DNA of 64,000 nt from a virus (Duplodnaviria; Caudoviricetes), in the IMG/VR virus record IMGVR_UViG_2721755553_000003, positions 236 through 64,235 of that record; one strand, written 5' to 3'. Shown piece by piece: positions 1-64,000 of this stretch. A program made the position numbers and the translations under genes. Under the pieces are notes generated by a model that was not told the origin of the DNA, did not search any database, and worked only from the letters and a program-made list of their open reading frames with translations. Position 1 is the stretch's first letter. Every line of letters begins with the position of its first letter.

Positions 1-22
1 TGCTGGCGCACCCGGTGAAGGC

Positions 23-208
23 ATGATTCTCGAAGAGGATCCCGTGGCCGAGGCCGTCACGGTCCTCATCTCGCGCGGGCACACCGTCGAGCCCGACGAC
101 GACTTCGAGAATTGGCGCGTCGACGGAGGCGACTGGCTCAGCACGGGCGACCTGCTGGCGTGGGCTATCGTGCTCGGCCTGAACGGCGGCGTCGGCCGGC
201 TGCAGTAG
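23..208 (+). CDS. Small hypothetical protein (61 aa)
   Basis: ATG-started ORF, protein-like composition. Confidence 0.55.
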   Translation: MILEEDPVAEAVTVLISRGHTVEPDDDFENWRVDGGDWLSTGDLLAWAIVLGLNGGVGRLQ

Positions 209-210
209 CT

Positions 211-456
211 GTGCCTGTCGAACGCACCGGCGCCCGACCGCGCCAGGACATCCGGCCACGCGTACTGGCGGCGCTGACGTCCGAGCCGTCCACTGCCACC
301 GAAATCGCCGAGCGCGCCGGCATTCCGGGCCGAGAGCGCGCCGTGCAGGCGACCCGCGCGCTGGAGCAGCTGGAGGCTGAGGGACTGGCTTACAGCGTCA
401 TCCGCCGGACGCGGATCCGGTGGCGCGCCGCGGCGGCCGCTCCCGCCTATCGATGA
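211..456 (+). CDS. Small winged-helix DNA-binding protein
   Basis: GTG at 211, 3 nt after the previous stop; STATEIAERAGI...RALEQLEAEGLAYSV resembles a wHTH. Confidence 0.55.
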   Translation: MPVERTGARPRQDIRPRVLAALTSEPSTATEIAERAGIPGRERAVQATRALEQLEAEGLAYSVIRRTRIRWRAAAAAPAYR

Positions 457-874
457 TCCGCGCTCGATCTCGCAGGGTAACCTCGTGCGTCGGCCATTCC
501 AGGCACGCGGCATCGAACGCCGCCTTGGCCATCGACAGCGGGTAGATCGTCGCGAGGTGCAGTTCGACGTTGCCGCCGGTCTCCCGCCAGATCTCGATCG
601 TGTATGGGACGCCCGGCGGCACCGGCGGGATCTGCTTGGCGGCCGGCGGCAGCGTGATCGCGGCGAGGCAGAGGTGCTCGTACTTCCGCGCGGGTGGCGC
701 CCCGGGCGCGCGCTGGTAGCGGCACGAAGCCGTCAGATGCCGCAGCAGGTCGAGCGTCGAGATGTCGGCCCCATGGCGATTGATCAGGCTGGCCACGGTG
801 TACCGGCCCGAGCGCTTGCAGGTCGCGCAGTCGACGTACACCCGACCGGGCCCCGCATCCCTCAGGCGCGCCAT
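398..874 (-). CDS. Hypothetical protein with Cys motifs (CATC, C...C), LexA box upstream
   Basis: 158-aa ORF with GGAGGG SD and an upstream GTTC-N7-GTTC. Confidence 0.7.
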   Translation of the reverse strand: MARLRDAGPGRVYVDCATCKRSGRYTVASLINRHGADISTLDLLRHLTASCRYQRAPGAPPARKYEHLCLAAITLPPAAKQIPPVPPGVPYTIEIWRETGGNVELHLATIYPLSMAKAAFDAACLEWPTHEVTLRDRARIIDRRERPPRRATGSASGG

Positions 875-894
875 TCTGGTGGCCCTCCGCTCGC

Positions 895-909
895 GAACGA
901 ATACGGAAC
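895..909 (-). promoter_or_regulatory. Alphaproteobacterial LexA (SOS) box
   Basis: Plus strand GAAC-GAATACG-GAAC = GTTC-N7-GTTC on the coding strand, 21 nt upstream of ATG 874. Confidence 0.75.
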
Positions 910-1004
910 AAGCCTGAGGTGTGGGCGCGCTTCAACCGGCGGCAGCCGAGGCGCGCGAGATCATGGTGGAGCGGTGTGGATGGCGCTCGGAAAGCCGAGA
1001 CCCG

Positions 1005-1418
1005 TCAGGCGCTTCGGCTGACCCGAGCAGCGAACTCCCAGACCGGCGGCCCCCAGGTCTGCCCGGGCTTCGTCCGGTAGCCGGAGAAGCGGTCGAACAC
1101 GATCCGGTCCGGTTCCACGCCGACGACCCGGCTGTCGTTGACCATCAGCGCGCCGGCATACTCGACGCGCAGGAAGCCGTGCTCCAGGTGGACGCCGAAC
1201 AGCTGCGGCGCGGTCCAGCCCAGCCGGTGCGCCTCGGCGCCGTGCTGGTCGAGGAAGGCCAGAGCGTTCGCGCGCATCGCCGCCCATCGCGTCGGGGTCA
1301 GGTACCGGCACGGCGAGGCGTGCTCGGACAGGCGCTCGATCTGGTCGCGCCAAGAAGCGACAGCGGGCGGGAGGTCGGCTGGGGCGGCGCTTGCAGACAT
1401 GCCCGCCGCGCTACTCAC
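1005..1418 (-). CDS. Hypothetical protein (137 aa)
   Basis: ORF with globular composition. Confidence 0.65.
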   Translation of the reverse strand: MSSAAGMSASAAPADLPPAVASWRDQIERLSEHASPCRYLTPTRWAAMRANALAFLDQHGAEAHRLGWTAPQLFGVHLEHGFLRVEYAGALMVNDSRVVGVEPDRIVFDRFSGYRTKPGQTWGPPVWEFAARVSRSA

Positions 1419-1506
1419 TTGAGGTTAATAAAAGCTGGGCCGGGCGCTTGTGACAGCGGCCCGGCCCGGTCATCCTCGGAGATGCGACTCAACCGATGGA
1501 TGTGGG

Positions 1507-2427
1507 ATGATACTGAAAAATCTGCGCGTTATCACGATATGTTTGCTGGCGATGGCTGGGACTGCAGAAGCTCAATCCCCAGGGAACCCCCAAAAGACTG
1601 AAAGCCAACAGCAAGACGCCAACTCCAAAAAGGCTGAACCCTCTCCGCCGCAACCGGAGATTGGGGCTGTCACCGTTCAGCCGCAGCGTTCCGACGAGAG
1701 CCTGGCTGAGACCAAGGTGTATGAGCCCGATTGCGGGAAGCCCAAGAGCCAGCCCGAAGCCGATCTGTGTGTACAGAGGCGCGTTGCAGATGCTGCCGAA
1801 AGCGCTTTGCATTGGACTCGGATCCAGACCGGCGGCGCGCTCGTAGGCCTTGTACTCGTTCTGGCAACCCTAGGGGTCACGGCTTGGACAGGCAAGGCCG
1901 CAAGCATCGCAGCTCAAGCAGCAGTAGATGCTGTAGGCGCTGAGCGAGCATGGATGACATTCGAAGGCATACAGCCAGCGACGATGTTAAATGCTCCAAT
2001 TGGAAATGGTAAAATTGAGCCAAAAATATATGGAATTGCGATACAATGGAAAAACACCGGCCGTAGCCCATCGATTAAAAACGGCATCACTAGCAATATA
2101 CAATACATAGGAAAGAACGATGAAATCCCATTTTTCGAAAATAATATAAAAGAAGAATTTAGATCAGGAACAATTGGTCCAGGGCGAACTGTTATTACTT
2201 CATTTTTTTGGCTCCCTCCTGATATTTGGGAAAGTTTTGCAGAGGGAAATATTGATATTGTAGCGTGGTCATCGGTCAAATATGCAACTACGTTCAATAG
2301 AAGTCGTATTTGCGAAACCGAGGTCACTTTACGCATAAGTTATGATGGGTTCCGAACCGGAGAGAATGGAAGTTCTTCGCCTAATTACGCGACACACGTT
2401 ATGGGCCCGCAAAATGATGCCACTTAG
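1507..2427 (+). CDS. AT-rich moron: signal peptide plus one TM segment, unknown function
   Basis: MILKNLRVITICLLAMAGTAEA signal; TM GGALVGLVLVLATLGVTAW; 3' half visibly AT-rich; antisense to the late operon. Confidence 0.75.
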   Translation: MILKNLRVITICLLAMAGTAEAQSPGNPQKTESQQQDANSKKAEPSPPQPEIGAVTVQPQRSDESLAETKVYEPDCGKPKSQPEADLCVQRRVADAAESALHWTRIQTGGALVGLVLVLATLGVTAWTGKAASIAAQAAVDAVGAERAWMTFEGIQPATMLNAPIGNGKIEPKIYGIAIQWKNTGRSPSIKNGITSNIQYIGKNDEIPFFENNIKEEFRSGTIGPGRTVITSFFWLPPDIWESFAEGNIDIVAWSSVKYATTFNRSRICETEVTLRISYDGFRTGENGSSSPNYATHVMGPQNDAT

Positions 2428-2493
2428 ATAAAAGAAAAGGCATTCCGTTAAGTTGAGAGAAGAGCCTCGGTAGGCAGGCAATTACAAACGCAC

Positions 2494-2523
2494 AAAAGGC
2501 GCCCCGGCCGAAGCCAGGGCGCC
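2494..2523 (-). terminator. Intrinsic terminator at the end of the late/lysis operon
   Basis: ggcgccc-ggc stem, c(UUCG)g loop, followed by UUUU on the minus strand. Confidence 0.8.
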
Positions 2524-2553
2524 CGCGCGTATGCACGATGTGGATACGGCCGA

Positions 2554-2910
2554 TCAGTCGGGCGGCCGTCGCATGAAGGCCTTCAGCATCGCCTCGCGCG
2601 TCTCCTTCATCTCGTCCCGCACCGAGATGACCATGTCGTCGATGCGCCGCTCCAGGCGGGTGATGACGTCGCCGGTCACGTAGGTCCGCGCCACCTCGAT
2701 CTTGAAGGCGTTCAGCTTCTCCTCGATGGACCTGATCTCGATCTTGGCCGCGGCCATGTCGATCGTGAGCGGCGAGACCGCCTCCTTCGTGCCGGTGCGC
2801 AGCTTCCCCACGACCCAGTCGACGCCCTTGCCGACCGAGAACAGGAACAGCGCGAGCGCGATGAGCTGCGCCCAGGTGATCGGCCCGGGCGACAGGAAGG
2901 ACGTGTCCAT
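2554..2910 (-). CDS. Lysis-cassette membrane protein (1 TM plus coiled coil)
   Basis: WAQLIALALFLFSVGKGV TM; position after holin-like genes. Confidence 0.75.
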   Translation of the reverse strand: MDTSFLSPGPITWAQLIALALFLFSVGKGVDWVVGKLRTGTKEAVSPLTIDMAAAKIEIRSIEEKLNAFKIEVARTYVTGDVITRLERRIDDMVISVRDEMKETREAMLKAFMRRPPD

Positions 2911-2956
2911 GGCGGCGGTCTTTCGCGGCCCTACCCCTCTCCGGGGCGGGAGAGGG

Positions 2957-3370
2957 TTAGCGGGTGAAGGTCTTCTTGACGCCGAGCAGGCCGATCAGCC
3001 CGACGCCGGCCCAGATGATCGTCTTCTGGATCTCAAGGTACTCGCCCGGCATCGCGGCGATCTTCCAGGAGCCGACCGTGTGACCGTCCCAGGGGAAGCA
3101 ATCGAAGGTCACGGCGCCGAAATGGATGATCGCGATCGCGAACGCGACCGGCATCATCCAGGCGGTCAGCAGGGAAGCCCGGTCGGCGTTGCGGGCGGCC
3201 GCGACCTGCTGCTGGGCCACGATCCAGGCCTGGAACATCTGCGCGTTGGTCGAGACGTCGGCACCGACATCGACCTGGTGCTTGGCGAGATCCGTGTCAG
3301 CCCGCTTGTTCGCGAAGTCGAGGATCTTGCCGAGCAGGCCGGGGACGAGGGTCAGGAGAGCAGCGATCAT
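2957..3370 (-). CDS. Putative holin (3 hydrophobic segments)
   Basis: Hydrophobic segments, basic C-terminus, adjacent to endolysin. Confidence 0.65.
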   Translation of the reverse strand: MIAALLTLVPGLLGKILDFANKRADTDLAKHQVDVGADVSTNAQMFQAWIVAQQQVAAARNADRASLLTAWMMPVAFAIAIIHFGAVTFDCFPWDGHTVGSWKIAAMPGEYLEIQKTIIWAGVGLIGLLGVKKTFTR

Positions 3371-3645
3371 CAGCGGGACCCTCCGGGCGCGTCACGGTCC
3401 GGCGCGCGCATGGGCGGCGTGGTCGTGTAGGCTCGCATCACGAGGCCCATCAGGAAGCACCCGGCCACGATCGCCTTCGCGGTCCCCTCTGGCGCGCCCA
3501 TGTCGATGAGCAGCTGCCGGAAGTCGACGGCGTGCAGCGCGTCGAGCAGCGCCAGCAGGAAGGCCGGGGTGAAGAAGATGAAGGTGCGCCAGCCGCTGAG
3601 GCGGCGCCACAACACGCGGGCTCGGTGGAAGCGAGAGCGGGGCAT
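3370..3645 (-). CDS. Small 2-TM lysis protein (holin-like)
   Basis: Two hydrophobic stretches; TGATG coupling with neighbouring genes. Confidence 0.65.
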   Translation of the reverse strand: MPRSRFHRARVLWRRLSGWRTFIFFTPAFLLALLDALHAVDFRQLLIDMGAPEGTAKAIVAGCFLMGLVMRAYTTTPPMRAPDRDAPGGSR

Positions 3646-4265
3646 CAGGCGGCCTTTCGTCCGAGGAAGAGGTCGACGAGGCGGGTGAAGAGGCTGGGCC
3701 GCGCCGCGGCGGCCGGCTTCGCGCCCGTCATCGGCGCGAGCGGATCGGGCGCGGTCGCCGGCGCCGGCAGCGTCCCGGCCATCGCCTTGACCGGCGAGCG
3801 GTCGCCGCGGCGCGCGTAGACCTTGGCGCCGGCGTAGGAGGCGAGGGCGGCCTGATCGCGCTCACCCTGCCGGCGCGAGATGATCGCGGCCGGCTTGTTC
3901 CACATCAGGAACGCCTCGACGGCGCCCGGAAGATCTCCGGCGTTGGCGCGGCGGACCACGGTCGAGTGCGCGAAGCCGACCGGCCCGATGTTGTAGGCGA
4001 GGCTCACGCAGGCATCGAAGAACGGCTGCGGGACTGGCTTGGCCAGGGCGGCACGGACGGGGGCCGCGTACTTTTCCAGCGCGGCGGCGAAGAGCGCGTC
4101 GGACTGGAGCGGCGTGATCGTGAGGCCCGGCACCACCTTGATCAGCCCGGAGGCGGTCGTGATCCCGGTCCCGATCGTCCAGACGCCGACGGAATCCTTG
4201 TAGGCGGTCAGCCGAGTGCCTTCGCGCCCCTCAAGGGCGGCGCGTCCGATGGGCGAGACGTCCAT
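3645..4265 (-). CDS. Endolysin, GH24 phage lysozyme
   Basis: REG..L.AYKDSVGVWTIGTG catalytic region; FDACVSLAYNIG; RRQGE. Confidence 0.92.
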   Translation of the reverse strand: MDVSPIGRAALEGREGTRLTAYKDSVGVWTIGTGITTASGLIKVVPGLTITPLQSDALFAAALEKYAAPVRAALAKPVPQPFFDACVSLAYNIGPVGFAHSTVVRRANAGDLPGAVEAFLMWNKPAAIISRRQGERDQAALASYAGAKVYARRGDRSPVKAMAGTLPAPATAPDPLAPMTGAKPAAAARPSLFTRLVDLFLGRKAA

Positions 4266-4278
4266 GGTGGTCTCCGGG

Positions 4279-4611
4279 TCAGCCGAGGATGGCGAGGTGG
4301 ACGCGGCCGACGCCCGACAGGCCGATGGCCCGGGCCGCGCCGCGCGAGAGGTCGATCGCCCGGCCGGCGATGAACGGGCCGCGGTCGTTGATGCGCACGA
4401 CCACCGAGCGGGCGCCGTAGGTCACCCGCACCAGGGTCCCGAACGGGAGCGTGCGGTGCGCCGCGGTCAGGCCGTCGGGCACGAACCGCTCGCCGTTCGC
4501 CGTGCGGTGGCCGGTGCCGTACCAGGATGCGGTCTCGGCCAGGGCGCACGGGGCCGATCCCGCGAGCACGAGGCACGCGAGGGCGGCCAGCGCCGGGAAG
4601 CGCAGGGTCAT
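4279..4611 (-). CDS. RlpA-like DPBB domain protein with signal peptide
   Basis: ASWYG..TANGE....LTAAHRTLPFGT...VRINDRGPF..GRAIDLS. Confidence 0.9.
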   Translation of the reverse strand: MTLRFPALAALACLVLAGSAPCALAETASWYGTGHRTANGERFVPDGLTAAHRTLPFGTLVRVTYGARSVVVRINDRGPFIAGRAIDLSRGAARAIGLSGVGRVHLAILG

Positions 4612-4689
4612 CAGGATCTCGGAGGAGGGGAGCTTGAGAGGAGAGCTTAGGCGCTCAGCGCGCGCGCCCGGGTCACGAGCGCCTGCACG

Positions 4690-6471
4690 TCAGTTGCCCC
4701 GCGCATACCAGGTGAAGGGCTCGCCCGCGCGGGCCGTCGTCGTGCCGTTGTTGTAGCGCGGGTATGCCGTGAAGCCGGTCAGCGACGCGGTGCTGGCGGA
4801 GACGCCTTCCAGGGTGCTCGCGCTCGACGAGGCGCCCTGGATCATCGCCTGCAGGAACCACACGGCGTTCGGGAACGCCTTCGGGAACGTAACGACCGGA
4901 TCCGATCCCGAGGAGCCGACGGTGCCCCACTGCTCGATCTCGCCGGTGGACCAGACGATGTAGCCCGTCGGACCGAGCTGCTGGCTGACGATGCGCCGGG
5001 GATCGCTCGCCCGGCTCAAGCCCTGCGTCAGGTAGTTCGCCGTCCGCCCGCGCAGCCGGCCCGACACGTCGGCGCTGATCGCATAGGAGGTGGGCACCTC
5101 GTAATAGCCGTAGCGCGGGAGGTTCGCCTGGGTCGACCACGACCGCACGTTCTCGATGCCGAGGTCGTCGATGTTCTCGATCGGCTGGACCCTGATGACG
5201 TCCGCCGTGTTCGTCGCGCTGCGGAAGCCGATCTCCTTGAACCGCACACCGTCAATGATGCAGTGGTTGCGGGTGATCAGGATGCCGAAGTCGTTGGCGC
5301 CCACCACGAGGCCGCCCTTGACCGTCGCCGCGCCCGCCAGCCAGAACCCGCCGCCGGCCGGGAAGAAGACCTGGCAGCCGTCGAACTCGACTTCGTTGGT
5401 TCCCGTGTAGAAGGCCGCGCTCTGGATCGGGTTGCCGCTGGTCCCGTTCTGCGCCGACTCGAAGCTGGAGCAGCCGATGATGCGGCCCGTGGCGCCGCCG
5501 CCATCGTCGACGGTGACGGCCCCGTTCGACTTGCGGTCGATGCAGGCCACAACCGTGAAGTTGGCCGCCGAGACGAGGTTGATGCCGGAGCCGATCCGAC
5601 CGGGACCACCGGCCACGTGGGTGCCGCAGCCGCAATTGCTGGTGCGGATCATCTCGGCCAGGAAATCGACCGGCTTTCCGGCCGCGCCCCCGGGGCCGTA
5701 CGCCTGCGCCGCGACCGAGAGGCCGTTGTCCCACGCATCGTAGATGGTCAGGTCGCGCGCCGTGGTCCGGTCCGCGCAGACGATCACTGCCGAGCCATAC
5801 GGCACGCTGTAAGTGTCGCCGGCGCCGATGGTCGGGTTGACCTTGTCGGCCCCGACCGCTTGCACCGTCAGACCCTGGAGCAGGCAGTCCGTCGCCGTGG
5901 CGGGCACGAGGATCAAGGGCCCCGCGGCCGATCCCGTCACGCGTCGGTTCACGAAGACCGACCCCGCGCCCTTCCCGACCAGGCGCGTGCCCACGGCCGC
6001 GAGCGAGACGACATCCGAGAGGTTGAAGGTCATCTGCGGGACGAGCAGGTCGACCTCGCCGCTCGACAGCGCCTTCTGCACGAGGGTCGTGTGATCCGTG
6101 CTGGTCGATCCGTAGCTGCCGAACTCCGGGATCGACCAGGGCTGATCCTGCGAGCGGGCGAGATACGGTCGCGCGATGGCGCCACTTCTGCTGAGCGAGT
6201 TGGTCGACGGCACGCCGCCCAGCGCGTTCAAGGCATCGCTGGGGGTGGCCGCGCCCGTACCGCCCGCCGTGATCGGCAGCTTCGGCACGGTCCCGTTCGC
6301 CGCGGTCTGCGCCATGGCGCGCGGCGTCAGCACGGTGGCCCCGGCCAGGCCGAGCAACAGCGGGGCGAACCGCCTGCGATCGGCCACCGGCTCGGCCGGA
6401 AGGGGCTTGGGCTCCCGGATCTTCGTCCGGGTCAGGAGGGAGTTGAGCAGCGGCATCGCTAACGGCCTCAC
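4690..6471 (-). CDS. Tail fibre/tailspike: beta-helix (pectate-lyase-like) body and gp53-like C-terminal domain
   Basis: PITAGGTGA..ALNALG motif; beta-helix-like repeats; C-terminal GEIEQWG...VTFPKAFPNA. Confidence 0.75.
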   Translation of the reverse strand: MRPLAMPLLNSLLTRTKIREPKPLPAEPVADRRRFAPLLLGLAGATVLTPRAMAQTAANGTVPKLPITAGGTGAATPSDALNALGGVPSTNSLSRSGAIARPYLARSQDQPWSIPEFGSYGSTSTDHTTLVQKALSSGEVDLLVPQMTFNLSDVVSLAAVGTRLVGKGAGSVFVNRRVTGSAAGPLILVPATATDCLLQGLTVQAVGADKVNPTIGAGDTYSVPYGSAVIVCADRTTARDLTIYDAWDNGLSVAAQAYGPGGAAGKPVDFLAEMIRTSNCGCGTHVAGGPGRIGSGINLVSAANFTVVACIDRKSNGAVTVDDGGGATGRIIGCSSFESAQNGTSGNPIQSAAFYTGTNEVEFDGCQVFFPAGGGFWLAGAATVKGGLVVGANDFGILITRNHCIIDGVRFKEIGFRSATNTADVIRVQPIENIDDLGIENVRSWSTQANLPRYGYYEVPTSYAISADVSGRLRGRTANYLTQGLSRASDPRRIVSQQLGPTGYIVWSTGEIEQWGTVGSSGSDPVVTFPKAFPNAVWFLQAMIQGASSSASTLEGVSASTASLTGFTAYPRYNNGTTTARAGEPFTWYARGN

Positions 6472-6809
6472 TGTGCGATCAGGACGAAGCCGCCGCAGGC
6501 GAACGGCTGCCCGGCCGGAACCGGGGCTGCGGTGCTGCCGGGCACGCAGGCCGGCAGGTTGGAGGCGCTGGGGATGAAGGCGCTCGGCAGCGGCGACGGC
6601 GCGCCGCCCGGCAGCGTCACCTTCATCCCGGAGATGTCGCAGGCCGCGCCGGGCGCGCAGGTCAGGCCCGAACCGTTGATGGTCAGGCCCTCGACGTTCG
6701 GCCGGTACATGTCCGGTGATGCGTACCGCGGCGCCCTCGAAGCATCGTAGGCGACGGCCGGCCCGGCGATCATGGCCGCGGCGAGCGCCGCGAGGAGACG
6801 GAAGCGCAT
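6468..6809 (-). CDS. Hypothetical tail-region protein with Sec-like signal peptide
   Basis: MRFRLLAALAAAMIAGPAVA; overlaps the next gene by 4 nt. Confidence 0.7.
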   Translation of the reverse strand: MRFRLLAALAAAMIAGPAVAYDASRAPRYASPDMYRPNVEGLTINGSGLTCAPGAACDISGMKVTLPGGAPSPLPSAFIPSASNLPACVPGSTAAPVPAGQPFACGGFVLIAQ

Positions 6810-6817
6810 GGCGGTCC

Positions 6818-7054
6818 TCAGGAGGCGACGAACTGGAGGGTGTTGCCGGAGATCCAGGGATCCCCGACGCTGAGACCGTCCGGCGACTTCGGCAGGAGGT
6901 CGTAGGCGGCGCGCAGGACCGCGCCGGGCTGAGCCTTGAGCAGCGCCAGGGCGAGCGCCGGGCTGATCACCGTGCCGGCGTCGAGGGCTGCCTGCGCCTG
7001 GCCGGTGGTGGCGAACTGCAGCGGGGTCGGCGGCGGGATCGCGGGCGCGGCCAT
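6818..7054 (-). CDS. Small tail-region protein (78 aa)
   Basis: ATG at 7054 directly after the upstream stop; C-terminal part of track ORF 6818..8278. Confidence 0.65.
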   Translation of the reverse strand: MAAPAIPPPTPLQFATTGQAQAALDAGTVISPALALALLKAQPGAVLRAAYDLLPKSPDGLSVGDPWISGNTLQFVAS

Positions 7055-7056
7055 CG

Positions 7057-8226
7057 TCAGTTCCCCTCGTAGAAGAAGACGTCGCCGGCCGTGCCGTTGA
7101 CAGAGACGGCGTTGGCGTTCGAGCAGGCGAAGGAGGCGGCCTCGCCCGGCGCGAGCGGGTAGCCGGAGCCGGTGCCGTCGATCACCGTCGTCACGCCGGC
7201 GGGCCCGACCACGCCGGGCGAGGCCGAGGTCTGCGCCGCGTTCGACGTCTTGGCCTTCACGACGATGCCGTTGACCAGCGACACGTTCGGCAGCGCCACG
7301 GCGGTACCGGTGGTGGCGATCTTCACCTGGCCGGTGACGATGCCGGCCGGCGTCGGTGTGGCGACCTTCAGCGTGCCAGCGAGGAGGGCGCGGATCGCCT
7401 CGGACTTCGCGTCGGTGGCCGCGCCCGCCGGGAGGGGGAGGGCTGCGGCCGAGATCGGCTGAGTGACCCCGGATCCATCCACCGGAATGCGCCCGGCGAC
7501 GAGGGCCGGCACCCGGGCGAGCAGGGTGGTCCAGTTCCCAAGGCCGCGGCGGAGCAGCGCCAGGACCGAGCCCGGCGCCGTGTCCGAGCCGGGGTCCGTG
7601 TCCGACGGCGTTCCGAGGCCGGTCGCGAGGTTCGAGAGGCTGGCGTTGCCCGTGCCCTGGAGCGCTGAGGTCGCGGCGCCCGCGGGCAAGGGGAGGGCGA
7701 CGGCCGAAACCGGCTGCGTCACCCCCGACCCGTCGACCGACAGCCGGCCGCCGACGAGCGCGGCGGGTAACCGATCGCGGATCGCGGCGAGCACCGTGGC
7801 GATGCCAGTCTGCGTCCCGAGCAGGCGGGTCAGCTTGGCGATCAGTGAGCCCGCACCGGCATCCGAGCCGGGCGCCGCGTCCGCGGGCGTGCCGATGCCG
7901 GTCGAGATATTCGACAGCGTCACGTTGCCGGTGGCGAGCAGCGCCCGGCACGCCTCCAGCCTGACATCGCTCGCGACGTCCACGCCGTCGTCGCGGAACC
8001 CGATGATCGGTCCGGGCGACAGAAGCTTGGTGCTGAAGGCCAGCGTCAGGACCTGGCCGTTGATCGACTTCCGGCCGAGCCCGCGGCGCCCGACGGCATA
8101 GATCCACTGGTTCGTCGGCTCGTGCAGAACCGCCAGCACGGTCCGCGGGTCGATGTTCACGCCCGAGAAGTCGAGCGTGCCCGCGGCGGGGTTCAGCACC
8201 ACGCCGGTGAGGTCGATCTGCTTCAT
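7057..8226 (-). CDS. Tail/structural protein with an internal ~80-aa duplication
   Basis: Starts MKQIDLTG; two copies of LSN..TG.GTP.D..PGSD...GS....VDGSGVTQP.SA.ALPLPAGAAT. Confidence 0.8.
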   Translation of the reverse strand: MKQIDLTGVVLNPAAGTLDFSGVNIDPRTVLAVLHEPTNQWIYAVGRRGLGRKSINGQVLTLAFSTKLLSPGPIIGFRDDGVDVASDVRLEACRALLATGNVTLSNISTGIGTPADAAPGSDAGAGSLIAKLTRLLGTQTGIATVLAAIRDRLPAALVGGRLSVDGSGVTQPVSAVALPLPAGAATSALQGTGNASLSNLATGLGTPSDTDPGSDTAPGSVLALLRRGLGNWTTLLARVPALVAGRIPVDGSGVTQPISAAALPLPAGAATDAKSEAIRALLAGTLKVATPTPAGIVTGQVKIATTGTAVALPNVSLVNGIVVKAKTSNAAQTSASPGVVGPAGVTTVIDGTGSGYPLAPGEAASFACSNANAVSVNGTAGDVFFYEGN

Positions 8227-8228
8227 GC

Positions 8229-8702
8229 TCAGATCCCGCCGAAGACCAGGGCCGCGGTGATCGCCGCATCCTCGGCATCGCTGCGCGCGATGCCGCCGAA
8301 GTCGCTGACCCAACCCGGGCCCGACGCGATGGCGAGGTAGAAGGCGCCCGCCCGCACGGCCCCGTACGGCGGCGGGGTACCGTCCATGTCGAGCCAGGGC
8401 CGGGCGCCGGTGCCGTCGACGTTCAGCGTCGGGGCCTCGGTGTTGTCGCGGTCGACCTGGACGAGGACGGCGACACCGGGGCGGAGCACCCGCACGCCCG
8501 AGGCGGTGCGCGCCACGTAGGCGTTGAACATGCCGCCCGTGCGGACCGCCCCGCCCTGGTCGCCGACGTAGCCGGCGAGGGCCGACATCAGGTCTCGGAT
8601 GAGGCCGGGCAGCTCACGGGCGGAGGCACCGTCGAGCGCCGGCACGCCGGCATCCGAGACCGCGTTGGCGGCGGGCCGCGTCGACCAGTCGAAGACGCTC
8701 AC
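8229..8702 (-). CDS. Tail-attachment-domain paralog 3
   Basis: GTG start overlapping the previous stop; (M)SVFDWSTRPAAN aligns with the next two genes. Confidence 0.75.
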   Translation of the reverse strand: MSVFDWSTRPAANAVSDAGVPALDGASARELPGLIRDLMSALAGYVGDQGGAVRTGGMFNAYVARTASGVRVLRPGVAVLVQVDRDNTEAPTLNVDGTGARPWLDMDGTPPPYGAVRAGAFYLAIASGPGWVSDFGGIARSDAEDAAITAALVFGGI

Positions 8703-9265
8703 GACTGCGCCCCGGTCGTGACCTGGAAGGAGCCGTTCGAGTACCAGAGCTTGCCGGCGCCGTCGGGCGCCTCCTTCGGCAGGAAGGCGGCCAGCGCCTC
8801 GAGCGCGGTCTGCGCGTTCAGCACCTGGAGGTCGGTGGTGGCCGGGTTGATCTTGCGCCACGCCGGCTTCTCCGGCGACACGGCCTCATCCCAGACGACC
8901 ATCTGGAGCTGGCCCTGCACGACCGCGCCGGGGGCGAGCTCGTTGCCGTCGGCCGACAGGAACGCGACCGGCCCGTAGCCATCGACCATCAGGGATGGCT
9001 CGGCCTCGTTCGTGCGGTGCGCCCAGAAGGCGATCATCGTCCCGGGCTTCGGCTTCAGCCCCGAGAAGGTGTTCACCGCGTAGAGGTCGCCGAGCCCGAC
9101 CGAGACCAGCGCGCCCGACGTGTCGGCGATGAGCTGCGCCACGCCGGCCATGAGCCCGCGCACCAGGCTCGCGTAGGCGCGCGCCGACACGCCGTCTGGA
9201 ACGGGCATGGCTTTGTCCGCGATGGCGTTGAGCCCCGCGTTGGTGGACCAGTCGAAAGCGCTCAT
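8699..9265 (-). CDS. Tail-attachment-domain paralog 2
   Basis: MSAFDWSTNAGLN; paralogous to its neighbours. Confidence 0.8.
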   Translation of the reverse strand: MSAFDWSTNAGLNAIADKAMPVPDGVSARAYASLVRGLMAGVAQLIADTSGALVSVGLGDLYAVNTFSGLKPKPGTMIAFWAHRTNEAEPSLMVDGYGPVAFLSADGNELAPGAVVQGQLQMVVWDEAVSPEKPAWRKINPATTDLQVLNAQTALEALAAFLPKEAPDGAGKLWYSNGSFQVTTGAQS

Positions 9266-9272
9266 CGGGTCC

Positions 9273-10514
9273 TCAGGTCTTGATGGCCCAGGTCACCACC
9301 GCGCCCGGCGGCACGTTTGGGTGCGGATCGCCCGAACCGGCCGTGTCGATCACCAGCGTGTGGACGTGGTTCGGCGTCGGATCGATCGTGTGGGCGTGGT
9401 CGCCGTCGATCGAGATGCCGTGGCTGTGCGTGCCGCCCGGATCGGTCGCGAAGCTATGCGCGTGGTTGCCGGCCGCGTTGCTCGTGAAGGTGTGCGAGTG
9501 CGGGCCGCTCTGGGTGGTCTGGCCGTTGCCCTGCGAGCCCAGGTTGATGCCGGTGACGACCTGGGCGTTGTTCGGCGTCGCCGTGCTCACCAGGCCGTAG
9601 CCGTACTGGACGACGTGGGCGTGATCGCCGCTGATGTCGGTCGTGCCGGTGTGGGCGTGGTTGCCGGTCAGGTTCGTCGAGCCGGTATGGTCGTGGGCAC
9701 CGTCGATATTCGTGCCGCCGTGGTTGTGCGATCCGGCGGACTGGATCTCCGGCTGGAAGAAGCCGGCCGGCGACATGGTCGAGGTGTGCATGTGCCGCGG
9801 CATCTGGTTCGGTAGCATCGCCACCACCTCGCTACCGCCGAGGAAGCCCAGCGAGCCGACGAGGCCGCCGGCCGAGGTGAGCAGGTTCAGCCCGCGGTTC
9901 GCGCCAAACAGCGACCGGCCGCGCAGATCGGGCAGGTTGAAGGTCTGGAATCCGTCACCCACGCCCCACAGGCTGCTGATCGCGGCGAACAGGGCGGCAT
10001 AGGAGGCGCGCGAGACCGGCCGGCCGTCGCAGATCTCCCAGCCCGAGGGCACGTTGGGGCCGCCGAAGGCCTGGATTATCCCAGCCGGCAGCGTGGTCGG
10101 CGACAGGGTACGGTAGACCTGCGCGTCGGGGTCGAACACGACCGACCAGACCGTCGGGTAGATGTCGCCCGGTCCGAACTGGCTCCCGTCCGAGCGCAGC
10201 CACGGCTTCGGGGTGTTGCCGTCGGCGCACAGCGTGCAGGGGTTGAGGTTGGTCGTCGTGGTCCGGAACTTGAGCGTGTGCGCTTGACCCGCGGCCTTTG
10301 CAGAGACGCCCTGGCGGGTGATGACCGTGTAGGCGTCCGAGCCGTAGGCTTGGTTCACGCCCGCGTTGTCGAGCATCCAGAGCTTCATGGAAGCCATCAG
10401 CGCGCGCATGGCGTCGTTGATGGTTTTGGCCGGCTGCCCCTCGTTGAAGATGATCGGGGGATCCGAGACGTCGTTGCCCGAGGGCGCGACGTCCCAGTTG
10501 ATGGCGCCGGGCAT
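9273..10514 (-). CDS. Tail fibre with phage tail-collar domain and His-repeat (HxH) shaft
   Basis: LPAGIIQAFGG..VPSGWEICDG..VSRASYAALF...FNLPDLRGR; repeated GxHxH motifs. Confidence 0.88.
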   Translation of the reverse strand: MPGAINWDVAPSGNDVSDPPIIFNEGQPAKTINDAMRALMASMKLWMLDNAGVNQAYGSDAYTVITRQGVSAKAAGQAHTLKFRTTTTNLNPCTLCADGNTPKPWLRSDGSQFGPGDIYPTVWSVVFDPDAQVYRTLSPTTLPAGIIQAFGGPNVPSGWEICDGRPVSRASYAALFAAISSLWGVGDGFQTFNLPDLRGRSLFGANRGLNLLTSAGGLVGSLGFLGGSEVVAMLPNQMPRHMHTSTMSPAGFFQPEIQSAGSHNHGGTNIDGAHDHTGSTNLTGNHAHTGTTDISGDHAHVVQYGYGLVSTATPNNAQVVTGINLGSQGNGQTTQSGPHSHTFTSNAAGNHAHSFATDPGGTHSHGISIDGDHAHTIDPTPNHVHTLVIDTAGSGDPHPNVPPGAVVTWAIKT

Positions 10515-10529
10515 AGAGCCGTCCTCGGG

Positions 10530-11261
10530 TTAGCGGGTCGTGGCGCCGGGCAGCAGCGCGAAGAAGCGCTGGGCATCGAACGCGGGGGCTTGCCGGCGAG
10601 CCGGGTGCATCTGGACCGGGGCCGGAGCGGGCGCCGCGGCGGCCTGCGCAACCGGTGAGGCAGCCGGCGCATCGGCGGCGGTGAGTGTGCGCAGCAGCGA
10701 GGCGACCTGGAGGGTGCGGTCAGCCTCGGGTGACTGCATCGCCGCGCCGCCCGCCGGGGTCACCGAGCCCTCGGTACCGGCTGCGACCGGCCCGGACAGG
10801 CCGAAGGCGCCGCGGGGCGCGGCCGAGCCGGGCGAGAACGCCCCGCCGAGGAAGGCCGCTGCCTTCGCGCGGTGCCCGGCCATCTGGGTGTTGACCTTGT
10901 CGGCGACGGTGCCGGGGGTGCCGCCGTTCGCCGTGTCGCTCCGGTCATAGAGCCCGGGCCGCCCGGCATTCACGGTCGAGTAGAGGTCCAGCATCCCCAT
11001 GCCGGGCTTGAAGCCGCGGTCGGTCAGGTAGCGCTCGACGGCGGGGAGCTGGTCGGAGAAGCTCTGATCCTGGCTCGCGCCGTACTGCTGCTGCTCCGTC
11101 GGCCCGAACTGGATCAGGCCGATGTGCCGGTTGCCCGAGCCGCCCCGGATCGAAGGGCTGAACCCGCTCTCGAACGACATCACGGTCGCGAGGTCGAGCG
11201 GGTCCGCGCCGATGCGCTGCGCGCTGGCGATCAGCGCGTCGCGGTCTGCGGCAGTCGGCAT
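10530..11261 (-). CDS. Virion-associated lytic transglycosylase/lysozyme-like protein
   Basis: LATVMSFESGF...GLIQF motif, next to ejection genes. Confidence 0.75.
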   Translation of the reverse strand: MPTAADRDALIASAQRIGADPLDLATVMSFESGFSPSIRGGSGNRHIGLIQFGPTEQQQYGASQDQSFSDQLPAVERYLTDRGFKPGMGMLDLYSTVNAGRPGLYDRSDTANGGTPGTVADKVNTQMAGHRAKAAAFLGGAFSPGSAAPRGAFGLSGPVAAGTEGSVTPAGGAAMQSPEADRTLQVASLLRTLTAADAPAASPVAQAAAAPAPAPVQMHPARRQAPAFDAQRFFALLPGATTR

Positions 11262-11281
11262 GTTGAAGGTCCCGAAACGAC

Positions 11282-11308
11282 AAAAGCCGCCCTTGCGGAG
11301 CGGCTTTC
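11282..11308 (-). terminator. Intrinsic terminator hairpin between a putative late promoter and gene 11261
   Basis: Minus strand aaagccgc-tcc-GCAA-ggg-cggctttt; A/T runs on both sides. Confidence 0.75.
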
Positions 11309-11351
11309 AGGGTCCGGCGCGCAGCGCTGCGGACGGTGGCTTATTCCCGCG

Positions 11352-11369
11352 GTTCGCCCGTCGGGTCAA
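11352..11369 (-). promoter_or_regulatory. Putative late promoter element, copy 3 (TTGACCCGACGGGCGAAC)
   Basis: Identical over 18 bp to 24063-24080. Confidence 0.75.
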
Positions 11370-11442
11370 GTGTGTGGCTGGCACGTCATATCCAGCAAGC
11401 CAGCCACCCGCGTAGGTTGATCGCCGCGACGAGGGGACGACG

Positions 11443-11958
11443 ATGCGGTTGAGATCGGTGTGCGCGCTGGCGGGGCTGCTGGCGCTTGGCGGCTGCATCC
11501 AAGCCGTGACGATCCCAACCCAGATGACTGCGCTGAAGGACGCCTGTCACGGCAAGGATCGGCCGATGGCGGGAGCGGGTGACTTATCGGTCTGGCGCTG
11601 CGGCGAGGGCGATCAAGCGAAGTATGCCGTCTATCGAGGCGATGTCTTGGTGAAGGAGGCGAACGAGCTGGAGGCCTCGCAGGTCGCAGGTGGACTGTCG
11701 TGCCTCTCCCGAGGGTTCAAGGCCAAGACGCCCGAGTTCGAAGCGTGCGCTGCCAACATTCAGCAAGTGGCTTTGTCGGCAACCGGAAACCTGCGAGATC
11801 GCGAGAACGCTGACGCGGCGGCGCGCCGTGAACGAGCTGCCGATGCGCTGATCGCTGCTGGGGCATCGCTCCAGGCGACGCAGCCACAGACCGTGAACGT
11901 GCAGGCGAACTGCACCTCAATGCGAACCGGCACGCTTGTAAGCACGACCTGCAACTGA
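11443..11958 (+). CDS. Moron lipoprotein
   Basis: Lipobox LGGC at Cys18; antisense to the late operon. Confidence 0.8.
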   Translation: MRLRSVCALAGLLALGGCIQAVTIPTQMTALKDACHGKDRPMAGAGDLSVWRCGEGDQAKYAVYRGDVLVKEANELEASQVAGGLSCLSRGFKAKTPEFEACAANIQQVALSATGNLRDRENADAAARRERAADALIAAGASLQATQPQTVNVQANCTSMRTGTLVSTTCN

Positions 11959-11977
11959 TCCGTGCTACGCTGAGCAA

Positions 11978-12226
11978 ATGCCCCGCTGGCTCCAGATCAT
12001 TTTCACGCTCGTTCTGTTCGCTGGGATCATGCTTGCCGTGCGGGCGGCGTTGGTCGTTGGGCTTCACGCCACGGTTCCAGACTTCACCGCGTGGATGGAC
12101 AAGACCGTGGGGCACACGGCGCACGTGGTTCTGCTAGTCGGATTCCTCGTTCTCTGCGGGGCCTTCGGCTTTTGGCCGCGCGACCGAGCTGGCCGGATGA
12201 AGCCGCTTTTACCGCGCCGCCGCTGA
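11978..12226 (+). CDS. Small 2-TM membrane protein (moron)
   Basis: Two hydrophobic helices, 19 nt after the lipoprotein. Confidence 0.7.
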   Translation: MPRWLQIIFTLVLFAGIMLAVRAALVVGLHATVPDFTAWMDKTVGHTAHVVLLVGFLVLCGAFGFWPRDRAGRMKPLLPRRR

Positions 12227-15200
12227 CTGTCGCAGCGGAGCAGCGCCGCCATTCGCAAGCGTCAGGAGCCGATGGGTGAACAGCTCCGCGTTCTTGCTGC
12301 CCGGAGCTGACTTCGCCAGCGCGCGCAGGTCCGGCACCGCCTGCGGATCGGTGAAGATGCGGGCGATCGCGGCGTTGTTCAGATCCCGAGACCGCTCGCC
12401 CAGAGCGTGTGAAGCTGCCTTCCGGATCCCGACCAAGCCGCCGGCTGCCGCGCCGGCCGGGCCAGCCGCCACGCCGCCCGCCGCGGCACCGGTCACCGCA
12501 TCGGAGATTGCCGCTGCAAGGGGTGTCCCGTTCTTGAGGCGCTCCTGGATCGCAGTGTTGAAGGTCGTGTCGCTGCCCTTGTTCGGGCGATAGCCGGTCG
12601 CCTCCAGGGTGGTGAGCAGCTTGTCGAGCGCCACCCACCGGGTCTCGCCCTCCGGAAGGGCGCGCATCACGGCTTCGAGGTTGTGCCGCTGCTGGGCGTT
12701 GCCTCGGATCGCCGAGGCGAACCCGGCGCCCCCGTACTGCGAGGCGAGGCCCTTGGTCTGCTGAGTCGCTTCGTTGAACACGGTTTCCAGGTAGGTCCGC
12801 GACAGCTCGCGTGCCTGCTGCGGGCGATTGGCCGCCAGCGCCTGCATGGCCGCGGCCACCTCGGTGTGGCTGCCGGGCGCCGGGTTCGGGTTGAACAGCG
12901 TCCGCACGGCGTTGCCGACATCGGGAGACCGCGCGAGCTGGCCGAGCGGCGACGCCTCGACCCGCGCTAAGCCTTCGCGAGCGAGCACGATGTTCGAGAG
13001 ACGATCGCGAGCGCCCGGGAGCTGATCCAGGACGTCGGCATGCTTGCGCATCGCGGTGCGCATCGCCTCGGCAGACAGGTTGCCCTCGGCGCCCGCCGCA
13101 CGGTCCAAGATCTGGGTCGTGACGTACCGCTCCAGAGCCTCGCGCGAGAGGGGCGCAGGCTGCGCGAGCAGCTCGCGGGCGGCGGTCGCGCCCGTGAAGG
13201 TGCCGGGCACCTGTTCGGCCGGCATCCGGAATGGGCCATCGCCGGCCGGCGTCTCGAACCGATCCGTGGCGCGCCCGAGCGGTGCGTTCGGGCGGGTGTA
13301 GGGCTCGAGCGGCACGGAATGGCGCGCGAACACCTCGTCGGCCGCCGCCACCTCAGGCACTTCCTTGAGCCCGCGGTCGATCCCCTGGCGCGCGATCGTC
13401 AGATCGCGGGCCTTCGTGCCGTCACCGATCTCGATCGCGGACCGCACGTCCTGGTCGAGCCGCTCGCGGGCGCGGAGATTGCCCGCCACGGTCATGTCGA
13501 CCGGGCTGTCCGGGTTCGCCCCCTCGAACAGGTTGCGGCGCGCGGACTGGAGGCCGGAGCGCACATCACCCTTCGCGGTCTGCAACAGGTCGTCGATCGC
13601 AGCGATGCCGGGCTGCGGGTTCACCTGCCCGAACCGCACATCCGGGATCTGCTCCTGGATGGTCGTTGACTTCACGAGGGGCGCGGGCGGCTCGCGCATC
13701 GCACCGATGACGGCCTCGTAGGCGTCGAGCGGGTCGGCGTGCTGGCCACGCACCAGCGAACCGACCACCCGGTCGCGGACGTCGGGGTGAAGCGTGCTCG
13801 CGTCGATGCCGACCTTGCCCAGGTCCTCGCGGAGGCGGCTGTTCGCCAGCGACACCGCTTGGCTGTAATCGTCGCCGAGCTGTCCCGCCGTCGGCGCGCC
13901 GCCCGCGCCCCGGCTCGTGCCGAGCGGGTACGAGGGGAAGCCGCGCTGCTCGTTCTGGAGCTTGCGCAGGAGCTCGGAGGAAATGTCCCGCGCCATGCCA
14001 CCATCGGCGTCTGGCCGGAAGTAGCCCTCCTCGATCAGCCGCTCGCGCCAGAAGTCGTCGATCCCCTTGCCGGTCGGCCGCGCGACGTTGCCGTGGCCGG
14101 GGATGTTGAAGCGCTGGAGATCCGTCGCCGCGGCGTCGCCGTCGAGGCGGATGCCGCCGTTGCGCGCGATGAAGCGCGCGAGGCTCTCGGGCCCCGCAGC
14201 GGCGGCCTCGGCATCCGGACGCACGAAGGCCTCCAGCGGACGCGGAGCCGCATCGGTGAACTGCGGGCGCGAGTAGGCCTGCGGCGTCACGATGGGATCG
14301 CCCGGGCGCTCAACAGTGATCATCCGCTCGATACCGGCGCGCTCGGGGGCGTTGCGCGCGGCCTCGTACAGCGGGTCGCTCGCCGTCTTCCGCGCCGCCT
14401 CGAGGCCGCCACGGATCCCGGACAACTCGCCCTGGATCGTCTGGCCGGCCTGCTCGGGTGTCACCCGCGGCCCCGTCGCCGCACGCGCGGCCGAGAACGC
14501 CATCCCCTCTGGCGTCTGGGCCATGCCCGCCCGGGCGGCTTCCTGGATCTGAGGGCCGAGCGTCGAGGGTGCCTCCGGTATCGGAGCGAGCCGCTCGAAA
14601 GCCTCCCGGCCCACGTTGTCGATCGCCGCCGGACGCGCCGCGTAGAACTCGTTCAAGACGCGCCCACCCTCGCCACCAGAATTGGCGACGTTGCGGGCGA
14701 GCTGCGACGCCCGCACGGCCCGGCCGCCCGTCACGGCGTTCAGCGCCTCGTCGAGCGACAGCGGCACGCCGCCGCCAGGGAGGCCCCGGGCTTGCTGGAT
14801 CAGATGCTGCGCGGCTTCCAGGTCCTTCTCGTCGAGCCCCTCCAGGGCCTCACGTACGACGCCCTGGCCGCGGCCGCCGCCGGTGACGGCCGTGACGACC
14901 TTGCCGGCTAGGCGGCCAGCAGCAGGGCCAGCCGCGCCGAGGCCCGCGCCGAGACCTGCCCCGACCTCAATGGCGCCGACATCACCCCCCGAACGGACAG
15001 CCGCATCGGCACCGCCCAGCGCTGCACCGGAGAAGCCAGAGGCCACCATTCGGGCCGGCAGAGCAGCGCCAGAGGCGCCGAACGCAGCCGGAGCAGCGGT
15101 GACCAGAGGAGCAGTGCCGAGCACGCCACCGAGGATTTCACCGGCACCGCTCGCATAAGGATGCTCGGCCGCAGTCCGCTGCCCGAAGTCCTCGACCGCC

Positions 15201-15505
15201 TTCAGCTCGTCGCTGTACCGGCTGTCGTTCTTCAGGGCGCGGACGCCCGCCGCCACTCGGTTTAGACCACCCAGCAGGTACGGCCCGATCACGGGCACCC
15301 CATCAACCAAGCCGCGGCCGACTGCGGCCGCCGCGGTTCCTGCCTGGGGCTTCTCCGGCACGAGGTCGCCGAAACCGACCGAGGCTTGCACCTTCCCAGT
15401 TGGGACCAGGTCAGAGAAGTCGATCTGCGGCGCCTGGGCGGCCTGGGCGGTCGGGGCCTGCTGCTGCTTGGCCGGGATCAGATCGCTGAAGTCGATGTCC
15501 GCCAC
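12209..15505 (-). CDS. Large internal virion/DNA ejection protein (1098 aa)
   Basis: Ala/Gly-rich helical protein; N-terminal DFSDL.P repeats; third of three ejection-type genes. Confidence 0.75.
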   Translation of the reverse strand: MADIDFSDLIPAKQQQAPTAQAAQAPQIDFSDLVPTGKVQASVGFGDLVPEKPQAGTAAAAVGRGLVDGVPVIGPYLLGGLNRVAAGVRALKNDSRYSDELKAVEDFGQRTAAEHPYASGAGEILGGVLGTAPLVTAAPAAFGASGAALPARMVASGFSGAALGGADAAVRSGGDVGAIEVGAGLGAGLGAAGPAAGRLAGKVVTAVTGGGRGQGVVREALEGLDEKDLEAAQHLIQQARGLPGGGVPLSLDEALNAVTGGRAVRASQLARNVANSGGEGGRVLNEFYAARPAAIDNVGREAFERLAPIPEAPSTLGPQIQEAARAGMAQTPEGMAFSAARAATGPRVTPEQAGQTIQGELSGIRGGLEAARKTASDPLYEAARNAPERAGIERMITVERPGDPIVTPQAYSRPQFTDAAPRPLEAFVRPDAEAAAAGPESLARFIARNGGIRLDGDAAATDLQRFNIPGHGNVARPTGKGIDDFWRERLIEEGYFRPDADGGMARDISSELLRKLQNEQRGFPSYPLGTSRGAGGAPTAGQLGDDYSQAVSLANSRLREDLGKVGIDASTLHPDVRDRVVGSLVRGQHADPLDAYEAVIGAMREPPAPLVKSTTIQEQIPDVRFGQVNPQPGIAAIDDLLQTAKGDVRSGLQSARRNLFEGANPDSPVDMTVAGNLRARERLDQDVRSAIEIGDGTKARDLTIARQGIDRGLKEVPEVAAADEVFARHSVPLEPYTRPNAPLGRATDRFETPAGDGPFRMPAEQVPGTFTGATAARELLAQPAPLSREALERYVTTQILDRAAGAEGNLSAEAMRTAMRKHADVLDQLPGARDRLSNIVLAREGLARVEASPLGQLARSPDVGNAVRTLFNPNPAPGSHTEVAAAMQALAANRPQQARELSRTYLETVFNEATQQTKGLASQYGGAGFASAIRGNAQQRHNLEAVMRALPEGETRWVALDKLLTTLEATGYRPNKGSDTTFNTAIQERLKNGTPLAAAISDAVTGAAAGGVAAGPAGAAAGGLVGIRKAASHALGERSRDLNNAAIARIFTDPQAVPDLRALAKSAPGSKNAELFTHRLLTLANGGAAPLRQSAAAR

Positions 15506-15506
15506 G

Positions 15507-17210
15507 TCACAGCCCCCGCGGGTCGATGCCGAACTTCAGCAGCCGCGTCTTGACCTTGTTCGGATCCGCACCGGCCTTGATCGCTGCACGCGCCTGATCC
15601 AGCGGCCCCATAGCGGGTGTCTCCGAGCCCTGAGGGGTGCCCGGGCGCTGGCCCACGGCGCTTTGAGCCTCAGGAGCCTGGACCTGCATCATGGGGCCGA
15701 CCTGCTTGAGATCAGGCTGAGTCGCCAGCATCTGATCAGCCAGGGCGTTGTGCCGGCTGATCGTCGCGCGTGCCGAGCGTTCGTTCAGATCCAGGATGCG
15801 CCGGATCGAGCCCTCGTCGAGCGCGATGTTGTCGCCCGAGAAGTCCTCCGCGAAGGTGCGGTCGCCGTTCGACGGATTGCTGCCGAGGCCCTTCACCGCC
15901 GCCAACACCATCGGCTTCAGCGCGGCCCGGAGGGACTCCGTGTTCTGGATGGCATCCGGATCGGTCACACCAAGGAGTGCGCCGACCTTCTGAAGCGCCA
16001 AGCGGTCGCCGGCTCGGAACCCGGAGATGATGCCGCCGGAGCCGTCGAGCTGGGCCCGCGCATTCTGGATGGCGCGGATCTGATCCGCGCCCGCGCGCGC
16101 ATTGTCGGCGCTCGCGACGAACTGGTCGCCCAGCCCCTTCAGGATCGGGTTGATGGAGTTGTTCACCACGGTCTGGGCGCGCGAGGCGTTGCCCTTGAAG
16201 TTGATGAAGTCGGTGAACGAGCCTTCGTAGCCGCCCTTCTTCGCCGCCTCGTAGTTCTTCTGATCGGCCGTGGAATCGTCCCTCGCCTGCAGGGCGACGG
16301 TCTCCTGGCCGGTGCGCTCGTTCCGGTTCCAGCGGTTGCCGTCGGCATCGGTGTACTGCTTGTAGAGTTCCGACGGTGGCAGGACGCCCTTGAACAGCTC
16401 GTTCATGAAGGTGCTGTTGCCGCCCAGGGTGAGCGCCTGCTCCGGGCTGATGCCGGGGATCTTGCTTGCCACGTACTGGGCATTCCCGGATAGCTGGCGC
16501 TGCTCCTGCGCGTCCTTCCGCACCTTCAGGCCGAACTCGGCCCGGGCGAGATCGGAGGCGGCGCGCTTCCCTTCGTTATCCTGGTAGGCCTTCAGGCCGG
16601 CCGCCGCGCCGCGCCCGAAGCCGGGCGTCGACATGAGGCCGATGCCGAGCGAGGTCAGCAGGTCGCCGCCACCGTTCGCGTTGAGATTTCGCAGTCCGTC
16701 GCCGATCCGGTCGAGGAGAGACGGCTCCGCTGCGGGAGAGGATGGCGCAGGAGCCGGGGCGGCGTTCGTCGACCCGGTCGTCGCCGGAGCAGTGGGCGCC
16801 GGCAGGCTGCCAAAACTCAGCGGGCGCGGCGGCGCAGCGGCGGCCGGCGCCTCATCACCACGCGGCGCGGCTGGCGCGCTGACCGGCAGGGCAGGCGCGC
16901 GCGAACCGACGAGGCTGGGCAGCGGCGACCGCTCCGGCTCCGCGGCCAGCGGCGCCGACATCTGCGGGGGCAGGGCGCCGAACATGCGCAGCGGGGCGCG
17001 GGCCGGTGCCTCGGGCTCGACGGCCGGCGCCGCCGCGGCGACCTGCGGCTGCATGGTCGGCGCGGTCGGCGGCACGAAGCCGGTGAAGCCCGGCGGGATG
17101 GCCGCCGGCACGTCGTCGGCCGAGACGTCCATCTGCGGCCGCGCCTGCTGCATCAGGCGGGCGATGTCGGCCGGGGAGAGGGCGCCGAACGGCGAGAGAC
17201 CTGCGGACAC
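15507..17210 (-). CDS. Internal virion/ejection protein (567 aa)
   Basis: Pro/Ala-rich N-terminus, helical C-terminus; synteny. Confidence 0.7.
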   Translation of the reverse strand: MSAGLSPFGALSPADIARLMQQARPQMDVSADDVPAAIPPGFTGFVPPTAPTMQPQVAAAAPAVEPEAPARAPLRMFGALPPQMSAPLAAEPERSPLPSLVGSRAPALPVSAPAAPRGDEAPAAAAPPRPLSFGSLPAPTAPATTGSTNAAPAPAPSSPAAEPSLLDRIGDGLRNLNANGGGDLLTSLGIGLMSTPGFGRGAAAGLKAYQDNEGKRAASDLARAEFGLKVRKDAQEQRQLSGNAQYVASKIPGISPEQALTLGGNSTFMNELFKGVLPPSELYKQYTDADGNRWNRNERTGQETVALQARDDSTADQKNYEAAKKGGYEGSFTDFINFKGNASRAQTVVNNSINPILKGLGDQFVASADNARAGADQIRAIQNARAQLDGSGGIISGFRAGDRLALQKVGALLGVTDPDAIQNTESLRAALKPMVLAAVKGLGSNPSNGDRTFAEDFSGDNIALDEGSIRRILDLNERSARATISRHNALADQMLATQPDLKQVGPMMQVQAPEAQSAVGQRPGTPQGSETPAMGPLDQARAAIKAGADPNKVKTRLLKFGIDPRGL

Positions 17211-17219
17211 GACGCGCTC

Positions 17220-18506
17220 CTACTTGCCGATGAACTTCGAGGCCGTGCCGGCGATGGCCAGCCCGCCGCCGAGCAGCTGCTGGAGCACGCCCGGCTGCGG
17301 GATCTTCTGGACCGACGTGCCGCTCGAGGAGCCGCCGAGGCCCGCGATCGGGTCGACGATGCCGGCGTAGAGGCCGAGTTGCTTCCAAGGCGACGCCTGC
17401 TGCTCGGCGAACTGCTCCTGCGCGGCGTCGAGCTGTGCCTGCCGGTCCGCATCGAGGGCGGCACCGACACCGGCCAGGGTCAGCCCGGGACGCTGGAGGT
17501 TGTCGATGTTCGTCCCGACCATGCCGAGACCCTGAAGCGCCGCGGCCCGGTCCGCCTGCGCGGCCGACAGCTTGATCGTCGACTTCTGCATGGCGTTCTG
17601 GATGTTCTGGTTATCCAGGCTCGCCAGCGAGTTCGCGCCCGTGAGCGCCGTCGAGTTCGTGTCGTTGTAGAGGCCAGCTCCGGACAGGGCGAGGCCGGCG
17701 TTGACCTGCTCGGCGTTGTTGATGCTGCCGTAGAGCCCCTGCTGGAGGCTGGTGCGGGCGTTGCGCGAGCTGTCGATCGCCGTGGCCGCCTGCATCTGGC
17801 GGGTGCGCTCGTTGTCGTAGTCCGTGTACCGCGCCTGCGTCCCGATCGCGCCGAGGGAGTCGGCGATCGTCGCGGCGTACCGGCCCGAGCCGGTGCGGCC
17901 CGCCGCGCCCATCTGCTGGGCGATCTTCGAGGCCGCCTCGCCCTGGCTCCGGCCGATCACCGCGTCGAGGTAGGGGTTCGCCCCGCCCAGGAACTTGCCG
18001 TCGGCGGCATCCTGCAGCGACTTCTCCGTCTGCGTCTGGCCGGACAGCCCGTTGAGCAGGCCGGTGTAGCCGTCGGTCGAGAGGTTATAGTCGCCCCGGG
18101 TGAGCGCGCGCGCCGTCGAGTAGGCGAGGTTGTTCGGGTCCGCCATCTGGTCGGCGAGCTGGCTGACCCGCGACGTGTCGATCTTGCCGATGGTGTCGAG
18201 GCCGGAGAGCGCGGCCTGGATGCCGGAGGTCGTGCCGCCGTTCTGGAGTAGGCCGGTCAGGTAGCTGTCGCCGGCCTTGGCCGCGCCCTGGCCCGCGTTG
18301 GCGCTGCCGGCGATCGTGTCGAGCGCGGCGAGCGAGGTGTCGCCCAGACCGGCGTAGCGCGGGCCAGTGTAGACCTGCGAGCCGACGCCCGAGTTGTACG
18401 CCGCGGTCGCGCCGGCGAGCACGCCCTGAAGCGCGGGCTGTGCCGGCGCCCACGGGTCGTTGTTCTGCTGCTGGACCGTGGTCTGGGTCTTGGTGCCGCC
18501 GCCCAT
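17220..18506 (-). CDS. Ejection/DNA-transfer protein (428 aa)
   Basis: MGGGTKTQTTVQQQ N-terminus and LLGGGLAIAG C-terminus typical of podoviral ejection proteins. Confidence 0.7.
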   Translation of the reverse strand: MGGGTKTQTTVQQQNNDPWAPAQPALQGVLAGATAAYNSGVGSQVYTGPRYAGLGDTSLAALDTIAGSANAGQGAAKAGDSYLTGLLQNGGTTSGIQAALSGLDTIGKIDTSRVSQLADQMADPNNLAYSTARALTRGDYNLSTDGYTGLLNGLSGQTQTEKSLQDAADGKFLGGANPYLDAVIGRSQGEAASKIAQQMGAAGRTGSGRYAATIADSLGAIGTQARYTDYDNERTRQMQAATAIDSSRNARTSLQQGLYGSINNAEQVNAGLALSGAGLYNDTNSTALTGANSLASLDNQNIQNAMQKSTIKLSAAQADRAAALQGLGMVGTNIDNLQRPGLTLAGVGAALDADRQAQLDAAQEQFAEQQASPWKQLGLYAGIVDPIAGLGGSSSGTSVQKIPQPGVLQQLLGGGLAIAGTASKFIGK

Positions 18507-18507
18507 G

Positions 18508-18930
18508 TCAGGCCCCGATGCGCTTGGTGAAGTGGTGGCCGAGCTCGCAGGGCGCGGCGGTGTAATCCGGCAGCACGCGGGCCCAGCCGCGGCGGCCGAC
18601 GAACTCGACGGTGGTGCAGCCGAGCCGGGCGGCGCCGCGCTCGACGGCGGCGATGACGGCGCTCCACGGGCCCGCTGCGCGCCCGCCGAGGGACAGGACC
18701 CAGCAGGACAGGCGGCCGCCGCGGTGCTGGCGGACCTGCGTCACGCCCGCAGCCACGAAGCGGTCGCCATCGAAGATCCCGACGAGCTGCGCCTGCCCGG
18801 CCGCGCAGGACGCGAGCAGGCCGGCCACGGTCAGGTCGCAACGGGGCAGCGCACAGGCTGCGCCCAGGCATGCCTCAACGCGCTCGGCGAGGTCAGGCGC
18901 GAGCGGCATCGACAGGGGCTGGAGGCGCAT
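18508..18930 (-). CDS. GNAT-like acetyltransferase
   Basis: ATG 18930 overlaps the previous stop; GCTTVEFVGRRGWARVL. Confidence 0.6.
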   Translation of the reverse strand: MRLQPLSMPLAPDLAERVEACLGAACALPRCDLTVAGLLASCAAGQAQLVGIFDGDRFVAAGVTQVRQHRGGRLSCWVLSLGGRAAGPWSAVIAAVERGAARLGCTTVEFVGRRGWARVLPDYTAAPCELGHHFTKRIGA

Positions 18931-19235
18931 CAGGCCCGGCGCATCTCGAAGCGGAAGGTGCGGTCGGTCGCCGGGTTCAGATCGTGGCCGACCGTGAAGC
19001 TCCGGCGGTCGGCCGAGATCAGCCACACCGTCGCCTTCGACGCGGATTCCGTGACCGGGACCCAGCGCGGCAGGGCGCCGGGTCCGCAGTTCTCGCAGGG
19101 CACGGTGGTGCGCGAGACCCCGTTGGCCAGGGTGAAGGTGCTGGACGCGATCGCGTTCGTGGCACCGCGCGCGAGGTCGTCGATCGCGCGGCTGAAGAGC
19201 GACAGGTCCTTCTCGTTCCGGCCGGGGACGTTCAT
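18930..19235 (-). CDS. Small tail-associated protein (101 aa)
   Basis: Coupled ORF in the structural operon. Confidence 0.75.
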   Translation of the reverse strand: MNVPGRNEKDLSLFSRAIDDLARGATNAIASSTFTLANGVSRTTVPCENCGPGALPRWVPVTESASKATVWLISADRRSFTVGHDLNPATDRTFRFEMRRA

Positions 19236-20731
19236 CGGGCCCCCTCCGCCGTGGCGTCCGGCTCAATGGCCGAGACGTAGGACCAGGTCGTGCCGGCCGG
19301 GATCCGCACCCGGGCGCGGTGGTAGCGGCCCGAGGCGCGCGCCGGGGCGAACCGCTCGACGGTCGGCGCGGACTCGCTGAGCCAGCGCACCGGGGTCGAG
19401 GCGCCGAGGCTCTCGCGGACGCCCATCGTCACGCGCCAGTCGTCGGCATCGGTGTCGAGCCGGACGCCGCGCACGAAGGCTCGGTTCGGCCGGGCCAGCA
19501 TGGCGTCGGGGGTCTGCACGACCGCCTCAAGCGGCGCCCCGTTGAGCACGGCGAGGCGATTGTCGGTCGTCATCACCGCGAGCAGCGTGGCACCGCCCTG
19601 GTACATCGGGTCGTCGAGTGAGGGCTGCGCCGGGTCGTCGATCGACCCCTCGATGCTGTCGACCGAGACGTCGGGCGTCGCCGCCGACATGCCGAAGCGG
19701 ATCGGGGTGTTGATGAACGACCAGCGGTCGAGCAGCCAGTCGTACAGCAGCGCCTCGCCCAGCAGCGACGGGTCCGCCGCATCGGTGCCGGCCAGCCGGT
19801 AGGCGAACAGGATGCGCTCACCGGTCGGGTCGCGGAACGCCACCGTCATGCCGACCCGCTCCGGATCGACACGGCCCTGGAAGAACCGGTTCACCCGCTC
19901 GGCACCGATCGGCGTGGACGGGCCGCCACCGATCACGAGGGCATAGAACCCGTCGCGGTCGAGGAAGAAGATGCGCGGCCCGACCTTGGCGATGCACCAG
20001 GGCGCCACCGCGCCGCGGTTCTCCTCGAGCACGGAGCAGTCGAACACGTTCCCGGAATCCGGGCTCAGCGTCATGCGCCGGATCGCCCGCTCCTGGAAGA
20101 TCACGCCATACTCGCCGCCCGCGAAGCCGGTCACGGCGCCACCGTCGGGGAGCTGCTGCTCGTCGCCGGTCTGGTCGAGCTGACCGAGCGGCCACTGCTC
20201 GATGTTGCCGCTGTTCGACCAGCGCACCGTCTGCGGCGTGTCGGGCAGGCCGGCGAGCACCAGGAAGTCGCCGACGACGCCCATGTGCCGGGCCCGGGGC
20301 GGGCCGCCGCCGAGGTCCGCGAACGGCTGCGTGCCGGCCTGGAGCACGTCAATCGTCGCCTTCTGCACCGGGGTACCGGCTGAGCAGGCGAGCAGCAGGG
20401 TGCCGTAGACGGCGAAGGACCAGTAGTCCCCGGGCGGCACGCTGTAGGAGGTGCTCGGGTTCGTCACCTCGTGCCACGCCTGATCCGTCGTCTTGTAGAC
20501 GAACAGGCCCTTCGACGTGCCGGCCACGTAGATCGGGAAGTTGTAGGTCGGGGAGAACACCGCGATCGCGCCGCGGCACTCCGCCGGCAGGGCGAGCGAC
20601 AGCGGTACCGGCGCCAGCACCGGGCCGTAGCCGTCCGAGCGCGGCACCACGTTGGTCGCGACCGCCGAGACCGCGGCGTCGACCGAGGCCGTGTCAGGCG
20701 CGAACGGCGCCAGCTTGATCGGATCGGGCAC
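19232..20731 (-). CDS. Tail nozzle/head-closure (P22 gp10 or tubular protein B-like)
   Basis: 499-aa beta-rich protein with VRWSN motif after the adaptors. Confidence 0.75.
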   Translation of the reverse strand: MPDPIKLAPFAPDTASVDAAVSAVATNVVPRSDGYGPVLAPVPLSLALPAECRGAIAVFSPTYNFPIYVAGTSKGLFVYKTTDQAWHEVTNPSTSYSVPPGDYWSFAVYGTLLLACSAGTPVQKATIDVLQAGTQPFADLGGGPPRARHMGVVGDFLVLAGLPDTPQTVRWSNSGNIEQWPLGQLDQTGDEQQLPDGGAVTGFAGGEYGVIFQERAIRRMTLSPDSGNVFDCSVLEENRGAVAPWCIAKVGPRIFFLDRDGFYALVIGGGPSTPIGAERVNRFFQGRVDPERVGMTVAFRDPTGERILFAYRLAGTDAADPSLLGEALLYDWLLDRWSFINTPIRFGMSAATPDVSVDSIEGSIDDPAQPSLDDPMYQGGATLLAVMTTDNRLAVLNGAPLEAVVQTPDAMLARPNRAFVRGVRLDTDADDWRVTMGVRESLGASTPVRWLSESAPTVERFAPARASGRYHRARVRIPAGTTWSYVSAIEPDATAEGAR

Positions 20732-20734
20732 GGC

Positions 20735-21391
20735 TTAGTTCGGCGTGTCGCGGGCGGTGGCCTCGGCCTGATCCTCGGCCGCGCGGCGTGGGCGCCCGCC
20801 CGTCTTCTGGGAGTCGCCCTGGCCCATCAGCGCCTGGAGGAACGCCATGCCGTCAGCGAGCCACTTCTGGTTCCGGGCCTCGTCCTTCTGGAAGCGGTAG
20901 GCCTCGGCCATAACGCCGTAGAGGTACAGCTCCGGCGCCTTGGTCAGGAGCCAGTTCGTCGGCGCCGCGGCGGAGAGCGCCGGGATCTGCCGGTAATAGG
21001 TCAGGCTGACCTTGCCCGGCTGGAGTGAGCGGGTCTGCACCTGGTCGCCGAGCACGGTGAAGTACTGCGGGTCGCCGTTCGGCCGGAACCGGTGCCGGAA
21101 CTCCGGGCTGTCCGGCTCGACGTAGCGCAGCATCTGCACCCGCGAGAGGTCGGCCGAGGACCACTGGAGCGCGATCCACTCCAGATAGTCGGCCGGGATC
21201 GCGTACCCAGGCGTGCCGTCGACCCCGAGCAGGCCGGCGGTGGCCATCATCTCCCGGGTGCGGAGCTGCCGGTTCAGCCACGCCTCCGTGACGCGCACGA
21301 AGTAGGGCAGGAACTCGGTCAGATCGGTGCGGGCGAGGTAGTTCTCGAACGCGGCCGACAGGCTCGGGTAGTCTGTGATCTCGACGGCCAT
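20735..21391 (-). CDS. Head-tail adaptor protein
   Basis: Y..L....ENYLARTDL...LPYFV...E..LNRQLR; NWLL..APELYLYG. Confidence 0.8.
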   Translation of the reverse strand: MAVEITDYPSLSAAFENYLARTDLTEFLPYFVRVTEAWLNRQLRTREMMATAGLLGVDGTPGYAIPADYLEWIALQWSSADLSRVQMLRYVEPDSPEFRHRFRPNGDPQYFTVLGDQVQTRSLQPGKVSLTYYRQIPALSAAAPTNWLLTKAPELYLYGVMAEAYRFQKDEARNQKWLADGMAFLQALMGQGDSQKTGGRPRRAAEDQAEATARDTPN

Positions 21392-21398
21392 GGGCGCC

Positions 21399-22037
21399 TC
21401 AGAGGTCGTAGGCCTGGATCTGGCCGGTGGAGGCGATGGCGTTCGATCGCCCGCGGAGCGCCCGCAGCTCGTCGTCGACGATCTGGGCCTGCATCTGCGC
21501 CATCGGCGCGCTGCGCAGGCTGTTCAGCGCGAGGTGCCACTTCGCCCGGGCCGCGATCAGGCCAGAGGCCTCGTCCGTCCAGGCGTTGGCCTCGTCGAGC
21601 GCTGGCGCCGGCAGGCGGACATGCGCCATGAGCCGGATCGTCCAGATGTCGGACGGCATTGGCCACAGGCGCAGGGACCGCTCGAAATACGAGTAGGCGC
21701 AGGGCTGAGACTGGCTCTCGGGCTGGTCCGCCCCCTCGATCGAGGCCTCGTCGATGCGCCGCAGGACGGTCGGGGTTGAACCGTCGAGCATCACCACGCT
21801 GTCGATCGCCAGCAGGTCGGGGATGCCGCTGGCATCGCCGGATGCGTAGACGTCCGACCCCGGGATAGTCTGGAACGTCACGTAGCCGTCGTTGAAGAAG
21901 AAGCGGTCCGGCTGGAAGAACCGGATCGCCCGGTCAACGGCGGTCGCGATCTGCGGGCCGAGGTCCGCGCGCTCGATGTCGTCCGCGATCTCCGCGTACA
22001 GATCGGCGAGCGTCGGCCGCCCGTCCTGTGTCGGCAT
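21399..22037 (-). CDS. Head-tail adaptor paralog
   Basis: LADLYAEIADDIERADL...I..A; similar size and N-terminus to its neighbour. Confidence 0.75.
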   Translation of the reverse strand: MPTQDGRPTLADLYAEIADDIERADLGPQIATAVDRAIRFFQPDRFFFNDGYVTFQTIPGSDVYASGDASGIPDLLAIDSVVMLDGSTPTVLRRIDEASIEGADQPESQSQPCAYSYFERSLRLWPMPSDIWTIRLMAHVRLPAPALDEANAWTDEASGLIAARAKWHLALNSLRSAPMAQMQAQIVDDELRALRGRSNAIASTGQIQAYDL

Positions 22038-22133
22038 CGGGCATCGTCTCCGTCTTCGAGGGCGACGGCGGGGGCTGCTCTGCCTCCGCCGCCAAGGCCG
22101 CCGCAGCGAGGTGCAGCAGCATCGAGCCGCGCA

Positions 22134-22535
22134 TCAGGCGCGCGGCGCGGCGTACGTGAAGACGACCTCGGCCGAGCCCTGCGTCGCAGCGGCGCCGGTC
22201 TGGGCGTAGCCGACGTACGGCACCGTGTCGGCGGCCAGGCGGCCGAGGGCGGTGGCGGTGTCGGGGCGCTTCACGCCGGCCGCGCCGACCGCGGAATCGG
22301 CCGCGGCGACGAGGTCGTTGCCGCCCGGCGCGGAGCCGACGGTGAGGGCGTTGGTGCCGCCGTTGAAGGCCTGCGTCACGGTGATGACCGTGGACAGGAT
22401 CTGCGCGCCGGCCGGGAAGGCGGCGGACATCGGGCGGCTGACGTCGTTGAACGTGACGGTGGTGCGGATCTCGCCGACCTGCCCGTGCAGGAGCGAGCGC
22501 ACCGCCGGCTTGGTCGGGCTGGTGTTGGTGGCCAT
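22134..22535 (-). CDS. Putative capsid decoration/cement protein
   Basis: 133-aa beta-rich protein immediately after the capsid gene. Confidence 0.6.
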   Translation of the reverse strand: MATNTSPTKPAVRSLLHGQVGEIRTTVTFNDVSRPMSAAFPAGAQILSTVITVTQAFNGGTNALTVGSAPGGNDLVAAADSAVGAAGVKRPDTATALGRLAADTVPYVGYAQTGAAATQGSAEVVFTYAAPRA

Positions 22536-22646
22536 GTCAGGCCCCTCTCGAAGATGGACGCGCAGCCGGACGGCTCACGCGCATGGGCAGAGGAGCCCGC
22601 AGCCGGTCAGGGCCGCGGGCGGGGTTCATGCGGGGAGGGAGGCCGA

Positions 22647-23750
22647 TCAGCCGGCGTTGACGGCGTAGGTCGGGATGACGATCACGGCGAAGTCGACGCC
22701 GTTGTAGGTCGTCTTCTTGATGCCCCAGATCGCCCAGGCCGAGACCTCGAGCTCGCGCTTGTGGTCGTACAGCTCCTCGTTCCAGCGGAACTTCTCGGGG
22801 CCGCCACCCTTGCCGAAGGCCGCCGTGACGGCCTGGGCGCCGAGCAGGACCGCGCGCCGGACGTTCGGCAGGATGGTCTTGCCGTCGGGAGCGACGCCGA
22901 GGGTGACCTGCTGGGACTCGCGCAGGATGACGTTGTTGTAGACACCGAGCGACCCGTCGAAGATCGGGTTCTTGGTGATCTCGCCGCCCTGCATCGCGGC
23001 CTTCTGGATGTCGAGCCACTGGCCCGCACCGGCGTTGATCCGGAGCTGGGTCACCTGGGTCGGGTGGATGTACATCACCCACATCTCGCCCATGCCGTCG
23101 ATCTTGACCGGACGCATCTTCGGCGCACCGGCGGCGCCGCCGGTCTTGGCGATCTCCACCGCGGCGTCGATCTGCGCCAGGGTGAGGCCGTCACCGGCAC
23201 CGAGGGCACCGTCGTTGGCCTTGCCGTTCGGACGGATCACCCGGGTGGCCGCGGTCACGACGTTGTTGCCGGTGAACTTCACGCCACCGGAGCCGTCGAC
23301 CTGCACCACGTTCGCCGGGGTGAAGCCGCAGGCGTGGTTGAAGAACGACACCGAGGTGCGGAGCTGGAACCAGTCGGACAGGCCGTCCTTGGCCTCGTCG
23401 CGCAGGTTGAACGGCACGCGCTGCTGGTCGATCGTGAACTTCGAGCGGATGCCCACGACGTTGCCGAGCTCGTCGATGGTGATCGCGTCGGACATGGTCG
23501 AGAGCTGCTCGCCATTGCCCTCGGCGCGGTCGGACGAGGTGAAGCCGTTGCCGGCGAGCTGCATGCGCAGGCCGAACGTGACCTTGTCGCCGACACCCTT
23601 CTGGGTCTCGGTCTTGATCTGGATGACGGACTTGGCCGACTCGCCGAACAGCGGGGCGATATCGAGGGCCTTGGTGGCTTCGACGGAGAGGCTCTTCGAC
23701 CAGAGCTTCGCCGCCAGCGCGTCGTTCAGCGCATAAGCGGTCACACCCAT
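22647..23750 (-). CDS. Major capsid protein (N4-gp56/DUF4043-like)
   Basis: KLWSK.L..E...; GDKVTFGLRMQL.G; E.YDHKREL; position after scaffold. Confidence 0.88.
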   Translation of the reverse strand: MGVTAYALNDALAAKLWSKSLSVEATKALDIAPLFGESAKSVIQIKTETQKGVGDKVTFGLRMQLAGNGFTSSDRAEGNGEQLSTMSDAITIDELGNVVGIRSKFTIDQQRVPFNLRDEAKDGLSDWFQLRTSVSFFNHACGFTPANVVQVDGSGGVKFTGNNVVTAATRVIRPNGKANDGALGAGDGLTLAQIDAAVEIAKTGGAAGAPKMRPVKIDGMGEMWVMYIHPTQVTQLRINAGAGQWLDIQKAAMQGGEITKNPIFDGSLGVYNNVILRESQQVTLGVAPDGKTILPNVRRAVLLGAQAVTAAFGKGGGPEKFRWNEELYDHKRELEVSAWAIWGIKKTTYNGVDFAVIVIPTYAVNAG

Positions 23751-23852
23751 GACGGGGATCCTTGAAATCGGGGGATACGGGAAGGTTCGTGCCGCGCGTC
23801 ACGTCGCGGGCAGACGAAAGCCGGGCCCCGGGTGACCGCTGGGGACGGTGGT

Positions 23853-23946
23853 CGGACGGGCGCCGTGACGTGGCGCGGACGGAGGCTGTGACGCGGCCGT
23901 GCGGATCGCGTGACGTGCGATCAGGCGGACGACAGGCTGACGTGCG
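23853..23946 (-). repeat. Four degenerate ~24-nt tandem units, several forming hairpins with ACGUCAC-type loops
   Basis: CGGA(C/T) at 23853, 23876, 23902, 23926, each followed by TGACG; stems gcgcc/ggcgc and gatcgc/gcgatc. Confidence 0.75.
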
Positions 23947-24062
23947 GAAGCGCCCCGCTGGAGAACAGCAGGGTGCAGCGCGTCGACCTGTCGGAAACTG
24001 GGGATGCTCGCAGACGGGGCCGGCTAGGCCCGCGCGTCTCGCGGCGGTAGTCCTTTGAGCGT

Positions 24063-24080
24063 GTTCGCCCGTCGGGTCAA
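24063..24080 (-). promoter_or_regulatory. Putative late promoter element, copy 2, upstream of the capsid leader
   Basis: TTGACCCGACGGGCGAAC on the minus strand, just after a GC hairpin ending the scaffold gene. Confidence 0.75.
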
Positions 24081-24125
24081 CAGTAAAGGTGCGGCGCGCG
24101 AGCGGTCCCGCGCGCCGCGGTTTGA

Positions 24126-25163
24126 TCAGGCGCCCATGAGCTGGCGGAGCTTCCGCCCATTGGCCTTCTGGAAGGCCGAGAACTCCTCGTCGGACATGTT
24201 GGCCAGCATCTCGGCTGTGACCTCACCCGCCGGCGACCCGCCGGCAGCCGACAGCGACATGCCGGGGCCCTTCTGGCCAGCCTCGACGCGGGCAGCCTTC
24301 TCCGCTGCGGTCTCGGACGGCGCGGCGGCAGGAGCGGCCTCCGCAGCCTTCGGGGCGAACCCACGGCTCTTGGCCAGCGCGGCGATCAGGGCGGCCGGCG
24401 ACTGGCCGCGCTGACGGGCCGTCTGGGCGAGGTTGAACTCCTCCTCCCGCACGGTCTGAACCGCCTCGGCCTCCGACATGCCGACGAGCTGCAGCTCGGC
24501 CACGCGACCCGAGAACAGGTGCTGGTAGGCGTCCGAGATCGTCGCGTCGGCGGTGACGGCGCGCTGGAGGTCCTGGCGGTAGAAGCCGATCACGTCGTTT
24601 CGCTCGTCCGCGGCCCTACGGTCCTCCTCGGCCTTCTTCTGGGTCTCGGTAAGCTGGGTCTGGCCGGTGCGGATCGCCTGGATTTGCTCCTCGAGGTACT
24701 TCGCGTAGCCGAAGATATCCTCGTTCGGATCCGGTACCTTGGCGGGCTCAGCGGCGGCCGCCGGCTGGGCCGGGGCGGCGGGGCGCTGCATCGCCTCGGA
24801 CAGGATGCGCAGGCGCTCGTCGCCGCGGGCGAACTTCTCCTGCAGCTCGCTGAGTTGGCGCTGGGCCGTCTTGCGAGCCTCACGCTCCTTATGGAACGCA
24901 CCATGCCGTACGAACCGGCCGCGGTTCTTCTCGGGATCGTCGGCATCCTCGGCATCCGGATCCACGACCTCGCCGGGCGCGGCAGCCTCACCGGCTGGGG
25001 CCGGGGCACCCTCGGGAGCGGCGGCAGGAGCGGGGGCGACCGTCGAGCCAGCCAGAGGCTCCAGATCGGTCGCGCCGCTGCGCATGGCATCCCATGCGGC
25101 CTGCTCCTCGGCGGAGAAGGCGTCGTCGGAGTCGATGGGGGCGGAGAAATCGCTGTCGATCAT
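24126..25163 (-). CDS. Scaffolding protein
   Basis: Acidic coiled coil; C-terminal LANMSDEEFSAF; between portal and capsid. Confidence 0.8.
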   Translation of the reverse strand: MIDSDFSAPIDSDDAFSAEEQAAWDAMRSGATDLEPLAGSTVAPAPAAAPEGAPAPAGEAAAPGEVVDPDAEDADDPEKNRGRFVRHGAFHKEREARKTAQRQLSELQEKFARGDERLRILSEAMQRPAAPAQPAAAAEPAKVPDPNEDIFGYAKYLEEQIQAIRTGQTQLTETQKKAEEDRRAADERNDVIGFYRQDLQRAVTADATISDAYQHLFSGRVAELQLVGMSEAEAVQTVREEEFNLAQTARQRGQSPAALIAALAKSRGFAPKAAEAAPAAAPSETAAEKAARVEAGQKGPGMSLSAAGGSPAGEVTAEMLANMSDEEFSAFQKANGRKLRQLMGA

Positions 25164-25230
25164 GTGGTCCAGGTCCTCGTGACGTGATGGGACGGAAGGC
25201 CGGTCTGACGCGCCGGCCGGGCGGAAGGGG

Positions 25231-25515
25231 TCAGGTGCGCCAGGTCATCCCGTCGGCGCGGGGGCGCCGCGGTTCGGCGATCGGCTTGAGCGGGGCGGGC
25301 AGGCGGTCGACCTTGCCCTCGGCGAGCAGCTCGGAGACGGCCCGCGCCGAGCCGTCGACCATCAGCATCGGGGTGCCGACCTTCAGCCACACCTCGGCGG
25401 CGGGCGGGTCGGTCATCGCAATCGCGATCATGCCCACGTTGTCGGGGGCCACGAACACGGGGTCGCCCTTCACCGCCGGATCGCCGGTAAAGGTACGAAG
25501 CTCGACGAGGCGCAT
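25231..25515 (-). CDS. Hypothetical protein (94 aa)
   Basis: ORF 3 nt after the portal stop. Confidence 0.65.
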   Translation of the reverse strand: MRLVELRTFTGDPAVKGDPVFVAPDNVGMIAIAMTDPPAAEVWLKVGTPMLMVDGSARAVSELLAEGKVDRLPAPLKPIAEPRRPRADGMTWRT

Positions 25516-25518
25516 GGC

Positions 25519-27609
25519 TTAGAAGCTCGGCTGGACCGGATAGAGCAGGGGTCCCGGCGCGGCGGCCGCGGGCAAGGCGTTGAACGGCGGCCGGTCGACG
25601 GGAATCGGCGTCGGGGCTGGGCCGCCGTGCTGATGCGGCGCGGCGGTGTTCCGACGCTCCTGCATCACCTGCGCGTGGCCGTGCGCGATCTCCAGCGTGC
25701 GCCCGACCGTGTCGACCTGGTCGTACTGGCTGAGCGAACGCTGGTGCTGGGCCTGCGCGCGCTTCAGGTCGGCGCCGGCCGCGGTCTCCTCGATCTTCGT
25801 GAGGGCCTCCTGCAGGGCGATCTGCTGCCGCTGCTGAGCCTCCGGATCCTGCTGCTGGCTCGCGAGCAGCTCGCGCATCTTCGCGACGAAGCTGTCCGGG
25901 AACGGCGAGTATGGCAGCACCTCGAGGAGCACCTGCGGCGTGATCATGTCTCGGACGATCGGGAGCACTGACACGAAGGTCTGCCACACCACCTGCTGCT
26001 GGTTCGGCGAGGACGGCGCCTCGTCGATCACCACGTCGTAATCACCCGCGGTCTTGTCGCGGAGGAGCGGGATCACCTGTTGGCCGGCCTGTCCCGTGAT
26101 GCGCACGAGGCGCCCGTCCGAAAGGTAGGTCTGGATGAAGTGGAGCCGCACCCGGCCGATGTGCTTCCGGGCCCGGCGCAGGGCGTTGAACATGGTGGCG
26201 AGGATGTTCATCGCCGCCTGCTTGCGCTGGTACTCCAGCACGCCGGCCTGCTGGTTCTGCTGCTGGCCGAGCAGCTCCATGTTCACGCCGGAGGAGTCCC
26301 GGATGGAGTTGATCGCGAACTCCATGAGCTGCCAGTGACCGGCGGGCATCACGGGCAGCGGCTTCTCCTTGATCGCGCCGGTGCGGAGCGAACCCGGGTT
26401 CACGAAGGTGACCGCGCCGGACTTGGCCGCGGTGCGCTCGAAAGCCGCCTGATCCTTCACGGCCGAGGTCTCGGCGAAGTAGCCGCCCTTAGCCTGCCGG
26501 TTCAGCATGTCGATGGTCTGCGACAGCCACTTGTTGGCGAAGCGCTGCGGGTCGCGCATCGGCCGCACGATGCCGAACCAGGAGCCGCGGTTCTGGTCCC
26601 GGTCGCCGGTCAGGAAGGCGTAGCTGAAGCGGTCGCCCGCCGGCGCGTCACCGACCGATCCCAGGATGATGTTGCCGAGGAAGGCGCGGCGGTACTTCCG
26701 CGTCATCCGGTGGAACACCTGCACCGGCATGCCGACCAGCTCGGCACGCTCCATAAGCACCTTCGCCTTGGCCGGATCCATCTCGATCAGCTGCTGGCTC
26801 TGCGGGTCGATCACCACCGCGACCCGCACCCGCTCCCACCACTGGCACTCGACGATGGTGACGCGCTTCGTGCCGCCGGTCTGGTCGGTATCGCCGAGCC
26901 GGTCCGAGCGTCGCTCACCCGGCTGGATCTGATGGTGCGGCTCGCCTCCGTCGCGGTCCTCGGCCCAGGCTGCATCCAGGTCGGCCGGGTCGACGTCCGG
27001 GAACAGGCTCTCGGCCTCGGCCCGGTCCATCGACTTCGCCCGCCAGACGCGCCGTGCGTCCGACAGGTTGCGCTTCGTGGCCGAGGCGTCCCAGAACATC
27101 TCCAGGGGGTTCACCCGGTCCTCGACGTAATCGCCGTCCGGGTTGGTCTCGTAATCGAGGCGCATCTCTACGACGCCGACGCCGCAGGTCACCGCGTCGA
27201 TGAAGGCATCGCTCTCCTCGTCCTCCGCGTCCGCCTCGTCGGCGAGGTAGCGGGAGGCCTCGGTGAGCACCTCGTTCAGCGCCGCATCGCCGATCTGGCG
27301 GGGCAGGTACTGGATGTCCTGGCGGGTGCTGACCTCGGAACCGGCGACAGCCCGGATCACCGGCAGGATGCGGTTGAAGGAGATCGGCGGACGGCCCTGC
27401 TCGCGAAGCGCGGCCTCATCCTGCGCAGACCACTGATGGCCGGCGACGAAGTCGAAGTCCTCGCGGGCCTCCGCGCGCCACTCCGAGGAGGCCTCGCGGT
27501 CGGCCCGGAACCACGTGCGAAGCTTCCGGAACAGCGCGGCCGCGTCGAGGTCGGCCTGATGGCGCGCCTGCTCCTCCGGCGACAGCGGAGCGTCGTCGGT
27601 ATCGGTCAT
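25519..27609 (-). CDS. Portal protein (P22-like)
   Basis: W..EAREDFDFVAGHQW...GRPPISFNRI; ATG 27609 overlaps the terL stop. Confidence 0.9.
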   Translation of the reverse strand: MTDTDDAPLSPEEQARHQADLDAAALFRKLRTWFRADREASSEWRAEAREDFDFVAGHQWSAQDEAALREQGRPPISFNRILPVIRAVAGSEVSTRQDIQYLPRQIGDAALNEVLTEASRYLADEADAEDEESDAFIDAVTCGVGVVEMRLDYETNPDGDYVEDRVNPLEMFWDASATKRNLSDARRVWRAKSMDRAEAESLFPDVDPADLDAAWAEDRDGGEPHHQIQPGERRSDRLGDTDQTGGTKRVTIVECQWWERVRVAVVIDPQSQQLIEMDPAKAKVLMERAELVGMPVQVFHRMTRKYRRAFLGNIILGSVGDAPAGDRFSYAFLTGDRDQNRGSWFGIVRPMRDPQRFANKWLSQTIDMLNRQAKGGYFAETSAVKDQAAFERTAAKSGAVTFVNPGSLRTGAIKEKPLPVMPAGHWQLMEFAINSIRDSSGVNMELLGQQQNQQAGVLEYQRKQAAMNILATMFNALRRARKHIGRVRLHFIQTYLSDGRLVRITGQAGQQVIPLLRDKTAGDYDVVIDEAPSSPNQQQVVWQTFVSVLPIVRDMITPQVLLEVLPYSPFPDSFVAKMRELLASQQQDPEAQQRQQIALQEALTKIEETAAGADLKRAQAQHQRSLSQYDQVDTVGRTLEIAHGHAQVMQERRNTAAPHQHGGPAPTPIPVDRPPFNALPAAAAPGPLLYPVQPSF

Positions 27610-28970
27610 TGCGCCCATCCGGAGCCTTCGGTGGTCTCAGCACGCTCGCGTCGGCGGCGCCGGTCGTAGCGGTCGTTCGGGGTTTCCGGCGGCGGGTCGT
27701 CCGGGCGAGGCTCGGCGATCGCGACGGCGAAGTAGCGGAAGGCGTCGGCCGCGTGGCTCGCCCAGTCGTGCAGTGGGTTCTTCGAGAAGGCCTGCGTGTC
27801 GGGGTCGACGTCGTACCGGTAGTTCCGGAGCGCCTGGAGCCCGTCAGCGCAGCGGTCCTCGTCGAAGAAGCACCGCGCGAACACCTGCCGAGCCGCGTCG
27901 ATGCCGGCGGCGACCGAGAGCTTCGGTGTGATCCGCACCTCGTGCCCGGCGGCCCACATCTGCTGCTCGATCGTGCGCTCCGAGGCGAGGAGCTCGTTCT
28001 GCGCGTCGTGCGGGAGCCAGTGCTCCCCGTAGACGTACCCGCAGTCTGCGGCCCGCTGCGTGAGCATCTCCAGGTAGTGACCGAGCGCGAAGCCGCGGTT
28101 CTCGTAGAAGTCGATCAGCCGGAACTCGAAGCCGACGATCTGGGCGAACCAGATGCTCGTCTTGTCGGCCCGGCCCAGATCCCAGAACGTGTGCACCCGT
28201 TTCGACGGGTCGAAGGGGACCTTCCGGAACCGGCCTGCCCGCGTCGCGGCCAGGATCTCGTGGGTGTAGATCGCGCCGTCGAGGACCTGCTTGCAGTGGC
28301 CCTCCCAGACGGTCTCGTAACCGACCGGGTCCCGGGCCAGGAGGTCCTTCGCCTCCTGCTGCAGCTCCTCCGGAAACCACGGATTGTCGTACCAGTTGAT
28401 GGTCGCGACTTCCGAGTTCGTCGGCGGGTGCGTGACGAACCGCTTGTACGTCTCGTCCTCGGCCAGCTCCGGGTTGAAGCTGATCCAGATCTCGGAGCCC
28501 GGCTTGCGGATCGTCGGGATGAGTGTGTCCCACGACGACTTCGACACCGTGCGGGCCTCCTCGACCCAGCAGATGTCGACGCCCTCGTAGGACTTGATCT
28601 TCGTGACGTTGTGCCGGAGCCCTTCGAACGAGAACTCGGTGCCGTTCGCCCCGATGATCCGGGTTTGCTGCACCTCGTAGAAGGCGCCGAGTCCCAGCTT
28701 GTCCGCCTGGTCCTTCAGCAGCGCGTGCACGCTGTCCGCGGTCGAATTCTGGAACTCGCGGGCACAGAGGATGCGGAGCTTCTTCGAGGCTCCGAGGATC
28801 AGGAGCGCACGGGCAAACGCCCAGGATTTCCCTCCGCCGCGACCGCCCTTCGCGATCTTGTACCGCTTCGGCTGGAACAGGAACGCCAGCTTGCGCGGGA
28901 ACTCAGCTTGGTTTGCCGGGGCCGTCGATGAAGGTGACGGCGATGCCGCCGGCGAGGAGGGGCTGGCCAT
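27606..28970 (-). CDS. terL: Terminase large subunit (PBSX-like); start uncertain
   Basis: KGGRGGGKS Walker A; CWVEEA Walker B; WDLG..D nuclease; HDWASHAADAFRY. Confidence 0.93.
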   Translation of the reverse strand: MASPSSPAASPSPSSTAPANQAEFPRKLAFLFQPKRYKIAKGGRGGGKSWAFARALLILGASKKLRILCAREFQNSTADSVHALLKDQADKLGLGAFYEVQQTRIIGANGTEFSFEGLRHNVTKIKSYEGVDICWVEEARTVSKSSWDTLIPTIRKPGSEIWISFNPELAEDETYKRFVTHPPTNSEVATINWYDNPWFPEELQQEAKDLLARDPVGYETVWEGHCKQVLDGAIYTHEILAATRAGRFRKVPFDPSKRVHTFWDLGRADKTSIWFAQIVGFEFRLIDFYENRGFALGHYLEMLTQRAADCGYVYGEHWLPHDAQNELLASERTIEQQMWAAGHEVRITPKLSVAAGIDAARQVFARCFFDEDRCADGLQALRNYRYDVDPDTQAFSKNPLHDWASHAADAFRYFAVAIAEPRPDDPPPETPNDRYDRRRRRERAETTEGSGWAQ

Positions 28971-29364
28971 CCTTCCCGCTGACCTCGTTCTGGCGCTTGT
29001 TGGTGAAGGCGTCGCCGCACTCCCGAGCAGCCTGCTCCAGGAGGTTCGCCGCCAAGCTCATGTTGCCCTGCGCCTCGGCCTTGTTGACCATGCGATCCAG
29101 GCGCCGGAGCCGCACCATCCGGTGCGACACGCCGATCGCGGCCTGGTCTGCGAGGAAGCGCTCGCGCGTCGCGGCGAAGAGAGCCTTCAGCTCCTCCGAG
29201 AGCCGCTGCCCCTGGACCTTGTTCGGGTCGTAGGCCTCGACCGCCTGCCGCGTTACGGACACGGCGAACTCGTCCTTGACGGCCGACACCACCGCCGAGG
29301 GGGCGTCGAAGCACGCAAGCTGTTGGACGATGAAGGTTTTCACCTCATCCGGGAGCGTGGTCAC
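28903..29364 (-). CDS. terS: Terminase small subunit (DUF2280-like)
   Basis: FIVQQLACFDAPS.V..AVKDEF; LEQAARECGDAFTN; upstream of terL. Confidence 0.8.
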   Translation of the reverse strand: MTTLPDEVKTFIVQQLACFDAPSAVVSAVKDEFAVSVTRQAVEAYDPNKVQGQRLSEELKALFAATRERFLADQAAIGVSHRMVRLRRLDRMVNKAEAQGNMSLAANLLEQAARECGDAFTNKRQNEVSGKDGQPLLAGGIAVTFIDGPGKPS

Positions 29365-29394
29365 GGCCGCGAATCCGTCAACGCTGGGTCAATC

Positions 29395-30027
29395 TCAGAC
29401 GCGCCGGCCGCAGGTGCCGCACGCGCCGACGATGTCCGCCTCGCACACGATCGGGGGCCGGTTGGCCGCCTCGACCAGCGCCGCGGTCTGGCCCGCCGCC
29501 GCGCCGACGCCGTAGCGGGCGACGACGCCGACGAACTCCTCGACGTCGTGGCCGCGCATCGTGAAGATCGGCCGGCCCGACGCCTTCGAGAACCGCGGGG
29601 CGCCGAACGCGTCCTTCGCCTGGGCGCAGTGGTAGAGCTCGTGCTCGACGAGGGAGCAGAACGTGGCGTCGTCGGCCTGGTCCGCGAAGCCGGCGTCGAG
29701 CGTGATCATGAAGTCCGGGACGAGGCCGAACCACGCCTCGACCTGCTGGAAGAACCGGGCCCGGGCCCACTTCCCGCCCTGGATGGACGGGATCTCGGCC
29801 TGTCCGACGACACCGTTCCCGCCGCGCGCGTTCGGCACGGACGTCCACATGAAGCCGAGCGTCGCCTCGCGGAGGTGCGCGTGCTCCTCGTTCAGCACCA
29901 CCGCGTCCTCGCTGATGAAGGCGGCCCGGGCCCAGGTCTCCAACTCGGGGGCGGGCTCGAACGGGAGCGCCGTGAGCGCGCCTTCCTGTCCGAGCAGCCG
30001 CTCCGGCGGGCGAGGGCGAGCCAGCAT
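29395..30027 (-). CDS. Putative phage metallopeptidase
   Basis: LVEHELYH (HExxH) and GHDVEEF motifs. Confidence 0.8.
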   Translation of the reverse strand: MLARPRPPERLLGQEGALTALPFEPAPELETWARAAFISEDAVVLNEEHAHLREATLGFMWTSVPNARGGNGVVGQAEIPSIQGGKWARARFFQQVEAWFGLVPDFMITLDAGFADQADDATFCSLVEHELYHCAQAKDAFGAPRFSKASGRPIFTMRGHDVEEFVGVVARYGVGAAAGQTAALVEAANRPPIVCEADIVGACGTCGRRV

Positions 30028-30332
30028 CAGCCCTTCCGCCGCTCGCAGAACGTCTTGTGCGTCCCACCGGCGGGCAGGCTCAGATGCGTGGCCAGCAGCG
30101 TGCCGACCATCGGGCACTCGGTGACCAGCGCCACCGGCTGGGTGAGCACGTCGAGCGCGGTCTCGCGGGTGCAGTCCGGGCCCTCGACACCGGCCGGGCA
30201 GGCGAGGGCGCCAGCCAGGAAGCCGGAGGAGGCGGCCTGCGCGGGGCGGTCGAACACCCACACCCAGGCCCAGCCGGCGACGAGCACCAGGACGATGCCG
30301 GCGAGGTGCCGGAAGCCGACGACGCCCTTCAC
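30027..30332 (-). CDS. Small membrane/secreted protein with Cys pairs
   Basis: GTG start overlapping the upstream stop; N-terminal TM. Confidence 0.6.
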   Translation of the reverse strand: MKGVVGFRHLAGIVLVLVAGWAWVWVFDRPAQAASSGFLAGALACPAGVEGPDCTRETALDVLTQPVALVTECPMVGTLLATHLSLPAGGTHKTFCERRKG

Positions 30333-30472
30333 GACCGGGCCTCTCGGACCTCGGCGCCGACCGTGAAGAGGCCGGACATCAGGAGGTCGAACTGGAAATC
30401 GGCGTGCTGGCCGCCGTCGAACAGCACCCAGCCGGCCATCGCCAGCCAGACGAGCGAGCAGAGCCGCAGCAT
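30329..30472 (-). CDS. Hydrophobic microprotein (47 aa)
   Basis: Own translation MLRLCSLVWLAMAGWVLFDG...; coupled at both ends. Confidence 0.5.
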   Translation of the reverse strand: MLRLCSLVWLAMAGWVLFDGGQHADFQFDLLMSGLFTVGAEVREARS

Positions 30473-30645
30473 CAGTGCACCGCCCGGGACGGCATGTCGC
30501 CGAACAGGAGCGTGAGGCGCTCGGCCGACACGCGGACGTCATCGGGGAGGGCGGGCCGGATCATCACGAAGGCGGCCGGGCGCCGGGGGCGAAGGGCCGC
30601 CGCAGCGATCCCGGCGAGCAGGATGGCCGCGCAGAGGCGGGGCAT
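30472..30645 (-). CDS. Microprotein (57 aa)
   Basis: Own translation MPRLCAAILLAGIAAAAL...; TGATG coupling at both ends. Confidence 0.5.
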   Translation of the reverse strand: MPRLCAAILLAGIAAAALRPRRPAAFVMIRPALPDDVRVSAERLTLLFGDMPSRAVH

Positions 30646-30764
30646 CAGTGCTCGTAGCCCTTCGCGATCACGGACAGGATCAGGATCGCCACACCGGCGG
30701 CGGCCGCGAGCGCGACGAGGGCGGCGATGCCGCCGATGACACCGGCAACGACGGACATGCTCAT
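30645..30764 (-). CDS. Single-TM microprotein (39 aa)
   Basis: MSMSVVAGVIGGIAALVALAAAAGVAILILSVIAKGYEH; GGGGAG SD. Confidence 0.55.
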   Translation of the reverse strand: MSMSVVAGVIGGIAALVALAAAAGVAILILSVIAKGYEH

Positions 30765-30943
30765 CTCCCCTGGTGGACGCCGAAGCACCGGAGCGCCTCG
30801 TCGTAGGACAGCTTCGGGACTGGGCCGGCCGGCGCGCCGAGGTCGGAGCCGGTCGACAGAACGCGCTCGCCGCGGTGGACGATCGGCGCGGGCGCGGCCG
30901 GCTCGCCGCGGAGCAGCCAACGGAGGACGAGGCGCTTCAGCAT
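30761..30943 (-). CDS. Microprotein (60 aa)
   Basis: Coupled ORF. Confidence 0.5.
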   Translation of the reverse strand: MLKRLVLRWLLRGEPAAPAPIVHRGERVLSTGSDLGAPAGPVPKLSYDEALRCFGVHQGR

Positions 30944-31164
30944 GACCGGGCCCGCAGCATCGCCATGGAGCGGCGGACCTCGAACTCGCCGGCCCGGGCC
31001 TCGTCGAACGGGGTCTCGGCTGGGAGCTGGACCGGCGCCGGGATCAGGCCCTGGCGGCGGAGATGGTCGCCGTAGGCCTGGGCCGCCGGGTCGCGCTGGA
31101 GGCGCTGCGCGTGGCGGAGCGCCCGGTCCGCGTCGGCCGGGGTGAAGTCCGGGCGCGCGGTCAC
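30937..31164 (-). CDS. Small hypothetical protein (75 aa)
   Basis: GTG start overlapping the upstream stop. Confidence 0.5.
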   Translation of the reverse strand: MTARPDFTPADADRALRHAQRLQRDPAAQAYGDHLRRQGLIPAPVQLPAETPFDEARAGEFEVRRSMAMLRARSC

Positions 31165-31331
31165 GCGATGCCGAGGCGCTTGTGCGAGATGCGGCGCCAG
31201 CCCTTGGTCGGGTGCAGGATCTCGATGGCGTTCGGCAGGTAGCGGATGGCCGCGATGCGCTTCGGCGCGATCAGGTTCCACAGGGCGTCGACCCGCGCGC
31301 GGTGAGCGGCGGCCTGGAAGTGCACGTTCAT
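31161..31331 (-). CDS. Microprotein (56 aa)
   Basis: Own translation MNVHFQAAAHRARVDALWNL...HPTKGWRRISHKRLGIA. Confidence 0.55.
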   Translation of the reverse strand: MNVHFQAAAHRARVDALWNLIAPKRIAAIRYLPNAIEILHPTKGWRRISHKRLGIA

Positions 31332-31343
31332 GTGGGTCTTTCG

Positions 31344-32201
31344 TCAGCCGATGATCGCGGCGTGGGCGCCCGGCTGCAGGACGTGCGTCTCGGTCCCGTT
31401 CCAGCGGAACAGATACTCGATCGCGCCGCGATATTTCGGGTTGTCGGTCACGTACGCGACCGTGGAGACGGCCCAGCGGCCGCCCTTCGGCGCCGGGATG
31501 CCCTCGGCGTTCAAGCCGTCGGCGATGGCCTGGAGCGTCCGCTTCCGGCGGCGCTCCTGGTAGATCCGGCGGACGATGCGCGCCTGCTCCGGGACGACCC
31601 GGAGGCCGCCTTCCAGATCCTTCGTGTAGCCGTAGGGCGCCTGGCCCCCGGCAAAGCCGCCCTTGCCCGCCTTGGCCACCCGGCCGCCGGCGGTCCGGTC
31701 CCGGATCACGAACCGCTCGTTCTCCGCCATGCCGGCGAAGATCGCGAAGAAGGTCCGCCCCATCGGGTTCGAGGTGTCGATCACCGATTCCGTGACCGAC
31801 CGGAAGGCGACCTCGTGCTGCTCGGCGAGATCCGAGACCGTCGTCATGGCGTGGCGGATGTCGCGGGACAGCCGGTCGATCTTCGCCACCAGCAGCACGT
31901 CGAAGGCCTTGGCCGCGGCGAGCTCCAGCGCCTGCCCGAAGGCGGGGCGATCTGCCGGCCGGGTTGCGCCCGAGACGCCTGGGTCGGTGAGGACCTCGAT
32001 CAGCTCGTAGCCCTGGCTCTCGGCGAAGGAGCGGACCGCCTTCTCCTGCGCCTCAAGCCCGTGGCCGGTCGCGGCCTGCTCTTCCGTCGAGACCCGCAGG
32101 TAACCGAGCGCCCGGACGGCGCTGGCTGCCTTCGTCTCGGTCTGGATTTTATTCCGGGCCCGCTGGCGGCCCACACGGCGTGAGCCCGAAACCACCTGCA
32201 A
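31344..32201 (-). CDS. Serine recombinase (resolvase catalytic domain plus Recombinase domain)
   Basis: YLRVSTEEQ (catalytic Ser), KIDRLSR, PYGY, IADGLNAEGI. Confidence 0.9.
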   Translation of the reverse strand: MQVVSGSRRVGRQRARNKIQTETKAASAVRALGYLRVSTEEQAATGHGLEAQEKAVRSFAESQGYELIEVLTDPGVSGATRPADRPAFGQALELAAAKAFDVLLVAKIDRLSRDIRHAMTTVSDLAEQHEVAFRSVTESVIDTSNPMGRTFFAIFAGMAENERFVIRDRTAGGRVAKAGKGGFAGGQAPYGYTKDLEGGLRVVPEQARIVRRIYQERRRKRTLQAIADGLNAEGIPAPKGGRWAVSTVAYVTDNPKYRGAIEYLFRWNGTETHVLQPGAHAAIIG

Positions 32202-32242
32202 GCCTCTGTATTTGTTGACGTTTTAGCGTCTAAATGGCCGAT

Positions 32243-32272
32243 ATTTCCAAGATCTCAGGAGACCTTGGAAAT
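32243..32272. repeat. Inverted repeat upstream of the recombinase (candidate res/operator site)
   Basis: ATTTCCAAG-atctc-ag-gagac-CTTGGAAAT in an AT-rich patch. Confidence 0.65.
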
Positions 32273-32282
32273 GGCCTCGAAA

Positions 32283-32525
32283 TCAGGCCGCCCGGCGCCG
32301 CCTCGCGACGGTGAACGGCTTGCCCTTCTCGCTCTGTCCGGACAGGCCGAAGGTACGCTTCTCGACGGTCCCGATCAGCGGCCGAAGCTGGCGGATCAAC
32401 GACCGGATGCGCCGGCAGTGATGGTCGCGCGCGGCGAGGTCGACGTCCTGGCGCCCGGTCGCGCGCAGGCGGCAGAGCGCGAGGCTCTCCTCCTCGATCG
32501 CGGTGACGATAGCGTGGGCGCTCAT
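32283..32525 (-). CDS. Hypothetical protein (80 aa)
   Basis: ORF between the tRNA and the recombinase. Confidence 0.55.
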   Translation of the reverse strand: MSAHAIVTAIEEESLALCRLRATGRQDVDLAARDHHCRRIRSLIRQLRPLIGTVEKRTFGLSGQSEKGKPFTVARRRRAA

Positions 32526-32602
32526 CGGGGACCGATCATGACATGGAACACCGCCCGCGTCTCACGGGGCAACGCCTAAGCTGTTGAGCGGGTTCGAAGA
32601 GA

Positions 32603-32678
32603 TGGCTGGAACGGCAGGGCTCGAACCTGCGACCACCCCGTTAACAGCGGGGCGCTCTACCGACTGAGCTACATTCCA
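32603..32678 (-). tRNA. tRNA-Asn (GTT), CCA encoded
   Basis: 76 nt; acceptor UGGAAUG/CGUUCCA; anticodon stem CCCCG-CT GTT AA-CGGGG; T-loop TTCGA. Confidence 0.95.
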
Positions 32679-32690
32679 ACGCGGACATGC

Positions 32691-32721
32691 AAACGCCCGG
32701 CGGCTTTTCAGCCCCGGGCGT
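32691..32721 (-). terminator. Terminator-like hairpin between late promoter copy 1 and tRNA-Asn
   Basis: acgcccgg-ggct-GAAA-agcc-g-ccgggcgt followed by a short U run. Confidence 0.6.
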
Positions 32722-32750
32722 GCGTCTCGCGACTTGAACGGAATGCCGGT

Positions 32751-32768
32751 TTTCGCCCGACGGGTCAA
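32751..32768 (-). promoter_or_regulatory. Putative late promoter element, copy 1 (TTGACCCGTCGGGCGAAA)
   Basis: 16/18 match to the other two copies; extra half-site CGACGGGCGAAC at 32780-32791. Confidence 0.72.
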
Positions 32769-33004
32769 GGATCCATCCCGTTCGCCCGTCGCCACGCGGC
32801 ATAGAACGCCTCGTCTCGTACCCAGGTCGCCTCGACGGTCACCGTGGAATCGGAGACGCGCTTCCAGAAGCGGTGCGCGGCCGGCGACCGCGCGGCCAGC
32901 ATCCGGTCGGCCGCGAAGCGGTTGAGGCGCTCGTACCGGACGCGCGGCCGTTCCACCCGCCGCATCCCGAGCGGCGGATAGACCGTGAGGTGGCCGCTGC
33001 ACAC
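32765..33004 (-). CDS. Hypothetical protein (79 aa)
   Basis: GTG 4 nt after the upstream stop; its stop codon overlaps the promoter -35. Confidence 0.55.
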   Translation of the reverse strand: MCSGHLTVYPPLGMRRVERPRVRYERLNRFAADRMLAARSPAAHRFWKRVSDSTVTVEATWVRDEAFYAAWRRANGMDP

Positions 33005-33008
33005 GCTG

Positions 33009-33923
33009 TCAGGCCTCCCCGCCGACCCGGCAGCGCGCCGCCACGATGTCCCGCACCCGCCCGCGACCCGCGATGGCTCGCTGGACGTCCGGCTTGGCCT
33101 GCGGGGCGTAGCGCGCTTCCTCGGCGCCCCAGTACTGCCCGTGGCCGGCCGGGACAGCTCGCCCGCGCGCGTCGGTCTCCTCGCCGGTCTTCTGGCCCTG
33201 GAAGAACCGCTCCTGCACATTCGCCACGCCCTCGGCCGCGAAGTCCTCGTCGAGGTTCTCCATCAGGATCCGGAAGTGCTCCGCGATGTACGCGGTGCCG
33301 CGGTCGCCGCCCTTGCCGCGGGCCTCGGCGAACTGCGCGAAGGTCTGCCGGCCGGTGAGGACCTCGTGGAGGAATCGCGCCCCGGGGACGCCGACGGCGC
33401 GGACGACCTTGTCCTTCAGCTTCGCCACCAGCCGGGCGTCGTCGATCGCGTAGATGACCGACAGCTCGTGAGCGATGGTCATGTCCTTCGAGCCGCGCAC
33501 CCCGAAGTCCATGGAGCCGAGCCTGGCGCCGGAGGCGCGCTCGAAGATCGCTTGGACCTGGCGCCCGACCTCGTACTGCGAGACGGTGAGGCGCCCGTGC
33601 GAGCGTTCCATCTCCAGCACGTCGACCCGGCGGTTGACAGCGGCGAGGCTACGGCCGCCCGGGGTCCAGGGATCGTCGACCGCGACGGCCGCGGTCTCGA
33701 TCGGGCCCCGCTTGCCCCGGACCGGCTTCGACAGGTCGGTGCGCGGGTCGAAGGCGCCGGCGTGGTCGTACCGATCGCCGCGCGGATCCCGGCGCCGCTC
33801 CGGCTTGGCCGCGCGCACGTGGGTGTGGGTGGCCGGCGAGCCGGCGAGGGTGATGGCCTTGGTCCTGGACGCTGCCACGGTGGTGCCCCTTGAGGCGGTC
33901 GACCTTCCGTCGATCCGTGACAC
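33009..33923 (-). CDS. Candidate late transcription regulator (DUF6456-like from memory)
   Basis: L...GRL...Q..VG......FERA pattern; Q-equivalent position before the late promoter. Confidence 0.55.
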   Translation of the reverse strand: MSRIDGRSTASRGTTVAASRTKAITLAGSPATHTHVRAAKPERRRDPRGDRYDHAGAFDPRTDLSKPVRGKRGPIETAAVAVDDPWTPGGRSLAAVNRRVDVLEMERSHGRLTVSQYEVGRQVQAIFERASGARLGSMDFGVRGSKDMTIAHELSVIYAIDDARLVAKLKDKVVRAVGVPGARFLHEVLTGRQTFAQFAEARGKGGDRGTAYIAEHFRILMENLDEDFAAEGVANVQERFFQGQKTGEETDARGRAVPAGHGQYWGAEEARYAPQAKPDVQRAIAGRGRVRDIVAARCRVGGEA

Positions 33924-33973
33924 CTGATCTGCGTCCCGTTTTTGGACACACGCAAGCGTGATCTATGCCTGCG

Positions 33974-34390
33974 TCACTCCTGCTTGCCCGTGACCTTTGC
34001 GTTCCAGGCATCGGCGAGGCGGTGGCAGGCGCGCTTCCGGCGCCGGTCGAAGGTGCGCCGCTGGACGCCGACCTCGCTGCAGTAATCGGTGACGGTGCCC
34101 CCGGGGACCTCCCGCAGCAGCCGGAGCCGACGGTGTCGCCGGATCCGGCGCCGCGCCTTGGCCCGGGCCCAGGTGAGGAGCGCGATCCGCTCCGGGCTGG
34201 CCGCGCCCAGGATCTCGGCGGAGAACACGATCCAATCGAAGGTCGCCCGCATCTCCTGCGGGTCGTTCGGCTGCAGCCGGTTCGGGCGGACGCTGAAGAT
34301 GCCCGAGCTGGTGAAGGCCATGAACGCCGCCACCAGCCACCGCTCCACATCAGCCGGCGCGAACGGAACGCTCTCTGACCTTCGATTCAT
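33974..34390 (-). CDS. Hypothetical protein with C-terminal HTH (DUF6362-like from memory)
   Basis: VERWLVAAF...LLTWARAK...GVQRRTFDRRRKRAC. Confidence 0.65.
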   Translation of the reverse strand: MNRRSESVPFAPADVERWLVAAFMAFTSSGIFSVRPNRLQPNDPQEMRATFDWIVFSAEILGAASPERIALLTWARAKARRRIRRHRRLRLLREVPGGTVTDYCSEVGVQRRTFDRRRKRACHRLADAWNAKVTGKQE

Positions 34391-35006
34391 CTCGTGGAGT
34401 CGTGAGCGCCCGATGAGGATCCCACCCGGCGACCAGACGCTGGCGGACGGTGGCGGTCGAAACGGGCGCCTGTTCGCAGGCGTCCAGAAGAAGCATGTGC
34501 TCGCCGTTGTGGTCGACGAACCTGTTAGCGCGCGTGTTGCGCATCTGCTCTGACCACGTGGCCCACCGGCAGTTGCCCGGCTCATAGTTCCCGTCGTTGT
34601 TCACGCGCTCCAGACTATGATCAGAAGACGGTCGCAGCCCCATATCAGCAATGAAGTTGTCCACCGATGCGGCCCAACGCTCGCATACGCAAATGCCGCG
34701 GGCGCCATAGTTGCAGTACGCAGCATCCTCAGGGTCGGTGCAGCGCTGGATCATATGGCGCCAGATGCCGTACTCGGATGTTCTTGAGAGCCCGTGGCGG
34801 AACTTGCCGTTGCCGGATCCGCGGCGTGAACAGCCGCAACTCTTCGTCATGCCTCGCACGACATCGCGCACGCGCAGGTCTTTCTCGACGCCGCAGGTGC
34901 ACCGGAACAAGAACCGCTGAAGGCTGGATTTTGGATCACGAGGCCGAGGAGCGACGGCCGTGAACAAGCCAAAGCGGTCTCCTGGGCTGACGGCGATACG
35001 ATTCAT
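34350..35006 (-). CDS. HNH homing-type endonuclease
   Basis: CTCG..KSCGC; YGARGI; SLERVNNDGNYEPGNCRWAT. Confidence 0.85.
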   Translation of the reverse strand: MNRIAVSPGDRFGLFTAVAPRPRDPKSSLQRFLFRCTCGVEKDLRVRDVVRGMTKSCGCSRRGSGNGKFRHGLSRTSEYGIWRHMIQRCTDPEDAAYCNYGARGICVCERWAASVDNFIADMGLRPSSDHSLERVNNDGNYEPGNCRWATWSEQMRNTRANRFVDHNGEHMLLLDACEQAPVSTATVRQRLVAGWDPHRALTTPRDESKVRERSVRAG

Positions 35007-35100
35007 GGGCTGACCTCATTCTTCCGCGCACGTCATGGCCGGCGGGTCCGGGCCTTCGATCCTCAGCGGGTTCGCCATCAGCACCGGGTACGCGCTCTCC

Positions 35101-35406
35101 CTACGCGGCCGAGCGGCCGAACAGGTCAGCCGCCGGCGGATTGGCCCGGGCGGGCGCGGCCGGCATCGGAGGCACCGCCACGCGCGCCTCGACGATCGCG
35201 CGGCAGTCCGGATCGGCGCACGACCACATGCCGTCGCTGCGATTCCGGAAGACGCCGAAGCCGAACGAGGCGCCGAACACCCCGCAGGACGCGCAGGTCC
35301 GGTCGACACCTCCCTTCGCCGCTCGCTCCGCAGCCTCCTCAGCCGCGCGCCGCTCCGCCTCGCGGCGATGAAGCTCCGCCTTCCAGATGTCGGGGCGCTT
35401 GCTCAT
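35101..35406 (-). CDS. Small Zn-finger-like protein
   Basis: CASCG...WSCADPDC. Confidence 0.6.
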   Translation of the reverse strand: MSKRPDIWKAELHRREAERRAAEEAAERAAKGGVDRTCASCGVFGASFGFGVFRNRSDGMWSCADPDCRAIVEARVAVPPMPAAPARANPPAADLFGRSAA

Positions 35407-36152
35407 GCCAGCACCCGCTTGCGGTCGAGGCTTGCCATGAGGTGCGAGACGTCCAGGGTGCGGAGCGGCGCCACGATCTCGGCGTCGGAGGGGCGGGGGA
35501 TCGGCGGTGAGGTGCCGCGCTCCGTCCCGCCGGCGATGAGCAGGCTGTTCGGCGCAGCCGCGATGTCGTCGAGCACCTTCTGGCGCTCGGCATCCGAGAT
35601 TGGCCGGTACGGCACCGCGTTGAGGACCTCCACCAGCCCGGCGATCTCGGCGTGGATCTCGTCGAGCGACCGCCTCGTCTCCGCGGCGAGCTGCGGCGGC
35701 GTCGGGCAGCGCTCACCGGTCCACGGGAGCAGGGTCTTGCCCCCGAGGAAGCGAGCGGCCGCCTCACGAACGGCCCACGTGGGCAGCTCGGCGAGGGCTC
35801 GGACATAGAGGTTCGCCGTGGCCCGGGCACCGTCGGCAGCCACGCCGAAGGTCGGGAACGCGGCCAGCAGCGCCAGGACGACGTCGCGTTTCGCCACCTG
35901 TCCAGGCCTCGGATCCTCACCGTCGGAGAGGCCGGCCCGGAGCGCGGCGAGGCGATCCGTCATCACGCCGCGGTCCGTCGCGGTCGGGGCTTGGTCCGCC
36001 CGGATCGCAGGCGGCACGCCATAGCCGCCGCTGCGGTCTAGGCGGTTGCGGTAGATCGCGACCACCACGTCACCGGCCCGCGTTGCGGCCGCCGGCCGCG
36101 AGGCGATGGACGTTTCCGTGTTCGGCGCGATGCTGGCTGGAACCTGGGTCAT
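35403..36152 (-). CDS. Replication accessory protein (P-like position)
   Basis: Y..ALAELPTWAV..AA..F...CPTPPQL; follows the initiator. Confidence 0.6.
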   Translation of the reverse strand: MTQVPASIAPNTETSIASRPAAATRAGDVVVAIYRNRLDRSGGYGVPPAIRADQAPTATDRGVMTDRLAALRAGLSDGEDPRPGQVAKRDVVLALLAAFPTFGVAADGARATANLYVRALAELPTWAVREAAARFLGGKTLLPWTGERCPTPPQLAAETRRSLDEIHAEIAGLVEVLNAVPYRPISDAERQKVLDDIAAAPNSLLIAGGTERGTSPPIPRPSDAEIVAPLRTLDVSHLMASLDRKRVLA

Positions 36153-36783
36153 GGGAACCCCCGTGGTCGTCGAGGAGAGCGTCGAGGAAGCCGTTGCCGG
36201 TGCCGCGGCGGGTCGGGGCGTCTCGGGGACGGACCTGGCGGCGGGTGGATTCGCGGAGGCGGTTTCGAAGCGTGGCGAGCCAGTCGAGCTTCATGCCGCG
36301 GGCGCCGGGAACGCCGACCCAGAAATCCTGAAACTCGGCCAGCGCCTCCTCGACGTCTCGGCCGGCGAGGCCAGCATCGAGGCAGGCCTGCCGGGCTTCC
36401 GGACGGAGACCGAAATCGACCGGGATGCGGGTGCCCCGATGCCGGTCCGCCCCCTTGGGGGCAGAGGACCCTTTAGGGTCCGAGGGGGAATCCCCTGGGG
36501 GTGTAGTTTTAGGGGGTGCGGGGGACCTTTTAGGGGGCGTAACGCCGTTACTCGCGTTATCGGCGTTACTTCCGTTACGTTCGCCGTTACGCGCGTTACG
36601 CCGGGCCCGGAAGGCGGCCTGCCGGAGGCGGTTGCCCTCGCGGTTCGCCTCGATGCGCGCCCGCTCCGCCTCGGCGGCCGTGACATGCTCACGGGCCAGT
36701 TCGGAGCGAACGACGACGAGGATCTGCTCCGGGCTGATGCCGGCGGCGACCATGGCGTCGATCATCTCTGCGGTGACGGCCAT
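36070..36783 (-). CDS. Replication initiator (O-like) containing origin repeats
   Basis: RGTRIP.DF; F.DFW....G....KLDW.AT.RN; internal iteron-like repeats. Confidence 0.7.
   Translation of the reverse strand: MAVTAEMIDAMVAAGISPEQILVVVRSELAREHVTAAEAERARIEANREGNRLRQAAFRARRNARNGERNGSNADNASNGVTPPKRSPAPPKTTPPGDSPSDPKGSSAPKGADRHRGTRIPVDFGLRPEARQACLDAGLAGRDVEEALAEFQDFWVGVPGARGMKLDWLATLRNRLRESTRRQVRPRDAPTRRGTGNGFLDALLDDHGGSHDPGSSQHRAEHGNVHRLAAGGRNAGR
36507..36599. repeat. Candidate phage origin: six CGTTA(C/T) repeats plus two TTTTAGGGGG
   Basis: Repeats at 36546, 36555, 36564, 36573, 36585, 36594; inverted copy 36539-36544; TTTTAGGGGG at 36507 and 36528. Confidence 0.7.
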
Positions 36784-36788
36784 GGCAG

Positions 36789-38141
36789 CTACTCCGCCGC
36801 CATCGGGACAGGTGCCGGCGGACCGATGATCTCGGCCGCTGCACCGATCCGGCGCGCGGACATCGCCGCGTATTCGGGGTTGAGCTCGATCAGCGTGGCG
36901 TCCAGGCCGAGACCGGCGGCGACGAGGCCAACCGTGCCAGCGCCGCCGAAAGGGTCGAGCACGCGGCCCGCGACCGGCTCAGCGAAGCGGCACAGGCCCT
37001 CGCACTGCGGATGCGGAAGTGCGGCGCCGCAAAGGCCGCAGGCCTGCACCGGGACGCCGGCCTTGATGCAGCGCTCGGCCAGGGCCGGCGGGAACGTGGC
37101 GAAGTGAGCCTCCCGATAGGCCTTCGGCGCGATCGTCCAGACGTTCCGGGCGTTGCGGGTCTCGACGAGCTGAGTGACCGAGGCGAGGAAGGAGCCCTTC
37201 GCCTTGACGTTCGTGTCCTCGCCCGCGTGCTTCGGCGTGACGCCGGGCTGGTCACGCCATCCTGCGCCGCGTCCGAATCGATCTGAGGTCTTCAGGCCAG
37301 CCTCGTCGCGGGTGAGGTCCTTCGGACCCTTCCGCGAGCGCGGCGTACGGTCGACGTTCTGCCGACTATTTGGCCCGGGCCGCTTCACGCGATCCCGCCC
37401 GCGGTCCTGCTGGTCGGGGTCCAGGCGGTCGAGGCGCCCCCAGCCCACACCCGTGTCGGTCCCGCGGGCAGCCGCGCGGACATGCGCGCCGCCGGTCACC
37501 GGCTCGCGGATGGCCTCGTGGTTGTAGAAGTAGTCCTCGCTCTTGGTGAGGAGCCAGACCTTCTCGTGCGCGGTCGTAGGCCGGTCATAGACCGACTCCG
37601 GCATCGGGTTCGGCTTGTGCCAGATGATCTCCGAGCGGACCCACCAGCCATCGTCCTGCAGGGCGATCGCCAGCCGGTTCGGGATCATGCAGAGGTCCTT
37701 CGGCTTCAGGAAGCCGCCAGCGACCACGCGACCGCCCGTCTCCATCCGCGACTGGCGATCGCTGACCTGGAAGTGGCCGCGTGGGGAGCGATTGTAGGAA
37801 GCCTCGTAGACCGGCCCGACCGTCGAGAAGGGCTTGTCCCGGAAGGTGCGATCGTCACCGACGACGTCGGCCGCAGCGCGCCCGTTCGGCGTCGCGGCGT
37901 AGCAGTCGCCGTAGTTCAGCCAGAGGGTGCCGCGCGGCTTGAGCACGCGCCGGACCTCGCGGAACACGTCGACCATGACGGCGAGGTGCTCGCCCAGCGT
38001 CCGCTCGAGCCCGATCTGGCCGGCGACGCCATAGTCGCGGAGCCCCCAGTACGGCGGGCTGGTCACGACGCTGTCGAAGAAGGCGTCCGGCATCGAGCGG
38101 AGTTGCTCGCGCACGTCGCCGACGTGGATGCGGACTGTCAT
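36789..38141 (-). CDS. Beta-class amino DNA methyltransferase (SPPY; probably m4C)
   Basis: VVTSPPYWG, HFATFPP, VLDPFGGAGT. Confidence 0.9.
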   Translation of the reverse strand: MTVRIHVGDVREQLRSMPDAFFDSVVTSPPYWGLRDYGVAGQIGLERTLGEHLAVMVDVFREVRRVLKPRGTLWLNYGDCYAATPNGRAAADVVGDDRTFRDKPFSTVGPVYEASYNRSPRGHFQVSDRQSRMETGGRVVAGGFLKPKDLCMIPNRLAIALQDDGWWVRSEIIWHKPNPMPESVYDRPTTAHEKVWLLTKSEDYFYNHEAIREPVTGGAHVRAAARGTDTGVGWGRLDRLDPDQQDRGRDRVKRPGPNSRQNVDRTPRSRKGPKDLTRDEAGLKTSDRFGRGAGWRDQPGVTPKHAGEDTNVKAKGSFLASVTQLVETRNARNVWTIAPKAYREAHFATFPPALAERCIKAGVPVQACGLCGAALPHPQCEGLCRFAEPVAGRVLDPFGGAGTVGLVAAGLGLDATLIELNPEYAAMSARRIGAAAEIIGPPAPVPMAAE

Positions 38142-38380
38142 GCGAGCCCCCGGGCGGTGAGGGCCAGTCCGGCGTGGGTCGCAGCGCACTCGAACACCTG
38201 CGCGGCCACAGCCTCGCAGAGGACGTTCGCAGCCTTGGTGTCGCCCTCGGCGGCGATCGCGATGGCGAGGCCGGCGCCGGCAGTCAGCGCGGCGCAGAGG
38301 TCCTGAAGGCGGGCGAGATCGCCCTGCGCCTCGAACACCTTGTCGGCGATGAGCGAGTCGAGGTCGAGAAGCGTGCTCAT
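38138..38380 (-). CDS. Hypothetical protein (80 aa)
   Basis: Coupled ORF. Confidence 0.65.
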   Translation of the reverse strand: MSTLLDLDSLIADKVFEAQGDLARLQDLCAALTAGAGLAIAIAAEGDTKAANVLCEAVAAQVFECAATHAGLALTARGLA

Positions 38381-38574
38381 GCAGCCCTCCGGCGGCGAAC
38401 CGGCATCATGTCTTCCGGGACGAGGCGCACGCCGGGCGCGAGGCGGGGCGCCATCTCGGTGCCGTCCAGGTGGAACGACCGCGCGCAGAGCGAGAAGGAT
38501 TCAGCGGCGTCGAGCGCCTGCCCGTAGGAGCCGCGGTAGAGGATGCGGCTGGCGCTCATCAGGAGCCATGTCAT
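38377..38574 (-). CDS. Hypothetical protein (65 aa)
   Basis: ATG overlapping the rusA stop. Confidence 0.55.
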   Translation of the reverse strand: MTWLLMSASRILYRGSYGQALDAAESFSLCARSFHLDGTEMAPRLAPGVRLVPEDMMPVRRRRAA

Positions 38575-39029
38575 GCCGCCGCCCTCACGGCTTGCGGCTC
38601 CAGCGCCGTGACCTGGATCACCAGCTCGGGCGTCTCGCCGTAGAACTTGCGGACCAGGCCATCGACCACGGACGCGTCGTCGGCCCAGACGACGTGGTTC
38701 AGCGCGTCGATGACCTTGGCGATGTTGTCCCAGTCCGGCTTGGTCGTGGGCCGCAGGCGGCGCTCGATCGCGTCCAGCCGCTTCCGCTTCGACCAGCTCG
38801 CCGGAATCGGCATGGTCGCGAAGATCCGGACCTCCAGCGGTCCGGCGAGGAGGGCGCGCCCGCGCATGACGGCGCCGGCCGCGAGGCGCAGGGCGCTCTC
38901 GTAGGCCTCGGTCTTCTGATCGGGATGGGAGTGAATGCGGGCCACTCCTCCCCGATGGACGAGCTGCGCGCGGTGCCGGCCCTTCCCGCGAGGGGCGCCG
39001 GGCAGGCGGATGATGACGGTCTCGGACAC
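38571..39029 (-). CDS. rusA: RusA-family Holliday junction resolvase
   Basis: KPDWDNIAK.IDALN.VVWADDA.VV. Confidence 0.9.
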   Translation of the reverse strand: MSETVIIRLPGAPRGKGRHRAQLVHRGGVARIHSHPDQKTEAYESALRLAAGAVMRGRALLAGPLEVRIFATMPIPASWSKRKRLDAIERRLRPTTKPDWDNIAKVIDALNHVVWADDASVVDGLVRKFYGETPELVIQVTALEPQAVRAAA

Positions 39030-39044
39030 CGCGCGCCTCCAGGC

Positions 39045-39611
39045 TCAAGCGTCCGCGGGTTCGCGCGTGCGGCGCGACCGGGTCTCGCGGGCGGGCTGCT
39101 CCGGCAGGGGCGAGCGATCGACGGCTTCCTCGCCGTCCTCGTCATCCCCCTCGGCCTCATCCTCGTCGATCGGGAGGGCGGGCTGGTCCTTGTCCGCGAC
39201 CGCATCGGCGCGCTGGCCGAAGAAGACGCTTGGCTCGGCCAGGACGAGGACCGCCGGCTTTGCGCCGTGCTCGGCCAGCTTGGTGATGTCGTCGACCGAG
39301 CCGGAGGCGCCGACCTCGAGCTTGAGGCCGTCCTTCACGGTCCACTTGCCGGTCGAGACCACCAGGTGGTCGAAGCCCTGATGCGCCACGACCGCGATGG
39401 CCTCGCGCACCGTCTTCCCGGCGATCTCCTCGCAGCGGCTGATCATCACCCGCTGCTCGTGCTCGGACATCTTGGTCCAGCACGGCATCTGCCGGCAGAT
39501 GTTGTCGAGGATCCGGTCGCGGATATCGCCGCGCAAGGTCTCGATGCCGAGCTCTACAGCGGCTTCGGCTTGCGCGACGGCGTCTGTTGTGGCTTCCATT
39601 GCTCTCTCCAT
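39045..39611 (-). CDS. Conserved phage hypothetical protein
   Basis: 188-aa ORF with acidic C-terminus. Confidence 0.7.
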   Translation of the reverse strand: MERAMEATTDAVAQAEAAVELGIETLRGDIRDRILDNICRQMPCWTKMSEHEQRVMISRCEEIAGKTVREAIAVVAHQGFDHLVVSTGKWTVKDGLKLEVGASGSVDDITKLAEHGAKPAVLVLAEPSVFFGQRADAVADKDQPALPIDEDEAEGDDEDGEEAVDRSPLPEQPARETRSRRTREPADA

Positions 39612-39683
39612 GGATGGGCACCACGCCCATTCGGTTCAGACCGCCCGGCACCCGCTCCCACAGCAGGCCGGGCGGTTCTCGTT

Positions 39684-39983
39684 TCAGGGGTGCGGGCGGT
39701 TGCCCGGCAGGCGCGGGTCGCGGCCGGCGTGGCGAGGCACACGCGGCTCCTCGACGACGGGCGAGCGGTCGCCGAGCGGCGCGTGGAACTGCTGCTGCGC
39801 TGCCGCCGGCGTCTTCTCGGACAGCATCTCCGCCATCCGCTCGGCCCACACGAGGAGCGTGATCAGCCCGTTCCGCACCAGCACGTTCGCCGCGGTCGAC
39901 GGCACGTGCTTCTCGACGCCCTCGCGTAGGGTCGCGAAGTGCGCCGGCAGGGTGGTGACGAAGGCGCCGGCAGACATGGTCAA
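39684..39983 (-). CDS. Hypothetical protein (99 aa)
   Basis: Coupled to the upstream stop. Confidence 0.55.
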   Translation of the reverse strand: MTMSAGAFVTTLPAHFATLREGVEKHVPSTAANVLVRNGLITLLVWAERMAEMLSEKTPAAAQQQFHAPLGDRSPVVEEPRVPRHAGRDPRLPGNRPHP

Positions 39984-40585
39984 GCCGCCCGGACCGGGTC
40001 AGCCTCGGACGCCGCGAGCTGCTCGCGGAGCAGATAGCCCTCCAGCGGCCAGAGCTGCCGGAAGGCGTTCTCGTAGGCGTAGCGCTCGCCGACCTGCTGG
40101 TCGTAGTTCTCCGGCGCGGCCGGTGCGCTGTGCCCCTCGACGAAGAAGCCGTTCCGCAGCGTGATGATGCAGATCGTCAGGTGCCGGACGCGGAAGTACT
40201 CGACATCCGCGATCTTGGCCTTGATCGACGCCTCGGTGACGCGGGGCGCCGTCTTCGTCTCGACGATCGCCTGCGTTTCGCCGAGCGTGAGCGCCGGCTC
40301 GCCGCGGGCATCAGCCTCCTGTGACAGCGGTGCGTATCCGGCCTCGAACACCATCCGCGGCGAGTGCGAGAGGTAGCCGTCGGTCTGGCCCGGGATCGGC
40401 TCGTACCGCACCAGCATGTCGCCCTCGGCCGGCGCGCCGCGTGAGGCGAAGCCGGCCGGCACGTCGATGAGAGCGCCGCTCTTGAGCGCGATCCGACCCG
40501 AGCCGTCCGACCGGAACTCGGCCGCCGCGATCGGGTGGGCCTCGACCTGCTTGTGAGAGACGTGGGTCGGCTTGAAGGGCTCCAT
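39980..40585 (-). CDS. N4 Gp49/Sf6 gp66-family protein
   Basis: APRVT...LTICIITLRNGFFVEG.SA...ENYD..VG..YA..NA..QLWPLEGYLL. Confidence 0.85.
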   Translation of the reverse strand: MEPFKPTHVSHKQVEAHPIAAAEFRSDGSGRIALKSGALIDVPAGFASRGAPAEGDMLVRYEPIPGQTDGYLSHSPRMVFEAGYAPLSQEADARGEPALTLGETQAIVETKTAPRVTEASIKAKIADVEYFRVRHLTICIITLRNGFFVEGHSAPAAPENYDQQVGERYAYENAFRQLWPLEGYLLREQLAASEADPVRAA

Positions 40586-40587
40586 GT

Positions 40588-41070
40588 TCACTCCTCCTCG
40601 TTCGCGGCCCGCCACAGCGGCAGGTCGTTCAGTTCCATCGGAAGCGCTTGAACCGGCTGGCGAAGCGGACGCGCCACGCGCGCAGCTGCGCCTTCAGCCG
40701 GGCGGTCTGCAGCGCGAAGAAGAGCTTCACCCGCGCGCACAGCAGGGTGCGCAGGGCCAGCGACGGCGGCGGTGACCTGGACGTCATGGGCGAGCCTCCT
40801 GAGTTGCCGCTCGCATTCGGCGGCGTGGGCGGCCTCGATCCGCGCCAGGATGTGCGAGGCGATTTCCTTGGGGGGCCGGTAGCGGAGCGCCCACAGCTTC
40901 CCGAACGGGATGGCGGCGCGCGTCGCGATCCGGCGCATGGCGTTGGCCGTGTCGCCTGGTCCGCGGATCTCGAGGCGCAACAGCTCGTCGAAGGCGCTAC
41001 GCGCCCGGATCACGTCAGCGTCTGGCATTTGAGCTTTCCGCAAAAACCTTTTGCACATCAGCAAATCCAC
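40588..41070 (-). CDS. Hypothetical protein, possible HTH (CII-like position)
   Basis: AMRRIATRAAIPFGKLWALRYR. Confidence 0.6.
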   Translation of the reverse strand: MDLLMCKRFLRKAQMPDADVIRARSAFDELLRLEIRGPGDTANAMRRIATRAAIPFGKLWALRYRPPKEIASHILARIEAAHAAECERQLRRLAHDVQVTAAVAGPAHPAVRAGEALLRAADRPAEGAAARVARPLRQPVQALPMELNDLPLWRAANEEE

Positions 41071-41390
41071 CCGTGGTTACTTGCGACCACGGACGGAGGG
41101 AGCCGACATGCAGAGGGAGTTCTTGAGGGTACGCACGACACACAGCGCGACCGCCGGCTTGCAGGCGATGACGGGCGCGCAGGAGAGGGGACGACCCGGC
41201 CGAGGGTCCGAGTTTGCGATGGTCTCGGCCGGGTCGCTCGCTGGCGGGAGGCGTGAGCCTGCGACCGCTGCGATGGGGGAAAGCTGTGCACAGCCGCGCG
41301 ACAGCCAGTAAAGACGAGGGCACGGCCGACGCGTTACAGTTCTCGCGGAAGAGAACGGTAGAACCGGCCATGGCGATCGGCAACGACATC

Positions 41391-41897
41391 TCAGGCGCGC
41401 CTCTTCAGACGCGCCATGCCACGGCTCACGCGCTCGCGAAGCGAGGCGGCGTTGTCCTGCCCGACAACGACAACGTCCGCGGGGCTGGCCGACCGGGCCG
41501 CGACCGGCTCAACCGGAACGAAGCTGATGCCGCGGTCCATGGCCTGGGCGATGCGCACCAGGTCGGCGAACCGGTCTCGGTGCGGGAGCAGCGCGAGAAG
41601 CTCGGCGTCCTGGGCTTCGGCCTGGAGGTGCTGCGCGGCGCGCTCCAGGTCGAGGGCCTGCTGCGCCATCTCGGCCGGCGCGCCGGTGTCCGGATGCTCG
41701 CCGCGCTCGACCTCGATGGCGAGACGCGACGCCAGGATCGCGAACGCGCCCGCAGCGCGGCGGCAGGCACAGCCAAGGGCCAGTAGGTTCTTCGCGTCGG
41801 TCACGGTGGGCTCCAGGCAGGAGACCGCCACCGAGGCAGAGGCCTCGACGCTGGCGACGGCAGGGGCACGCGGCGAAAGACGAGGGGCGGCGCTCAT
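41391..41897 (-). CDS. Hypothetical protein (168 aa)
   Basis: ATG overlapping the upstream stop. Confidence 0.55.
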   Translation of the reverse strand: MSAAPRLSPRAPAVASVEASASVAVSCLEPTVTDAKNLLALGCACRRAAGAFAILASRLAIEVERGEHPDTGAPAEMAQQALDLERAAQHLQAEAQDAELLALLPHRDRFADLVRIAQAMDRGISFVPVEPVAARSASPADVVVVGQDNAASLRERVSRGMARLKRRA

Positions 41898-42049
41898 CAC
41901 AGCACCGCCAGGGCGCGACAGCCGATCAGCAGGGCCGGCAGCACGGTGATCGCCGCGATGATCGGCCGGAAGCCGAGCAGGCCGCCGACGACCGTTCCGA
42001 CCGAGACCACGACCATCAGCTTGAGGAGGAAGAACAGTGCCGCGAGCAT
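41897..42049 (-). CDS. 2-TM microprotein (50 aa)
   Basis: MLAALFFLLKLMVVVSVG...; TGATG coupling. Confidence 0.55.
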   Translation of the reverse strand: MLAALFFLLKLMVVVSVGTVVGGLLGFRPIIAAITVLPALLIGCRALAVL

Positions 42050-42366
42050 CAGCGCCGGGCCTCCGCAGGGCGCCGCGGCGGCCGCGCATAAGCTCGACCC
42101 ATCCACTCGGTCAGATCCGGGCGGAAGCGAGCCGGAGCGGAAGCGGCCGGCTGCGGCTCGCCTCCGACGGCCCGGTACGCCATCTCCAGGAAGAGGTTGG
42201 CGCGGCCGTGGTCGGTAGCCGCGACGAAGGCGCTCAGAACGTCGGCGTAGGCCCGCGGGCACGGGCCACCATGGCGCTCAAGCGCGACTTCGATCACGCG
42301 GCATGCCTCGTCGTGCGTGTGGACCGCACGATCGGTGCCGAGGACGGCAGTGAGATCGGCGCCCAT
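42049..42366 (-). CDS. Hypothetical protein (105 aa)
   Basis: Coupled to the cro stop. Confidence 0.55.
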   Translation of the reverse strand: MGADLTAVLGTDRAVHTHDEACRVIEVALERHGGPCPRAYADVLSAFVAATDHGRANLFLEMAYRAVGGEPQPAASAPARFRPDLTEWMGRAYARPPRRPAEARR

Positions 42367-42629
42367 CACGCGGCGCTCGCGGTCTGGGCGGCGCGCTTCG
42401 CAGCGGCCTCCTCGCGGCGCTGGTCCGAGGCCATGACGGCTTCGAGGAAGTCGTTGGGCGTGACCTTGCCTTCGGTCGCCTTCGCGATGCGCTGCTGCAT
42501 GGCGGGGCGCGGAATGCGCTGGCCGTATCGCCACTTCCGAACCGCCCACTCCGACACGTCATCCCCGAGGATCTGGGCGAACCCCTCGTCGGACAGCGAT
42601 CTCTCGCGAATGAAGGCGTCGAGCTGCAT
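42366..42629 (-). CDS. cro: Cro-like HTH regulator
   Basis: LSDEGFAQILG..VSEWAVRKWRYGQRIP...T.GKVTPNDF; divergent from cI. Confidence 0.85.
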   Translation of the reverse strand: MQLDAFIRERSLSDEGFAQILGDDVSEWAVRKWRYGQRIPRPAMQQRIAKATEGKVTPNDFLEAVMASDQRREEAAAKRAAQTASAA

Positions 42630-42641
42630 GCCCGAAGGTAT

Positions 42642-42718
42642 ATGCCCATGATGGGCACACGGTCAATCGAGAAGTGTGCCCACCTTGTGCTCTGTTCTGA
42701 GAAGCCCACTTTGGGCAC
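42642..42718. promoter_or_regulatory. OR operator cluster, three 17-bp sites (GTGCCCA-N3-TGGGCAC consensus), with PR
   Basis: 42642-58, 42676-92, 42702-18; minus-strand ATTGAC-N17-CATATA overlaps the first site. Confidence 0.85.
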
Positions 42719-42728
42719 TCATCGCCGT

Positions 42729-43301
42729 ATGGCGAATAATCTCGCACGGCTGAGGCAGGATCGCGGGTGGTCGCAGGATCATCTCGCCGGCCTCATGGGC
42801 ACGACACGCAACCAGCTCGCAAAGCTTGAGGGCGGATCGCGGCGTCTGTCCGACGTCTGGATCGAGCGCGCAGCAAAGGCGCTCGGCGTGGATGCTGGCG
42901 CGCTGGTCACCACGCTCGATGACGTGACCGTCGTGGGGGACGTCGGCGCCGGCGGCCGGGTCATCTACCACGGGGAGGAGCAGGGCGGCATCGACCGCGC
43001 GGAACGGCCTCCGCGGTCCTCTGGCGGCCTCGTCGCGGTGCGCGTTCAGGGTGATTCCATGCCGGGCGTCGCCGAGGACCAGTGGCTGATCTACTACGAC
43101 GAGCGCGTGCGCGGCGTACCGGACGAGTGGCTGGGCAAGGTTTGCGTCGTGTGGCTGCCCGACGATCGAGTTTTCGTGAAGAGGATCTATCGCGGGCGCG
43201 ACCCCGGAACGTTCGACCTGGTCTCCACCGGGTCTTACGACCCGATGAGAGATGAGGAGGTCGCATATTCGGCGATCGTCCGCTTCACGCAGCAGCGCTG
43301 A
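42729..43301 (+). CDS. cI: CI-like repressor (XRE HTH plus S24 peptidase)
   Basis: LARLRQDRGWSQ.HLA..MG; VGAG cleavage-like site; VQGDSM (Ser); VFVKR (Lys). Confidence 0.92.
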   Translation: MANNLARLRQDRGWSQDHLAGLMGTTRNQLAKLEGGSRRLSDVWIERAAKALGVDAGALVTTLDDVTVVGDVGAGGRVIYHGEEQGGIDRAERPPRSSGGLVAVRVQGDSMPGVAEDQWLIYYDERVRGVPDEWLGKVCVVWLPDDRVFVKRIYRGRDPGTFDLVSTGSYDPMRDEEVAYSAIVRFTQQR

Positions 43302-43302
43302 A

Positions 43303-43560
43303 CTAGAACGGCAGGTCCGTCTCTCCACCGGGCACGGCGCCGACAGTCACCAGAATTTCCGGCTCCTCGTATTCGCCCATCGCCGGATCGCAGGTGCGGG
43401 TCAGCGCGACTGCGCCTATCGCGATCCCATCGGCCACCAGCCTCTCAGCCAGCGCCCGCGCGGCATCTGCGCTTGAGCAGGCACGGATGTGGTCGGGCCC
43501 TACGCGTCCCTTCTTCGTGCGGACATAGGGTTGGACTGCATGCTCGGATGTAAGCGCCAC
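43303..43560 (-). CDS. Small hypothetical protein with upstream LexA box
   Basis: 85 aa, GGAGGG SD, GTG start. Confidence 0.75.
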   Translation of the reverse strand: MALTSEHAVQPYVRTKKGRVGPDHIRACSSADAARALAERLVADGIAIGAVALTRTCDPAMGEYEEPEILVTVGAVPGGETDLPF

Positions 43561-43593
43561 AGGGTCCCTCCAGTTGGCTCGCCCTCAGGTTGA

Positions 43594-43608
43594 GAACGGA
43601 ACGTGAAC
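43594..43608 (-). promoter_or_regulatory. LexA box inside a sigma70-type promoter
   Basis: GTTC-ACGTTCC-GTTC in the spacer of TTGACC-N17-CAACCT. Confidence 0.8.
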
Positions 43609-43664
43609 AGGTCAAGGAGCCTGGGCACAGCCTGTGGATGAAGGTGGATAACAAAATCCCGATT

Positions 43665-43705
43665 GTGCCCATTATGGGCTTGTAGTTCGTGCCCACATAG
43701 GGCAC
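43665..43705. promoter_or_regulatory. OL operator pair
   Basis: GTGCCCATTATGGGCTT (43665-81) and GTGCCCACATAGGGCAC (43689-705). Confidence 0.85.
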
Positions 43706-43745
43706 GTTATACCCATCGCCGCTCACCGAGCCGATGGAGCCCCAG

Positions 43746-43895
43746 ATGCTCACCGCCTACCTCGACAATCTCCAGCACGCCTCGGCCGGAGCCCAGATCG
43801 CCGGCTGCGTCCTGAGCTTCATGGCTCTCGGCCTCGGCCCGTTCGTGCCCGGCTTCGTTGCCGATCACGTCCGCGCTTACCGAGCCGCCCGCTGA
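43746..43895 (+). CDS. First PL gene, TM microprotein (49 aa)
   Basis: GGAG SD; own translation MLTAYLDNLQHASAGAQIAGCVLSFMALGLG... Confidence 0.55.
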   Translation: MLTAYLDNLQHASAGAQIAGCVLSFMALGLGPFVPGFVADHVRAYRAAR

Positions 43896-43897
43896 CC

Positions 43898-44182
43898 ATG
43901 GCGACCCACTCCGCCAAGGCGCGCGCCGCCAGCCTCGCCCGCTTCGCCGCTCGCTGCGAAGCCGGTCGCAAGAACCTGCCCGACCCCCGCTTCCGCCCGA
44001 GCCAGAGCCCGGCCCTCAACGCGGCGATCGCCGAGATGGAGGACCACCGCCGCCGGTGGGACGCCGCGCGCGCCGAGGCTCTCGTCGCCACCGGCTGCAC
44101 CGAGCCGCCGGCCCGCGACACCCGCCTCGACCTGTCCCTCGCGCCGGCCGCTGTCCGGTCGCCGACCGGAGCCCTGCTGTGA
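43898..44182 (+). CDS. Hypothetical protein (94 aa)
   Basis: Coupled early ORF. Confidence 0.6.
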   Translation: MATHSAKARAASLARFAARCEAGRKNLPDPRFRPSQSPALNAAIAEMEDHRRRWDAARAEALVATGCTEPPARDTRLDLSLAPAAVRSPTGALL

Positions 44183-44442
44183 ACGCCTTCCGTGAAGCGC
44201 ACCGGCACGCCCTGCCGGCCGCGAGCCTCGACGCGCATGAGCCCGTCGCCTTTCCGAGCGGCGTCGCACTGGCCGACGCCGTCGCCAGCTTCCTGCGCGC
44301 CTTCGACCACGGCCACCTCGGCTCGTTCGGGCGCTGCGGGGGCGAGGACAGCGCCTGGATCGCCGACATGCGCGAGCAGCTCGCCGCCTTCCGTGCGGAC
44401 CGCGCCCTCGTCGGCAACCTGCAGGATGGAGGCGTCCGTTGA
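44179..44442 (+). CDS. Hypothetical protein (87 aa)
   Basis: GTG overlapping the upstream stop. Confidence 0.55.
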   Translation: MNAFREAHRHALPAASLDAHEPVAFPSGVALADAVASFLRAFDHGHLGSFGRCGGEDSAWIADMREQLAAFRADRALVGNLQDGGVR

Positions 44443-44855
44443 GCGTGACCCAGCCTCTGACCTTCAACCAGGAGGTCTTCATCGCGGCGGTGGACGAGCG
44501 GGCCGCCCTGCTCGGCCTGCCGACCTACAGCGAGATCGCCCACGCGCTCCCGCGGCACGTCGCGGCCCACGGGATGGCCGAGCGCAACAGCGCCGAGCTT
44601 TACGCCGTCCTGCGCACCCTCGAGGGCCAGGTCGGCGAACTGCAGGTCCTCCTCGCCCGGACCGGCCTCGACCAGCCGCGCGAGGTCGTCGAGCTCATCC
44701 TGGAGGAGGCGCTGGAGAAGGCCGCGGCCGCCAGCATGGCCGCCGGCGTCGCGCTCTTCACCGCCGAGACCCGCGTCGACCTCGACGGGCGCGACGACGT
44801 CACCGTGCTCGCCGACGCGCGCACGCGGCTCCGGGCTGCCGGGAGGCGCCTGTGA
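44439..44855 (+). CDS. Hypothetical protein (138 aa)
   Basis: Coupled early ORF. Confidence 0.6.
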   Translation: MSVTQPLTFNQEVFIAAVDERAALLGLPTYSEIAHALPRHVAAHGMAERNSAELYAVLRTLEGQVGELQVLLARTGLDQPREVVELILEEALEKAAAASMAAGVALFTAETRVDLDGRDDVTVLADARTRLRAAGRRL

Positions 44856-44887
44856 CTCTCCCGCCCTTCACCCAAACCGAGGCCGTG

Positions 44888-45154
44888 ATGACCCGCTCCG
44901 TGCTCCCCTTCGAGATGCGCGAGCCCCGCGCCGTGACGCCGGCGCACCGTGCGACCTTCCTCGGCATCCGCCCGCCGGTCCGCGCCTGTGAGAGCACCCT
45001 GCGCGGCCTCGCCGACGCCGATGGGACGGTGTTCGCGCTGATCCTGTCGACCGGCTCAGTGAGCCTCGACCGCGAGCGGGCCGAGATGCTCGCCTCCGCC
45101 ATCAACGCCGGGCTCGGCGTCGCCGGCCTGCCAGTCACCGTCCCCGCAGAGTGA
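44888..45154 (+). CDS. Hypothetical protein (88 aa)
   Basis: ATG with GAGG SD. Confidence 0.55.
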   Translation: MTRSVLPFEMREPRAVTPAHRATFLGIRPPVRACESTLRGLADADGTVFALILSTGSVSLDRERAEMLASAINAGLGVAGLPVTVPAE

Positions 45155-45159
45155 GCACC

Positions 45160-45951
45160 ATGTCAGCAGCACGCCAAGAGATCGCCGTCGCCGACACTGC
45201 GCAGGTGCCGGCCGCTCATCCGGCCGAGGGCGCCGCCGTCCTGTCCATCATCGAGCGGATGGCCCGGGACCCGAACATCGACCCGGACCGCGTCGAGCGG
45301 TTCCTCGTCATGGCGCGCGAGGACCGGGCCGAGCGCGCGCGCATCGCATTCAACGCCGCGATGTCCGCCTGTCAGGCCGAGTTGCCACGCGTCCTGCGGG
45401 ACGCCCGCAATACGCATTCCGGCGCCGCCTACGCCCGCCTGGAGAGCATCGCCAAGGCTACGGCGCCGATCATCGCCCGGCACGGCTTCTCGCTCTCGTT
45501 CGACACCGAGCCGTCGCCGATCCAGGGCAACCTCCGGGTCACCTGCACCTGTGCCCACGAGGCCGGGCACGAGCGCGCCTATCACCTCGACCTCCCGCCC
45601 GACACCGCCGGCGCCCAGGGCAAGGCCAACAAGACCCCCATCCAGGGGATCGGCTCCACGATCACCTATGCCCGGCGCTACCTCGTCCTGCAGGTGTTCA
45701 ACATCGCGCTGACGAACGACCCGCACGACACGGACGGGGTGCCGGCCGGCGGCAACGACGACGTCATCAGCGACGAGCAGGCGGAGCAGATCCGCAAGCA
45801 GCTCACCGAGCACAAGATCCCGCCGGACCGGCTGCTGCGCTTCTTCGGCGTCGAGAGCGTGCCAGACCTGCCGGCCAATCGGTTCGACGAGGTCCTCGCC
45901 TCCATCAAGACCACCGTGGCCAACCGCGCCCGCCAGCAGGAGGGCCGCTGA
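45160..45951 (+). CDS. erf: ERF-family ssDNA annealing protein
   Basis: YARLESI....PI...HGFS; Q.IGSTITYARRY....FNI...D.DTDG. Confidence 0.9.
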   Translation: MSAARQEIAVADTAQVPAAHPAEGAAVLSIIERMARDPNIDPDRVERFLVMAREDRAERARIAFNAAMSACQAELPRVLRDARNTHSGAAYARLESIAKATAPIIARHGFSLSFDTEPSPIQGNLRVTCTCAHEAGHERAYHLDLPPDTAGAQGKANKTPIQGIGSTITYARRYLVLQVFNIALTNDPHDTDGVPAGGNDDVISDEQAEQIRKQLTEHKIPPDRLLRFFGVESVPDLPANRFDEVLASIKTTVANRARQQEGR

Positions 45952-45952
45952 C

Positions 45953-46531
45953 ATGGCCGATATGCGGCTGACCTTCGTGCGCCAGATCGAGCGTCGCTCC
46001 AGCGACGGGCGCCTGATGGGGCTGTTCCGCTGCTCGTGCGGTGCCGAGACCGAGGTCGCCATCGGTCGGGTGAAGGCTGGCACGACCAAGTCCTGCGGCT
46101 GCCTTCGTCGGGAGATCCCTCCGAACACCCTGAAACACGGCAGGCACGGCTCGCCTGAGTATAGCTCATGGACATCCATGAAGCGGCGCTGCTTGGACGC
46201 ATCCCATAAAGATTTCGCTCGATACGGAGCGAAGGGGATCACGGTCCATCCCGAGTGGATCAACTCATTCCAGGCGTTCTTCGCGCACATCGGCGAGCGG
46301 CCGCCGGGCACAACGCTCGACAGGATCGACGGGAATCGCGGGTACGAGCCCGGGAACGTGCGCTGGGCAACGCCGAAAGTGCAGGCACACAATCGCGCCA
46401 GTCTAGTCTTGGTGAAAACTGACGCCGGGATCGTGCCCGTCATCGAATACGCCAGAGCACTCGGGATCAGTGGCGGCGCAGCTCTGATGCGCCTTCGTCG
46501 TGGAAAGCTGGAGGGCGCGACCTATGCCTGA
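45953..46531 (+). CDS. HNH homing-type endonuclease
   Basis: CSCG..KSCGC; YGAKGI; TLDRIDGNRGYEPGNVRWAT. Confidence 0.85.
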   Translation: MADMRLTFVRQIERRSSDGRLMGLFRCSCGAETEVAIGRVKAGTTKSCGCLRREIPPNTLKHGRHGSPEYSSWTSMKRRCLDASHKDFARYGAKGITVHPEWINSFQAFFAHIGERPPGTTLDRIDGNRGYEPGNVRWATPKVQAHNRASLVLVKTDAGIVPVIEYARALGISGGAALMRLRRGKLEGATYA

Positions 46532-47159
46532 GATGATCCAAGGGTCTCCCGAATGGTTGGATGCGAGGGCCGGTAAGGCCACGGCCTCGCGCATCTACGA
46601 CGTCCTCGCCGTGAAGAAGGACGGCAAGCCGACCGCGGAGCGCGAGCGGTACCTGATGGAGCTCGTCGGCGAGCGGCTGACGGGGCTCACGACCCAGCAC
46701 TACCTCACCGGCCCGATGCTGGAGGGCTCCGAGCGTGAGCCGCAGGCCGCCGACGCCTATGCCTTCCTGCACGGTGTCGACGTCGACCAGATCGGCTTCG
46801 TCGAGCACCCGAGCATCGCCATGGCCGGCGCCAGCCCGGACCGGCTGGTGGGCGATCTCGGCCTCGTCGAGATCAAGTGCCCGACCCTGCGCACGCACCT
46901 CGACACGCTGCTCTCCGGCACGATCCCGGAGCAGTACCTGCCGCAGATGCGCTGGCAGATGGCCTGCACGGGCCGGAAGTGGTGCGACTTCGCCTCCTGG
47001 CACCCGAGCGTGCCCCCGGCCCTGCGCCTCTGGGTGAAGCGCCTCCACCGCGACGACGAGCAGATCGCGAAGGACGAGGCGGCCGTGCGCGCCTTCCTCG
47101 GCGAGGTCGACGCCCGCGTCGCGTCCCTCCTGGCCATCGGAACGGCGGAGGCCGCGTGA
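46524..47159 (+). CDS. YqaJ/lambda-exonuclease family
   Basis: QGSPEWL..R.GKATASR; GASPD.LV...GLVEIKCP; Q..WQM. Confidence 0.92.
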   Translation: MPEMIQGSPEWLDARAGKATASRIYDVLAVKKDGKPTAERERYLMELVGERLTGLTTQHYLTGPMLEGSEREPQAADAYAFLHGVDVDQIGFVEHPSIAMAGASPDRLVGDLGLVEIKCPTLRTHLDTLLSGTIPEQYLPQMRWQMACTGRKWCDFASWHPSVPPALRLWVKRLHRDDEQIAKDEAAVRAFLGEVDARVASLLAIGTAEAA

Positions 47160-47926
47160 TGCTGATCCGTGTCGTTGATCTCGAAACCACCGGTTTCGAG
47201 CCGCCCGAGGCCGGTGTCTGCGAGGTGGGCTGGTGCGACCTCGCCGCGGCGGGCCGGGACGAGGCCGGTGCTCCGACCGGCTGGCGCGTCGAGGGCGGCC
47301 TGTGGTCCTTCGTGAACCCGGGCCACCCGATCACGCCCGCCACGTCGGCCGTGCACCACATCGTCGACGAGGACGTGGCGGACGCGCGCCCGTGGGAGCG
47401 GGTTCTCCCGGGCGTTCTGACGACGGCCGCGCCGATCGTCGCCCTGGCCGCGCACTCGGCGAAGTTCGAGCGGCAGTGGTTCACCGACGAGGTGACCGGC
47501 GGCCTGCCCTGGATCTGCACGTACAAGTGCGCCCTTCGGCTCTGGCCGGACGCGCCGCTGCACTCGAACATGGGCCTGCGCTACTGGCGCCGGCCGGAGG
47601 GCTTGGACCGGGCCCAGGCCGCGCTCGCGCACCGGGCCTACCCAGACGCCTACGTCACCGCGCACCACCTGCGCGACCTCCTCGCCCTCGCGCCGATGGA
47701 GGACCTCATCCGCTGGTCGAGCGAGCCGGCGCTTCAGGTCCGCTGCCACATCGGCAAGAACCGCGGCCTGCTCTGGTCCGAGGTCGACTTCAGCTTCCTC
47801 CAGTGGGTCGCCGATCGCGACTTCGACGAGGACGTGCTGTTCACGGTCCGCCACGAGATGCAGCGCCGCCGCGATGCGTGGGCGGCCGAGGCGAAGGCCG
47901 AGCGCGAGCGGGAGGGCATCGCCTGA
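47159..47926 (+). CDS. DEDDh 3'-5' exonuclease (ExoX-like)
   Basis: VVDLETTG; AAHSAKFE; AHRAYPDA. Confidence 0.88.
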   Translation: MLIRVVDLETTGFEPPEAGVCEVGWCDLAAAGRDEAGAPTGWRVEGGLWSFVNPGHPITPATSAVHHIVDEDVADARPWERVLPGVLTTAAPIVALAAHSAKFERQWFTDEVTGGLPWICTYKCALRLWPDAPLHSNMGLRYWRRPEGLDRAQAALAHRAYPDAYVTAHHLRDLLALAPMEDLIRWSSEPALQVRCHIGKNRGLLWSEVDFSFLQWVADRDFDEDVLFTVRHEMQRRRDAWAAEAKAEREREGIA

Positions 47927-48219
47927 TGGCCCGCTACGTCCTCGAAGGCGAATGGTCCGGCTACTCATCGTCCCAGCGCCGCGTCGTCCACCGCGAGACG
48001 ATCAACGAGCGCCGCCGCGCCAGGTACGAGGGACGCGGCCGCTTGTTCGCGGTCCGGTTCACGGATGGCACCCTGCTGGAGCTGTCCGTCCGCCCGGTCC
48101 GCCGCGGCGAGAAGGTCGAGACGCTCCTCGGCTACGGCTCCCTGATCTCCGAGGCAGAGGCGAGCACGGCGACGTGCTTCCAGGTCCGGCCGATCAGCGG
48201 TTCGGACGAGGCCGCCTGA
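47926..48219 (+). CDS. Hypothetical protein (97 aa)
   Basis: TGATG coupling. Confidence 0.6.
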   Translation: MARYVLEGEWSGYSSSQRRVVHRETINERRRARYEGRGRLFAVRFTDGTLLELSVRPVRRGEKVETLLGYGSLISEAEASTATCFQVRPISGSDEAA

Positions 48220-48362
48220 TGTCCTGGCCCAGCCTCTTCATCGGGATCGCCATCGGTCTCGCCCTGGCCGGCGCCGTCTGGTCGCTCGTGTCCTCGCACC
48301 GCGCCCTCCAGGCCGAGGACGCCGCGCGCGCCGCCTCCCAGCGCGGGGAGGGCGACCGCTGA
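48219..48362 (+). CDS. TM microprotein (47 aa)
   Basis: MSWPSLFIGIAIGLALAGAVWSLV; coupled at both ends. Confidence 0.55.
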   Translation: MSWPSLFIGIAIGLALAGAVWSLVSSHRALQAEDAARAASQRGEGDR

Positions 48363-48886
48363 TGGCCGCCCCTATCTGCCCGACCTGCGGGACCGCCGCG
48401 CGCCTCACCGACGGCCGCGAAATCTACCCGCACCGCCCCGACCTCGCGGACAAGCCGATCTGGGCCTGCACGGTCTGCGAGGACACGTACGTCGGCTGCC
48501 ATCCCGGCACCGAGGAGCCGCTCGGGTTCCCGGCCGACGCCGCGCTGCGCGAGGCGCGGATCCTCCTGCATCACCGCAGGATCGACCCGCTCTGGAAGGA
48601 TGCCCCGCGGACCGGTGGATATGGCCGCCTCGACGCCGAGGGCATCAAGACCGTCCAGCGCGCCGCCCGAGTCCGCGTCTACGGCTTCCTCGCCGCCCGC
48701 ATGGGACTCACCCGCGAGACCTGCCACACGGCGATGTTCACGCTGGAGCAGTGCCGCGAAGCTTGGACCGCGCTGAAGGGCGTCTCGTACGGCGAGATCC
48801 GCGACTGGGCGAAGTTCGGCGAGGGGCGGAAACCGACCGGTCGGAAGCGGCGCGCCCCGGCGAGCGGCGAAGGGGTAGCGGCATGA
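48362..48886 (+). CDS. Zinc-finger protein (DUF3268-like)
   Basis: CPTCG..A.L...IYP......WAC..C...YVGCHPG...PLG. Confidence 0.8.
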   Translation: MAAPICPTCGTAARLTDGREIYPHRPDLADKPIWACTVCEDTYVGCHPGTEEPLGFPADAALREARILLHHRRIDPLWKDAPRTGGYGRLDAEGIKTVQRAARVRVYGFLAARMGLTRETCHTAMFTLEQCREAWTALKGVSYGEIRDWAKFGEGRKPTGRKRRAPASGEGVAA

Positions 48887-49776
48887 CGCCAACCCGCCCC
48901 GTCCTCCGCTGGCACGGCGGGAAGTGGCGCCTCGCGCCCTGGATCGTGCAGCACTTTCCGGCCCATCGACTATACACCGAGGCGTTCGGCGGCGCGGCGA
49001 GCGTCCTACTGCGCAAGCCCCGGTCCTATGCCGAGGTCTACAACGACCTCGACGACGACGTGGTCGGCCTGTTCCAGGTCCTGCGTTCGGAGCGCGCGCC
49101 CGAGCTGCTGGCCGCGCTGCGCGCCACACCCTTCGCTCGGGCCGAGTTCGAGCGGGCCTACGAGATCTCCGCCGACCCGGTGGAGGAGGCGCGTCGCCTC
49201 GTGATCCGCTCGTTCATGGGCTTTGGCTCGGACGGCTTCAACCGCGAGGTGACGACCGGCTTCCGCGCGAACGCGCACCGGTCCGGCACCACGCCGGCGC
49301 AGGACTGGGCCAACCTGCCCGACGCGCTCACCTTCACCGTCGAGCGGTTGCGCGGCGTGGTGATCGAGCACCGCGACGCGACCGGCGTGTTCGCCCAGCA
49401 CGACGCACCGGACACGCTCCACTACGTCGACCCGCCATACCTGTTCGAGACGCGCTCGCAGAAGAACCGAGGCGGCGGGCGGGGCCGGGGCGGCTGCTAC
49501 CGCCACGAGCTGACCGACGCGGACCATGCCCGGCTGCTGGAGGTTCTGCTCGGCCTCAAGGGCATGGTGGTGCTGTCCGGTTACCCGGCGCCCACCTACG
49601 ACGCTGCGCTAGCGAGATGGACCCGTGTCGAGCGGGCCGCCCACGCCGACGGCGCCCGCGCCCGCACCGAGGTCCTCTGGATTAACCCGCGCGCGGCCGC
49701 CCGCCTGCAGGCCTTCGGGTCCGTCCTCGCCCAGGCGCACCTGTTCGCAGATCCCGCACCGGGAGCGGCGGCATGA
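48883..49776 (+). CDS. Dam/D12-class N6-adenine methyltransferase
   Basis: WHGGKW.LA; EAFGGAASV; YNDL; YVDPPY. Confidence 0.9.
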   Translation: MTPTRPVLRWHGGKWRLAPWIVQHFPAHRLYTEAFGGAASVLLRKPRSYAEVYNDLDDDVVGLFQVLRSERAPELLAALRATPFARAEFERAYEISADPVEEARRLVIRSFMGFGSDGFNREVTTGFRANAHRSGTTPAQDWANLPDALTFTVERLRGVVIEHRDATGVFAQHDAPDTLHYVDPPYLFETRSQKNRGGGRGRGGCYRHELTDADHARLLEVLLGLKGMVVLSGYPAPTYDAALARWTRVERAAHADGARARTEVLWINPRAAARLQAFGSVLAQAHLFADPAPGAAA

Positions 49777-51464
49777 ACGCGCCCGTTCGCTACCTGTCCG
49801 TCTGCTCCGGGATCGACGTCGCCTCGCTCGCGTGGGTGCCCCTCGGGTGGCAGCCGGTCCTCGTCTCCGAGATTGAGGCGTTCCCACGCGAGGTCCTGCG
49901 GATCCGGCACGGCGCCTTCGACGCGCGGTTCACCCGCCCGGCCGACAGCCTCGCGCTGTGGGGCGACTTCACCGCGTTGCGCATGCGCTTCCTTCGCCGC
50001 CTCGGCATCAACCCTGCCGACATCGACGTGTTGGTCGGCGGGACGCCCTGCCAGGGGTTCTCCGTCGCCGGCCTACGCGGCTCGCTCTCCGACCCCCGCG
50101 GGGAGCTGTCCCTCACCTTCATCATGCTGGCCCATGCAATTCAGTCTGCTCGCGCCCACGCCGGGAAGCCCGGCCTCGTCGTCGTCTGGGAGAACGTCCC
50201 CGGCGCCTTCACGACGGAGGACAACGCCTTCGGCTGTTTCCTGGCAGGCATTGTCGGGGCAGACGATGCCGTCCTACCGGGCGCCCGTCCTCCGCGAGGC
50301 AAGAGCAATCAGCTCTGGCGGTGGCGCGCGGCCGGACGCGTCCCGGTCCTCGACGACGAGGGAAACGAGACCGGGCGGTTCGTCGAGCGAACCGAGGGCC
50401 ACATCCCCCGCTGGCCAAGTGCAGGTATGGTTGCCGGGCCACGGGGGCGGGCGGCATGGCGTGTTCTCGACGCTCAACACTTCGGCCTCGCCCAACGACG
50501 CGAGCGCGTGTTCGTTGTCGCAAGTCTTGGAGACGGGCCCGATCCCGCCGAAATACTTTTTGAGCCCGAAGGCCTGTTTGGGGATCCTGCGGCGGGCCGA
50601 GAAGCGCCGGAAGACGTTGCCGCCACTCTTACGGGCAGCGTTGGAGGCGTCAGCGGCAAGGATGATATCGCTGGCCGGGTTGTCGCGGGTACACTGACTG
50701 CTCATGGAGCGCGGGCGCGCGGCGCCGGGGTGAACCCCGAGGGGCTGGTAGCGGCCTGCCTGAACGGCGTCGGCAGCTACGATGGTGACCTGCCGACCCT
50801 GCGGGCGGCTGGCGGCGATGCGGGTGGAGGCAGCGAGGCTATCCTCGCCTTCGGCGGCAACCGGCAGAGCGGACCGGTCGACGTCGCGACGGCCCTGAAC
50901 GCGCACGGTGGCCCGCACGGGCGCCTCGACTTCGAGACCGAGACCTTCATCGTAGCGCCGCGGACAGCCGGTGCGCTCCGAGCGGAAGGGTTCGACGCCA
51001 GCGAGGACGGCTCCGGCCGGCAACCCGCGCTGATCGCGTTCGACACGACGCAGATCACGAACCCGCACAACCGGAGCAATCCGCAGCCGGGCGCGCCGTG
51101 CCATCCGCTGTCCGCGCAGGCGCACCCGCCCGCAATCGCCTTCGACTGCAAAGCCGGGGGCGAGACGAGCTTCTCCATCGGAGACCTGCCGGGCGCGCTG
51201 CGCGGCGAAGGGCATGGCGGCGGCCACGCGGCCGTGGCGCAGGCGAGCGGCGTCCGCCGCCTGATGCCGACCGAGTGCGAGGCGCTCCAGGGCGTCCCGC
51301 GCAACTTCACCCGCATCCCGTGGCGCGGCCAGCCGGAAGAGCTGTGTCCGGACGGCCCGCGATACCGCGCGCTCGGCAACGCCTACCCGCGGCCGGTGCT
51401 CGCCTGGCTCGGGCGGCGGATCGGACACGCCCTCACCACCACCGTTCTTGAAGCCGCGGAGTAG
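49773..51464 (+). CDS. C5-cytosine DNA methyltransferase
   Basis: SVCSGI; GTPCQGFS; WENV; QRRERVF; YRALGNA. Confidence 0.92.
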   Translation: MNAPVRYLSVCSGIDVASLAWVPLGWQPVLVSEIEAFPREVLRIRHGAFDARFTRPADSLALWGDFTALRMRFLRRLGINPADIDVLVGGTPCQGFSVAGLRGSLSDPRGELSLTFIMLAHAIQSARAHAGKPGLVVVWENVPGAFTTEDNAFGCFLAGIVGADDAVLPGARPPRGKSNQLWRWRAAGRVPVLDDEGNETGRFVERTEGHIPRWPSAGMVAGPRGRAAWRVLDAQHFGLAQRRERVFVVASLGDGPDPAEILFEPEGLFGDPAAGREAPEDVAATLTGSVGGVSGKDDIAGRVVAGTLTAHGARARGAGVNPEGLVAACLNGVGSYDGDLPTLRAAGGDAGGGSEAILAFGGNRQSGPVDVATALNAHGGPHGRLDFETETFIVAPRTAGALRAEGFDASEDGSGRQPALIAFDTTQITNPHNRSNPQPGAPCHPLSAQAHPPAIAFDCKAGGETSFSIGDLPGALRGEGHGGGHAAVAQASGVRRLMPTECEALQGVPRNFTRIPWRGQPEELCPDGPRYRALGNAYPRPVLAWLGRRIGHALTTTVLEAAE

Positions 51465-51468
51465 CAGC

Positions 51469-52125
51469 ATGGCCGAGACACCCTTCGTGCCCCCGACGAG
51501 CACCGCCTACTCGTCCGTCTTCACCCTCGTCCGCGACTGGCTCGGGCTCGCCGGGCTTGGAGCCGACGCTCCGGTCCTGGACTCGCTGGCTCGCAACATT
51601 GCGGCCGACATGTGCGAACGCGACCTCGCTCCCGCTGCCTACGGGGACAAGCGCCGGCCGTACTATACCCACGCCTGCGCCGGCGTAGAGGGCATGTGCG
51701 CGACCCTGCACCTCCGCGACGGCTCGCTGGAACTCGTCTTCAAGGACGAGCAGCTGGATCTCGTGAGGGAGGAAGGCGACGACCTCCACGTGGCGCACAT
51801 CGAGGCGTCCGAGGTCCTCGCGCTCCGGCAGTGGCTGATCGACTTCCTGCCGGCGTCCGAGGCCGAGATCAGCGCGGGGCATGGCGTGGCGCCGCCCGTG
51901 AACGTCACCGTGCCCGCGCCCGGCACCGAGGAGCGCCACTTCTGGCTGGAGGCGGCCGAGCAGCACGGCTTCGAGAGCACCAACGGCGAGGAGGAGCTGC
52001 CCGCCTTCGACCCGCCCGCCTACCTCGCCACCGAGGACGAGGTGCGGAAGCTCATGGCCGCCGCGCGTGAGCAGGGGCGGAAGGACGTGCTCGACGCCCT
52101 CGCGACGGGAGGCGCCCGTGGCTGA
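51469..52125 (+). CDS. Hypothetical protein (218 aa)
   Basis: ORF 4 nt after the MTase stop. Confidence 0.65.
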   Translation: MAETPFVPPTSTAYSSVFTLVRDWLGLAGLGADAPVLDSLARNIAADMCERDLAPAAYGDKRRPYYTHACAGVEGMCATLHLRDGSLELVFKDEQLDLVREEGDDLHVAHIEASEVLALRQWLIDFLPASEAEISAGHGVAPPVNVTVPAPGTEERHFWLEAAEQHGFESTNGEEELPAFDPPAYLATEDEVRKLMAAAREQGRKDVLDALATGGARG

Positions 52126-52342
52126 GACCTTCACAGCCGCAGACCTCGCCGCCTGCGCCGAGCGTGAGCTTGCCCAGCGCCGGCGTGCCTACCCGCGATG
52201 GGTCGAGGCCAAGCGCATGACCCAGGCCCTGGCCGACCGTCAGACCGCGCTTATGGAGGCGATCGCGCGCAAGCTCCGGGCGGAGGCCGATGCCGAGGGC
52301 GCGAAGGGGGACCTGTTCGGCGGGGAGGTGCGTCATGGCTGA
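52118..52342 (+). CDS. Hypothetical protein (74 aa)
   Basis: CAERELAQRRRAYPRWV; GTG overlap. Confidence 0.65.
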   Translation: MAETFTAADLAACAERELAQRRRAYPRWVEAKRMTQALADRQTALMEAIARKLRAEADAEGAKGDLFGGEVRHG

Positions 52343-52616
52343 CGATCCCCTGTCCCGCTTCCTCGACGCCAAGCGCGTCTTCGTCCGGGTCTACCGCCTG
52401 CCGGCGAAGCTGACCGAGGGCTACTGCTTCGGCGACGGCGTGCCGATCACCTTCACCAACGTCGACTGGTTCGAGTGCCCAGCCGACGAGGATCGCACGG
52501 CGCTCGTCGAGTTCATCCGGAGCAAGGCGTACTGCCGCCCCGACGCGCGCTTCCTCGTGCTCGGCGACAGCCCGGATTTCGTCTTCACGATTGAGCCGGA
52601 GGTGGCCCGTGGCTGA
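52335..52616 (+). CDS. Hypothetical protein (93 aa)
   Basis: GGAGG SD, coupled. Confidence 0.6.
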   Translation: MADDPLSRFLDAKRVFVRVYRLPAKLTEGYCFGDGVPITFTNVDWFECPADEDRTALVEFIRSKAYCRPDARFLVLGDSPDFVFTIEPEVARG

Positions 52617-53451
52617 CCGTCCCATCCTGTTCAGCGCGCCGATGGTGCTCGCCCTGCTCCGCGAGGCGCGCCAGCCCGGCGCCGGCAAGACGCAGACGCG
52701 GCGCGTCCTGAAGGACGAGATCCGCGAGGCTCCGGGCATGGATGCTGTCCACCCGAAGAACACGATCAAGCATCCGGCGCCGTACCTCGACTCCTACTGC
52801 AGCGGGCCGCGCTCGCCGCTCAACCCGCGCGGCATGTCGGATCAGTGGTGCTGGTGGACGCGCGACGATCGTCAGTGCCTGCCGACCTTCCGGGTGCCGT
52901 TCGTCCCGGGGGATCGCCTCTGGGTGAAGGAGACCTGGTGCCACACAGGCGAGGGCGTCTGGTCCGTCCGGGATAGCCATACCGCCCTCGACGGCCGGGT
53001 GATCTACCGAGCCGACGATGAACGGCGAGATCCGGGCATCAAGTGGTTCTCGTCGCTCTTCCTGCCTCGCTTCCGATCCCGCCTCACGTTGCTGGTGACG
53101 GACGTCCGGGTCGAGCGCCTCCAGGACATCAGCCGAGAGGACGCGGTCGCCGAGGGCGCCACCATGAGGCCGCGCGCATACCGCGGTGGCGATGGCTGGT
53201 GCATGGATTGGTCACCAGTCGGCAGGGCGAGCCGGTGGGCTGCCGACGGCAAGACGCTCTCCGAGGAGGACATTTGCTTCTCCGACCCGCGGAGTGCGTT
53301 CGGCAGCTTCATCAACGAGCTGCACGATCCGCGCTGGAACCTGAAAGGTGACGGTCTCTGGGGTGAAAATCCGTGGATTTGTGCGGTGAGCTTCTCCGTC
53401 CACGCGCGCAACATCGACCAGTTCGCGCCGATCGCCGAGGCCGCGGAATGA
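52609..53451 (+). CDS. ASCH/PUA-like phage protein
   Basis: RPILFS..MV.ALL...KTQTRR; GDRLWVKETW; VERLQDIS..DA.AEG; NPW...VSF. Confidence 0.75.
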   Translation: MADRPILFSAPMVLALLREARQPGAGKTQTRRVLKDEIREAPGMDAVHPKNTIKHPAPYLDSYCSGPRSPLNPRGMSDQWCWWTRDDRQCLPTFRVPFVPGDRLWVKETWCHTGEGVWSVRDSHTALDGRVIYRADDERRDPGIKWFSSLFLPRFRSRLTLLVTDVRVERLQDISREDAVAEGATMRPRAYRGGDGWCMDWSPVGRASRWAADGKTLSEEDICFSDPRSAFGSFINELHDPRWNLKGDGLWGENPWICAVSFSVHARNIDQFAPIAEAAE

Positions 53452-53831
53452 GCTGCTACGTCGACCAGCCCATCTTCCCGTTCGGGCGCATGATGATGTG
53501 CCACCTCTGGGCCGACAGCCTCAATGAGCTGCTGGCGATGGTGGACCGCATCGGTGTCGACCGGAAGTGGATCCAGGGCCACCCGGATCTCTCGTTCGGG
53601 AAGCACCGCAACGCCTCGTGGGTCCACTTCGACATCGCGAAGGGCAAGCGCGCCCTGGCGATCCAGGCCGGCGCGCTGGAGACCGACCGCTACGGGGCCA
53701 GCTACTTCGACGCGCAGCAGCGCGGGCGCACCAAGATGGTTGCGGACATTGAGGTGATCCGGGCCAAGGCCGGGAAGCCGGTCGACGGCATCATTCGGCC
53801 GACCGAGGACACGAGCGGGAGGGCAGCGTGA
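53448..53831 (+). CDS. DUF4031-like protein
   Basis: YVD.......MCHL.ADS..EL......IG...W.Q....HFDI....R..AI..GA. Confidence 0.8.
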   Translation: MSCYVDQPIFPFGRMMMCHLWADSLNELLAMVDRIGVDRKWIQGHPDLSFGKHRNASWVHFDIAKGKRALAIQAGALETDRYGASYFDAQQRGRTKMVADIEVIRAKAGKPVDGIIRPTEDTSGRAA

Positions 53832-54124
53832 GCCGTCTGACAGATCCCGCGCGCCTCCATCACCTCGAGCATATGCCCCTCGGCCTCGTCGGACCAGAAT
53901 GGGAGCCGGGCGGCGCCAAGTTCGAGGCGGCGCGCGTTTCGACCGCCAGAGCGCTGACCAGGCTGGCGAAGGTGGATTGGCCGGCGGATCAGGTCATGGA
54001 CTGGGAGGTCCGGTCCTGGCTCCGGGAGCAGCACTACGGCGATCCGGGGATGGGTGGTCTACGGAGGGTGGCCGAGTCCGAAGCAGCCGGCCTGGCGGAG
54101 CGAGGAGGGGGCAGTGCCGCGTAG
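53828..54124 (+). CDS. Hypothetical protein (98 aa)
   Basis: GTG overlap with the upstream stop. Confidence 0.55.
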   Translation: MSRLTDPARLHHLEHMPLGLVGPEWEPGGAKFEAARVSTARALTRLAKVDWPADQVMDWEVRSWLREQHYGDPGMGGLRRVAESEAAGLAERGGGSAA

Positions 54125-54545
54125 CGCCAGGATCCCCGCCCCGAACGAGGTCACGGACGAGACCATGATGCCGCTCAGCGTGGCGGCCGAGGTCGCGGTC
54201 ACCCATGGCGTCGTCACGAGCGCGTCGGCGAAGGCCTTGCGGCGCGAGGCCGAGCATGATCGGCTAACGACCTACGAGGTATTCGGGCGCCTGCACACGA
54301 CCCTCGGCGACATCAAGAAGATGGTGAAGCGATGCCGCGTCCAGCCAAGGGTGCCCGCCTCTACTACAAGGCCGCCGACGACCGCTGGGTCATCCGAGAC
54401 ACCGGTGGCATCGAACGCGGCACGGGCTGCAGCTATGGAGAGCGTGAGGCGGCTGAAAGAGCGCTGCAAGCCTACCTCTCCGAGAAGCACACCCCCGATT
54501 TCGGCCGCGGTGATCCCGCTACAGTCGAGATCGCGGACGTCCTGA
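54114..54545 (+). CDS. Putative excisionase, overlapping the integrase by 214 nt
   Basis: MerR-like wHTH pattern (PLSVAAE...LRREA..DRL......R..TT..DI..M); upstream of int. Confidence 0.65.
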   Translation: MPRSARIPAPNEVTDETMMPLSVAAEVAVTHGVVTSASAKALRREAEHDRLTTYEVFGRLHTTLGDIKKMVKRCRVQPRVPASTTRPPTTAGSSETPVASNAARAAAMESVRRLKERCKPTSPRSTPPISAAVIPLQSRSRTS

Positions 54546-55537
54546 AGCTCTACGCCGACGAGCACGCGGCCGGCACGAAGCGGCCCGACGTCGCGTGGTC
54601 GGCGCTCCCGCACCTGATCACCTTCTTCGACGGGAAGAAGGTCGCACACGCCACGCCGAACCTGTGCCGGGCCTACGCGAAGTGGCGGACCTCGCAGCCG
54701 CAGGCGCGGTTCAAGTTCGGGCCTGGCTACCGGTACGCGACCGAGGCCGAGGTGCCCCGGGTCGGCGATCAGACCGCGCGCCGCGAGCTGGGCGTGCTCT
54801 CGGCCGCCTTCGGCTACGCCCACAGCGAGCACAAGCTGCTCTACCCGGTCCCCGTGACGATGCCGGACCGGGCGCCGGCGCGCGATCGGTGGCTCAGCCG
54901 CTCGCAGGCGGCCGCACTGCTGCTCGCCGCGCTGGGCTTCCGGCCGACCGGGCGGCACGATGCGAAGGGGAAGGAGATCTGGCGGCGGCCGCGCGAGAAG
55001 GCGCGGCCGGGCGAGGACAGGGGCCGCGCGCTGTTCGTCCAGCGCCACGTCGCCCGGTTCATCCTGGCCGGCCTCTATACCGGCACCCGGCACGAGGCGA
55101 TCCTGCGCCTGAAGTGGATCGAGAGCACCGACGGCGGCTTCGTCGACCTGCGCTCCGGCATCATCTACCGGCGCGGTACCGCCGAGGGCGAGTCCTCGAA
55201 GCGGCGGACCCCGATCCCGATGTCGAAGCGGCTCGCCGCGCACATGCGGCGCTGGCGGAAGAACGGCGCCTACGTGATCGAGTTCGAGGGCAAGCCGATC
55301 CTGCGTCTCCGGCGCGCTTGGACTACGGCGCGGAAGGGCGCCGACCTCGGCGAGGAGATCACGCCGCACGTCCTGCGCCACACCTTCGCGACGTGGGCCG
55401 TGATGGCCGGCGTGCCGTTCGGCAAGGTCGCCCGCGCGCTCGGCACCACCGAGCAGGTCGTGGAGCAGGTCTATGGCCACCACCTGCCAGAGCATCTGCG
55501 CGGCGTCGTCGAGACTGTGTCGCGTGGCGGACGATAG
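54332..55537 (+). CDS. int: Tyrosine integrase
   Basis: YTGTR; ITPHVLRHT; VYGH; the LGH position reads LGT. Confidence 0.92.
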   Translation: MPRPAKGARLYYKAADDRWVIRDTGGIERGTGCSYGEREAAERALQAYLSEKHTPDFGRGDPATVEIADVLKLYADEHAAGTKRPDVAWSALPHLITFFDGKKVAHATPNLCRAYAKWRTSQPQARFKFGPGYRYATEAEVPRVGDQTARRELGVLSAAFGYAHSEHKLLYPVPVTMPDRAPARDRWLSRSQAAALLLAALGFRPTGRHDAKGKEIWRRPREKARPGEDRGRALFVQRHVARFILAGLYTGTRHEAILRLKWIESTDGGFVDLRSGIIYRRGTAEGESSKRRTPIPMSKRLAAHMRRWRKNGAYVIEFEGKPILRLRRAWTTARKGADLGEEITPHVLRHTFATWAVMAGVPFGKVARALGTTEQVVEQVYGHHLPEHLRGVVETVSRGGR

Positions 55538-55593
55538 GCGGAGCTGAGAGAAGTCCAAGCAGTCGGTCGGTGGCCAATGCACAGTGAGATCGT

Positions 55594-56286
55594 ATGAGCA
55601 CGGTCATTGAAGATCTCAGAAATCAAGTGCGGGCCGCTGGGGATGAGTTCAATATCGTAGTTGCGTTCCATGAGGTATGGCGCCCGGCGGTCTTCGATGC
55701 CGACCTGCAGGCGAGAATGCAGTCCTCGTTTGCCGGACACGCCTACCACCTCATCCGTATTGCACTTCGGCGGGAGGTCTACCTCGGTCTGATGAGGCTC
55801 TGGGGATCGCGCAAAGACGAACTGCGGCTGGAGGAAATCGCTCGTCAACTGCGGAAGTCCCAGGTGTTCGATGCCCTCGTCGCTGACCGAATGCAGACCT
55901 GGCCGTTCGACGAGGAGGGGCTACGCGAGAGCCTACAGGTCCACGTCGACAAGGCTTTTCAGATTATCGACAGGTACTCGAAGGGCGGCGCGGGGGAGCC
56001 GACTATGGTGTACCTGCGCAGACTGCGGCACGAGCACCTTGCTCATCGCGCGAAAAATCAGGCCCAACCGGACGCCCCAGAACAGATCGACGCGGACATC
56101 GAGGCCCTCTACGAGGACATGGCAACCCTGGTCAGCGAATTGTTCCACGCGGTGCTCAGCACCGCCTACAACCCGCGGGAGACGGCGAACGTGTACAAGT
56201 TCTACGCCGAGCTGTTTTGGGAAGCTGCGCGGAGCGAACGCACCGAGGGCCACCCGAGGTATCGGCCGCCACCGACGTTTCCATAG
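55594..56286 (+). CDS. HEPN-domain protein (AbiU2-like), candidate Abi toxin
   Basis: All-helical 230 aa with LRRLRHEHLAH (R-x5-H). Confidence 0.65.
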   Translation: MSTVIEDLRNQVRAAGDEFNIVVAFHEVWRPAVFDADLQARMQSSFAGHAYHLIRIALRREVYLGLMRLWGSRKDELRLEEIARQLRKSQVFDALVADRMQTWPFDEEGLRESLQVHVDKAFQIIDRYSKGGAGEPTMVYLRRLRHEHLAHRAKNQAQPDAPEQIDADIEALYEDMATLVSELFHAVLSTAYNPRETANVYKFYAELFWEAARSERTEGHPRYRPPPTFP

Positions 56287-56498
56287 ATTTGGCGATGCGT
56301 GCCGGCGAGCCGGTCTGCCTCTTCACCCATGGCGCACATGGCGCCTGAAGGCCGCGCATTCGACGGAGGGGGCATCCGGCGAACGAGCCCGGAACAGTTC
56401 TCCGGTTATTCTCCGGAAACGAGGGCCCGAAAGGGTCTCGGAAGACCCTCTAAGGCTCTTTCCCCCTCTGCCAGCGCTCTAAGGCTTGGGAACGCCAA

Positions 56499-56546
56499 TC
56501 CTTTACACGGAGAGGGTCGGGGGTTCGAGTCCCTCACCGCCCACCA
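56499..56546 (+). repeat. att core: 3' fragment of tRNA-Val(TAC)
   Basis: TCC-TTTACAC-GGAGA anticodon arm, T-arm GGGGG-TTCGAGT-CCCTC, ACCGCCC-A-CCA; the 5' half is absent. Confidence 0.88.
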
Positions 56547-56660
56547 TGTTTTCTAAGGGGTTAGCCGGGACTTGCTCGATCTTAGCTTCCCAGAGAGTCA
56601 GTTTGGGAAGCGTATGGGAAGCGGCTCCTGGCGTTTGATCCGTGGGAGTGATTCGGTCTG

Positions 56661-59102
56661 ATGGGGCCAATTCCTGCTGACGCTGGCGAAGGGGATGTGG
56701 AAACCCTCGTCGTGCTGCCGCTTCTGACCCGCCCGGAGTGCCTGGGTATTCCAAACGAGCGAATCCGCAGCAAGGAGGGCATATCAGCCCGCGATATCGG
56801 CAAAGGAAACAAGCAGAAAATAGGATATATCCCCGATTATTGTGTATATCTTCAGTCTCTTCCAGTCCTTATCGTTGAGGCCAAAAAGCCTCACAGGGAT
56901 GTTCACGTAGCATATGGGGAAGCAAGACTTTATGCGACGGAAATAAATCGCTCCTTCCCGCATAACCTTAATCCGTGCTCCAGGATTATATCGACTGACG
57001 GCACTCACCTCCTTGCTGGTTATTGGGACGCTGAGCCCGAGGTTTCTGTTTCCGTCGCTGCTCTAAACCCAGCAACGCCCGCCATGGATCAGTTGATAAA
57101 GATAGCTGGTCGGGAGCAGCTCGCGCGTGTAATTGAGCCTATCAGCGTTGCGTTGCGCGCAAAGGATTTTCGGCGCCCGTTTAATCAAGGGGCCGGGCAA
57201 GCACAGATAATTTCTCGGCTTGAGCCAAACACATTTGCCGCCGATCTGTCTCCCGTGCTTCGCAGATATTTTTCCTCCCGGGATCAGACGACCGACCCTG
57301 AGATATATAGCAAAGCATATGTCTCTTCAAATGAAGTGAGTAGCTACGATAGGATACTCGAATTTTTTCTGAAGGACAGGTTGTCTCGTGCTAGAAGACG
57401 CACTGAGCTTACCACAACTCGTCGCAAGTCAGACAAAATAACTAAGGCAATTTCCACTTTCGGTGAGGCCAAACCTATCGGTGGCGACCTTCAGCTTGTT
57501 ACAGGCAGCGTTGGCGTAGGAAAGTCGCTTTTCGCGAGGCGGTACAAGGAATTCCTGCAGCCGAAGCAGATGGAGGAGAAGAATCACTGGGCATTTCTCG
57601 ATTTCGTAAATGCTCCAGACGACTTAACTAAGTGGAACGAATGGGTCTGCGAACAATTCACGGAGAGCATTGTCGAAGAAGGTGCCCCCTTTGACCTTAG
57701 AGACGGCGACGATCAAGAGCGAATTTTCGCAAAAGATCTGGCTGATCGCAGCTCATACTACAAAAGAATGGAGAAAATACAAGTAGATCGCGGCGAGCTT
57801 GAGCGCGCTCGTGATTTGGAGCAATGGCGAACCGATCATTCCCGCCTTGCGCTAGGAATAGCGCGGTATCTGCAAGGCGACCGCGGCGAAAACCTGATCG
57901 TGGTTTTCGATAACGTCGATAAACTGGATGTCAATACGCAGCTCGCCGCATTTCAGACTGCCCTATGGTTTATGGATCAAACAAGGTGCTTAGTTGTTTT
58001 GCAGATGAGGGACTCAACTTTCGAGGCGTATAAAGATAGACCTCCTCTGGACACATATAAGTCTGGTCAAATTTTCCATATAAGTCCCCCTAGGTTTGTC
58101 GATGTTGTTCGTAAAAGACTTGAACTTTGCTTAGACTCCTTATCTGAGCATGCCCCCGAACAAGTTAAATTCCAAACTCGATCGGGCATTACCATTTCCT
58201 ATCCCAGCACGCGCGCGGGCGAGTTTCTCAAAGGAATTTACATCGAGCTTTTTCAGAAACCGAACAATGTATCTCGAATTTTAGAAGCGTTAGCTGGGCG
58301 AAATGTTCGTAACGCCCTAGATATGTTCATGGCTATTATTACCTCTGGCCATATGCCTGAGGATGTAATTGCGTCTGTTGCACAGGGCTCTGGCTTTCAG
58401 GCTTTCCCTGAGTACCGGATTCTTCGAGCTCTGATGAGGCAGGACTATCGTTATTTTAACAACTACAGTGGATTTGTCGCTAATATTTTCAACTGCGATA
58501 GCAAATGGGCTCGGCCCTCGAACCTCATAATACCGGAAATCTTATTCTATGTGCTGAGGAAGAGAAAAGATAAGGGAGACAACGGTCAAGTTGGCTTTAT
58601 GGCGGTGGCTCGGCTCGTCTTTGAAATGGAAGCGCTAGGCTTTGTGGAGGAAGATGTTCGTGATGCTGCTACGTTCTGTCTAAAGAAAGGTCTCATTGAG
58701 GTAGAAACGTCCTCACCAGATACCATAAGAGCGCACGACAGTTTGAAGGCCACAGCAAGCGCTTGGGCTCACATGAGGATCCTTTCTTCTCGCGTGGAAT
58801 ACATTGCATCGGTGATGCCGACTACGCCAATTAACGACAAGCAACTCGCTGCGCGCGTTTTCGAGGGCATGCAACTGGAGAATCGATTTGGGCAACTGCA
58901 CATTCATCAGCAACGACAGTTAGCCGAAAGTTTTTTGGGGTACCTGACTAAACAGCAGAAGGAGATGATGGCACACCCTGGATTTGCGAGTAGGGAGAGT
59001 TCCGGCACAGAATACGTTCTGGAAAAAATTAGGGAAGCCCTTCGTTTCGCCAGAAACGAGGAAAGTCAGTCCAACATTCTGGCTGACAAATTGGATATAT
59101 AA
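56661..59102 (+). CDS. HsdR-N-like PD-(D/E)xK nuclease fused to a P-loop NTPase; candidate defence protein
   Basis: EGDVE..VV.PLL; IPDY...IVEAKK; GSVGVGKS; IVVFDNVD; AT-rich. Confidence 0.75.
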   Translation: MGPIPADAGEGDVETLVVLPLLTRPECLGIPNERIRSKEGISARDIGKGNKQKIGYIPDYCVYLQSLPVLIVEAKKPHRDVHVAYGEARLYATEINRSFPHNLNPCSRIISTDGTHLLAGYWDAEPEVSVSVAALNPATPAMDQLIKIAGREQLARVIEPISVALRAKDFRRPFNQGAGQAQIISRLEPNTFAADLSPVLRRYFSSRDQTTDPEIYSKAYVSSNEVSSYDRILEFFLKDRLSRARRRTELTTTRRKSDKITKAISTFGEAKPIGGDLQLVTGSVGVGKSLFARRYKEFLQPKQMEEKNHWAFLDFVNAPDDLTKWNEWVCEQFTESIVEEGAPFDLRDGDDQERIFAKDLADRSSYYKRMEKIQVDRGELERARDLEQWRTDHSRLALGIARYLQGDRGENLIVVFDNVDKLDVNTQLAAFQTALWFMDQTRCLVVLQMRDSTFEAYKDRPPLDTYKSGQIFHISPPRFVDVVRKRLELCLDSLSEHAPEQVKFQTRSGITISYPSTRAGEFLKGIYIELFQKPNNVSRILEALAGRNVRNALDMFMAIITSGHMPEDVIASVAQGSGFQAFPEYRILRALMRQDYRYFNNYSGFVANIFNCDSKWARPSNLIIPEILFYVLRKRKDKGDNGQVGFMAVARLVFEMEALGFVEEDVRDAATFCLKKGLIEVETSSPDTIRAHDSLKATASAWAHMRILSSRVEYIASVMPTTPINDKQLAARVFEGMQLENRFGQLHIHQQRQLAESFLGYLTKQQKEMMAHPGFASRESSGTEYVLEKIREALRFARNEESQSNILADKLDI

Positions 59103-59377
59103 TCACGTCGGACACTCAATTCTTCTCGCCGAAAAACAGCTTTAGTTTGTCGTTAAACTGGCTGAATCGTTGGCAATAAAAATTTGCCTGCGATTTTTGC
59201 GGCGGCAGCCCTTTTCAAGAAAAAGCCCTGGGGCGGGGGCCAAAAGGGTTTCTCGGCTGGGTTGGCGGGTACGTGTCGCGTGACCACCGTTTCAGAGACG
59301 GGCCTGAGCCTCTTGCCGGGGGCGGGGGGCTCGCGCGGGAAATCGGCCTGGAATTCGGTAGGGGGCAGCCCCAGGTT

Positions 59378-60061
59378 TCAGGCCGCCCGGTCCAGCACGC
59401 GCTTGACCTGCATGGCCGACCATTCTCCCTTGCGTGGCGTCTCGATCCGCCGGGCGTTCAACTCGGCCGCGATGGCGCGCAGGGATGATACGCCCGCCGC
59501 CTGCAGGCTGGCGATGACGGGCAGGACGTTGGCCGCGAAGGCGTCGGCCTTGTCCTCCCGGACCTCCCGGCCCTTAGCCGCGGCAGCGGCCAGATTGGTG
59601 CGGTTGCCGAGCTGCACGCCCTGCGCTTTCTTGGCCGCCAGCGCGGCCTTAGTGCGGGCGGAAATCATGGCCCGCTCTTTCTCGGCCAGCGCGGCGTACA
59701 GGTGCAGGACGAAGGGGTCCACGCCCTCGCCCAACTCGGCCACCAGGAACGGCACCCGCTGCGCCATCAGGCCGGCAATGAACGCCACATCGCGGGACAG
59801 GCGGTCGAGCTTGGCGACCACCACGGCGCATTTCAGCCGACGGGCCGCAGCCAGCGCCGCCGCCAGCTCCGGCCGGCGGTCCAGGGCGTCGCTTCCCTTG
59901 CCCGTCTCGACCTCGATATGCTCGCCAACGATCGTGAAGCCGCCGACCTCCGCGAAGGCCGTCACCGCGGCGCGCTGCGCCTCCAGGCCGAGCCCGCTCT
60001 TGCCCTGCCGATCGGTCGAGACCCGGAGATAGGCGACCAGGGGGCGAATGGTGTCCGACAT
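59378..60061 (-). CDS. Serine recombinase/resolvase
   Basis: [37 protein letters not shown]. Confidence 0.9.
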
Positions 60062-60072
60062 GGGGGCGTCTC

Positions 60073-60122
60073 GGGCTTGTGTAACATCCTTATACGTCCG
60101 TATTGAGTTGTTACACAGGCCC
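60073..60122. repeat. Nested symmetric inverted repeat (candidate res/crossover site)
   Basis: TGTGTAACA-N5-ATACG-tc-CGTAT-N5-TGTTACACA, with flanks gggct/ggccc. Confidence 0.75.
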
Positions 60123-60420
60123 CCCCCCCAAGGAGGTTTCCGCGCTGAATTGAGACCACGGCTGGCACGCTGGAATTTCGCGCCGCGGCCCGAGCGCGCC
60201 GGGCTGCGGCGAACCAGGGCGGCACCCGAGCCCGCTAATTCGGCGCCGGCCCGCGGTTGGCCTGATCTCAGAAGCCTCTGCGAATTGACATACTAAACCC
60301 CACCGAGGTGCAGCCGGAATGATTCGGTTCGAGAATCCGACGAGCGGTCGCACGCTCGCGGCCGAATTATTGGCACCGTTATTTCCGGCAGCGCCACTAT
60401 CGGGCCCTCAGTGCCGCTTC

Positions 60421-60672
60421 CAGTGACGCATTCAGTGACGCTTTCGCCCTCGACAGGAACGCTTTGCGCCGTTTTCCAAGTTGGCGGCGGGGGCCTGGCA
60501 GGAGCACGGTGGCACTGTCTGCCGGGGATCGCGCATACGTGAGAGTTTTGCTCAGAAAAGGCACTTTCAATAAAATCAATATCTTGGTCGTGAAATAGGG
60601 TCACTAAATGCGTCACTGGATGCGTCCCTACAGCGTCCCTGTAGCGTCACTGCGGGCCTGATAGCGTCACTG
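60421..60672. repeat. Seven GCGTC(A/C)CT(G/A) repeats in two inverted clusters
   Basis: CAGTGACGC twice at 60421-60441; five copies at about 60610-60672. Confidence 0.65.
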
Positions 60673-61043
60673 CGCACGATCTGGCTGGAGCCGCGTAATT
60701 ATCGCCTCTCCTGCCCACCGCCCGGCTTGACCGGCTTAGTTAGCCCGAAGGGGCCGAACCGAAATTAATCAGCGCCCCACGCCATGGGCACTAAATTAGC
60801 TCGATGGTCCCGAAGGGTTGGCCGCCGCGCAGGCTCTACCGGGATCGCGCTTACCCTTCGGTCCCTCGGTCACCGTGCTATGCGGTACGTCAGGCTGCCG
60901 GCCTGCCAGTCATCATGTCCGGATTCCCTACAAACCGGCGCAAAGCTACAAAAGGCAGATACCCAGGAGCCTGTCCGAGTAACGGGGTTTGAAGCCCGGT
61001 AGAGGGGGGCGAGAGGGGAGCCAATGAGGGCGGATCAGCGGCT

Positions 61044-61781
61044 TCAGCGGCCTGCCTGTGCCAGCTTCAGCAGGTTGTGGGCGGTGCAGATCATCGCCCA
61101 CTCGCCCCGGACCTGATCGAGCCCTCTCATCAGGAACTGTCGGAAGCCTCGGGCCTGCTTGATCTGTCCGAACACCGGCTCGACGACCTGCTTCCTGAGA
61201 CGGTACCGACTGCGGCGCCCAACCCGCTTCAGCCGGGCGGCCATCGCGCTCATCAATGGCATCTTGGTCAGCCTCCGGCGGCCGGCTGCGTCCGCCTCGC
61301 CATGACGTGCCCGGCCCGGAGCGAGGTAGCCCGTGATGCCGCGCTCCTGCAGCGCGGCGAGGTTCGCCTCGTTGGCAAAGCCGGCATCGCCCGAGACCTC
61401 CCGCGGCTGGCGCCCAAGATGGGCGCGGAGCCCGTCTACAAGCGGCACGAGCGCGCGGTGATCGGCCGAGTTGGTCACGAGCCGATACGCGACGATCACC
61501 TGATGCGCCGCGTCGACTGCGACCTGGCCGTTGTAGCCCTGTACGAAGCCATCACGCGTGGGCAGGATCCGGCTGTCTGGGTCGGTGAAGTTGCGCTGCG
61601 CCCGGTCGGGCGGACGCCCGTCTTCGCCGCGCAGTGGCCGGCCCTGCCAACGCATGCCCGACGAGGCGCCCGGCCCGCTCTCGTCCTCGGGATCAGGCGG
61701 ATCAGCCGCCTCCGCCTCCAGCGCGGCCTTGGCGGCGCGGATTGCTTCCAGCCGCCGCGGCTTGTCGGCCATCCAGTCTGG
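61044..61781 (-). pseudogene. IS1182-family transposase, C-terminal half only
   Basis: PDWMADK.RRL..IRAAK; NFTDPDSRI; GYNGQ; RKQVVEPVFGQIKQARGFRQF. Confidence 0.85.
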
Positions 61782-61784
61782 TGC

Positions 61785-61915
61785 ACATATAGCCCCGCGG
61801 CGCTGTCGCCCTCCTCGATCGCCGTGTAGCCGAGGCCCTCCAGTACCTCCGTCACCAGCATGCGTGCGGACGGCTCGTGGTCCACGGTCAGCACCGTCTC
61901 GCCCTATTCTGCCCG
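61785..61915 (-). pseudogene. Response-regulator receiver fragment
   Basis: ETVLTVDHEPSARMLVTEVLEGLGYTAIE, truncated at the IS junction. Confidence 0.65.
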
Positions 61916-62098
61916 CGCAGCCTCGGGGAGCTACGGGATGCAGCTTACGCACGATCCCGCCCTTCGAGTTCGCCGGAGAGGGCGTTCTATGACCCGGCGG
62001 AGGTACATTCCGCTCGAAGACTTGCTTTGCGAAACTGAGCTCTGGACGAGAGAGCGCTTCTCTGATCTACTTTCCCTAATAGCAGAGGGAGGCTTTGG

Positions 62099-62938
62099 AT
62101 GCTCAGCCGTCGCACCTTCTTGGCAGCTTGTTGCGCAGCCCACGCAAGCCCAGCATTCGCGCAAACTCCGCAACGACAATTCGCTTGCGGTAGCGTCGAT
62201 CGCGGTGCAGGAATCGATCAGAAATCAGAACTCGACCTCTATTCCGTCGAGGGTGGCTTCGAACGGCAGAACCTCGACAACGTGGTTCGACAATTCAGTC
62301 TTACCCCGTTCGGAACAGCGAACCTCGCTCATCGCTGGCGCCGGTCTGACGGCCTAACGCCGAACACAGGGATAATAACCCTAGGCGTCCACTTTCTCAA
62401 CGGCGACGGTCAGCAGCGTGCAGTGGTCGAGCGCGGTGCAAACCGTTGGCGGACCGGCGAGCTGGCTAACAAGTTAGATTTCCGGTTTGATGTTCCCAGA
62501 GATAAAGCGCAAATAACAGTCTTGTTTGGATCGGAAGGAAATAATTCTATCGTAGGTCGCGCTAGTGGAGATTACGCGCAGGCGCAACCTACAATGAACA
62601 TACAGGATGTCGTGGAGTACGTTGCGGCTCATGAATTTGGACATGCTATCGGCTTGCAGCATGAGCACCAGAGCCCGACTGTAGCGATCAAGTGGAACAA
62701 ACCTGCCGTTGTTGCCGAAATGGCCGCTCAGGGCTGGTCTCCACAAATGTGCGAGACAAACATCTTCGCTCGCTATGGTCAGAAGTACGCCTGCGTCGGC
62801 AGCCCAAATTTCGATCCAACGTCAATCATGCTTTATCCGATCCCAAGTCGTTGGACACTTGACGGTTATAGTACCGGCACTAACACTTCGATTTCCCCAG
62901 ACGATCGCGCCTGCGCAGTTGGCATCTACAGCGCGTAA
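62099..62938 (+). CDS. Secreted M12/astacin-like metallopeptidase with Tat signal
   Basis: SRRTFL Tat motif; HEFGHAIGLQH; Met-turn SIMLY. Confidence 0.88.
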   Translation: MLSRRTFLAACCAAHASPAFAQTPQRQFACGSVDRGAGIDQKSELDLYSVEGGFERQNLDNVVRQFSLTPFGTANLAHRWRRSDGLTPNTGIITLGVHFLNGDGQQRAVVERGANRWRTGELANKLDFRFDVPRDKAQITVLFGSEGNNSIVGRASGDYAQAQPTMNIQDVVEYVAAHEFGHAIGLQHEHQSPTVAIKWNKPAVVAEMAAQGWSPQMCETNIFARYGQKYACVGSPNFDPTSIMLYPIPSRWTLDGYSTGTNTSISPDDRACAVGIYSA

Positions 62939-62947
62939 GGGGGGCAG

Positions 62948-64000
62948 ATGAAATTCGCGCTGTATGTGCTTGCTGCCGGCGTAGCTGTATGCGGATTGTC
63001 TATTCAGGCCAACGCTCAACCGATGGAGGCGCTTGCGTATATTCGGGTCGGGGTAACTGATCCTATCACACAAGCGGAGAAAGAGCTTACGCAAGGCTCG
63101 GGTTTCCTCATTGATAGAGAGGGTCATATCGTCACTGCGAAGCACGTGGTGCTATTCAAAGAAAAGGAGATTCCCGGCCCTAGGTGGATCCGTGTTGCTC
63201 TTCGTGATCGTGGGTCCTTCCCAGTCAACGCTCAGGTTGTAAGGTGCGAAACCGACAGCGTAGACCTTTGCCTGATTCGTATTCAGCGGGCTAGCGTTGA
63301 TGCAGCCAATGTGAAATCGGTGTTTCAGCCAGTGTGTCGCCCACTTGGCGATACCGAGCGGGTTGTTGCCCTCGGTTTTCCATTCGGCCAGCAGAACCCT
63401 GCAATCAGAGTTCCTGGTGATATTACCGGGCCGCTTGCCACAGACAACAAGTATCCCTCGAACGTCCAAATTGTTCCGGGGATGAGCGGCGGCCCGGTCG
63501 TTGATGGGCACGGCGATGTTGTCGCGGTCAACGCGGGGGCAGCGACGGGCTTTCCGACTTTCACTTTTTTACAACCATTGTTTTACGGTGAAAGCCTAAT
63601 GAGGAGCTCGGGTCAGCAATGTCCGAGTGGGGCAAAGCCCCCGCAAATAGGTCCTGCCTCGCTACCCACTAACGAGATCGTTCGCGTACCTCCCGTTGCA
63701 AATTCGCCGGCTTGCGGCACCAAAGAACAAATTGTTAGCCGCACGCAGCCTTCGCAGAACGAAGCGGCACCTACGGCCAGGGACTATTACGAATTAATTG
63801 AGGCAGACAAGGGCTGCCGGATTGTTTCAGTCAATCCGGAAACCCGGTCGGCGAACAATAGCTCCGGACCAAGTATCACAATCGCCCCGGATGGCACGAA
63901 AGCGCAAGTATCCTATTCCCTAAAAAGCGGTCCTTTCTTTGATCGCTACCGAGGCTGGATCGATCTTAAACTCATTGTTAATCAGCAGCCAAATACCTAA
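62948..64000 (+). CDS. Secreted trypsin-like (S1) serine protease with C-terminal extra domain
   Basis: Sec signal; GSGFLI; TAKH; DL; GMSGGP. Confidence 0.88.
   Translation: MKFALYVLAAGVAVCGLSIQANAQPMEALAYIRVGVTDPITQAEKELTQGSGFLIDREGHIVTAKHVVLFKEKEIPGPRWIRVALRDRGSFPVNAQVVRCETDSVDLCLIRIQRASVDAANVKSVFQPVCRPLGDTERVVALGFPFGQQNPAIRVPGDITGPLATDNKYPSNVQIVPGMSGGPVVDGHGDVVAVNAGAATGFPTFTFLQPLFYGESLMRSSGQQCPSGAKPPQIGPASLPTNEIVRVPPVANSPACGTKEQIVSRTQPSQNEAAPTARDYYELIEADKGCRIVSVNPETRSANNSSGPSITIAPDGTKAQVSYSLKSGPFFDRYRGWIDLKLIVNQQPNT

Follow-up and report, generated by a model that had tools for sequence, protein, structure and literature searches.

What the short hairpins in front of a phage capsid gene are, and what they might do for the capsid message, is the question raised by a gap in the late region of a provirus of Methylobacterium type. 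The window, by which we mean the whole 64,000-nt stretch of DNA that was analysed, covers nearly the whole of this 64,235-bp provirus record. Its minus strand carries the late genes in the order terminase, portal, 94-aa ORF, scaffold-like ORF and capsid: a large terminase (27606-28970), a P22-type portal (PF16510; 25519-27618), the 94-aa ORF (25231-25515), an Ala/Glu-rich scaffold-like ORF of 345 aa (24126-25163, with its ATG at 25163), for which no family match was obtained, and the major capsid gene (22647-23750; Pfam PF13252, E = 2.7e-78; PHROG 334, major head protein). With a PF16510 portal followed by an Ala/Glu-rich scaffold-like ORF, the head module is P22-like. Judging from capsid similarity, the phage groups with Rhizobium phage RHph_Y1_10 (52%), Sinorhizobium PBC5 and Burkholderia Bcep22, as well as with many Ralstonia and Erwinia podophages. 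The capsid gene is followed by a terminator-like hairpin at 22595-22620, and a 133-aa ORF and SU10-type adaptor genes lie on its 3' side.

With the scaffold-like ORF ending at 24126 and the capsid ATG beginning at 23750, the two genes are separated by 375 bp (23751-24125), as a first-pass annotation of the sequence had stated. The five hairpins that it had claimed in this gap were likewise all found as written and in place on the minus (transcribed) strand. In the direction of transcription, they are H0, a weak GC-ACGUCA-GC hairpin (23936-23945); H1, GAUCGC-ACGUCAC-GCGAUC, with a 6-bp stem and a 7-nt loop (23904-23922; direct reading and covariation); H2, GGC-CGCGUCACA-GCC, with a 3-bp stem that reaches 4 bp in some relatives (23884-23898); H3, GCGCC-ACGUCAC-GGCGC, with a 5-bp stem, a 7-nt loop and a CCGUCC spacer before it (23860-23876); and H5, CGCG-ACGUGA-CGCG (23795-23808). 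H3 and H5 are separated by the most conserved block of the leader (23812-23859), which consists of a C-rich spacer, a small CCG/CGG hairpin, H4 (23835-23849), and then GGGGCCCGG and a further CGUC spacer. The array stops about 45 nt before the capsid ATG (23748-23750) and does not cover the Shine-Dalgarno sequence AAGGA (23759-23763), which in relatives reads GAAGG or AGAGG at the same distance.

Tandem Repeats Finder reported a 23-nt period with 2 copies and 81% matches at 23853-23897, and H1, H2 and H3 stay local hairpins in the minimum-energy fold of the whole gap. The ACGTCAC heptamer is not enriched across the window (11 seen versus 7.1 expected); among the 147 CGTCA sites scanned, a 7-nt ACGUCAC loop with at least 5 closing pairs occurs only at H1 and H3, which lie 45 nt apart on the same strand. 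The region folds better than shuffled sequences on both strands, with z = -3.4 for the opposite strand, and thus energy does not choose the strand.

A leader of this kind, about 300-330 nt long, precedes capsid homologues in IMG/VR proviruses as well as in 29 of the 146 Methylobacterium genomes. Twenty-one distinct Methylobacterium prophage leaders were aligned over the full leader (alignment A2) and over a 145-nt core (A3). In the core alignment, 99.2% of the H1 cells are paired and 3 of its 6 pairs changed on both sides, and in H3, where 97.1% of the cells are paired, two pairs have 6-7 compensatory cells each and the covarying pairs take four types, GC, CG, UA and AU. Together, H1 and H3 contain 5 pairs in which both partners changed. 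The covariation score was not attained in any of 500 column shuffles, pairing fell from 92% to 28-41% when the 3' partners were slid by 1-3 columns, and RNAalifold independently recovered both hairpins. Thus, comparison of related capsid leaders, which had been suggested as a check on the first-pass annotation, bears out H1 and H3 as covarying stems.

The remaining members of the array differ in how they are conserved. In H2, which has 3 reliable pairs, 74% of the cells are paired and no pair changed on both sides, and the CGUCA of its loop is invariant in all 21 leaders. In H5, 87% of the cells are paired with one pair changed on both sides in an ambiguous alignment register; its counterparts in relatives have a GCGG/CCGC-type stem and a loop that is mostly GACGCAC. 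The block at 23812-23859 corresponds to the nearly invariant columns 74-122 of A3, and its pairs never vary, which leaves H4 as a structure without covariation; a pseudoknot between CCCC and GGGG is possible within this block. H0, which had been counted as a weak fourth unit, does not belong to the conserved array and is limited to the window and its closest relatives, L001 and L003. The loops are conserved without being invariant, with ACGUCAC, CCGUCAC, ACGGCAC and ACGCAC all seen among the leaders. Hence, the description of the hairpins as units whose stems differ while the loop is retained holds insofar as the H1 and H3 stems are kept by compensatory changes in the 21 leaders, but is too strong for the loops of H3 and H5, which vary considerably among relatives.

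Wobble cells number six G-U on the capsid-sense strand versus one A-C, which favours an RNA of the sense strand, and one-base indels in loops and spacers indicate that the leader is non-coding. Moreover, nucleotide identity of the core to the window (72-91%) is on a par with that of the capsid CDS at the same loci (74-86%), and therefore the non-coding core is under selection as strong as that on an essential structural gene. Taken together, the alignments support an array of RNA-level hairpins on the capsid-sense strand, conserved with covariation within an untranslated leader. A search of 151 Rhizobiales genomes with the 145-nt model (R1) returned, beyond the known locus, coding-region false positives only. 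Short BLAST matches of the array elsewhere in Methylobacterium genomes proved to be chance matches inside genes, and the idea that the loops pair with the first capsid codons or the 5' GAGACG box was dropped, since the complementarity is lost across lineages.

The sequence upstream of the array bears on where the leader begins. Just past the scaffold stop codon lies a 10-bp perfect GC hairpin (24091-24118; inverted repeat I7, 100% complementary) that is kept in the fold; no clean U-run stands behind it and the terminator scan does not call it, and we regard it as a 3' end of the upstream message or an element resembling a terminator. Next comes a promoter-like box (24040-24080), in which TTGACC is joined by a spacer containing the palindrome CCCGACGGG and, 17-18 nt downstream, by a weak -10-like hexamer. 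The 18-mer TTGACCCGACGGGCGAAC of this box (24063-24080) is nearly invariant in the 21 leaders and occurs three times in the window versus 0.11 expected, always on the minus strand. The second copy (11352-11369) precedes a lytic-transglycosylase-like tail gene and the third (32751-32768) lies about 70 nt before the phage tRNA-Asn; in both cases a terminator-type hairpin and its U-run come within the next 60-110 nt, and neither copy is accompanied by a hairpin array. The leader itself starts with a conserved GCGAGACG box and a GGGCC/GGCCC hairpin (24017-24031) within 24001-24045 (alignments A1 and A2). The GCGAGACG box is common to the capsid leader and the box copy at 32768, and the first ~80 nt of the leader are also present on their own elsewhere in Methylobacterium genomes.

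Further downstream, the fold contains an 8-bp hairpin with a degenerate U-run, CGCUUCC (23953-23973), which aligns with an intrinsic terminator of relatives: in A2, a clean terminator (GCCCGC..GCGGGC followed by U5) stands opposite this position in L004, L005, L082 and L111-113. In relatives, 1-2.5 kb of unrelated genes are inserted between the scaffold gene and the box, and the leader is conserved from the box on. The promoter box, the leader and the capsid gene therefore move together as one module, and the capsid leader probably has its own phage late-type promoter at 24063-24080. Thus, the region is an untranslated leader of the capsid mRNA, as the first-pass annotation had it, but probably not a mere continuation of the message from the scaffold gene, given that it starts at the recurring box. 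Of the roles considered for the array, antitermination of the leader's own terminator is unlikely, since in those relatives that have a clean terminator the array comes after it. A peat metatranscriptome contig of 328 nt spans 23555-23881, that is, the 5' end of the capsid gene and the leader through H3, and a second short metatranscriptome contig spans 23543-23795; coming from RNA libraries with possible DNA carry-over, and silent on starts, ends and strand, these contigs give a weak hint that the leader is transcribed.

Related sequence was also found in front of the scaffold-like gene. Its leader (25174-25218, minus strand) contains a hairpin (25198-25218), a CCGUC spacer and a linear ACGUCAC (25179-25185) that abuts the Shine-Dalgarno sequence GAGGA. 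Thus, the ACGUCAC heptamer is present in two head-gene leaders and, in that of the scaffold, is unpaired next to the ribosome-binding site. Among five lineages the stem of the scaffold-leader hairpin covaries, with compensatory changes in L084, L081 and L100, and its loop is not conserved. ACGUCAC-GAGGA is conserved in 4 of the 5 lineages in which both parts are visible, L003 reading ACGUUAC; the scaffold-leader extract of L081 ends at ACGUCACG, before the Shine-Dalgarno sequence.

Weak matches of the R1 model in distant capsid loci fall directly upstream of the capsid gene. Inspection of these distant leaders by eye revealed a repeated unit composed of a pyrimidine-rich UCG spacer and a 4-7 bp hairpin with a GCGUUAA, GCGUCAA, GCGUAAAA, ACGCAC or ACGGAC loop. 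As an observation on the loops themselves, the distant ACGGAC hairpin pairs fit the ANTAR loop rule (A at position 1, G at position 4). Distant phages with the PF13252 capsid family have two to four sense-strand CGUNA-type hairpins 40-200 nt before the capsid start; at least two such hairpins are present in 28 of 57 non-redundant distant capsid leaders versus 6.2% of 2620 control windows. Only the sense strand shows a peak in their density, at -200 to -1 (69 units, as opposed to 19 antisense), over a background near 0.13 per 100 nt. Furthermore, among the 213 hairpins with 7-nt loops in the 57 distant leaders, those reading N-C-G-U-N-A-N show a 17-fold enrichment. When a strict unit pattern was searched in IMG/VR without use of the capsid, 14 contigs were recovered, and 9 of the 14 have the pattern 100-160 nt upstream of a PF13252-family capsid gene, which was confirmed by tblastn in eight and, in the ninth (L151), recognized only from the first bases of the CDS.

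H3 of the window, which has a CCGUCC spacer and a core of CC-ACGUCAC-GG, represents the distant unit locally, and a CC-ACGNNAC-GG unit like that of H3 is present in distant capsid leaders. The order scaffold, leader and capsid is conserved in the distant phages, where the units sit inside the polycistronic scaffold-capsid message with promoter and terminator absent. Between the end of the last unit and the ATG there are usually 35-60 nt, with an unstructured A/C-rich stretch and then the Shine-Dalgarno sequence. G-U and A-C stem extensions are found in 76 versus 69 units in the distant leaders, and no second peak of CGUNA-type hairpins comparable to that at the capsid was seen before the scaffold genes of distant phages. 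From these sequence comparisons, the unit appears to be a broad, previously unreported motif tied to the PF13252 capsid family.

That the first-pass annotation did not recognize a known motif in the array agrees with the database searches. Rfam 15 gave no match in 23751-24125 at E up to 10 and found tRNA only over the whole window; in 20 related loci it returned nothing relevant, and in the distant leaders L089 and L030 noise only. A literature search for a described capsid-leader motif also found none. Several known elements were considered individually and rejected. Intrinsic terminators are at odds with the C-rich spacers that follow H1-H3, and the scan of 22000-26000 detected no terminator-like site. 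Repeats of type III toxin-antitoxin systems do not fit a tandem sequence 81% alike over 2 copies, with differing stems and a capsid gene downstream. A lambda-type nut site has a single boxB with a GNRA-like pentaloop under an early promoter, whereas here 7-nt loops are present in 3-4 copies within a late head module, and a put-type RNA as in HK022 is incompatible with the position of the array downstream of the leader terminator in L004, L005, L082 and L111-113. The ANTAR dual hexaloop was discarded because the window loops have 7 nt and the hexaloops of relatives, ACGCAC, lack the G at position 4; neither H3 nor H5 is overlapped by a terminator. A mimic of the tRNA anticodon arm, as in thrS-type operators, would match H1 and H3 in geometry, but it calls for U at position 33, where C is always found, and the 213 hairpins with 7-nt loops from the 57 distant leaders include no N-U-G-U-N-A-N loop.

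A close parallel among known RNA-binding systems is that of CsrA/RsmE, for which the published consensus is CANGGANG. As there, a single loop motif is presented by several short hairpins within an mRNA leader and recurs at a Shine-Dalgarno sequence, here that of the scaffold gene, and the CC-ACGGAC-GG loops of some distant leaders fit CANGGANG. However, the window array does not overlap the capsid Shine-Dalgarno sequence, and the loops of H1-H3 (ACGUCAC, CGCGUCACA and ACGUCAC) have no GGA, ACGGCAC being found in some relatives only, so that these hairpins were rejected as CsrA/RsmE operators. The CsrA-bearing Bcep22-like phages (Lessievirus) share the capsid family of the window phage, and GGA-bearing hairpins are present in the Bcep22 capsid leader. 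In Bcep22 and JC1, CsrA homologues (gp54 and gp47, respectively) are encoded immediately upstream of the capsid gene and are regarded as morons of unexplained role (PMC9144972).

No CsrA domain (PF02599) was matched in the provirus at E up to 10, none was present in five Methylobacterium host genomes, and CsrA was also absent from the phage contigs with ACGGAC loops, including a complete 39-kb phage; with Bcep22 gp54 as the query, phmmer recovered nothing but gp54 itself among the six-frame ORFs of all loci. Given its absence from the phage, the five hosts and the ACGGAC-loop contigs, CsrA was rejected as the ligand. Nor was there support for the 94-aa ORF as a CsrA-like protein (hhalign probability of 0.07% against a phage CsrA profile); its AlphaFold2 model is of low confidence (pLDDT 56), Foldseek gave no match below E = 0.2 and an atlas search returned only unnamed clusters. 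None of the 38 phage ORFs scanned has a recognizable RNA-binding domain. For the 304-aa ORF that occupies the Q position (33009-33923), sequence searches of Pfam, PHROG, NCBIfam and PDB returned no match, and neither an antiterminator gene nor a Q-family protein was recognized among the phage ORFs examined. The candidate ligands are free scaffold protein, the 94-aa protein (25231-25515) or a host factor.

The proposal of a cis-regulatory RNA for the capsid gene is partly supported by these results: the conserved, covarying and untranslated RNA stands, and antitermination of its own terminator is weakened. The reading that we favour, with a confidence just short of even, is that the array consists of reiterated operator hairpins for a putative sequence-specific RNA-binding factor that sets the translation or mRNA fate of capsid and scaffold. 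It is suggested by conserved loops on covarying stems, conserved single-stranded spacers, the presence of several copies, the copy at a ribosome-binding site and the persistence of the unit in very distant phages. The promoter, the trans-acting ligand and the regulatory outcome are inferred parts of this model. A capsid leader of about 300 nt would be transcribed from the late-type promoter at 24063-24080 and, after its 5' hairpin region, would fold into the array of H1, H2, H3 and H5, each hairpin displaying an (A/C)CGUCAC-type loop, with C-rich CCGUCC spacers in between. Loops and spacers would jointly form the operator sites of a putative, probably oligomeric RNA-binding factor, the occupancy of which would set the translation and/or lifetime of the capsid message. 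The single related site by the scaffold ribosome-binding site could extend this control to the scaffold message, and scaffold and capsid synthesis would thereby be coupled to a common signal. A classical occlusion repressor is not obvious, because the array ends ~45 nt before the ATG and leaves the Shine-Dalgarno sequence uncovered.

The scaffolding gene of P22 is subject to post-transcriptional autoregulation, which, together with the conserved order of scaffold, leader and capsid, makes free scaffold the most attractive candidate ligand. In a more far-reaching form of the operator reading, which we consider improbable as a whole, the hairpins would be one lineage's form of a widespread and so far uncatalogued operator, a pyrimidine-rich UCG spacer plus a short N-C-G-U-N-A-N or ACGGAC hairpin, in capsid-mRNA leaders of Bcep22/PBC5-like podophages of Alpha-, Beta- and Gammaproteobacteria. 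This operator would be read by a conserved protein of head assembly such as free scaffold, throttling capsid translation until procapsid assembly consumes the free protein.

Among the other explanations, we judge it unlikely, yet deserving of attention, that the units form a processing or stability element in which the YUUCG or CCGUCC spacers let an endonuclease enter or cut and the downstream hairpins protect the 5' end, so that the capsid mRNA outlives the scaffold and portal mRNA with no dedicated binder. The location of the distant units within a polycistronic scaffold-capsid message would suit such an element, as would the unstructured stretch and Shine-Dalgarno sequence after the last of them; the capsid is the protein required in the greatest amount, and the hairpins are most numerous before its gene (3-4, versus one before the scaffold). 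However, protection requires stable stems rather than particular loop sequences, whereas here the stems are short (3-6 bp) and it is the loops that are best kept across distant lineages. Somewhat less probable still is control of elongation, either by Rho loading on the C-rich, G-poor leader, with its YC-rich spacers between hairpins, that would silence the capsid operon as long as RNA polymerase is unmodified, or by put/nut-like resistance to termination over the ~22 kb of downstream late genes. The composition of the leader RNA (44-46% C and 28-29% G, versus 35% C and 32% G in the capsid CDS) and the excess of C over G in 41 of 57 distant leaders, versus 17 of 57 upstream coding stretches, are in line with this idea; terminators close to the promoter, both at the box copies (11369 and 32768) and in the capsid leaders of relatives, suggest that the phage makes use of antitermination, and the terminator-like hairpin at 22595-22620 stands behind the capsid gene. 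Yet in relatives the array follows the leader's own terminator, the units of distant phages have neither promoter nor terminator, the other two box copies stand without an array, conserved loops are no known need of rut sites and no antiterminator gene was recognized in the phage.

It is very improbable that the function resides in the DNA, as three phased ACGTCAC boxes 22-23 bp apart for a DNA-binding late regulator, with the inverted repeats incidental. The box spacing is regular, a promoter-like box with palindromes lies nearby and the opposite strand, too, folds better than shuffles (z = -3.4), but compensatory changes in the flanks would be meaningless for duplex DNA, wobble variants take the G-U form on just one of the strands, the boxes are located 120-190 bp downstream of the promoter box and the distant motif is strand-specific (69 versus 19). 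We give equally little weight to a mimic or decoy of GUN anticodon arms, in which N-C-G-U-N-A-N would copy G34-U35-N36-A37 of the Asp, Asn, Tyr and His tRNAs and engage an enzyme or nuclease. Stems of 5-6 bp with 7-nt loops, the 17-fold enrichment of N-C-G-U-N-A-N and the anticodon arm of the phage-encoded tRNA-Asn, CCCCG-CUGUUAA-CGGGG, invite the comparison, and the loop forms GUCAC, GUUAA and GUAAA presumably equal the 3' parts of the Asp, Asn and Tyr anticodon loops. Nevertheless, the likeness was noticed after the fact: position '33' is always C, with N-U-G-U-N-A-N missing from the leaders, position '32' is often a purine, the six-nucleotide ACGGAC and ACGCAC loops are a misfit and the phage showed no gene for tRNA modification or for a nuclease. 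The remainder of the weight falls to the array having no function.

If the hairpins are operators, they would resemble by analogy the coat-protein hairpins of MS2 and PP7, the T4 gp32 and RegA sites and the P22 scaffold system, in which a structural or assembly protein binds its own or its partner's leader. The MS2/PP7, T4 gp32 and RegA operators are single and placed at the start codon, whereas the window has 3-4 sites 45-170 nt upstream of it; for the P22 scaffold, we know of no target RNA defined at the hairpin level. The leader as a whole is reminiscent of those of T7 gene 10 and E. coli ompA, with a dedicated promoter, 5' hairpins, an unstructured enhancer-like stretch and a strong Shine-Dalgarno sequence. 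In those leaders, however, stability comes from a stem at the very 5' end, whereas in the window it is the loops that are conserved, and the array sets in ~120 nt after the leader start. The box and terminator, taken apart from the array, are similar to lambda PR'-tR' and Q in having a conserved element between -35 and -10 and an intrinsic terminator within 60-110 nt, an arrangement that repeats at the heads of late transcription units in the window phage; unlike lambda, there are three copies rather than one, and a Q-family protein was not recognized.

To our knowledge, there are very few tailed phages in which it is understood how capsid protein comes to be made in large excess over other head proteins, or whether assembly feeds back on synthesis. 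Structured leaders before phage head genes are a recognized class of unknown function, exemplified by GP20-a (RF02991), GP20-b (RF03003) and the viral csRNA catalogue (PMC10690425), which also lists candidates upstream of a major capsid family. The window leader resembles GP20-a and GP20-b in being a conserved folded RNA right before head-morphogenesis genes that was recognized by comparative genomics, but the capsid family is a different one. It is an uncatalogued example of such structured head-gene leaders, having no Rfam 15 family, and has unusually good comparative support; it thereby adds a family to this class. As a compact conserved RNA target with a probable dedicated promoter, in which loops and stems give separate mutational handles, it has relatives in many cultivable hosts, including Rhizobium, Burkholderia, Ralstonia and Erwinia. 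The comparison also suggests a job for the CsrA-like moron beside the capsid gene in Bcep22-like phages. If true, the assembly-feedback reading would amount to a general circuit for double-stranded DNA phages with a defined RNA target.

A promoter-like box of identical sequence, composed of TTGACC and the palindrome CCCGNCGGG, occurs three times in the window (11352-11369, 24063-24080 and 32751-32768), in every case on the minus strand. Two of the copies, those at 11369 and 32768, are followed within 60-110 nt, and ahead of the first gene, by a hairpin of terminator type that carries a U-run. At the capsid copy, which stands at the start of the capsid leader, the hairpin is present and the U-run is degenerate; the initial ~70 nt are found on their own in many Methylobacterium genomes. 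This layout of box and terminator hairpin resembles lambda PR'-tR' and suggests that late control operates by antitermination.

The final gene ahead of the first late-type promoter box is a 304-aa ORF (33009-33923, minus strand), which occupies the place that Q has in lambda and has no sequence match in Pfam, PHROG, NCBIfam or PDB. Because of the Q-like position combined with the lack of matches in these databases, we consider this ORF to be a candidate late regulator. A phage-borne tRNA-Asn (GUU) gene (32603-32678, minus strand) lies ~70 nt downstream of the box at 32751-32768; a GAAA-looped hairpin resembling a terminator precedes it.

Other features flank the head genes. Directly 3' of the capsid stop codon (22595-22620, minus strand), UCCUCU follows a hairpin rich in GC (GCCCGC...GCGGGC); this element may represent a partial terminator or a 3' stabiliser, raising the capsid message relative to the downstream genes. 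Between the portal and scaffold genes, a 94-aa ORF (25231-25515, minus strand) is limited to close Methylobacterium proviruses; it is predicted to form five strands and one helix with a basic tail, and matched neither a known fold nor a known family. Insertions recur at a hot spot where the scaffold gene meets the capsid leader (L004:1448-2660, L005:184-2670, L087:900-2680 and L127:1798-2373): relatives have unrelated genes totalling 1-2.5 kb at this junction, and Rhizobium phage RHph_Y1_10 has a gene for an HNH endonuclease.

Among more distant leaders, a Hyphomonas provirus and several uncultured phages carry paired hairpins upstream of the capsid gene, the tops of which are identical and read CC-ACGGAC-GG (L089:2817-2938, L030:2809-2910 and L143:4782-4900). 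Their ACGGAC loops match the CsrA/RsmE consensus and also obey the ANTAR hexaloop rule; no CsrA gene was found in the records carrying these pairs. Burkholderia phage Bcep22 (L128:2211-2500) encodes a CsrA-like protein, gp54, next to the capsid leader, the gene ending 95 nt before the capsid gene. This leader has a Shine-Dalgarno of the form GAGG and contains GGA-bearing hairpins, one sequence being CAGGAUG and another, placed in a loop, AUCGGAC. Judging from these features, the capsid message of Bcep22 may be a target of the phage's own CsrA.
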